DNA of 28,515 bases from an uncultured Dysgonomonadaceae bacterium (GTDB lineage: Bacteria; Bacteroidota; Bacteroidia; Bacteroidales; Dysgonomonadaceae). The stretch spans positions 1 to 28,515 of the forward strand of contig CAYTJC010000001.1 of assembly GCA_964437875.1 (NCBI GenBank), written 5' to 3'. Positions 1 through 28,515 of this stretch are shown here, piece by piece. How positions within the stretch are numbered: position 1 is the first letter of the stretch; each line of letters opens with the position of its first letter. The notes under the pieces are model-generated. The model ran no database searches. It saw nothing but the letters and a program-made list of their open reading frames with translations, and had not been told where the DNA came from. The translations under genes were made by a program, and so were the position numbers.

Positions 1-348
1 GAAATAGACCTAACACTTGCTCGTAGAGTAATAGAGCAAAGTATCAAATTTGAAGTAAAGAAAATAACTGTTCAGAAAATTCAAGATGTAGTTTGCGACT
101 ACTTCAACATTAAAAGAGACCTTATTCAATCTAGATCGCGCAAACGCGAAATTGTACAAGCAAGACAAGTGGCAATGTATTTCACGAAAGCTTATACAGA
201 ACTATCCCTTGCTCAGATTGGATCGCACATTGGAAAACGAAACCACGCAACCGTTCTTCATTCATGCAATACTGTGAAAGGATTAATAGAAGTTGACAAA
301 ACATTTCGTTCTAATGTTGAAGAAATTGAGCGAATTCTACACATTTAA
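1..348 (+). CDS. dnaA: Chromosomal replication initiator DnaA, C-terminal DNA-binding domain IV (5'-truncated by window edge)
   Basis: Not in the ORF track. Frame 1 is open from base 1 to TAA at 346-348: ...KKITVQKIQDVVCDYFNIKRDLIQSRSRKREIVQARQVAMYFTKAYTELSLAQIGSHIGKRNHATVLHSCNTV...ILHI*. This matches the DnaA domain IV signatures (SR-KR-IV-ARQ-AMY, SL--IG, R-H-TVLH). Confidence 0.96.
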   Translation, partial: EIDLTLARRVIEQSIKFEVKKITVQKIQDVVCDYFNIKRDLIQSRSRKREIVQARQVAMYFTKAYTELSLAQIGSHIGKRNHATVLHSCNTVKGLIEVDKTFRSNVEEIERILHI

Positions 349-453
349 TCCATCGATTCAACAAGTTAAGTTTTCATTGCGTATTAATTCCTACTTGTAA
401 GGCGAAGATAAACCTATATATTTAGATGAGATTATAGAACCAACACCTTTGCT

Positions 454-1698
454 ATGCGCAAAATACTTTTTATACTATACTTACTTTTAACGTGGAGTTT
501 ATCAGCACAGCAATCACTTAAGATTGCTGTTATAAGTGACACACACTTTCTCTCTACGAAACTAATTAGCCCAGGAGCTGCTCTACACATCTTTGAGACC
601 TCCACTGGACGAAATACCAAAGACTTACACCAAGTTCTCAATCAAGTATTTTCAGAACTAAAAAAACATCAACCCGATATACTTCTGATAACGGGCGATA
701 TTACTAACAATGGAGAACGTGATAGCCACATTGACTTCACAGCTAAATTAAAACCTCTAGCGGAACATGGCACACGTATTTTTGTAGTGCCTGGCAATCA
801 TGATGTGAATGTTCCCAATGCAAAAGCGTATGTGGGAGACAAATCAACAGCATCTTCAGGTATATCTGCAGAAGAGTTTGAGCAAATATACGCTCCGTAT
901 GGATATGCAGATGCAACAAGACAAGACACAACCTCGCTGAGCTATTTGGCAGAACTAAATGATAGTACTTGGCTTTTAAGTATCGATAGCAACAAACACA
1001 AGGAATACACCACTACAACTATTTCGGGAGGCAGAATTCTTCCAGAAACTATGCGCTGGTCGCTTGATATACTGCAAGAGGCCAAATCAAAAGGCATTCT
1101 TGTATTGGGCATGATGCATCATGGATTGGTAGAACACATGCCTTATCAATCTACTTTTATGCCAAACTACTTGATTGATAACTGGGAAAGGAATGCTGAG
1201 ATATTAGCAGACAATGGCCTCCAAATAATGTTCACTGGGCATTTTCACTCTAATGATATTACACTGCTCACCACACCAAAAGGAAACACTATATACGATA
1301 TAGAGACAGGCAGCTTGGCAGGATATCCATTTCCCTACAGATTGATGACATTGCAAAATAACAAACTGAACATTGAAAGCTTTTTTGTAGATTCATTACC
1401 AGGCAAACCCCACTTGCAAGATGAGTACCGCATAAAAGCTGAAAAGATAGCTCGCAGTGTGGCTCAATCTAAAATAGAATCAATGTCATTGCCCATTCCT
1501 GCAAAAATGAAAAGTGCAGTGATAGATTTGATTGTGAAAATGCAAATACTCCACATGAAAGGCGACGAAAAAATGGATGCAGAGATGCTGAAGATGATTG
1601 AGCAACTAAGTGATTTAATGGGCGATCCCGATGCAGATTTCTCTTCGTTCAGTCTTGACTTCCCACCCGCAGATAACTTTCTTGAAATAGCCTTATGA
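454..1698 (+). CDS. Exported calcineurin-like metallophosphoesterase
   Basis: All five metallophosphoesterase motifs in order: ISDTH, TGDITNNG, GNHD, MHH, GHFH. The N-terminus MRKILFILYLLLTWSLSA-QQ looks like a Sec/SPI signal peptide. Substrate cannot be inferred. Confidence 0.85.
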   Translation: MRKILFILYLLLTWSLSAQQSLKIAVISDTHFLSTKLISPGAALHIFETSTGRNTKDLHQVLNQVFSELKKHQPDILLITGDITNNGERDSHIDFTAKLKPLAEHGTRIFVVPGNHDVNVPNAKAYVGDKSTASSGISAEEFEQIYAPYGYADATRQDTTSLSYLAELNDSTWLLSIDSNKHKEYTTTTISGGRILPETMRWSLDILQEAKSKGILVLGMMHHGLVEHMPYQSTFMPNYLIDNWERNAEILADNGLQIMFTGHFHSNDITLLTTPKGNTIYDIETGSLAGYPFPYRLMTLQNNKLNIESFFVDSLPGKPHLQDEYRIKAEKIARSVAQSKIESMSLPIPAKMKSAVIDLIVKMQILHMKGDEKMDAEMLKMIEQLSDLMGDPDADFSSFSLDFPPADNFLEIAL

Positions 1699-2318
1699 GA
1701 AATAAAATTGAAAGAGAACTTCTCTCCTCGTGCATGCAAAAAGGGAGAGTAGAAGCGGGATGCGATGAAGCTGGGAGAGGTTGCTTGTCGGGGCCTGTGT
1801 TTGCAGCAGCTGTTATATTGCCCCCCAACTTTAAGTGCGAGGCACTGAACGACTCCAAACAACTATCGGAAAAGACACGCAATGAATTGCGGGTAATTAT
1901 TGAAAGTGAAGCCACTGCTTATGCAGTAGCAAGTTGCTCTCCACATGAGGTTGACGAGATGAATATCTTGTGGGCTTCTGTTGAAGCTATGCATCGGGCA
2001 ATAGCAAAGCTAGAGCTAAAGCCTCAACATATATTAGTAGATGGAAATAGATTCAAGCCCTACGAGGATATCTCCCACACTTGTGTTGTGAAAGGCGACA
2101 GCAAGTTCATGTCAATTGCAGCTGCATCTGTATTAGCAAAGACCTACCGCGACGAATACATGAAGAATCTACACAAAGAGTTTCCACAATATGATTGGCA
2201 TAAAAACAAAGGATACCCCACACGTGCCCATCGTGAAGCCATTGCAGGATGTGGCATAACATGCCATCATAGAAAAACATTCAATCTTACACAAAGCAAT
2301 GTTGACAAAGAGGAGTAG
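1695..2318 (+). CDS. rnhB: Ribonuclease HII
   Basis: Motifs GCDEAGRG, LNDSKQL, VDGN, KGDSKFMSIAAASVLAK, KNKGYPT. ATGA overlap with the upstream stop at 1695-1698. Confidence 0.96.
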   Translation: MRNKIERELLSSCMQKGRVEAGCDEAGRGCLSGPVFAAAVILPPNFKCEALNDSKQLSEKTRNELRVIIESEATAYAVASCSPHEVDEMNILWASVEAMHRAIAKLELKPQHILVDGNRFKPYEDISHTCVVKGDSKFMSIAAASVLAKTYRDEYMKNLHKEFPQYDWHKNKGYPTRAHREAIAGCGITCHHRKTFNLTQSNVDKEE

Positions 2319-2344
2319 CATAAGTAAACTACTTGCTTCCTCTC

Positions 2345-4474
2345 CTACTCTTCCACTTCTTTCATAGATAGTTGAACTCGTTTACGCTCAATATCTACCG
2401 ACAACACTTTCACTTTAACGTATTGATGCAATGAAACCACTTCGGTAGGGTTGGATATGAACCTGTTGGCCAATTCTGAAATGTGCACCAATCCATTCTC
2501 TTTAATACCAACATCCACGAAGCATCCAAAGTTGGTGATATTAGTAACAATACCAGGCAAAACCATTTCTTCTTTTAAATCAGTAATAGTTTTGACTGCT
2601 TGATTGAACTCAAAAGTCTCCACTTTGCTACGAGGGTCACGTCCTGGCTTCTCCAACTCTTCCAGAATATCATTCAATGTTGCTAGTCCAATTGTATCTG
2701 ATGTATATTTATTTAAATCAATCTTTTCTTTCAACGATGTATCGTTGATTAATTTCTCGACAGTACTGTTCATGTCCTTAGCTATTTTCTCCACCACGTG
2801 ATAACTCTCTGGATGTACAGCTGAGTTGTCCAACAAGTTCTTAGCATCGGGAATGCGTAAAAAACCTGCACACTGCTCAAAAGCCTTTGCACCCAATCGG
2901 GGAACTTTCATCAACTGCTTGCGAGACTCGAAAGCCCCATTCTCTGTGCGATAATCCACAATATTTTGTGCCAGTGACTCTCCCAATCCAGATACATATA
3001 CAAGCAAATGCTTGCTCGCAGTATTCAAGTTCACTCCCACTAGGTTTACACAGCTCTCAACCGTTTGGTCCAATGACTTTTTCAATTTTCCTTGATCCAC
3101 ATCGTGCTGATACTGCCCCACTCCAACAGCTTTCGGATCTATCTTCACCAATTCTGCCAATGGGTCGCATAATCTACGGCCAATGGAAACTGCTCCTCTC
3201 ACCGTTACATCATATTCGGGAAATTCCTCACGTGCAATTTTAGAGGCGGAGTAAACAGATGCTCCATTCTCACTCACCACAAACACCTTCACTTCTGTTT
3301 CGTAGCGTAAATTAGTGATAAAACGTTCCGTTTCTCTACTAGCAGTACCATTGCCAATGGATATTGCATCAATCTTGTAAGTAGCTACCAACTTCACAAT
3401 TTTATTGCCGGCTTTCGAGAATTCATTTCTTGGAGGATGGGGATATATCGTTTCGTTGTGCAAAAGCGAACCCTGTTCATCCAAACAGACCACCTTGCAA
3501 CCACTTTTGAATCCAGGATCAATAGCAAGCACTCGTTTCTGCCCCAGTGGTGCAGCTAACAACAGTTGACGCATATTCTCTGCAAAAACAGCAATAGCAG
3601 CTTCATCCGCTTTCTCTTTTGAGAGAGTGGCAAACTCCGTTTCCATTGATGGTTTCATCAATCGTTTGTAGCCATCTTTCACAGCATCTTCTACATAAGT
3701 AGCTGCTTCTGAAGAGTTGGTTACAAAACGCTGTATTAACCTATTTGTGCAATGCTCATCGTCAGGAGAAATAGCGACCCTCAAAAAACCTTCAGTTTCT
3801 CCACGCCGAATTGCCAACAACCTGTGTGAAGGACAACGTGAAAGTAATGATGAGAAATCAAAATAGTCTTTGTATTTTTCACCCTCTTCCTCTTTCCCTT
3901 TTATCACCTTAGAGGTTATCTCTGCGCTTCTCTCAAAAATGCTACGCACATCTTGTCGGGCACGTGCATCTTCGTTCACCCACTCAGCAATAATGTCAGA
4001 AGCTCCTTTCAAAGCATCTTCAGTAGTTTTCACTTCATCCGACAGGAAAGCTTTGGCTCTATCAGTAGGCACTCCATACTGTTGTCTCATCAGCCATGTA
4101 GCCAGATCCTCCAATCCTTTCTTACGTGCCATCTCAGCACGTGTCTGTCGTTTAGATTTGTAGGGCAAGTAAAAATCTTCCAGTTCTGTAGTGTCCCAAC
4201 AGTTTTCAATTTTATCGTTCAACTCGGGAGTCATTTTATCTTGCTCTGTGATAGTAGCTACAATAAAACCCTTTCTTTTTTGAAGTTCTTTGTAGCTATC
4301 GTTGAGCATCTTTATGTTTTCGACAGCTACTTCGTCAAGTCCGCCAGTGGCTTCTTTGCGATAACGACTAATGAAAGGGATAGTTGCACCTTCTTGCAAA
4401 AGTGCTATAGTACTCTCAACATTATTGAATGAAAGATTGAGAGATTTTGAAATGAGTAAAGATATTATAGACAT
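2345..4474 (-). CDS. tex: Tex (YhgF/Spt6-like) RNA-binding transcription accessory protein
   Basis: N-terminal EGATIPFISRYRKE, YqgF-like AIDPGFKSGCK, RRLCDPLAELVKIDPKAVGVGQYQHD, HhH region, C-terminal S1 domain (NITNFGCFVDVG...GLVHISE). Confidence 0.95.
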   Translation of the reverse strand: MSIISLLISKSLNLSFNNVESTIALLQEGATIPFISRYRKEATGGLDEVAVENIKMLNDSYKELQKRKGFIVATITEQDKMTPELNDKIENCWDTTELEDFYLPYKSKRQTRAEMARKKGLEDLATWLMRQQYGVPTDRAKAFLSDEVKTTEDALKGASDIIAEWVNEDARARQDVRSIFERSAEITSKVIKGKEEEGEKYKDYFDFSSLLSRCPSHRLLAIRRGETEGFLRVAISPDDEHCTNRLIQRFVTNSSEAATYVEDAVKDGYKRLMKPSMETEFATLSKEKADEAAIAVFAENMRQLLLAAPLGQKRVLAIDPGFKSGCKVVCLDEQGSLLHNETIYPHPPRNEFSKAGNKIVKLVATYKIDAISIGNGTASRETERFITNLRYETEVKVFVVSENGASVYSASKIAREEFPEYDVTVRGAVSIGRRLCDPLAELVKIDPKAVGVGQYQHDVDQGKLKKSLDQTVESCVNLVGVNLNTASKHLLVYVSGLGESLAQNIVDYRTENGAFESRKQLMKVPRLGAKAFEQCAGFLRIPDAKNLLDNSAVHPESYHVVEKIAKDMNSTVEKLINDTSLKEKIDLNKYTSDTIGLATLNDILEELEKPGRDPRSKVETFEFNQAVKTITDLKEEMVLPGIVTNITNFGCFVDVGIKENGLVHISELANRFISNPTEVVSLHQYVKVKVLSVDIERKRVQLSMKEVEE

Positions 4475-4514
4475 AGTTCAATAGAAAAATGGGTTCTTAA
4501 AATTGTACGAGATA

Positions 4515-4522
4515 CAAAAGTA
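4515..4522 (-). promoter_or_regulatory. Bacteroidota sigma-A -7 box (TACTTTTG) for tex
   Basis: Plus-strand CAAAAGTA reads TACTTTTG on the minus strand and matches TAnnTTTG, about 40 nt upstream of the tex start. Confidence 0.55.
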
Positions 4523-4575
4523 AAGAAAAACGACCAATTAAAATATTCTTTGTTAAACGACTTAATAATTATGAT

Positions 4576-4583
4576 TACCTTTG
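4576..4583 (+). promoter_or_regulatory. Bacteroidota sigma-A -7 box (TACCTTTG) for radA
   Basis: Exact TAnnTTTG, 21 nt before the ATG at 4605. A TTTG at 4549-4552 could be the -33 element, with a slightly long spacer. Confidence 0.6.
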
Positions 4584-4604
4584 TTACAACAAGAAAAACA
4601 AAGT

Positions 4605-5975
4605 ATGGCAAAACTAAAATCAGTATATTTCTGCAGCAGTTGCGGCAACGAATCACCCAAATGGATGGGCAAATGCCCTGCCTGTGGCGAGTGGGGTACA
4701 TTTGTAGAAGAGTTGATACGCAAAGAAACCGCAGCTGCAAAACAAGAAGACACCCGATCCTTTTCTTCTGGCAAGAACACTCCTCAACCCTTAAAAGATA
4801 TAAGAGCAGACGAAGAGCCTCGCATTGACATGCAGGACAATGAGTTGAACCGTGTGCTAGGTGGTGGTCTTGTACCTGCATCTTTGGTGCTTATTGGTGG
4901 CGAGCCTGGTATTGGCAAGTCAACATTAGTGCTGCAAACCATACTGAAACTACAATCCATCAAATCGCTCTACATTTCGGGCGAGGAGAGTGCAAGACAA
5001 TTAAAACTAAGAGCAGAACGCCTGAACATAGAAAACGACAACTGCCTCATAGTGTGTGAAACGAATCTCGATCATATTTTTGGTCACATCAAAAACACCA
5101 ATCCCCAGTTGGTGATTATCGATTCCATTCAAACCATGTATCTCGATTCTATGGAATCGTCTCCAGGCAGTATTTCGCAAGTACGCGAATGTGCTTCTGC
5201 GATACTTAAGTTTGCAAAACAATCGGGTATCCCTGTATTGATGGTAGGACATATCACCAAAGATGGCAGCATTGCAGGTCCCAAAGTTTTGGAACATATA
5301 GTAGACACAGTACTTCAATTTGAGGGAGACCAGCACTATATGTACAGAATACTGCGTAGCATAAAAAATCGCTTTGGTAGCACTGCAGAGTTGGGTATAT
5401 ACGAGATGATTCAATCGGGATTGCGCGAAGTGAGCAACCCATCGGAAATGTTGCTAACCAAGAACCACGAGGAACTAAGTGGATCAACTATTTCGGCTAC
5501 CATTGAAGGTGTTCGCCCTTTCTTAATTGAAACACAATCATTGGTAAGTTCTGCTGCTTATGGCAATCCACAACGATCGGCTACTGGTTTTGATATTCGC
5601 AGAATGAATATGCTACTCGCTGTATTGGAAAAACGTGCAGGTTTTAAATTAGCACAAAAAGATGTCTTTTTGAATATTGCAGGAGGACTCAAAATAAACG
5701 ACCCTGGCATGGACTTGTCGGTTATTAGCGCAGTGCTATCATCTAGTTTAGATATTGCAGTTGCCAAAGACACTTGTTTGGCTGGCGAGGTGGGTCTGTC
5801 GGGCGAGATTCGCCCTGTCAATCGAATTGAGCAACGCATCTTTGAAGCAGAAAAACTTGGTTTCTCGCGTATTATTGTACCCGACAATAACTTGAAGGGT
5901 TTCACATCTAAGGTATCCATCAAGATTGAAACAGTTCGGAAGGTAGAAGAGGCTTTTAGACTACTATTTTCTTAA
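4605..5975 (+). CDS. radA: DNA repair protein RadA/Sms
   Basis: C4 zinc finger (CSSC...CPAC), Walker A GEPGIGKS, Walker B VIIDS, KNRFG motif, Lon-like C-terminus. Start moved from TTG 4581, which lies inside the promoter box, to ATG 4605 (MAKLKSVYFC). Confidence 0.97.
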   Translation: MAKLKSVYFCSSCGNESPKWMGKCPACGEWGTFVEELIRKETAAAKQEDTRSFSSGKNTPQPLKDIRADEEPRIDMQDNELNRVLGGGLVPASLVLIGGEPGIGKSTLVLQTILKLQSIKSLYISGEESARQLKLRAERLNIENDNCLIVCETNLDHIFGHIKNTNPQLVIIDSIQTMYLDSMESSPGSISQVRECASAILKFAKQSGIPVLMVGHITKDGSIAGPKVLEHIVDTVLQFEGDQHYMYRILRSIKNRFGSTAELGIYEMIQSGLREVSNPSEMLLTKNHEELSGSTISATIEGVRPFLIETQSLVSSAAYGNPQRSATGFDIRRMNMLLAVLEKRAGFKLAQKDVFLNIAGGLKINDPGMDLSVISAVLSSSLDIAVAKDTCLAGEVGLSGEIRPVNRIEQRIFEAEKLGFSRIIVPDNNLKGFTSKVSIKIETVRKVEEAFRLLFS

Positions 5976-6056
5976 TCAAGGGAGCTATTACATCTAATTG
6001 ACTTCTTTTTTGAAGCAATATAATCGGTTATATTTTTTTTAATCTAAAAATAATAC

Positions 6057-6064
6057 TATCTTTG
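6057..6064 (+). promoter_or_regulatory. Bacteroidota sigma-A -7 box (TATCTTTG) for tRNA-Cys
   Basis: Exact TAnnTTTG followed by CA, 21 nt upstream of the tRNA 5' end. Confidence 0.65.
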
Positions 6065-6085
6065 CAACCGCTTTTCAAAAGCACT

Positions 6086-6156
6086 GGTACCTTGGCCGAG
6101 TGGTTAGGCAACGGTCTGCAAAACCGTGTACGGCGGTTCGAATCCGCCAGGTACCT
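6086..6156 (+). tRNA. tRNA-Cys (GCA)
   Basis: Acceptor stem GGTACCT/AGGTACC, D-stem GCC/GGC, anticodon arm ACGGT-CTGCAAA-ACCGT, T-arm GGCGG-TTCGAAT-CCGCC, discriminator U as expected for tRNA-Cys. CCA is not encoded. Confidence 0.98.
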
Positions 6157-6168
6157 CTCAAAATAGAT

Positions 6169-6218
6169 AAGTTCCAAAACATTGTTTAGTAAATAAACAG
6201 GTTTTGGAACTTTTTTTA
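6169..6218 (+). terminator. Rho-independent terminator-like hairpin after tRNA-Cys
   Basis: AAGTTCCAAAAC (6169-6180) pairs with GTTTTGGAACTT (6201-6212). Inner stem TGTTTA/TAAACA, followed by a T-run. Confidence 0.65.
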
Positions 6219-6435
6219 TTTAGTCATGCTGACTACTCTCCTTACTTTGCGCATATTATCATATTGCACACAAGAACTTTAGTTGTAAGTTTAGATTATT
6301 CTTAAACCCACCTTTCAATGCAGTCAGCAACCCTAGAAAAACATATTTATCCTCTCAAAGCGTTTAAACTGTTTGTAAATTCTACTTTTCGACCTCTTTT
6401 CACGTCCTACAAAGAGACAAAAAAGATTTTACTAC

Positions 6436-6722
6436 GATTGAGGCCTACAAAAGTTCAAATAAAAAATATTGGAGCTTTTGTAGTAGTACAAAACCGTAAA
6501 TAAAATATATTTGGACTTTCGGAGGGGTAAGAAACCACAAATAAAAGTTATTTGAACTTTCGGAGGGGTAAGAAACCACAAATAAAAGTTATTTGAACTT
6601 TCGGAGGGCTACGAAACCATGAATAAAAGTTATTGGAGCTTTTGTAGGGGTACAAAACCATAAATAAAATATATTGGGACTTTCGGAGGCCTACAACAAC
6701 GTAAATGAAAAAAAGCAAATAT
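6436..6722. repeat. Non-coding tandem array of 41-bp imperfect palindromic units (6 complete + 1 degenerate)
   Basis: Unit starts at 6436, 6477, 6518, 6559, 6600, 6641, 6682, an exact 41-bp phase. Units 3 and 4 are identical (TTCGGAGGGGTAAGAAACCACAAATAAAAGTTATTTGAACT); units 2 and 6 differ at 4 positions. Confidence 0.93.
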
Positions 6723-6904
6723 TTTGCAGCATTAATCTGGAATATATTACTTTTTGCAAGCAATCTATTTCTCATTTAACTAAAAACAGCTATCTTAGTT
6801 TTTTAGAAACAAAAATTTAGAATACACAATCAGAAACAACTACTTATTTGTGATAGCCCAAGTCTGTTGCAAGGAAAATGTAAGTAACCCAATAAATTCG
6901 AGAT

Positions 6905-9349
6905 ATGTCCGACTACTACCAACTAGCACATGAGTTTGCTATGCAAACCAACCAAGTAATTTTTATTACGGGAAAAGCAGGAACTGGAAAAACAACTTTC
7001 CTCAGAAAACTAAAAAACGAGAGCCTGAAGCAAACTGCTGTGGTAGCACCCACGGGCATAGCTGCTATAAATGCAGGCGGAACAACTATACATTCTTTCT
7101 TTCAATTGCCATTTGCACCCTTTGCTCCCACTCCTCCTGGACGTAAAGAGTTAATAAGCAAAATGAAAATGCAGAGCAACAGGCAGCAAATATTGCGAGA
7201 ACTAGAACTGCTAGTTATAGATGAGATAAGCATGGTGCGTGCAGATGTGTTAGATGCAATAGACACATTGTTGAGACACTACAGACGCAGAGACAATATT
7301 CCGTTTGGTGGAGTTCAAGTGATATTTATTGGTGACATGTTTCAACTTTCGCCTGTAGCAAAGCGAGAGGAGCTACAAATATTGCGAACCTTTTATGAAG
7401 GGATTCATTTTTTCGACAGCCACGTTATGCAGCAAGTTCCCCTAGTTTACATTGAACTAGACAAAGTGTTTAGACAGAAAAATGCCGACTTCATTCAAAT
7501 TCTGGACGAGGTAAGGCAAAATAAGCTTACACCTGAATCAGAAGCTAAACTACAAAGCACCTACAACCCCAACTTTGTGCCAAACAAAGATGAGCCTTAT
7601 GTAACACTCACAACGCACAACTATAAAGCAGATTTAATAAACAGTGCTGAGCTAAATAAAATTGAAGGAAAGTCTCGATGGTTTAAGGCTACCATAGAGG
7701 GAAGCTTTCCATCTGGCAGTTATCCTGTTGAAACAGACTTGGAACTGAAAAAAGGTGCAAAAGTGATGTTTGTAAAAAACGACACTGAGAATCCACGCAG
7801 ATTTTACAATGGCAAAATAGGCGAAATCACATTTATGGACGAAGACTATGTGATGGTTACCTGCCCAGGTGAAGAAAACGCGATTTATGTAGAATCTACA
7901 ACGTGGGAAAATATGACCTACAAAGTAAATAAAGAGACAACGGAACTAGAAGAGAAGCGAACAGGAAGTTTCACACAGATGCCTCTGAGACATGCTTGGG
8001 CCATCACTATTCACAAAAGTCAGGGTCTGACGTTTGACAAAGCAATAATTGATGCTGGTGATGCATTTGCTCCTGGTCAAGTGTATGTGGCACTCAGTAG
8101 ATGCAGAACCTTGGAAGGAATTGTACTAAAAAGCAAGATAAGTATAGACAGTATGCGCAATGAGTCTAACATACTCAAATTCTCTTCGCGCAAAAATGAG
8201 GCTGACGAACTCAACGAAAAACTAGAAGAGTCGCAAGTTGAATACCGTAAACAGTTATTGTTAGAACTGTTCGATTTTAATACGTTACAAAAAGTGATTG
8301 CTTATTTGAGAACTGATGTGAATAAAGCAGGAACATCGTTTAATGACGAAACAGGCCCATTCTTGGCAGAATTAACCCAGCAGACAAAAGAGATAAAAGA
8401 GGTGGCTGATAAATTCTCGGTGCAACTCATCCAAATTTTAAACAACCATCCTATTGACGAAACGTTGTTGCAAGAAAGACTTACAGCATCGTCACAATAC
8501 TTCTTTCAAAAACTGGATTACTTGCTAGAGCAAATTGCAGACTCTCCTGCCTATACAGACAACAAATCTCTTGCAAATTCGTATAACGATGATTTACATA
8601 ATGTCTATACACAAGCTGCACAGAAGAAGGAGTTTATATCTAAGCTAAAGCAAGAGTTTACAATTGAAAACTACTTTAAGTGGCGGAAAAACTTAGTAAT
8701 TAAACTACCCAAGTTGCAAACCCATGGCGGAAGTACCAGCAAATCTACAGTATCAATACATCCAGATTTGATGCAGCGGCTCTCAGAAATAAGAAACGAG
8801 TTGGCAAAAGAAAACGATGTGCCATTGTATATTGTTGCAGGAACAAAATCGTTGCAAGAACTAGCCGACTTTCTACCCCAAACACCCAAAGACTTTCTGT
8901 TGATATATGGATTTGGTAAAGTGAGAGTAGAAAAATATGGTAGCTACTTCTTAGATGAAATAAGAAAGTATTGCGAAGAGAAAAATCTAAAATCGCGGAT
9001 GCATGAAATAGAAGCTTCACACAAAAAAGAAGAGAAAGAAAAAAAGCCGAAGCAAGTAAAAGGTGCTAGCCAACAAGAGAGCTTAGAGCTATATAAATCA
9101 GGAAAGACAATTGAGGAAATAACCCAACTTCGTACCCTAAAAGAGAGCACAATTGCATCACACCTTAGTCAGTTTCTAAAAACGGGTGAGGTAAAGATTG
9201 AAGATTTTGTTTCAGAATCTAAAAAGGAAGAAGCGATAAAATTGATGGAGAAAAGCCCCAATCAATCTGCTTACAAAACTTTGCACACTTTTCTTGATAC
9301 TATAGAAATGACGTTTTTCACAGCCTGGTTGCGACTGCAAGATAAATAA
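6905..9349 (+). CDS. Pif1-like SF1B DNA helicase with C-terminal HRDC and helix-turn-helix domains
   Basis: GKAGTGKT, VVAPTGIAA, GGTTIHSFF, IDEISMV, GDMFQLSP, PLRHAWAITIHKSQGLT, YVALSRC. HRDC-like LSEIRNELAKENDVPLYIV...GFGKVRVEKYG. Terminal HTH (SLELYKSGKTIEEI...ESTIASHL). Confidence 0.88.
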   Translation: MSDYYQLAHEFAMQTNQVIFITGKAGTGKTTFLRKLKNESLKQTAVVAPTGIAAINAGGTTIHSFFQLPFAPFAPTPPGRKELISKMKMQSNRQQILRELELLVIDEISMVRADVLDAIDTLLRHYRRRDNIPFGGVQVIFIGDMFQLSPVAKREELQILRTFYEGIHFFDSHVMQQVPLVYIELDKVFRQKNADFIQILDEVRQNKLTPESEAKLQSTYNPNFVPNKDEPYVTLTTHNYKADLINSAELNKIEGKSRWFKATIEGSFPSGSYPVETDLELKKGAKVMFVKNDTENPRRFYNGKIGEITFMDEDYVMVTCPGEENAIYVESTTWENMTYKVNKETTELEEKRTGSFTQMPLRHAWAITIHKSQGLTFDKAIIDAGDAFAPGQVYVALSRCRTLEGIVLKSKISIDSMRNESNILKFSSRKNEADELNEKLEESQVEYRKQLLLELFDFNTLQKVIAYLRTDVNKAGTSFNDETGPFLAELTQQTKEIKEVADKFSVQLIQILNNHPIDETLLQERLTASSQYFFQKLDYLLEQIADSPAYTDNKSLANSYNDDLHNVYTQAAQKKEFISKLKQEFTIENYFKWRKNLVIKLPKLQTHGGSTSKSTVSIHPDLMQRLSEIRNELAKENDVPLYIVAGTKSLQELADFLPQTPKDFLLIYGFGKVRVEKYGSYFLDEIRKYCEEKNLKSRMHEIEASHKKEEKEKKPKQVKGASQQESLELYKSGKTIEEITQLRTLKESTIASHLSQFLKTGEVKIEDFVSESKKEEAIKLMEKSPNQSAYKTLHTFLDTIEMTFFTAWLRLQDK

Positions 9350-9381
9350 AAAGCTATATAATAACAACTTATAGAGTACGC

Positions 9382-9435
9382 AAAAAGAGAATCCAAATCA
9401 TAGAATAATTAATTTGATTTGGATTCTTCTTTTTT
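9382..9435. terminator. Bidirectional terminator-like hairpin between the convergent helicase and SRPBCC genes
   Basis: GAATCCAAATCA (9389-9400) pairs with TGATTTGGATTC (9415-9426), with an A-run on the left and a T-run on the right. Confidence 0.7.
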
Positions 9436-9478
9436 ATATTAGATTGTGCATGTAAAAACACCAGTTCTTTACTGCACC

Positions 9479-9898
9479 CTACAACTCATCGTAAGCAAGA
9501 GACGCTATAACATCTGATACTTTATCAACACCCTCCTTCATGGGTGTATTGACCATGGGTTTGATAAATGAATTTAGTTTGGCACGCAATGTTAGTTTCA
9601 TACGGGTATCGTTTTCTGCTTTAGACACCAACTGAATCCAAGCTTGCACTTCAAAAGGCAAACCTTTTGATTTTAGTTTTATTGTTTTATTGGGCTCTCT
9701 GTCAACAACAACAAAAGTAACTTTACCCACAGGGTCAATTGAAAACGAACAACTATTAGCATCGCACCAAAAATCTTTTATTTTGTCGTCAGGTAGCTTA
9801 TCTTTCAGGAGCTCCAATTTGCTCAAATCAGAAAGTACACGAAACACCATTTCGTCTGAATATGGTATTGTTTTTACTTCGCTTACAAACTCTGTCAT
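9479..9898 (-). CDS. SRPBCC/START-like (polyketide cyclase-like) family protein
   Basis: 139 aa, MTEFVSEVKTIPYSDEMVFRVLSDLS...DANSCSFSIDPVG...DREPNKTIK. Recalled as the conserved small Bacteroidales gene downstream of pyrE. Confidence 0.65.
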   Translation of the reverse strand: MTEFVSEVKTIPYSDEMVFRVLSDLSKLELLKDKLPDDKIKDFWCDANSCSFSIDPVGKVTFVVVDREPNKTIKLKSKGLPFEVQAWIQLVSKAENDTRMKLTLRAKLNSFIKPMVNTPMKEGVDKVSDVIASLAYDEL

Positions 9899-9913
9899 AT
9901 ATTTTATTTTGTT

Positions 9914-10552
9914 TTACTTGTTTCTTCCCCATGTATCGGGTTTTTCTCTCCACTCCTGCAATGTTTCCAGTTCCGATTCGTCTATATATTCAGTGCGAAG
10001 TGCTTCTTCTAAAATAGCCTCATAATTGCTAAGGCTTGTAAGCTCCACATTAGCCTCTTTTAAATTTTTAGTAGCAATAAGAAAACCATAACTAAATATA
10101 GAAACCATGCCAATCACTTCTGCACCATCTTTACGAATAGCTTCAACTGCTTTTAAGCTACTCAAGCCCGTTGAAATTAAATCTTCAACTACAACTACTT
10201 TTTGATTAGGTTTTAAATCTCCTTCAATTAAGTTTTCTAAACCATGATCTTTTGGTGTGGCTCTTACATAAACAAAAGGGAGTCCTAATAAATCTGCAAC
10301 AATTGCTCCTGGTGCAATAGCTCCCGTAGCAACTCCCGCAATTGCCTCCACATTTGGATACTTCTCAAGTATGATTCTCCCAAATTGAATCTTCAAGAAA
10401 TTACGTATGTCAGGATAAGACATCAACTTTCTATTATCGCAGTAAATTGGTGATTTCCACCCCGAAGCCCAAGTAAAGGGGTTTGAAGGTTGTAGCTTTA
10501 CAGCTTTAATATTCAAAAGTTTTTCTGCTGTTATCTTTTCTAATGTATTCAT
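9914..10552 (-). CDS. pyrE: Orotate phosphoribosyltransferase
   Basis: FTWASGWKSPIYCDNR, K-HG loop (PKDHGLENLIEG), PRPP-binding VVVEDLISTG. Start placed at ATG 10552 (MNTLEKITAEKLL) rather than 10579 because of the promoter box at 10584-10591. Confidence 0.96.
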   Translation of the reverse strand: MNTLEKITAEKLLNIKAVKLQPSNPFTWASGWKSPIYCDNRKLMSYPDIRNFLKIQFGRIILEKYPNVEAIAGVATGAIAPGAIVADLLGLPFVYVRATPKDHGLENLIEGDLKPNQKVVVVEDLISTGLSSLKAVEAIRKDGAEVIGMVSIFSYGFLIATKNLKEANVELTSLSNYEAILEEALRTEYIDESELETLQEWREKPDTWGRNK

Positions 10553-10583
10553 ATCTATTCTATTGTTAATTCTTGACAAGGCA

Positions 10584-10591
10584 CAAAAATA
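10584..10591 (-). promoter_or_regulatory. Bacteroidota sigma-A -7 box (TATTTTTG) for pyrE
   Basis: Plus-strand CAAAAATA reads TATTTTTG on the minus strand, about 30 nt upstream of ATG 10552. Confidence 0.5.
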
Positions 10592-10673
10592 GTACTTTTA
10601 GCGCTACTTTTCTAATGAATGAAAATATTTATACCGATTTCATGAAAAAGCAATCATTATTTGCTGAGAGAGA

Positions 10674-11369
10674 CTACAATGATTCGCCAATAGTAGCGAT
10701 ACTTATCTTCACATTTTCACATTGCAACAGTGCATTGGCACATGCTTCAAGGGTTGAGCCAGTTGTAATTACATCATCTACCAAAAGAACATGCTTGTTC
10801 TGAAACACATCTATTTTCTTTACTTCAAATATTCCCTTCACATTTTCCCAACGTTGCGTTTTAGATCGTTTTGTTTGTGTAGGATTATTTATGACCCGAA
10901 TAAGCTCGTCAACAGAAACAGGAATAAAAGTAGCTTTAGAAATGCCCCGAGCAAAAGTTTCTGCTTGGTTGTATCCTCTAATCACTTTTTTCTTGGGGTG
11001 AAGTGGTACAGGAACTATTACGTCGATTGATTGAAGAAATTCACTACCCAATAAATCTTCTCCATATAGAGAACCAAGCAAATTGCCTATCAAAGGTTTG
11101 TTTTTGTATTTCAACTCATGTATTAGTGATTGCAAAAGGCCCTCTTTGGTGAAAAAAGCAAATGAAGCAAATCGTTCAAAAGGGAATCTCCCAGCTAGAA
11201 GAACTTCGCCAATGTTGTTGGGTTCTTCAAAATTATTTGTTCGTGGCAATTTATAAAGACATTGCAAACAAACTCCCACTTCTTTTGCCAGCAATTTGGC
11301 TTGGCAAAAAGCACAATGGTTTGGGTAAAAAAAATGAGTTAGCTCCTGTACTACCCACTTTAGCTCCAT
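10674..11369 (-). CDS. comF: ComF/GntX family phosphoribosyltransferase-like protein
   Basis: N-terminal CAFC...CLQC zinc motif, LIHELKY, VPVPLHPKK...RGYNQ, QRWENVKGIF, VLLVDDVITTGSTL. Confidence 0.88.
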   Translation of the reverse strand: MELKWVVQELTHFFYPNHCAFCQAKLLAKEVGVCLQCLYKLPRTNNFEEPNNIGEVLLAGRFPFERFASFAFFTKEGLLQSLIHELKYKNKPLIGNLLGSLYGEDLLGSEFLQSIDVIVPVPLHPKKKVIRGYNQAETFARGISKATFIPVSVDELIRVINNPTQTKRSKTQRWENVKGIFEVKKIDVFQNKHVLLVDDVITTGSTLEACANALLQCENVKISIATIGESL

Positions 11370-11370
11370 A

Positions 11371-11853
11371 TTACTTCAATTTTTTAATACATTGCATTAT
11401 GTTACTCATATCGAATCCCCTACTCATACCAAAACGGATGAGTTTGTTTTGTTTTTCATATTCCGAGTTGCCTTTAATAGTTTTCCATTTTGCTTGTAGC
11501 AATTCTTGTAAAGAGTCGTTTAAATCTTCATCTGTAAAATCTAAGAAAGCCTCACTCACAATATTTTCAGGCACTCTTTTTTGTCTCAATGCATACAATA
11601 TTTTCACTTTACCCCATTTATTAAAGCGAATTTTATCTCTAATAAAGCTACGTGTGAAACGCAATTCGTCTATGTATTTTTCATTTTTAAGCTTCGCTAC
11701 AATGTTCTTCGCCACACCGGGTTCTAAATTGTAGCGTTGCAACTTTGTCTCTATATCAAAAACACAATATTCTCTTCTAGCACACAAATTAGCCATTCTA
11801 CTGAGTGCTTTCGTTTCTGATATAGTTTCAGGGGGTTGTTTTTGTTCTTCCAT
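11371..11853 (-). CDS. recX: Regulatory protein RecX
   Basis: LCARREYC, EKYIDELRFTRSFIRDK...WGKVKI..AL.QK, C-terminal KLIRFGMSRGF. This is the three-helix-repeat RecX pattern. Confidence 0.9.
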   Translation of the reverse strand: MEEQKQPPETISETKALSRMANLCARREYCVFDIETKLQRYNLEPGVAKNIVAKLKNEKYIDELRFTRSFIRDKIRFNKWGKVKILYALRQKRVPENIVSEAFLDFTDEDLNDSLQELLQAKWKTIKGNSEYEKQNKLIRFGMSRGFDMSNIMQCIKKLK

Positions 11854-11868
11854 TTTATTGTAAATCCA

Positions 11869-12711
11869 TTATCCGTTGGTGGCACGCACCATTCTATAGT
11901 TTCCTGACATATCTTGTCTCAATTGCACATCTACAAATCCTTTATTTTTTAGTAGCTGCACCACCTCATGGCCCTTTGCTTGATGAATCTCAAAATAAAG
12001 CATACCATTGGTATTCAATTGCTTTTTAGCTATATCTGCAATGGAGCTATAAAAGATAAGTGCATCTTGATCTGCAACAAAAAGAGCCTGGTGTGGCTCA
12101 AAGTTGAGAACATTTTTACCCATCACCTCTTTCTCAGATTCTTTAATATAAGGAGGATTACTAACGATAACATCAAAAGTTTGATGAAATTGTTGCGGTT
12201 TCAATACATCAACCCTCGAAAAACTGATAGAAACCTTATTGCTTATTGCATTCTCCTTCGCCACATCCAACGCCTCCCCAGACACATCCCATGCATCAAC
12301 TATGGAATACTTCATTTTTTTAGCCAAAGCTATTGCAATGCACCCACTACCAGTTCCGATATCTAATATATGAGGATTCACCTCTTTAGTCTCTAGCAAA
12401 ATCCACTCAACAAGCTCCTCCGTTTCAGGGCGAGGAATTAATACGGATGGATTCACTTTAAAAACAAGCCCATAGAACTCTGTCATACCTATAATGTAGT
12501 CTATAGGCTCGTCGTTCTGCAAACGTTTTACAATGCAAACTATCTTTTGTTTTTCGTTGTCAGATAATTCATTAAATTTGCAGGTAGCTATATCTGAAAA
12601 CGATAGATTACATACTTCCTCAAGAATGAGTGAAGTGAAAACTCTGATCTCACCGAGTGTGAACATTTCAATTAAATGAGTGCGAATATAATCAACAGGA
12701 TTTTCAAACAT
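11869..12711 (-). CDS. prmC: Release factor glutamine methyltransferase PrmC/HemK
   Basis: EPIDYIIG, VLIPRPETEELV, SAM motif DIGTGSGCIA, catalytic NPPY, FEPHQALF. Confidence 0.96.
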   Translation of the reverse strand: MFENPVDYIRTHLIEMFTLGEIRVFTSLILEEVCNLSFSDIATCKFNELSDNEKQKIVCIVKRLQNDEPIDYIIGMTEFYGLVFKVNPSVLIPRPETEELVEWILLETKEVNPHILDIGTGSGCIAIALAKKMKYSIVDAWDVSGEALDVAKENAISNKVSISFSRVDVLKPQQFHQTFDVIVSNPPYIKESEKEVMGKNVLNFEPHQALFVADQDALIFYSSIADIAKKQLNTNGMLYFEIHQAKGHEVVQLLKNKGFVDVQLRQDMSGNYRMVRATNG

Positions 12712-12793
12712 TGGGAATCTTTATTGTTGTTGCTTTGTAACTCTTTGATAAAAAACGCTCGTAGTTTCAACTTCTCTTGCGAGTAGTGAACAA

Positions 12794-12801
12794 CAAAGAT
12801 A
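12794..12801 (-). promoter_or_regulatory. Bacteroidota sigma-A -7 box (TATCTTTG), likely driving prmC-recX-comF
   Basis: Plus-strand CAAAGATA reads TATCTTTG on the minus strand, about 80 nt upstream of prmC and 7 nt before the divergent ribD ATG. Confidence 0.55.
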
Positions 12802-12808
12802 AATAAAA

Positions 12809-13864
12809 ATGAGTATAGACGAAAAATATATGTGGCGCTGTTTGCAATTGGCAAGCAAAGGATTGGGATATACTAAAATCAATCCACTTGTGGGCAGCGT
12901 TATTGTTCACAATGATAAAATAATAGGTGAAGGATATCACAGAAAAATAGGTGAAGCACATGCCGAAGTAAATGCAATTAACTCGGTGAAAGATGAGTCA
13001 CTATTAAAAGAATCTACCATTTATGTGTCGCTTGAACCGTGCTCGCATTATGGAAAGACTCCTCCATGCGCAGAGTTAATAGCTAGCAAGGGTATTCCTC
13101 GTGTGGTGGTAGCAGTTACAGATCCAAATGACAAAGTAGCAGGAAAAGGCATCAAAATACTGAGAAATGAAGGGGCTTCTGTTACTGTTGGGGTGCTTGA
13201 AGAAGAGGCTGTCAAGTTAAATCAGTCGTTCTTTGTGAATCAGACAGAAAAACGTCCTTATATAATTCTTAAATGGGCACAGACAAAAGATGGATTCATC
13301 GATAATGAGAGAGAGGGCAGCAATCAACCTTCACTTAAGCTATCTAATAGTATTACTCAATGCGTAGTTCATAAACTTCGCAGTCAGAACATGGGTATAA
13401 TGGTGGGCACAAAGACTGCTCTTAAAGACAACCCCACGCTGAATACACGCAAATGGTATGGAGATAATCCAGTACGCATTGTGATAGACAAAACAGGAAA
13501 GTTACCAACAGACATCAATCTATTCAGTGGAGAAGTGTCAACAATAGTTTTTACAGAAAAAGCAAACTATCCTGTTACTAAAAACACAACAAACATTCTC
13601 ATAGATTTTGAAAAAGATGTGATTGAACAAATTCTCCACAAAACATATGAGTTGAACATTGCAACAATAATGATTGAGGGTGGAAATATTCTCATTTCAT
13701 CTTTTGTAGAAAGCAATACTTGGGACGAGGCATTTATAGAAGTAGCTGATATTAAGATTGGCTGTGGCATTAGAGCACCAATAGTAAGTGGCTCATACAT
13801 AAATGCTAAAAAGTATATAGATTCCTTTCATTATCATATAAAGAACGAAATTACTCGAAATTAA
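12809..13864 (+). CDS. ribD: Bifunctional riboflavin biosynthesis deaminase/reductase RibD
   Basis: Deaminase zinc motifs HAEVNA and LEPCSHYGKTPPC. Reductase half has LKWAQTKDGFI, MVGTKTALKDNPTL, IEGG. Confidence 0.96.
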   Translation: MSIDEKYMWRCLQLASKGLGYTKINPLVGSVIVHNDKIIGEGYHRKIGEAHAEVNAINSVKDESLLKESTIYVSLEPCSHYGKTPPCAELIASKGIPRVVVAVTDPNDKVAGKGIKILRNEGASVTVGVLEEEAVKLNQSFFVNQTEKRPYIILKWAQTKDGFIDNEREGSNQPSLKLSNSITQCVVHKLRSQNMGIMVGTKTALKDNPTLNTRKWYGDNPVRIVIDKTGKLPTDINLFSGEVSTIVFTEKANYPVTKNTTNILIDFEKDVIEQILHKTYELNIATIMIEGGNILISSFVESNTWDEAFIEVADIKIGCGIRAPIVSGSYINAKKYIDSFHYHIKNEITRN

Positions 13865-13907
13865 AATTAAATATTAATTTATCTATGGTGAACGAGGAAA
13901 AACTTCA

Positions 13908-13915
13908 TACTTTTG
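13908..13915 (+). promoter_or_regulatory. Bacteroidota sigma-A -7 box (TACTTTTG) for the DUF6242-uppS-bamA cluster
   Basis: Exact TAnnTTTG followed by CA, about 30 nt upstream of the ORF start. Confidence 0.6.
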
Positions 13916-13943
13916 CACAGATTATATAGATTATACAAATTTT

Positions 13944-15305
13944 TTGAAACAAATGATATCTAACTGGTTTTATTACTGTTTATCGCTACTTGCGACCATT
14001 TCAATCTTAAGTTCATGCTTAGATTCAAACGATAGCAACATAGATTATGGGTACTCTGCAGATGCGCAAATTACATCTTTAAAAATCTCATCTCGATATG
14101 ACTCATTAAGAGTTTTATCTGATTTAAAATTCTCAATAAATCAAGTATCCTCCACTCCAATTATTTATAACAGAGACTCATTGCCGTACCTCTTCGATGT
14201 ATCTATTGTAGAAATGGACATAATGACCAATGGAGCGAGTGGTATAAAGTTTTTTTTGAACAACCCCGACAGCTCCTATATTTGGAACTTAACCGACTCA
14301 GTACAAATTAAAAGACTCAAGCAAATTGAAGTATATGCACAAGATGGGACAACAAAAAAAACATACGATTTTAAGATGACTACTCATCAACAAGATCCAG
14401 ACACTATATTTTGGCAAAATATAACTAGCAACTACATTTCCTCAATACCCACTGATCAAATAACTGTTTCAGATGAAAATAGTTTCTACACATATCACAA
14501 AACGGTCAATACTACACACCTTTCTACTTCGCCACTTACAGACGGTGAGTTGTGGACAGATCAACCTTTAAGCGGACTGCCTGAAAACGTTGTGTTGAAA
14601 TCGATAAGAAATCAAGTACTTGAGGAAAATAAAGTATGGCTAGCCTTAGACACTAACAACAAAGTATATGTTTCTGAGAATGGAATGGAATGGGCAGTGC
14701 AATTTACTGACTATCCTGTTACAAGTATTTTAGGTAAACTACCCTCATATACTAAAGACTCTGTGCTTGCTATTGTAAAGGATGGAGACAAATATAAATT
14801 TGCTAAAACAATAGACTTCACATCGATACATGTTTTCAACGAAGTTCCATTAGGATTTCCAGTAAAAGACTTCACTTTTACAACAATCAAAGACTCACTC
14901 ATTTACACTGCAAAATATATGATTGTTACTGGAGGAAGCCACTCAAATAATTTCTTTAACAACAGTGTTTGGCTACTACAAGAGGGTGACAACAAAATTA
15001 CATATACCTCAAAGCGTTTAAAGTTTAATGTAACAGGCTCTTCTTTATTTAAATACAATAATAAAGTATATATGCTGACATCAGAAAACAATAAAAACGA
15101 ACTTTACACATCTTCAAATTATGGTGTGCATTGGGAGAAGGCCAGTAGCAAACAGTCACTACCAAACACGTTTACCCTCAGAAACAATCAGTCAGTAAAT
15201 GTTGACAACCAAAACAACATTTGGATATTTGGAGGGGTTACCTCCAGCAACAAACAGTTAGTTGAAGTTTGGAAAGGACGTATCAACAGACTGTTCATTA
15301 AGTAA
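13944..15305 (+). CDS. DUF6242-like lipoprotein, probably surface-exposed
   Basis: Lipobox ILSS-C followed by acidic LDSNDSNID. FSINQ...IYNRDSLPY, EVYAQDGTTKKTY..HQQDPDT..W, WIFGG...VW.GRINRL. Conserved position between ribD and uppS. Start is TTG 13944 or ATG 13953. Confidence 0.75.
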   Translation: MKQMISNWFYYCLSLLATISILSSCLDSNDSNIDYGYSADAQITSLKISSRYDSLRVLSDLKFSINQVSSTPIIYNRDSLPYLFDVSIVEMDIMTNGASGIKFFLNNPDSSYIWNLTDSVQIKRLKQIEVYAQDGTTKKTYDFKMTTHQQDPDTIFWQNITSNYISSIPTDQITVSDENSFYTYHKTVNTTHLSTSPLTDGELWTDQPLSGLPENVVLKSIRNQVLEENKVWLALDTNNKVYVSENGMEWAVQFTDYPVTSILGKLPSYTKDSVLAIVKDGDKYKFAKTIDFTSIHVFNEVPLGFPVKDFTFTTIKDSLIYTAKYMIVTGGSHSNNFFNNSVWLLQEGDNKITYTSKRLKFNVTGSSLFKYNNKVYMLTSENNKNELYTSSNYGVHWEKASSKQSLPNTFTLRNNQSVNVDNQNNIWIFGGVTSSNKQLVEVWKGRINRLFIK

Positions 15306-15385
15306 ACACGTCTCTTTGAAAGATAAGAAACTACATAATAAGCAGTTTTGATTATAGAATACAAAAAGCTGAGGACAAACAGAGA

Positions 15386-16156
15386 ATGTCTTTAATGAAT
15401 AAAATAAAAAACAAAAGAATTCCTTCACACATTGCCATTATCATGGATGGTAATGGCAGATGGGCCAAGGAGCGAGGATTGGAAAGAGCTCATGGACATC
15501 AAGAAGGAGTCGTGTCGGTCCGTAAAGTAGTGGAGGCTGCAAGCAAAGCAGGCGTAAGCTATCTAACTATTTACGCATTTTCCACCGAAAACTGGAAAAG
15601 ACCCAACTGCGAAGTAGATGCATTGATGGAGCTAATGGTACATGCCATTGTAAAAGAAACACCAGATCTAATAAAGCAAGGGGTGAAATTACTAGCAATT
15701 GGAGATTACAATAGACTGCCTCATGAAACAAAGAGTGCCCTCGATAAATGTATAGAACATACAAAAGGAGGAGAAACAATAACACTGATATTAGCACTTA
15801 GTTACTCTTCTAAATGGGAAATTACGCAAGCAGTAAAAAGCATAGTTGAAGATATACAAGAAAAAGATTTGTCAATTGATAATTTAAACGAAGATATTAT
15901 ATCAGACTATTTGAGCACCAAAGGAATTCCTGATCCTGATTTATTAATACGAACTGGAGGGGAAAAACGCATAAGTAACTTTCTTCTTTGGCAGCTGGCT
16001 TACGCTGAGTTATATTTTACAGATATATTTTGGCCCGACTTCAGAGAAGAACATCTTTTCGAAGCTATTTCTGATTTTCAATGTAGAGAAAGAAGATACG
16101 GCAAAACAAGCGAACAAATTGAAAAAGAACAAAGAGGTAATATAAACAACCTGTAA
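15386..16156 (+). CDS. uppS: Undecaprenyl diphosphate synthase (cis-prenyltransferase)
   Basis: HIAIIMDGNGRWA, YAFSTENWKRP, PDLLIRTGGEKRISNFLLWQLAYAEL, ERRYG. Confidence 0.97.
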   Translation: MSLMNKIKNKRIPSHIAIIMDGNGRWAKERGLERAHGHQEGVVSVRKVVEAASKAGVSYLTIYAFSTENWKRPNCEVDALMELMVHAIVKETPDLIKQGVKLLAIGDYNRLPHETKSALDKCIEHTKGGETITLILALSYSSKWEITQAVKSIVEDIQEKDLSIDNLNEDIISDYLSTKGIPDPDLLIRTGGEKRISNFLLWQLAYAELYFTDIFWPDFREEHLFEAISDFQCRERRYGKTSEQIEKEQRGNINNL

Positions 16157-16190
16157 GAACATAATACAGAGAAACGAAAAAAAATAAACA

Positions 16191-18869
16191 ATGTTGAATA
16201 AAGCATTTATAAGTATAGTGATATTTTGTTTTGCCTTTCAGGCAAATATTTTGGGACAAACCATTGTGGACGAAAATCTGCCAATGCCAATTGACTCAAA
16301 AGATAGCATCATTACATCACCAGCAATTAACTACACAGCAAGCCCCAAGAAATATATTATTGAGAACATAAATGTTACTGGCCTTGAAGGAACAATGTAT
16401 GAGGAGCAAGACTTTGTGATAATAGGATTTTCGGATTTATCTGTGGGGCAAGAAATTCAAATTCCAGGCAATGAAATAACCAATGCTGTAAACAGGTTTT
16501 GGAAGCAAGGGCTTTTTGCTGACGTAAAAATACTAGTAGAAAAAATTAAAGGTGATAAAGTATGGCTCGAAATAAGTCTCACAGGTCGTCCTCGTATTTC
16601 AGATATCCATTACTCCGGTATGAAAAAAGGAGAACGCGACGATATTGAGAAAAAAGTTGGAATGGTAAAGGGGAACCAAGTGATACCCGACCAAATCAAT
16701 AGAGCTAAAAGCATTATTAAAGCATATTTTGCTCAAAAAGCATTTGGCGATGCCGAAGTAACTATAATGGAAAAGCCTGATCCCAATAATAAAAATCAGG
16801 TAATTCTTGATATTGCTGTAGATAAAAAAGAGAAGATAAAAGTGAATAGTCTCAACTTTATTGGAAACGAAGCTATCAAAGACAGTAAGCTGGCATGGAC
16901 AATGAAGAAAACTAATGAAAAAGGCAAACTCATCAACCTGTTTAGAACAAAGAAATTTATTGAAGAGAATTACGAAGCAGATAAGAAAAGCGTGATTGAC
17001 AAATATCATGAACTTGGCTATAGAGATGCTGAAATTGTGTGGGACTCTGTATATAATCACGATGACAAATCAGTTAACATTGATATAAAAATTGATGAAG
17101 GAGATAAATACTTTCTTCGCAACATACAATGGGTAGGTAACACCCAGTACAATTCGCAGCAATTGGACAGAGAGCTGAACATGAAACGCGGAGATGTTTA
17201 CAATCAGAAAAAACTTCGAGAACGCCTTATTGAGGATGAAGACGCTGCAATTAATATATATCAAAACAATGGATACCTCTTTTCAGATATCGACGCCGTA
17301 GAAACAAACATTGTTGGCGACTCTGTTGACTTGGAACTTCGTGTGAGGGAGGGCAGTAAAGCAACCATAAAAAGGGTCAATATACAGGGTAACGACAGAC
17401 TCTACGAAGATATGATTCGCAGAGAGCTACGCACAAAACCAGGTGCAGTATTTAGTAAAGAGCAGTTGATACGATCTATTAGAGAAATTGCACAAACAGG
17501 TCACTTCGATCCTGAAAATTTACAACCCGACATTCAACCCGACCCTGAGTCAGGAACAGTAGATATTACCTATCCATTAGTTTCAAAAGGTAATGACCAG
17601 ATTGAGTTTTCAGCAGGTTGGGGTATTACTGGTCTTGTGGGTAAATTGAGTTTAAAGTTGACCAACTTCTCTCTCAAAAACTTACTCAACCCTTCGTCTT
17701 ATCGCGGTATTATTCCACAAGGAGAAGGACAAACATTGATACTTAGTGCCCAAACAAACGGTCAGTACTACCAATCTTACCAGTTTTCTTTTATAGAACC
17801 TTGGTTTGGTCGTAAGAGACCCAATAGCTTCTCTGTAAATGCCTTTTATTCTCGCCAGTCAGATATTAGCGAAAGAGCATATCAAAATCCTTATGCAAGT
17901 GGAATGTATGGAGGAGGGATGTACGGCGGTTATGGAGGATATGGAGGATATGACGGCGGATATGGTAGTGGCGGCGGATTCGCTGAATATAATTACGACC
18001 CTGACAAAGTGTTTGAAGTACTTGGAGGATCGCTTGGATACAGCAAAAGGCTAGCATGGCCCGATGACTATTTTTACTTGCAAGGTGAAATTGGATATCA
18101 ATTGTATCGCATGAAGAACTGGCGCTATTTCTTAATTCCAAATGGAGTAAGCAATAGTTTGTCGCTCAACTTTACATTGGCTCGTAACTCAATTGATAAT
18201 CCATTGTACACACGTATGGGATCACAATTTACATTCAATGTAAGTTTGACACCTCCATTCTCTATGTGGGATGGAATTGACTACAAAAACCTACCGAAAG
18301 CTGAAAACGGTGGTGAAAATTCAAAAAAATATCAATGGTTAGAATATCATAAGTGGAAATTCAAAATGAGAACTTATACGCCTCTTTCATCATTAGCCAT
18401 TAAACGCACTCCAGTTTTAGCAACACGCGCAGAATTTGGATTCTTGGGATATTATAATAAAGATAAGAAATCGGTTTTCGAAACATTTGATGTCGGTGGA
18501 GATGGTATGTCAGGATATTCATCACAATACGCAACTGAAACTATTGCCCTGAGAGGATATCAAAACGGTACTGTTGGGAGAAATGCCAGTGCTTATGCTC
18601 GATTAGGTCTTGAATTTAGATATCCATTCATCTTAGAACCTAGCTCTACAATTTATGGTGTGGCATTTATTGAAGCTGGTAATGCTTGGCAAAATGTAGG
18701 CGAGTTCAATCCTTTCGATTTGAAAAGATCTGCTGGTTTGGGTGCACGCATACATCTACCTATGATTGGTTTGATGGGAATTGACTGGGCTTATGGATTT
18801 GATAAAATAGGCGGTAATAGAGAGAGCGGCGGAAGCCAGTTCCACTTTATTATTGGGCAAGAGTTTTAA
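16191..18869 (+). CDS. bamA: Outer membrane protein assembly factor BamA
   Basis: Signal peptide, POTRA repeats, barrel start GNDQIEFSAGWG, LRGY motif in loop 6, C-terminal FHFIIGQEF, uppS-bamA-skp synteny. Confidence 0.96.
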   Translation: MLNKAFISIVIFCFAFQANILGQTIVDENLPMPIDSKDSIITSPAINYTASPKKYIIENINVTGLEGTMYEEQDFVIIGFSDLSVGQEIQIPGNEITNAVNRFWKQGLFADVKILVEKIKGDKVWLEISLTGRPRISDIHYSGMKKGERDDIEKKVGMVKGNQVIPDQINRAKSIIKAYFAQKAFGDAEVTIMEKPDPNNKNQVILDIAVDKKEKIKVNSLNFIGNEAIKDSKLAWTMKKTNEKGKLINLFRTKKFIEENYEADKKSVIDKYHELGYRDAEIVWDSVYNHDDKSVNIDIKIDEGDKYFLRNIQWVGNTQYNSQQLDRELNMKRGDVYNQKKLRERLIEDEDAAINIYQNNGYLFSDIDAVETNIVGDSVDLELRVREGSKATIKRVNIQGNDRLYEDMIRRELRTKPGAVFSKEQLIRSIREIAQTGHFDPENLQPDIQPDPESGTVDITYPLVSKGNDQIEFSAGWGITGLVGKLSLKLTNFSLKNLLNPSSYRGIIPQGEGQTLILSAQTNGQYYQSYQFSFIEPWFGRKRPNSFSVNAFYSRQSDISERAYQNPYASGMYGGGMYGGYGGYGGYDGGYGSGGGFAEYNYDPDKVFEVLGGSLGYSKRLAWPDDYFYLQGEIGYQLYRMKNWRYFLIPNGVSNSLSLNFTLARNSIDNPLYTRMGSQFTFNVSLTPPFSMWDGIDYKNLPKAENGGENSKKYQWLEYHKWKFKMRTYTPLSSLAIKRTPVLATRAEFGFLGYYNKDKKSVFETFDVGGDGMSGYSSQYATETIALRGYQNGTVGRNASAYARLGLEFRYPFILEPSSTIYGVAFIEAGNAWQNVGEFNPFDLKRSAGLGARIHLPMIGLMGIDWAYGFDKIGGNRESGGSQFHFIIGQEF
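17901..17980 (+). repeat. In-frame Gly/Tyr low-complexity repeat inside bamA
   Basis: TATGGAGGA at 17907, 17931 and 17940 plus variants, encoding GMYGGGMYGGYGGYGGYDGGYGSGGG. Confidence 0.8.
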
Positions 18870-18965
18870 AAGAACACCCACTTTAACATTATTTACAAGA
18901 GCAGATATAAACGGTTTCATCATATACACGTCTATGTAAATAGACAAACTAAAAGTTTAGAAATT

Positions 18966-19481
18966 ATGAAGAAAACATTATTAATTATCGGATTGTTTTT
19001 TGTTTTTGCATTAAGTAGTTTTGCTCAAAAATATGCATTAGTAGATATGGAGTATATCCTAAAGAGCATTCCTGCTTATGAAATAGCGAATCAACAACTT
19101 GAGAAAAATTCTGAACAATGGCAAGCAGAGATTGAGACAATGCAAAAAGAAGTGCAACAGATGTACAAATCTTTTCAACAAAATGTAACTTCACTCTCAG
19201 CAAAAGAGAAAACCAAAAGAGAAAATGCTATTGTTGCTAAAGAAAAAGAAGTGCAACAACTACGCAGCAACTATTTTGGAGCAGAAGGTGCAATGTTTGA
19301 GCTTAGAAAATCGCTCATTGAACCCATTGAAGATAATGTATATAATGCCATAAAGGAGTTAGCACTTATGTATGGATATCAGGCTGTAATTGATAGAGCA
19401 TCAGCTACTTCCATGATATTTGCGTCGCCCGATATTGACATCAGTAATGAAGTATTGGCAAAGTTAGGATATTCTAATTAA
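18966..19481 (+). CDS. skp: OmpH/Skp periplasmic chaperone (first paralog)
   Basis: Signal peptide, KYALVDMEYIL, long coiled coil, YQAVIDR, DISNEVLAKLG. Confidence 0.92.
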   Translation: MKKTLLIIGLFFVFALSSFAQKYALVDMEYILKSIPAYEIANQQLEKNSEQWQAEIETMQKEVQQMYKSFQQNVTSLSAKEKTKRENAIVAKEKEVQQLRSNYFGAEGAMFELRKSLIEPIEDNVYNAIKELALMYGYQAVIDRASATSMIFASPDIDISNEVLAKLGYSN

Positions 19482-19487
19482 AACATT

Positions 19488-19495
19488 TATCTTTG
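19488..19495 (+). promoter_or_regulatory. Bacteroidota sigma-A -7 box (TATCTTTG) for the second skp
   Basis: Exact TAnnTTTG between the two skp genes, about 50 nt upstream of ATG 19545. Confidence 0.55.
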
Positions 19496-19544
19496 CCTAG
19501 CAAAAATAAAATAGTAACTAAAAACAAACCAAATAAAATCTATT

Positions 19545-20051
19545 ATGCTTAAAAAATTAATTATCTTATTTTTTGCAATTGCACCTCTGGCACTTGTAGC
19601 TCAAGAGAGTAAAATTGCTTATATCAATTCGCAAGAAATATTTGCATTGATGCCTGAGTTATCAACAATTGAGACCCAACTTAGCACCAAGCAAGAACAA
19701 GTAAAGAAAAATGCTGCTGCATTAGAAAATGAGTACAACAACAAAATGGAGGAATTTCAAAAATCTGCTGATGAAGTTACTGAGTCTATATTGATGGACC
19801 GTCAGAAACAAATTCAGCAAATTGAAGAAAGATACCAAGCTTTTATGCAAAACAGCCAAAAAGAAATTCAAGAGATGCAACAAAAATTAGTTGCTCCAGT
19901 GCAAGAGAAACTGCAGAAAGCAATTAAAGATGTTGGTGAAGAAAAAGGATACACTTACATATTAGATTACGCTTCAGGATCTATAGCATATAATAGCCCA
20001 ACAGCAATAAATGCTGGTCCATTAGTAAAAGCTAAATTAGGTATCAACTAA
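19545..20051 (+). CDS. skp: OmpH/Skp periplasmic chaperone (second paralog)
   Basis: Signal peptide, KIAYINSQEIF..MPE, coiled coil, AIKDVGEEKGYTYILD, VKAKLGI. Confidence 0.92.
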   Translation: MLKKLIILFFAIAPLALVAQESKIAYINSQEIFALMPELSTIETQLSTKQEQVKKNAAALENEYNNKMEEFQKSADEVTESILMDRQKQIQQIEERYQAFMQNSQKEIQEMQQKLVAPVQEKLQKAIKDVGEEKGYTYILDYASGSIAYNSPTAINAGPLVKAKLGIN

Positions 20052-20091
20052 AACTATATTATCGCATAGACGATAGACTTATAAATGATAT

Positions 20092-20126
20092 AAAAAAGAC
20101 GACAAATTTAATTTGTCGTCTTTTTT
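20092..20126. terminator. Strong Rho-independent terminator after skp
   Basis: Perfect 16-bp inverted repeat AAAAAAGACGACAAAT-TTA-ATTTGTCGTCTTTTTT. Confidence 0.85.
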
Positions 20127-20379
20127 CATCTTAATATCCGAAGAGTTTCTAGACATGAACAGCAAAGCTCTGCGTTTTTAGTTCAATTCTCACCAGTTAC
20201 AAGTTTTTTGATTTTATATCTGTCGTTAGCAAACTCTATTTTTTTATTCAAGATTCAAATTGCATTTCCACGTAATGTCAATTTGTAAATAATATGTGGT
20301 TGTTTTTTACAATTCACCCTAAAATGTGCCCTATAACAGGTAGAAATCAAATCTTATACCTACAATTAAACGTTCATCT

Positions 20380-20418
20380 GTTGAAAACAGAATCTACAGA
20401 CGTAGAAATGTTTTCAAC
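20380..20418. repeat. 39-bp imperfect palindrome
   Basis: GTTGAAAACA (20380-20389) pairs with TGTTTTCAAC (20409-20418), enclosing TCTAC-AGAC-GTAGA. Confidence 0.6.
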
Positions 20419-20626
20419 TGCAGAAAACAGCTCTTTTTAAGGCTATTATTAAAGATAATCGTGTGAAAGGTGAAAAAACAACCTAAGATTTAAGAATCTA
20501 CTTATAAATAGAAAATCTTACGACGAAAACGGGCTTTTTATAGTGTGAAAACCCAATAAATTGGCAACAAAACAAGATTTATACGATTTCAAACATATTG
20601 TAGGCTGTGGATGCAAGTTTCAACTG

Positions 20627-20663
20627 TTTCAAACATTTTTGTAGGGGTACAAAATGTTTGAAA
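20627..20663. repeat. 37-bp near-perfect palindrome sharing its 18-bp core with the 41-bp array
   Basis: TTTCAAACATTTTTGTA-GGGG-TACAAAATGTTTGAAA (one bulged T). The core TTTTGTAGGGGTACAAAA at 20637-20654 is identical to 6640-6657. Confidence 0.8.
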
Positions 20664-20882
20664 AAAGATATATCATCTTACAATATACAATTAATTTAGA
20701 GTGTGAAGTAAAATACAAAACTATAACAAAGTTATGTCTAAAATCTGATATAAGTGCTGTAAAAAAAGGATCGTAGATTTATTTTCTTAATAAATATTGT
20801 TGACACTAAATACACCAAATACAAATCTACTAAAATAGAAGGTTTTTTGTATCTTGCAGCAAATTAATAATTGTATCATAAG

Positions 20883-21677
20883 ATGGATTTATCATACTTC
20901 AAAAGTGAAACGTTTTTCTTACTGGCAGGACCTTGCGTAATAGAAAACGAAGAGATGGCACTCGAAATTGCTAAAAAGATTATAACAATAACCAACAAAC
21001 TTAGCATTCCCTTTGCTTTCAAAGGATCATATCGAAAAGCAAATAGATCACGTGTAGATTCTTTTACAGGAATTGGTGATGAGAAAGCTCTAAAGATATT
21101 ACGTAAAGTAGCCACAACATTCAACATACCTGTTGTGACTGACATTCACGAATCGCATGAAGCTGCAATGGTAGCCGAATATGCCGATATACTTCAGATT
21201 CCAGCATTCTTATGTCGTCAGACAGAGCTACTGGTCGCAGCAGCCAAAACTGGCAAGATTGTAAATATAAAGAAAGGACAATTTCTTTCGGCAGAAAGTA
21301 TGCAGTTTGCTGCACAAAAGGTGGTGGACTCGGGCAACAGCAATGTGATGCTCACAGAAAGAGGAACATCTTTTGGGTACAACGATTTGGTGGTAGATTA
21401 TCGCGGTATTCCTACTATGAAAAAGTTTGGCTTCCCTGTGGTGATGGATGTTACACATAGCTTGCAACAGCCCAATCAATCATCGGGAGTGACAGGTGGA
21501 CAACCTGAACTGATTGAAACAATTTCTAAAGCAGCTATTGCAGTTGGTGCAGACGGTCTGTTTATCGAAACACATCCTAATCCTTCAATTGCTAAATCTG
21601 ACGGTGCAAACATGTTACCCCTCGATCAATTGGAAGCATTGCTAAAAAAACTTGTTGCACTTCGCCAAGCGTTATGA
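20883..21677 (+). CDS. kdsA: KDO8P synthase (2-dehydro-3-deoxyphosphooctonate aldolase), metal-dependent type
   Basis: AGPCVIE (Cys marks the metal-dependent class), KGSYRKANRSR, LQIPAFLCRQT, NIKKGQFLS, TERG..FGYNDLVVD, DVTHSLQ, FIETHPNP..AKSDG. ATG 20883 is preferred to TTG 20871. Confidence 0.96.
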   Translation: MDLSYFKSETFFLLAGPCVIENEEMALEIAKKIITITNKLSIPFAFKGSYRKANRSRVDSFTGIGDEKALKILRKVATTFNIPVVTDIHESHEAAMVAEYADILQIPAFLCRQTELLVAAAKTGKIVNIKKGQFLSAESMQFAAQKVVDSGNSNVMLTERGTSFGYNDLVVDYRGIPTMKKFGFPVVMDVTHSLQQPNQSSGVTGGQPELIETISKAAIAVGADGLFIETHPNPSIAKSDGANMLPLDQLEALLKKLVALRQAL

Positions 21678-22249
21678 AAATAACTGATTATAAAATATTG
21701 CTTGCATCCAACTCTCCACGTAGAGAAGAGTTGTTGCGGAGGATAGATATAGACTTTCAAGTAAAAGTGTTGCCAAATATAGACGAGTCATATCCAAGTG
21801 ATATTGCCGTTGAAGAGGTTGCAGAATATGTAGCTAAAAAGAAAGCAAACTCTTATATCAGCCAGCTCAAAGAAAATGAGTTGATGATTACAGCCGATAC
21901 AGTTGTAATACTTGACGGAAAAATATATGGCAAACCAATTAATAAAATGGAGGCCAAAGAGATGTTGGATGCTTTTTCTGGCAAAACACACCGAGTAATT
22001 TCTGGTGTATGCTTAACATCAACAAGCAAGCAAATATCTTTTTCAGCATTATCCGATGTAGAATTTTCTAAAATTACCAGCGAAGAGATAGAATACTATA
22101 TCGACAAATACTCCCCCTTTGATAAAGCGGGTTCTTATGGAGTACAAGAATGGATTGGCTACATTGGCGTGACTAATATAAACGGATCATACTATAATAT
22201 TATGGGGCTACCCATACAACGCTTATACAGAGAGTTGAAAAAATTCTGA
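21674..22249 (+). CDS. maf: Maf-family nucleotide pyrophosphatase, probably YhdE type
   Basis: LASNSPRR, IDES, AKKKA, TADT, GKP, DKAGSYGVQ, YYNIMGLP. ATGA overlap with kdsA. Confidence 0.92.
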   Translation: MKITDYKILLASNSPRREELLRRIDIDFQVKVLPNIDESYPSDIAVEEVAEYVAKKKANSYISQLKENELMITADTVVILDGKIYGKPINKMEAKEMLDAFSGKTHRVISGVCLTSTSKQISFSALSDVEFSKITSEEIEYYIDKYSPFDKAGSYGVQEWIGYIGVTNINGSYYNIMGLPIQRLYRELKKF

Positions 22250-22293
22250 TTCACAATCGACTAATTATAAAAAAACAAATACAAATAAGACTC

Positions 22294-23673
22294 ATGCTCA
22301 CAGTTGAAAAGATTGGTGGAACATCCATGTCACAATTTCAAGATGTTCTCAAAAATATAATTAAAGGAACCCGAGTGAACGACGATATGTATAACCGCAT
22401 TTTTGTTGTTTCTGCATACAACAATGTTACCAATTGGCTGTTGGAACACAAAAAGACGGGGGAGCCTGGCATTTATGAAATCTTCTTGAATGGAGAAGAT
22501 TTCAGCAGTGCACTCGATTCGTTTTGCAAACGCCTACTATTGATTAATGATGGCTTTGCTGATATTGGTTTGGACCTGAAAGAGGCACGCGATTTTATTC
22601 GCTTCCGTGTAGATCAGACAAAAACACTCCTGTATAGCCTCAACAAAGTAATGGCATCGGGCTATGTGAATATGGTTGACATATCGCTTGCAGCAAGAGA
22701 AATATTGGCTTCTATTGGTGAAGCTCATTCGGGATGGAACTCTGTGAATATCCTTAACAATAATGGTATCAATGCGCGATTCGTAGATTTATGTGGATTT
22801 AATGACAACGCCCCACTCACCATTGATGAGCGCATTCACAAAGAATTCTCTAACATTGATTTCAACAAAGTTCTATGTGTGGCCACAGGATATACCAAAG
22901 GAACTGAGGGTATTATGCGTGCATTTGATCGTGGATACTCCGAAGTTACATTCAGCAAGATTGCTGTAGAGGTAAAAGCTGATGAAGCTGTTATTCATAA
23001 AGAATATCATCTATCGAGTGCCGATCCAAAAATAGTTGGTATAGAAAACTCGATTCCTGTAGGTTACACCAATTTCATTATAGCCGACCAATTGGCAGAT
23101 ATTGGCATGGAAGCTATCCATCCAAAAGCATCAAAGCCTCTTGAACTTGCAAACATTAATATTCGCATCAAGAATACTTTTGAACCAGAACATCCTGGCA
23201 CATTGATATCTGCCGATTATATTTCGCCCAATCCACGTGCCGAAATAGTATCAGGTACACGCAAAGTAATTGCACTGGAGGTGCACGACCAAATGATGGT
23301 GGGCGAAGTAGGGTTTGACTTGGGAATAATGCAGTATTTCCAAAAGCACAAAGTAAGCTATATTTTGAAGTCAACCAATGCCAACTCTATCACCACTGTT
23401 ATTTGGGAAAACGCAAAAACAGAAAAGTTGATTCAAGAGCTTACTCAAAACTATTACCGTGTCACTACGCTACCCAGCGCTATTGTAAGTGTACTGGGCA
23501 CAAACATTGCGAGACCAGGATTTTTATACAAAGCTAGTAAAGCTCTGTATGAGAGAGGGATAAATATAGAGAGCTTTGGACAATCGCTCAACCAAGTGAA
23601 TATGCAATTTGTGATTAAAAGAGAACATTATGAAGATGCAGTTATAGCTCTGAATGATGTTTTTGTAAAGTAA
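22294..23673 (+). CDS. ask: Aspartate kinase of the ectoine-associated (Ask_Ect) subfamily, with C-terminal ACT domains
   Basis: TVEKIGGTSMS, RIFVVSAY, LLEHKKTGEPG, REILASIGEAHS, FDRGYSEVTF, IHKEYHLSSADP, GMEAIHPKA, IKNTFEPEHPGTLI, QSLNQVNMQ. These motifs are recalled from Ask_Ect proteins and differ from ordinary LysC/ThrA. Confidence 0.85.
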   Translation: MLTVEKIGGTSMSQFQDVLKNIIKGTRVNDDMYNRIFVVSAYNNVTNWLLEHKKTGEPGIYEIFLNGEDFSSALDSFCKRLLLINDGFADIGLDLKEARDFIRFRVDQTKTLLYSLNKVMASGYVNMVDISLAAREILASIGEAHSGWNSVNILNNNGINARFVDLCGFNDNAPLTIDERIHKEFSNIDFNKVLCVATGYTKGTEGIMRAFDRGYSEVTFSKIAVEVKADEAVIHKEYHLSSADPKIVGIENSIPVGYTNFIIADQLADIGMEAIHPKASKPLELANINIRIKNTFEPEHPGTLISADYISPNPRAEIVSGTRKVIALEVHDQMMVGEVGFDLGIMQYFQKHKVSYILKSTNANSITTVIWENAKTEKLIQELTQNYYRVTTLPSAIVSVLGTNIARPGFLYKASKALYERGINIESFGQSLNQVNMQFVIKREHYEDAVIALNDVFVK

Positions 23674-23683
23674 TTTGATTTCT

Positions 23684-23716
23684 ATATTAGGGGCTATTTT
23701 TTGTAGCCTCTAATAT
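23684..23716 (+). terminator. Terminator-like hairpin after the aspartokinase
   Basis: ATATTAGGGGCTA-TTTTTTG-TAGCCTCTAATAT, a 13-bp stem with one G-T pair. The downstream U-tract is weak. Confidence 0.55.
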
Positions 23717-23718
23717 CT

Positions 23719-23800
23719 TGTTACCAGTTTTGCGTAAAATAATACTTTTACGACCATTCTGTTACCCGTTTTCTGTAGAATATCACTATTCGTGCAATTA
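23719..23800. repeat. Imperfect direct repeat doublet, 41-bp period
   Basis: TGTTACCAGTTTTGCGTAAAATAATACTTTTACGACCATTC versus TGTTACCCGTTTTCTGTAGAATATCACTATTCGTGCAATTA: 28/41 identical without gaps, by hand count. Confidence 0.55.
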
Positions 23801-23981
23801 ATTTTCTAATATTTAATGAAATCAAACTTCTTAGATGATACGATAAAGAATCAACCATCCATAAAAATATATTCTCAGAAACAAGTAAATTAAAATAACA
23901 AAACACAGCCTTTGCTTGTTTCTATATTATCAATAATCATACAACATTTTATTTCATTCTACATTCAATTACAGACAATCT

Positions 23982-25415
23982 ATGGAAGAACAAGAACCTT
24001 ATTATACTAGTCCTCCACCAACTCCTAAAGTAAGTTTTGTTTCACGACATACAACATTTCTTAAAGTATTAGTGGTAGGAGTGCTCACTCTATTACTATT
24101 GATTCCATTGAGTATGATAAGTAGACTTATCTATGAAAGATTGGAAACAAAAAGAAGTGCCGAACTGGAGATAACCTCCAAGTGGAGTGGCGAGCAGATA
24201 ATAACAGGTCCAATTATAGTAATTCCTTACGTCCAGGAAATAAAGCTGAAGGACAAAAGCGAGTTAGTAAGAAAAAGCTTGCTCCTTCTTCCCACTGAAA
24301 TGAATGTACTGGCCAATTCTAAAGTAGAAAAGCGCAAACGTGGTATCTATGATGTATCTCTTTATCGATCGGATATAGAGCTTACAGGCACATTGAGTCT
24401 TGAAGACCTTATAAAAACAGGAATAAAACCCGAGCAGATGTACCTAGATGAAGCACGGGTGATAATGGGAGTATCCGATCTAAAAGGTATTCGTGAAAGT
24501 GTGATAATGCAGCTAAAGAATGAAGAATACAATTTTGAACCTGGCATACCAGTTGAGAACTTACACACAGATGCTAATCAAGACTTCGATAAACACTACT
24601 ACGAGAGAAACAAACAAACCACTTCACCTAATGTTACAACAGGTCTTTTCAGTGCAGGTTTGAACGTAAAGCTAGATTCATTAGCAATGGATGGATTGGC
24701 ACAAGGGGCTGTTCCTTTTATTATCAATCTGCACCTCAATGGCTCGCAAGGACTTTTCATTGTTCCCATTGGGAAGACAACAACAGCATCTGTACAATCA
24801 GATTGGGCAACGCCCAGCTTTGGTGGCGACTTTTTGCCCGAAAGTCATAATGTCACCAACAGTGGATTTAATGCTCAATGGAAAGTGATAGATCTGAATC
24901 GTAGTTTTGGTCAAACTGTAGATGCTGATAATGCTACCGCTATCAACCAAATGGCAACTTCTGCTTTTGGAGTTAAGTTTATTCAATCTGTAGATCAATA
25001 TCAACAAAACAAGCGAAGCGTTAAATATGCCATCCTTATTATATTACTCACATTTGTTGTGGTATTCTTTATAGAGGTATTGAAAAAGAAATCTGTTAAT
25101 CCTTTTCAATACTTGTTGGTAGGCTTAGCGCTAGTGTTGTTTTACTCGCTATTGCTTTCCCTATCCGAAATATGGGGTTTTAATCTTGCTTATATTGTAG
25201 CCGCAGTGATGACTACAACACTTATTGTATTACACATGTCGAGTATTTTGAAAAATAAGAGGCTAGGTATATTTATTGGAGCACTTCTCACCTTTCTTTA
25301 TCTATTCGTATTTATACTCATACAGATGGAGAGCTATGCATTACTTGTGGGGAGTATTGGATTGTTCTGCATACTTGCAGTTATAATGTACTTTTCGAAG
25401 AAGCTGGAGTTATAA
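23982..25415 (+). CDS. creD: Cell envelope integrity inner membrane protein CreD
   Basis: LLLIPLSMI..LIYER, ITSKWSGEQ.ITGPII, KRGIYDV.LY, SDWATPSFGGDFLP, GFNAQW, RSVKYAIL, QYLLVGLAL.LFY.LLLSLSE, YALLVGSIGLF. Confidence 0.93.
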   Translation: MEEQEPYYTSPPPTPKVSFVSRHTTFLKVLVVGVLTLLLLIPLSMISRLIYERLETKRSAELEITSKWSGEQIITGPIIVIPYVQEIKLKDKSELVRKSLLLLPTEMNVLANSKVEKRKRGIYDVSLYRSDIELTGTLSLEDLIKTGIKPEQMYLDEARVIMGVSDLKGIRESVIMQLKNEEYNFEPGIPVENLHTDANQDFDKHYYERNKQTTSPNVTTGLFSAGLNVKLDSLAMDGLAQGAVPFIINLHLNGSQGLFIVPIGKTTTASVQSDWATPSFGGDFLPESHNVTNSGFNAQWKVIDLNRSFGQTVDADNATAINQMATSAFGVKFIQSVDQYQQNKRSVKYAILIILLTFVVVFFIEVLKKKSVNPFQYLLVGLALVLFYSLLLSLSEIWGFNLAYIVAAVMTTTLIVLHMSSILKNKRLGIFIGALLTFLYLFVFILIQMESYALLVGSIGLFCILAVIMYFSKKLEL

Positions 25416-25456
25416 ACTAGTTAAGAGGGAAAACAATTGAACACAAGTTTTATTGC

Positions 25457-25496
25457 AACAAAAAAGTGGAAACCATATAGCTTCCACTTTTTTGTT
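25457..25496. terminator. Bidirectional terminator between the convergent creD and DUF4296 genes
   Basis: Perfect 15-bp inverted repeat AACAAAAAAGTGGAA / TTCCACTTTTTTGTT with a 10-nt loop. Confidence 0.8.
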
Positions 25497-25561
25497 TTTT
25501 ATAGAGGTACGAAATAATCTACCTAATTATATACGATTTCACACTAAGAAATGAACTGAAA

Positions 25562-26389
25562 CTATTCAGGAACTATTTCAGGTGCTATCAGCAACTCTTT
25601 ATCAGTTGATTCCTCAATTAACTGAGTAGAGTCGTTTTTATCGTTATGACCCAATGATATTTGATACAGTTGAATAGGTACAGGAGGTAGTTTACCACTT
25701 AAGTTTACAAACCCATTCAACGAAACTATAGTATCTTGTTCAATATGTATTGGAATAGAAAATTTATATGCTTTGTTCTCTTCTAGCTTAGACGATTGAT
25801 AGACAGTAGTATCAGAATATTCAACCCGAAGCACAGTTTTTAAAAAGTATGAGTCTAATGGGAAAACACCTAATACTTTAAAGCGAAACTGAAGAGTGTC
25901 TATATCATCAAACTTCTCCATCAACTGTAAGGAGTCTAACGCAAATTTAAATCCTCTATCACATCCTAAACTAGCAATGCAAAAATGAGGGGGGATGTAA
26001 TCAGCTGGTTTGACATCAAATTCATTGTTTTCTTCAGCTAATTGTGCGATAAGTTTCTTCGTGACTTCTTGACTCCGCTGCAAACGGGATTTCACAGAAT
26101 CGTTTATCTGAATATAGATATCTATATTATCTGAATACCAAGCTAAAGAAGTATCCCATCTAGCTTCAGATATTCTGTGTTTCTTAAATATTTGGTCAAT
26201 TAATGCTTCTTTATTTTGATTCTCGGCAAATTTATTATAATCATCTTCAATAATAGCTTCAGCAATATACATATCGTACATCACTTTCTCCATTTTCTTA
26301 CGAGACAATACCTCACTCGGACGGTTTTGACAAGAGTAAACCACCACTGCTAGCATCAATAGAAACAGGTATTTGAATAGATTATCCAT
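25562..26389 (-). CDS. DUF4296 domain lipoprotein
   Basis: Lipobox VVYS-C, RPSEVLSRKKMEKVMYDMYIAEA, IFKKHRISEARWDTSLAWYS. Overlaps the lspA stop by 8 nt, the usual Bacteroidales position. Confidence 0.8.
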   Translation of the reverse strand: MDNLFKYLFLLMLAVVVYSCQNRPSEVLSRKKMEKVMYDMYIAEAIIEDDYNKFAENQNKEALIDQIFKKHRISEARWDTSLAWYSDNIDIYIQINDSVKSRLQRSQEVTKKLIAQLAEENNEFDVKPADYIPPHFCIASLGCDRGFKFALDSLQLMEKFDDIDTLQFRFKVLGVFPLDSYFLKTVLRVEYSDTTVYQSSKLEENKAYKFSIPIHIEQDTIVSLNGFVNLSGKLPPVPIQLYQISLGHNDKNDSTQLIEESTDKELLIAPEIVPE

Positions 26390-27038
26390 TCATTTTGTTT
26401 ATTATTCTTTGCTTATCTTTTTCTGTTTGAAGTGAATCCGACAAAGTTTTTCGATAAAACAAAAGTAGCAGAGCAACTCCTACAGAGATAGAAGCATCGG
26501 CTAAGTTAAATATAAAACGGAAAAAAAGTATTTCGTTCCCCCCAAAAAAGGGCACCCAATTAGGAAGAGTGGTATCAATGAGCGGGAAGTAAAGCATATC
26601 AACAACTTTGCCATGGAGCCAAGAAGAATATCCTTCACCTATAGGCACAAAATGTGCCACATGACCTGGATAACTTGCACTAAAGACCTCGCCATAAATA
26701 ACGCTATCTATGATATTTCCGAATGCTCCGGCCAAAATCATAGATATACATATAATGAACCCAACTTTATAGCCTTTTTTAACGATATTGGCTAAGTAAA
26801 CACCAATAAAAGCAACGGCAACAATTCTAAATATTGAAAGAAACAACTTCCCAATAGCTTCTATCCCAAATGCCATTCCATTGTTTTCAACAAAGTATAT
26901 TTTGAACCACTTTGTTATCTCAATAGAGTCATATAAAGCCATGTTTGTTTTGACCCATATCTTCGAAACTTGATCTATAACTAAAACAAAAACTATAACA
27001 AAAACAGCAATAAGTCCTTTAGGGATCTTCTCTCTCAT
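26382..27038 (-). CDS. lspA: Lipoprotein signal peptidase II (long Bacteroidota form)
   Basis: DQVSKIWVK, ENNGMAFG, AGAFGNIID, catalytic GKVVDM and FNLAD. Start is ATG 27038, or GTG 27050. Confidence 0.95.
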   Translation of the reverse strand: MREKIPKGLIAVFVIVFVLVIDQVSKIWVKTNMALYDSIEITKWFKIYFVENNGMAFGIEAIGKLFLSIFRIVAVAFIGVYLANIVKKGYKVGFIICISMILAGAFGNIIDSVIYGEVFSASYPGHVAHFVPIGEGYSSWLHGKVVDMLYFPLIDTTLPNWVPFFGGNEILFFRFIFNLADASISVGVALLLLFYRKTLSDSLQTEKDKQRIINKMNG

Positions 27039-27064
27039 AGGTTTCAACACTTTATACTAATGGA

Positions 27065-27448
27065 CTATCTTCTTGATTGTCCTTCTTTTGCTTCAATACT
27101 CAATGTTGCATGAGGCACTGCACGCAAGCGTTCTTTTGGGATTAATTTTCCTGTTTCGCGACACACACCATAAGTCTTATTCTCAATACGAATAAGTGCA
27201 GCCTGTAAATTTTGTATAAACTTCATTTGGCGCTGTGCCAACCGACCTGCATCTTCTTTAGAAAGTGTGGATGCACCCTCTTCCATATTCTTAAATGTGG
27301 GTGAAGTATCTTCTGTATCATTTCCATCTGCATTCATCACTGTAGAACGCAAGTTTTCGTATTCTCTCTTTGCAGCTTCTAGTTTTTCATTTATAAGTGC
27401 CTTAAACTCATCAAGCTCTGTCTCCGAATATCTTGTTTTTTCGCTCAT
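27065..27448 (-). CDS. dksA: TraR/DksA family RNA polymerase-binding regulator
   Basis: Coiled coil, AALIRIENKTYGVCRETGKLIPKERLRAVPHATLS. Conserved ileS-dksA-lspA order. Confidence 0.85.
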   Translation of the reverse strand: MSEKTRYSETELDEFKALINEKLEAAKREYENLRSTVMNADGNDTEDTSPTFKNMEEGASTLSKEDAGRLAQRQMKFIQNLQAALIRIENKTYGVCRETGKLIPKERLRAVPHATLSIEAKEGQSRR

Positions 27449-27531
27449 AATCTTATAATTTAATAGTGTAGTTTAACTGTAATTCCTCACATATTTGTAG
27501 TCTATCCAAGTATAGCTTCTTACATTTAGTG

Positions 27532-27539
27532 CAAATTTA
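27532..27539 (-). promoter_or_regulatory. Possible sigma-A -7 box (TAAATTTG) for dksA-lspA
   Basis: Plus-strand CAAATTTA reads TAAATTTG on the minus strand, in the ileS-dksA gap. The AT-rich context raises the chance of a random match. Confidence 0.4.
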
Positions 27540-27572
27540 GCAATAAGAGTGCTATAATTAGCACCTTTAACA

Positions 27573-28515
27573 TTAAATCTTTTTTACATCAATGGTTACT
27601 GTCTCTTCGTTTACCTCAATCTCTGTACTGTGCACATCTTCAGTAATAGTTAATGAGTCAGCCAATACTTGAGATTTTACATAACCAGAAAATTGATTAA
27701 TTGCCATGTCAAGATTTTTATTAGATGAAATTGACACCTCTATTCTATCTGTTATTTCAAAATCTTGAGACTTGCGCAAATTCTGTATTCTATTCACAAA
27801 CTCTCGCGCAATCCCTTCATTCATTAGATCATCAGTGATATCTATATCCAATGCAACAGTCAGTTTGTCTTGATTTGCAACCAGCCAACCCGGAATATCT
27901 TCTGAGATAATTTCGGTGTCAGACAACTCTATTATCACATCCTCCCCATTCACAATTAGATTGAAACTGCCTTCCTTTTCTAGCTCAGCAATATCTGCTT
28001 GAGACATTTCTTGAACAGCAATAGCCAATTGTTTCATTATCTTTCCGTAGCGTGGCCCAAGTTTCTTAAAATCGGGTTTGATACGTTTCACTAACATAGC
28101 ATTTGTTGAATCTACAAAGTGAAGCTCCTTAACGTTCACTTCATTCAATATAAGTGACTGTATTGCTTCAATATTTTGTTTTTGCTCCTCATCAGCAAAA
28201 GGAATCATTATTTGTGATAATGGCTGACGCACTTTTATATTTACCTTCCTGCGCAATGCCAACACAATTGAAGATGCAGTTTGAGCGAGATACATTTGCT
28301 GCTCCAGCGTTTTATCTATCACTTCTTCTTTTACCAAAGGGAAGTCGGCCAAGTGAACCGATTCAAAATCTTCAACACTTGTTACAGAGATTAAATCTAG
28401 ATAGAGTTTATCTGCATAGAATGGAGCAATAGGCGCCATCAGCTTAGACACTGTAAACAAGCATTGGTAAAGAGTTTGATAGGCCGACACTTTATCATCA
28501 GTCAAACCACCACCC
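27573..28515 (-). CDS. ileS: Isoleucyl-tRNA synthetase, C-terminal anticodon-binding part (5'-truncated by window edge), type 2
   Basis: The frame is open to the window edge (GGGLTDDKVSAYQTLY). KLMAPIAPF, SVHLADFP, LRRKVNIKVRQPL, ELNVKE, LGPRYGK, EGIAREFVNRIQNLRK. TTG 28505 is an internal Leu, not a start. Confidence 0.96.
   Translation of the reverse strand, partial: GGGLTDDKVSAYQTLYQCLFTVSKLMAPIAPFYADKLYLDLISVTSVEDFESVHLADFPLVKEEVIDKTLEQQMYLAQTASSIVLALRRKVNIKVRQPLSQIMIPFADEEQKQNIEAIQSLILNEVNVKELHFVDSTNAMLVKRIKPDFKKLGPRYGKIMKQLAIAVQEMSQADIAELEKEGSFNLIVNGEDVIIELSDTEIISEDIPGWLVANQDKLTVALDIDITDDLMNEGIAREFVNRIQNLRKSQDFEITDRIEVSISSNKNLDMAINQFSGYVKSQVLADSLTITEDVHSTEIEVNEETVTIDVKKI

Follow-up and report, generated by a model that had tools for sequence, protein, structure and literature searches.

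A dispersed intergenic repeat of six phased 41-bp palindromic units, probably a MITE-like element, in an uncultured member of the Bacteroidota

The palindromic 41-bp array downstream of a tRNA-Cys gene is best understood as a copy of a MITE-like, minisatellite-bearing selfish repeat, a reading to which we assign a probability of about 0.6. The genome has at least six copies of equal size and, in all, some 55 arrays of the same 40–43-bp period; the array hence represents a new repeat family, not a regulator confined to one locus. Several of the properties by which prokaryotic MITEs are recognised are present: a length of about 310 bp, within the range of 50–1000 bp, no coding capacity, several dispersed copies with unique flanks (six), and terminal inverted repeats, imperfect and about 30 nt long, in 6 out of 6 copies. 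It forms a new family within a kind of repeats that is known but unexplained. The window, i.e., the whole stretch of 28,515 nucleotides analysed here, belongs to a 2.3-Mb MAG of 480 contigs that is 81% complete (G000).

The array had been described, in a preliminary description made from the letters alone, as seven 41-bp units at an exact period without indels. The phasing withstood scrutiny: TRF called a period of 41 at 6457–6689 (5.7 copies, 83% matches), the sole long-period array across the whole window, as well as an indel-free higher-order period of 82 bp at 6456–6693 (2.9 copies, score 329), and a repeat search in the window returned five gap-free 123-nt copies at spacings of 41, 41, 41 and 41. 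The count, however, had to be revised to six full units, 244 bp in all, plus two diverged inverted end segments, the whole window copy (about 6413–6720) being a body between imperfect inverted ends (Table 1). The 82-bp period arises because units with a TTTTGTA core are interspersed within the body with units carrying a TTTCGGA core; four units of the window copy belong to the TTTCGGAGG subtype.

Table 1. Coordinates of the array, its parts, its neighbours in the window, and the array loci of the distant MAG.
Feature	Position	Strand	Basis or remark
tRNA-Cys (GCA), upstream neighbour, outside the element	6086..6157	+	ARAGORN; Rfam tRNA, 65.7 bits
Hairpin followed by T-run	6166..6216	+	Direct reading; hairpin kept in five relatives of the genus
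Left inverted end segment, diverged in the window copy	6413..6444		Left ends aligned with reverse-complemented right ends, six copies
Array body, 244 bp, six 41-bp units, two inverted 19-nt arms each	6445..6688
Perfect core palindrome TTTTGTA-N4-TACAAAA	6476..6493
Two identical adjacent units; short-read contigs break there	6518..6599		Contig pieces stop at 6544 and restart at 6579
Second perfect core palindrome	6640..6657		Same 18-mer also at 20637–20654
Right inverted end segment	6689..6720		Left ends aligned with reverse-complemented right ends, six copies
Downstream neighbour, outside the element: Pif1-like helicase (domains HRDC and HTH_40)	6905..9349	+	Pfam PF05970, 1.4e-32
Array loci of the distant MAG	G067:C87:2838-3296; G067:C204:17060-17276; G067:C79:3394-4057

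Other elements of that description proved accurate. The proposed anatomy of two 19-nt arms and a 3-nt linker is borne out by the complementarity between arms, which averages 11.7 of 19 positions over the six units, compared with 5.2 ± 0.8 in 2000 shuffles, whose maximum was 8.2 of 19. Direct reading reproduced the 17 of 19 identities between the arm at 6444–6462 and the reverse complement of 6548–6566, the two perfect 7-4-7 cores, the recurrence of block 6467–6525 at 6631–6689 (with 4 mismatches), and the bracketing of the array by GAGGCCTACAA at 6440 and 6686; the tRNA-Cys gene said to precede the array was found there by ARAGORN. The units are imperfect palindromes, each formed from the core CTTTTGTA-N4-TACAAAAC and an A/T-rich second dyad; the alternating orientation of the arms places a dyad axis every 20.5 bp. 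Both the core (TTTTGTA/TACAAAA) and an AAATAA/TATT module are 90–100% conserved, with a variable segment between them. Open reading frames across the element are only short and spurious, the period of 41 bp is, as had been pointed out, no multiple of 3, and the reported lack of unique spacers holds, with units that abut and every part of the unit repeated, which led us to reject a CRISPR array.

The scan of the genome with a unit profile that had been recommended was performed with nhmmer and recovered the same array on contigs C163, C87, C96, C110 and C254, along with diverged arrays on C261, C34 and C122. A lack of homologous sites elsewhere had been named among the grounds for abandoning the preliminary description; such sites exist at no fewer than five other loci in the genome. 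The six close copies (that of the window and those of the five contigs) share a mean pairwise identity of about 77% and align without any indel, the distance from the first to the last CTACAAAAG-type core is exactly 244 bp in all six, and sequence lying farther than about 30 nt from this span is single-copy. In each copy, the left end resembles the reverse complement of the right end over about 30 nt, most weakly in the window copy; the element is therefore about 310 bp long and consists of an end, six 41-bp units and a second end. Units resemble each other by position when all of them are compared (p < 0.0002), with p = 0.08 once the end units are set aside, so that the case for copying of the element as a whole rests on equal length and shared ends.

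The neighbours of the six copies are unrelated housekeeping genes with no common theme (acyltransferase, GHMP kinase, S41 peptidase, TrpA, AI-2E transporter, MscS, RadA, Pif1 helicase and tRNA-Cys), and the copies lie in either orientation relative to them. Neither par genes or regulators nor a transposase was found next to any of the six. No direct repeat of the kind left by target-site duplication occurs at the ends of any copy, the boundaries being known to within a few bases. A profile of the ends, used to search the 81%-complete assembly, in which IS elements often go unassembled, and the fetched loci, matched arrays only and yielded no autonomous partner with the same ends, and plasmid and phage collections searched with the array gave no match.

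On this evidence, we envisage that the element would have been copied whole into several intergenic spacers and would then have accumulated only substitutions. It might be moved in trans by some enzyme whose substrate would be either the inverted ends or hairpins formed by single-stranded DNA. The 20.5/41-bp lattice, which corresponds to about two and four helical turns, could be kept by a need of the mobilising machinery or of a host DNA-binding protein, or might be kept simply by descent from a common 41–42-bp ancestor. Besides the lack of target-site repeats, of an autonomous partner and of ends like those of the Porphyromonas MITEs, two observations weigh against this reading. The copies are old (about 77% identity) and show no sign of recent movement, and the absence of indels together with a single period in unrelated families points to a constraint on length, which pure selfishness would leave unexplained.

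An artefact of assembly, which the preliminary description had listed among the outcomes that would undo it, is excluded by the metagenomes: both junctions and parts of the array recur with 0 mismatches in contigs of four metagenomes from four studies. The number of units at the identical pair at 6518–6599 lies beyond the reach of short metagenome contigs, and one low-depth contig in one metagenome hints at an extra unit. Joints within contigs that skip 131, 192, 419 or 551 bp, or in one case step back by 41 bp, are anchored by 21–61 nt and may stem from paralogues or other strains. Neither the left junction nor a pair of cores spaced 41 bp apart gave a match in two scans of metagenome contigs. 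Neutral local slippage, or an artefact, private to this locus is scarcely credible: identical adjacent units are what a recent duplication would leave, and the low-depth contig would agree with it, but the same six-unit element stands at five other loci, relatives occur across the genus, and the junctions and interior are reproduced by independent metagenomes.

The search of relatives that had been suggested, carried out by BLAST with the array, gave matches in 9 of 12 other members of the genus, whereas 28 genomes from other genera and families had none. Contig ends account for many of the matches, which is expected where a repeat interrupts assembly. At the locus orthologous to the copy on C110, the spacer of one relative (G001) is about 320 bp shorter and lacks the element and that of another (G009) holds a related array of the TTTCGGAGG subtype; both spacers are too diverged to align, and no precise empty site can be defined. 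An exact search for the 20-nt core across 185,579 species genomes uncovered one further genome, a MAG titled 'Cytophagales bacterium' (G067), whose RadA reaches only 58% identity, where values of 93% and 75% hold for the genus and the family, respectively. This MAG has 41-bp arrays of 5 to 16 units at no fewer than five loci, with an identical 20-nt core and a different, GC-richer linker. Such a combination fits horizontal spread of a mobile element, although a strong constraint on the core would also account for its identity. Two of the loci of this MAG (C87 and C204) also have leader and tail sequence of about 100 nt in common, as in BrickBuilt. Pairs of cores 40–43 bp apart occur once in 400 genomes chosen as an even sample of the phylum, as against 39 times in the present genome.

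The array belongs to a wider class. Across the whole assembly, TRF detected a marked surplus of periods on one lattice, with 35 arrays at a period of 41–43, 13 at 80–84 and 5 at 123, and a secondary peak of 21 short arrays at period 21, the adjoining periods 20 and 22 having 3 and 1, respectively. The secondary peak fits a 21/42-bp lattice, and some of these short arrays may be coding heptad repeats. Reselection by period yielded 55 arrays of 40–43 bp, which total 11.6 kb (0.5% of the assembly) and were grouped by BLAST into 21 families, in part linked to one another through weak similarity; 54 of the 64 arrays with a period of at least 30 bp lie on the 40–43-bp lattice or its multiples. The 40–43-bp arrays are almost all intergenic, with no preference for a type of spacer (tandem:divergent:convergent 13:6:4; background 607:169:142). 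A short hairpin is present in most units, and TTTTGT...ACAAAA is common to many arrays. A 99% complete genome of the same genus (G004) has 12 such arrays in 356 kb, and the complete genome of a member of another genus of the family (G023) has one weak case in 400 kb. An association with tRNA genes was considered and dropped, as just 2 arrays genome-wide are near one. A link to HU was dropped as well, as no array follows any of the three HU genes.

A second dispersed non-coding element, about 391 nt long, is present in at least 22 copies in the genome, one of them at 20272–20668 of the window and others on contigs C4, C19, C23, C29, C57, C183, C306 and elsewhere. Its mean identity is 72%, yet 19 of 20 copies measure 384–393 nt. 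It closes with the 18-bp core of the array, in a hairpin with 16–18-bp arms on TTTTGTAGGCCTACAAAA, and shows autocorrelation peaks at lags of 41, 82 and 123, which give it the look of a degenerate 41-nt array. Rfam has no match for it (19900–21000 searched), its consensus fold is weak, and most copies (12 of 16) follow a gene that points the same way. The element is restricted to the genus, with at least 16 matches each in four relatives (G004, G005, G010 and G012). Each of the 15 exact cores outside TRF-called arrays sits in this element or in arrays at contig ends, and no stand-alone core outside repeat elements was found in the genome. Also in the window, at 20092–20126, lies a perfect hairpin with a 15-bp stem between an A-run and a T-run, which has the shape of a bidirectional terminator and matches the terminator portion of CsrC below the threshold, without being a Csr RNA.

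The spacer between the tRNA-Cys and helicase genes differs from relative to relative. In orthologous spacers, one genome (G007) has 279 bp and no array, another (G012) a related array, two (G001 and G011) tandem arrays of about 41–42-bp period and unrelated sequence, and a fifth (G010) a copy of the 391-nt element; judged by these comparisons, the spacer is a hot spot for repeats of the 41-bp class. The hairpin and T-run that follow the tRNA gene are probably its intrinsic terminator, so that the array would lie outside the tRNA transcript. At 6770–6805, some 100 nt ahead of the helicase gene, stands TCTCATTTAACTAAAAAC-N-CTATCTTAG with a T-run after it. Nearly all relatives of the genus keep this motif even though the rest of the spacer is unalignable, and it is likely a regulatory or terminator-like hairpin of the helicase locus.

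Several other readings of the array deserve consideration. An unlikely one, in line with the cooperative protein-binding array favoured in the preliminary description, is a phased protein-binding lattice, on which one dimer would occupy each dyad and a host or element-encoded protein would polymerise along one face of the helix, in a nucleoid-organising or sopC-like role. It would accommodate the exact 41-bp phase and the 244-bp body, both kept free of indels although the six copies are only about 77% identical, the 90–100% conservation of the core and the AAATAA/TATT module on either side of a variable segment, the survival of core and period in a distant lineage whose linker was replaced, and the common 40–43-bp period of some 55 arrays of unrelated sequence. 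Precedents can be cited as well, since polymerisation of a protein has been proposed for constant-size repeats (PMC8161180), and sopC of the F plasmid has the same architecture, with 12 × 43 bp and an inverted repeat in each (PMC3177203). Yet no candidate protein was found, nor par genes or regulators beside any copy; 20 or more sequence families would demand many proteins or a reader of DNA shape; the arrays follow no rule of position or orientation relative to genes; the core is never a lone promoter site, all 15 cores outside the TRF-called arrays lying in repeat elements; and arrays are gained or lost between species at the same spacer.

Overall, from the sequence comparisons at hand, a functional lattice for phased binding appears rather improbable. 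There is a small but real chance that the 20.5/41-bp dyad lattice serves a function in that a dimeric DNA-binding or hairpin-recognising protein of this lineage assembles on whatever sequence has dyads every two helical turns. If so, unit size would be under selection, which would explain the roughly 55 unrelated arrays at 40–43 bp, the indel-free copies at 77% identity and the constant length of the 391-nt element at 72%, and would open a way into the mechanism behind the enigmatic 'constant size, variable sequence' repeats of bacteria. An operator or centromere specific to this locus is a different matter: against it speak the spread over at least six loci, whose neighbours are unrelated and include no par genes, the unrelated families at the same period and the core that never occurs alone outside repeat elements. 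A promoter was also considered and rejected. The Bacteroidetes promoter consensus is TAnnTTTG with TTTG 19–21 nt upstream; some units carry TATATTTG, which conforms to TAnnTTTG, but their nearest TTTG is 25 nt upstream.

We regard a non-coding RNA of tandem hairpins, for instance a protein sponge or a processed array, as very unlikely. Both strands fold far better than shuffles (z = -4.05 and -4.06), although this is what any palindromic DNA yields. One position of the stem reads T-A 23 times, T-G 9 times, C-G 3 times and C-A once, which looks like a compensatory path by way of wobble pairs; two of the three C-G pairs, however, belong to one duplicated unit, leaving few independent events, and covariation of arm versus arm is non-significant in both registers (p = 0.08 and 0.97). 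No Rfam family covers the array, the best score over it in a search of 5500–7500 being 21.5 bits against a cut-off of 80; over this region and 19900–21000, Rfam returned only the tRNA and a terminator-like hairpin, and just the tRNA passes. Furthermore, the hairpins lack a U-tract, what is probably a canonical terminator intervenes between tRNA-Cys and array, and copies occur in either orientation relative to their neighbours.

The preliminary description had offered a REP/BIME- or MITE-like repeat as its alternative. This has stood insofar as the element is dispersed, bounded by ends and restricted to the genus; its REP/BIME component did not pass the defining test, that of a RAYT. An element of this type would be moved by a RAYT, a REP-associated Y1 transposase, cutting at GTAG beside a single-stranded hairpin, as in the link between GTAG-tagged REPs and RAYTs described previously (PMC3733652), and we consider it most unlikely here. 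GTAG (CTAC on the other strand) is found at the core of most units, the arms alternate in orientation like REPs in BIMEs, and the genome does encode one RAYT-like protein (C101:3906-4457, PF01797, 33.9 bits), with GTAG-tagged palindromes on the flanks of its gene. Those palindromes are nevertheless a different, GC-rich sequence of about a dozen copies, and no homologue of the gene was found in G004 (99% complete) or G001 (98%), both of which carry 41–42-bp arrays. Conversely, homologues occur in eight genomes from seven other genera of the family, and the array BLAST was empty in the five of these that it covered. GTAG is situated at the top of the hairpin, compared with the foot in canonical REPs, and is absent from many array families of the genome. 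At the RAYT locus, C101:2826-4660 forms a REPtron-like unit: clusters of the GC-rich GTAG-tagged palindrome CGCTACCGCGCGAATCTTTCGCGTGG stand on either side of the minus-strand gene for a 183-aa Y1 transposase of RAYT type, with a few others on C30, C77 and C120. This unit bears no relation to the 41-bp arrays.

The MITE-like reading may be set beside the known repeats of bacteria. MIRU/VNTR loci of Mycobacterium are, like the arrays here, dispersed intergenic minisatellites, with units of 40–100 bp at tens of loci. MIRUs differ from the present element in that they are not palindromic, contain varying numbers of units and frequently extend over the stop and start codons of genes in operons. 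The sopC centromere likewise consists of approximately 43-bp direct repeats without spacers, each containing an inverted repeat (PMC3177203). In contrast, the element described here is chromosomal, has no sopAB/parAB neighbour, and is accompanied by dozens of unrelated arrays of the same period; with no adjacent partition genes, and at least six loci instead of one per replicon, a centromere of the sopC/parS type was rejected. REP/BIME elements, too, are extragenic imperfect palindromes in alternating orientation, which form regular clusters, carry GTAG and are lineage-specific (PMC3733652). Unlike these, the repeats here are exact tandems with a fixed number of units, inverted ends, GTAG in the top of the hairpin and no link to the RAYT of the genome.

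Among the closest likenesses are MITEs of Porphyromonas. In P. gingivalis, BrickBuilt is a MITE with a 23-nt minisatellite, MITE464/PgRS contains 41-nt tandem direct repeats, and both have IS5-like ends; the paper describing MITE464/PgRS found no BLAST matches outside P. gingivalis (PMC4596501). Similarly to the element described here, these MITEs are non-coding, strictly intergenic, present in 10–20 copies per genome and found in Bacteroidota (PMC4596501), and consist of a spacer-free head-to-tail repeat framed by end segments with inverted repeats. By the published description, MITE464/PgRS and the window element have the same unit length, 41 nt. On the other hand, the ends of the Porphyromonas MITEs are of IS5 type (GAGAC...), a motif absent from the ends here, for which no cognate IS was found, and their units are not palindromes. 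BrickBuilt copies also vary in the number of units, whereas all six copies here are equal.

To our knowledge, bacterial tandem repeats of fixed unit size and unrelated sequence have been catalogued and never explained. The present genus provides internal controls, namely six paralogous copies, a degenerate 391-nt relative and a distant lineage with a changed linker, which make pull-down, phase-shift and cruciform experiments well defined. In practical terms, the repeats break short-read assemblies of the group, with many arrays at contig ends, and are candidate loci for strain typing. Subirana and Messeguer reported bacterial tandem repeats of constant size and variable sequence, only of 20–21 and 52 nt, and proposed a protein whose polymerisation would require a constant size (PMC8161180). 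As in their case, many families of the same length and unrelated sequences coexist in one genome, mostly in intergenic regions; the sizes differ, being 20–21 or 52 nt there and 40–43 bp, with multiples of 82–84 and 123, here. Given the alternating arms and the minor peak at 21 bp, the 40–43-bp size may be a doubled 20.5-bp lattice. The genus hence emerges as a dense case, with about 0.5% of the genome occupied, at 40–43 bp, a size absent from the published catalogue.
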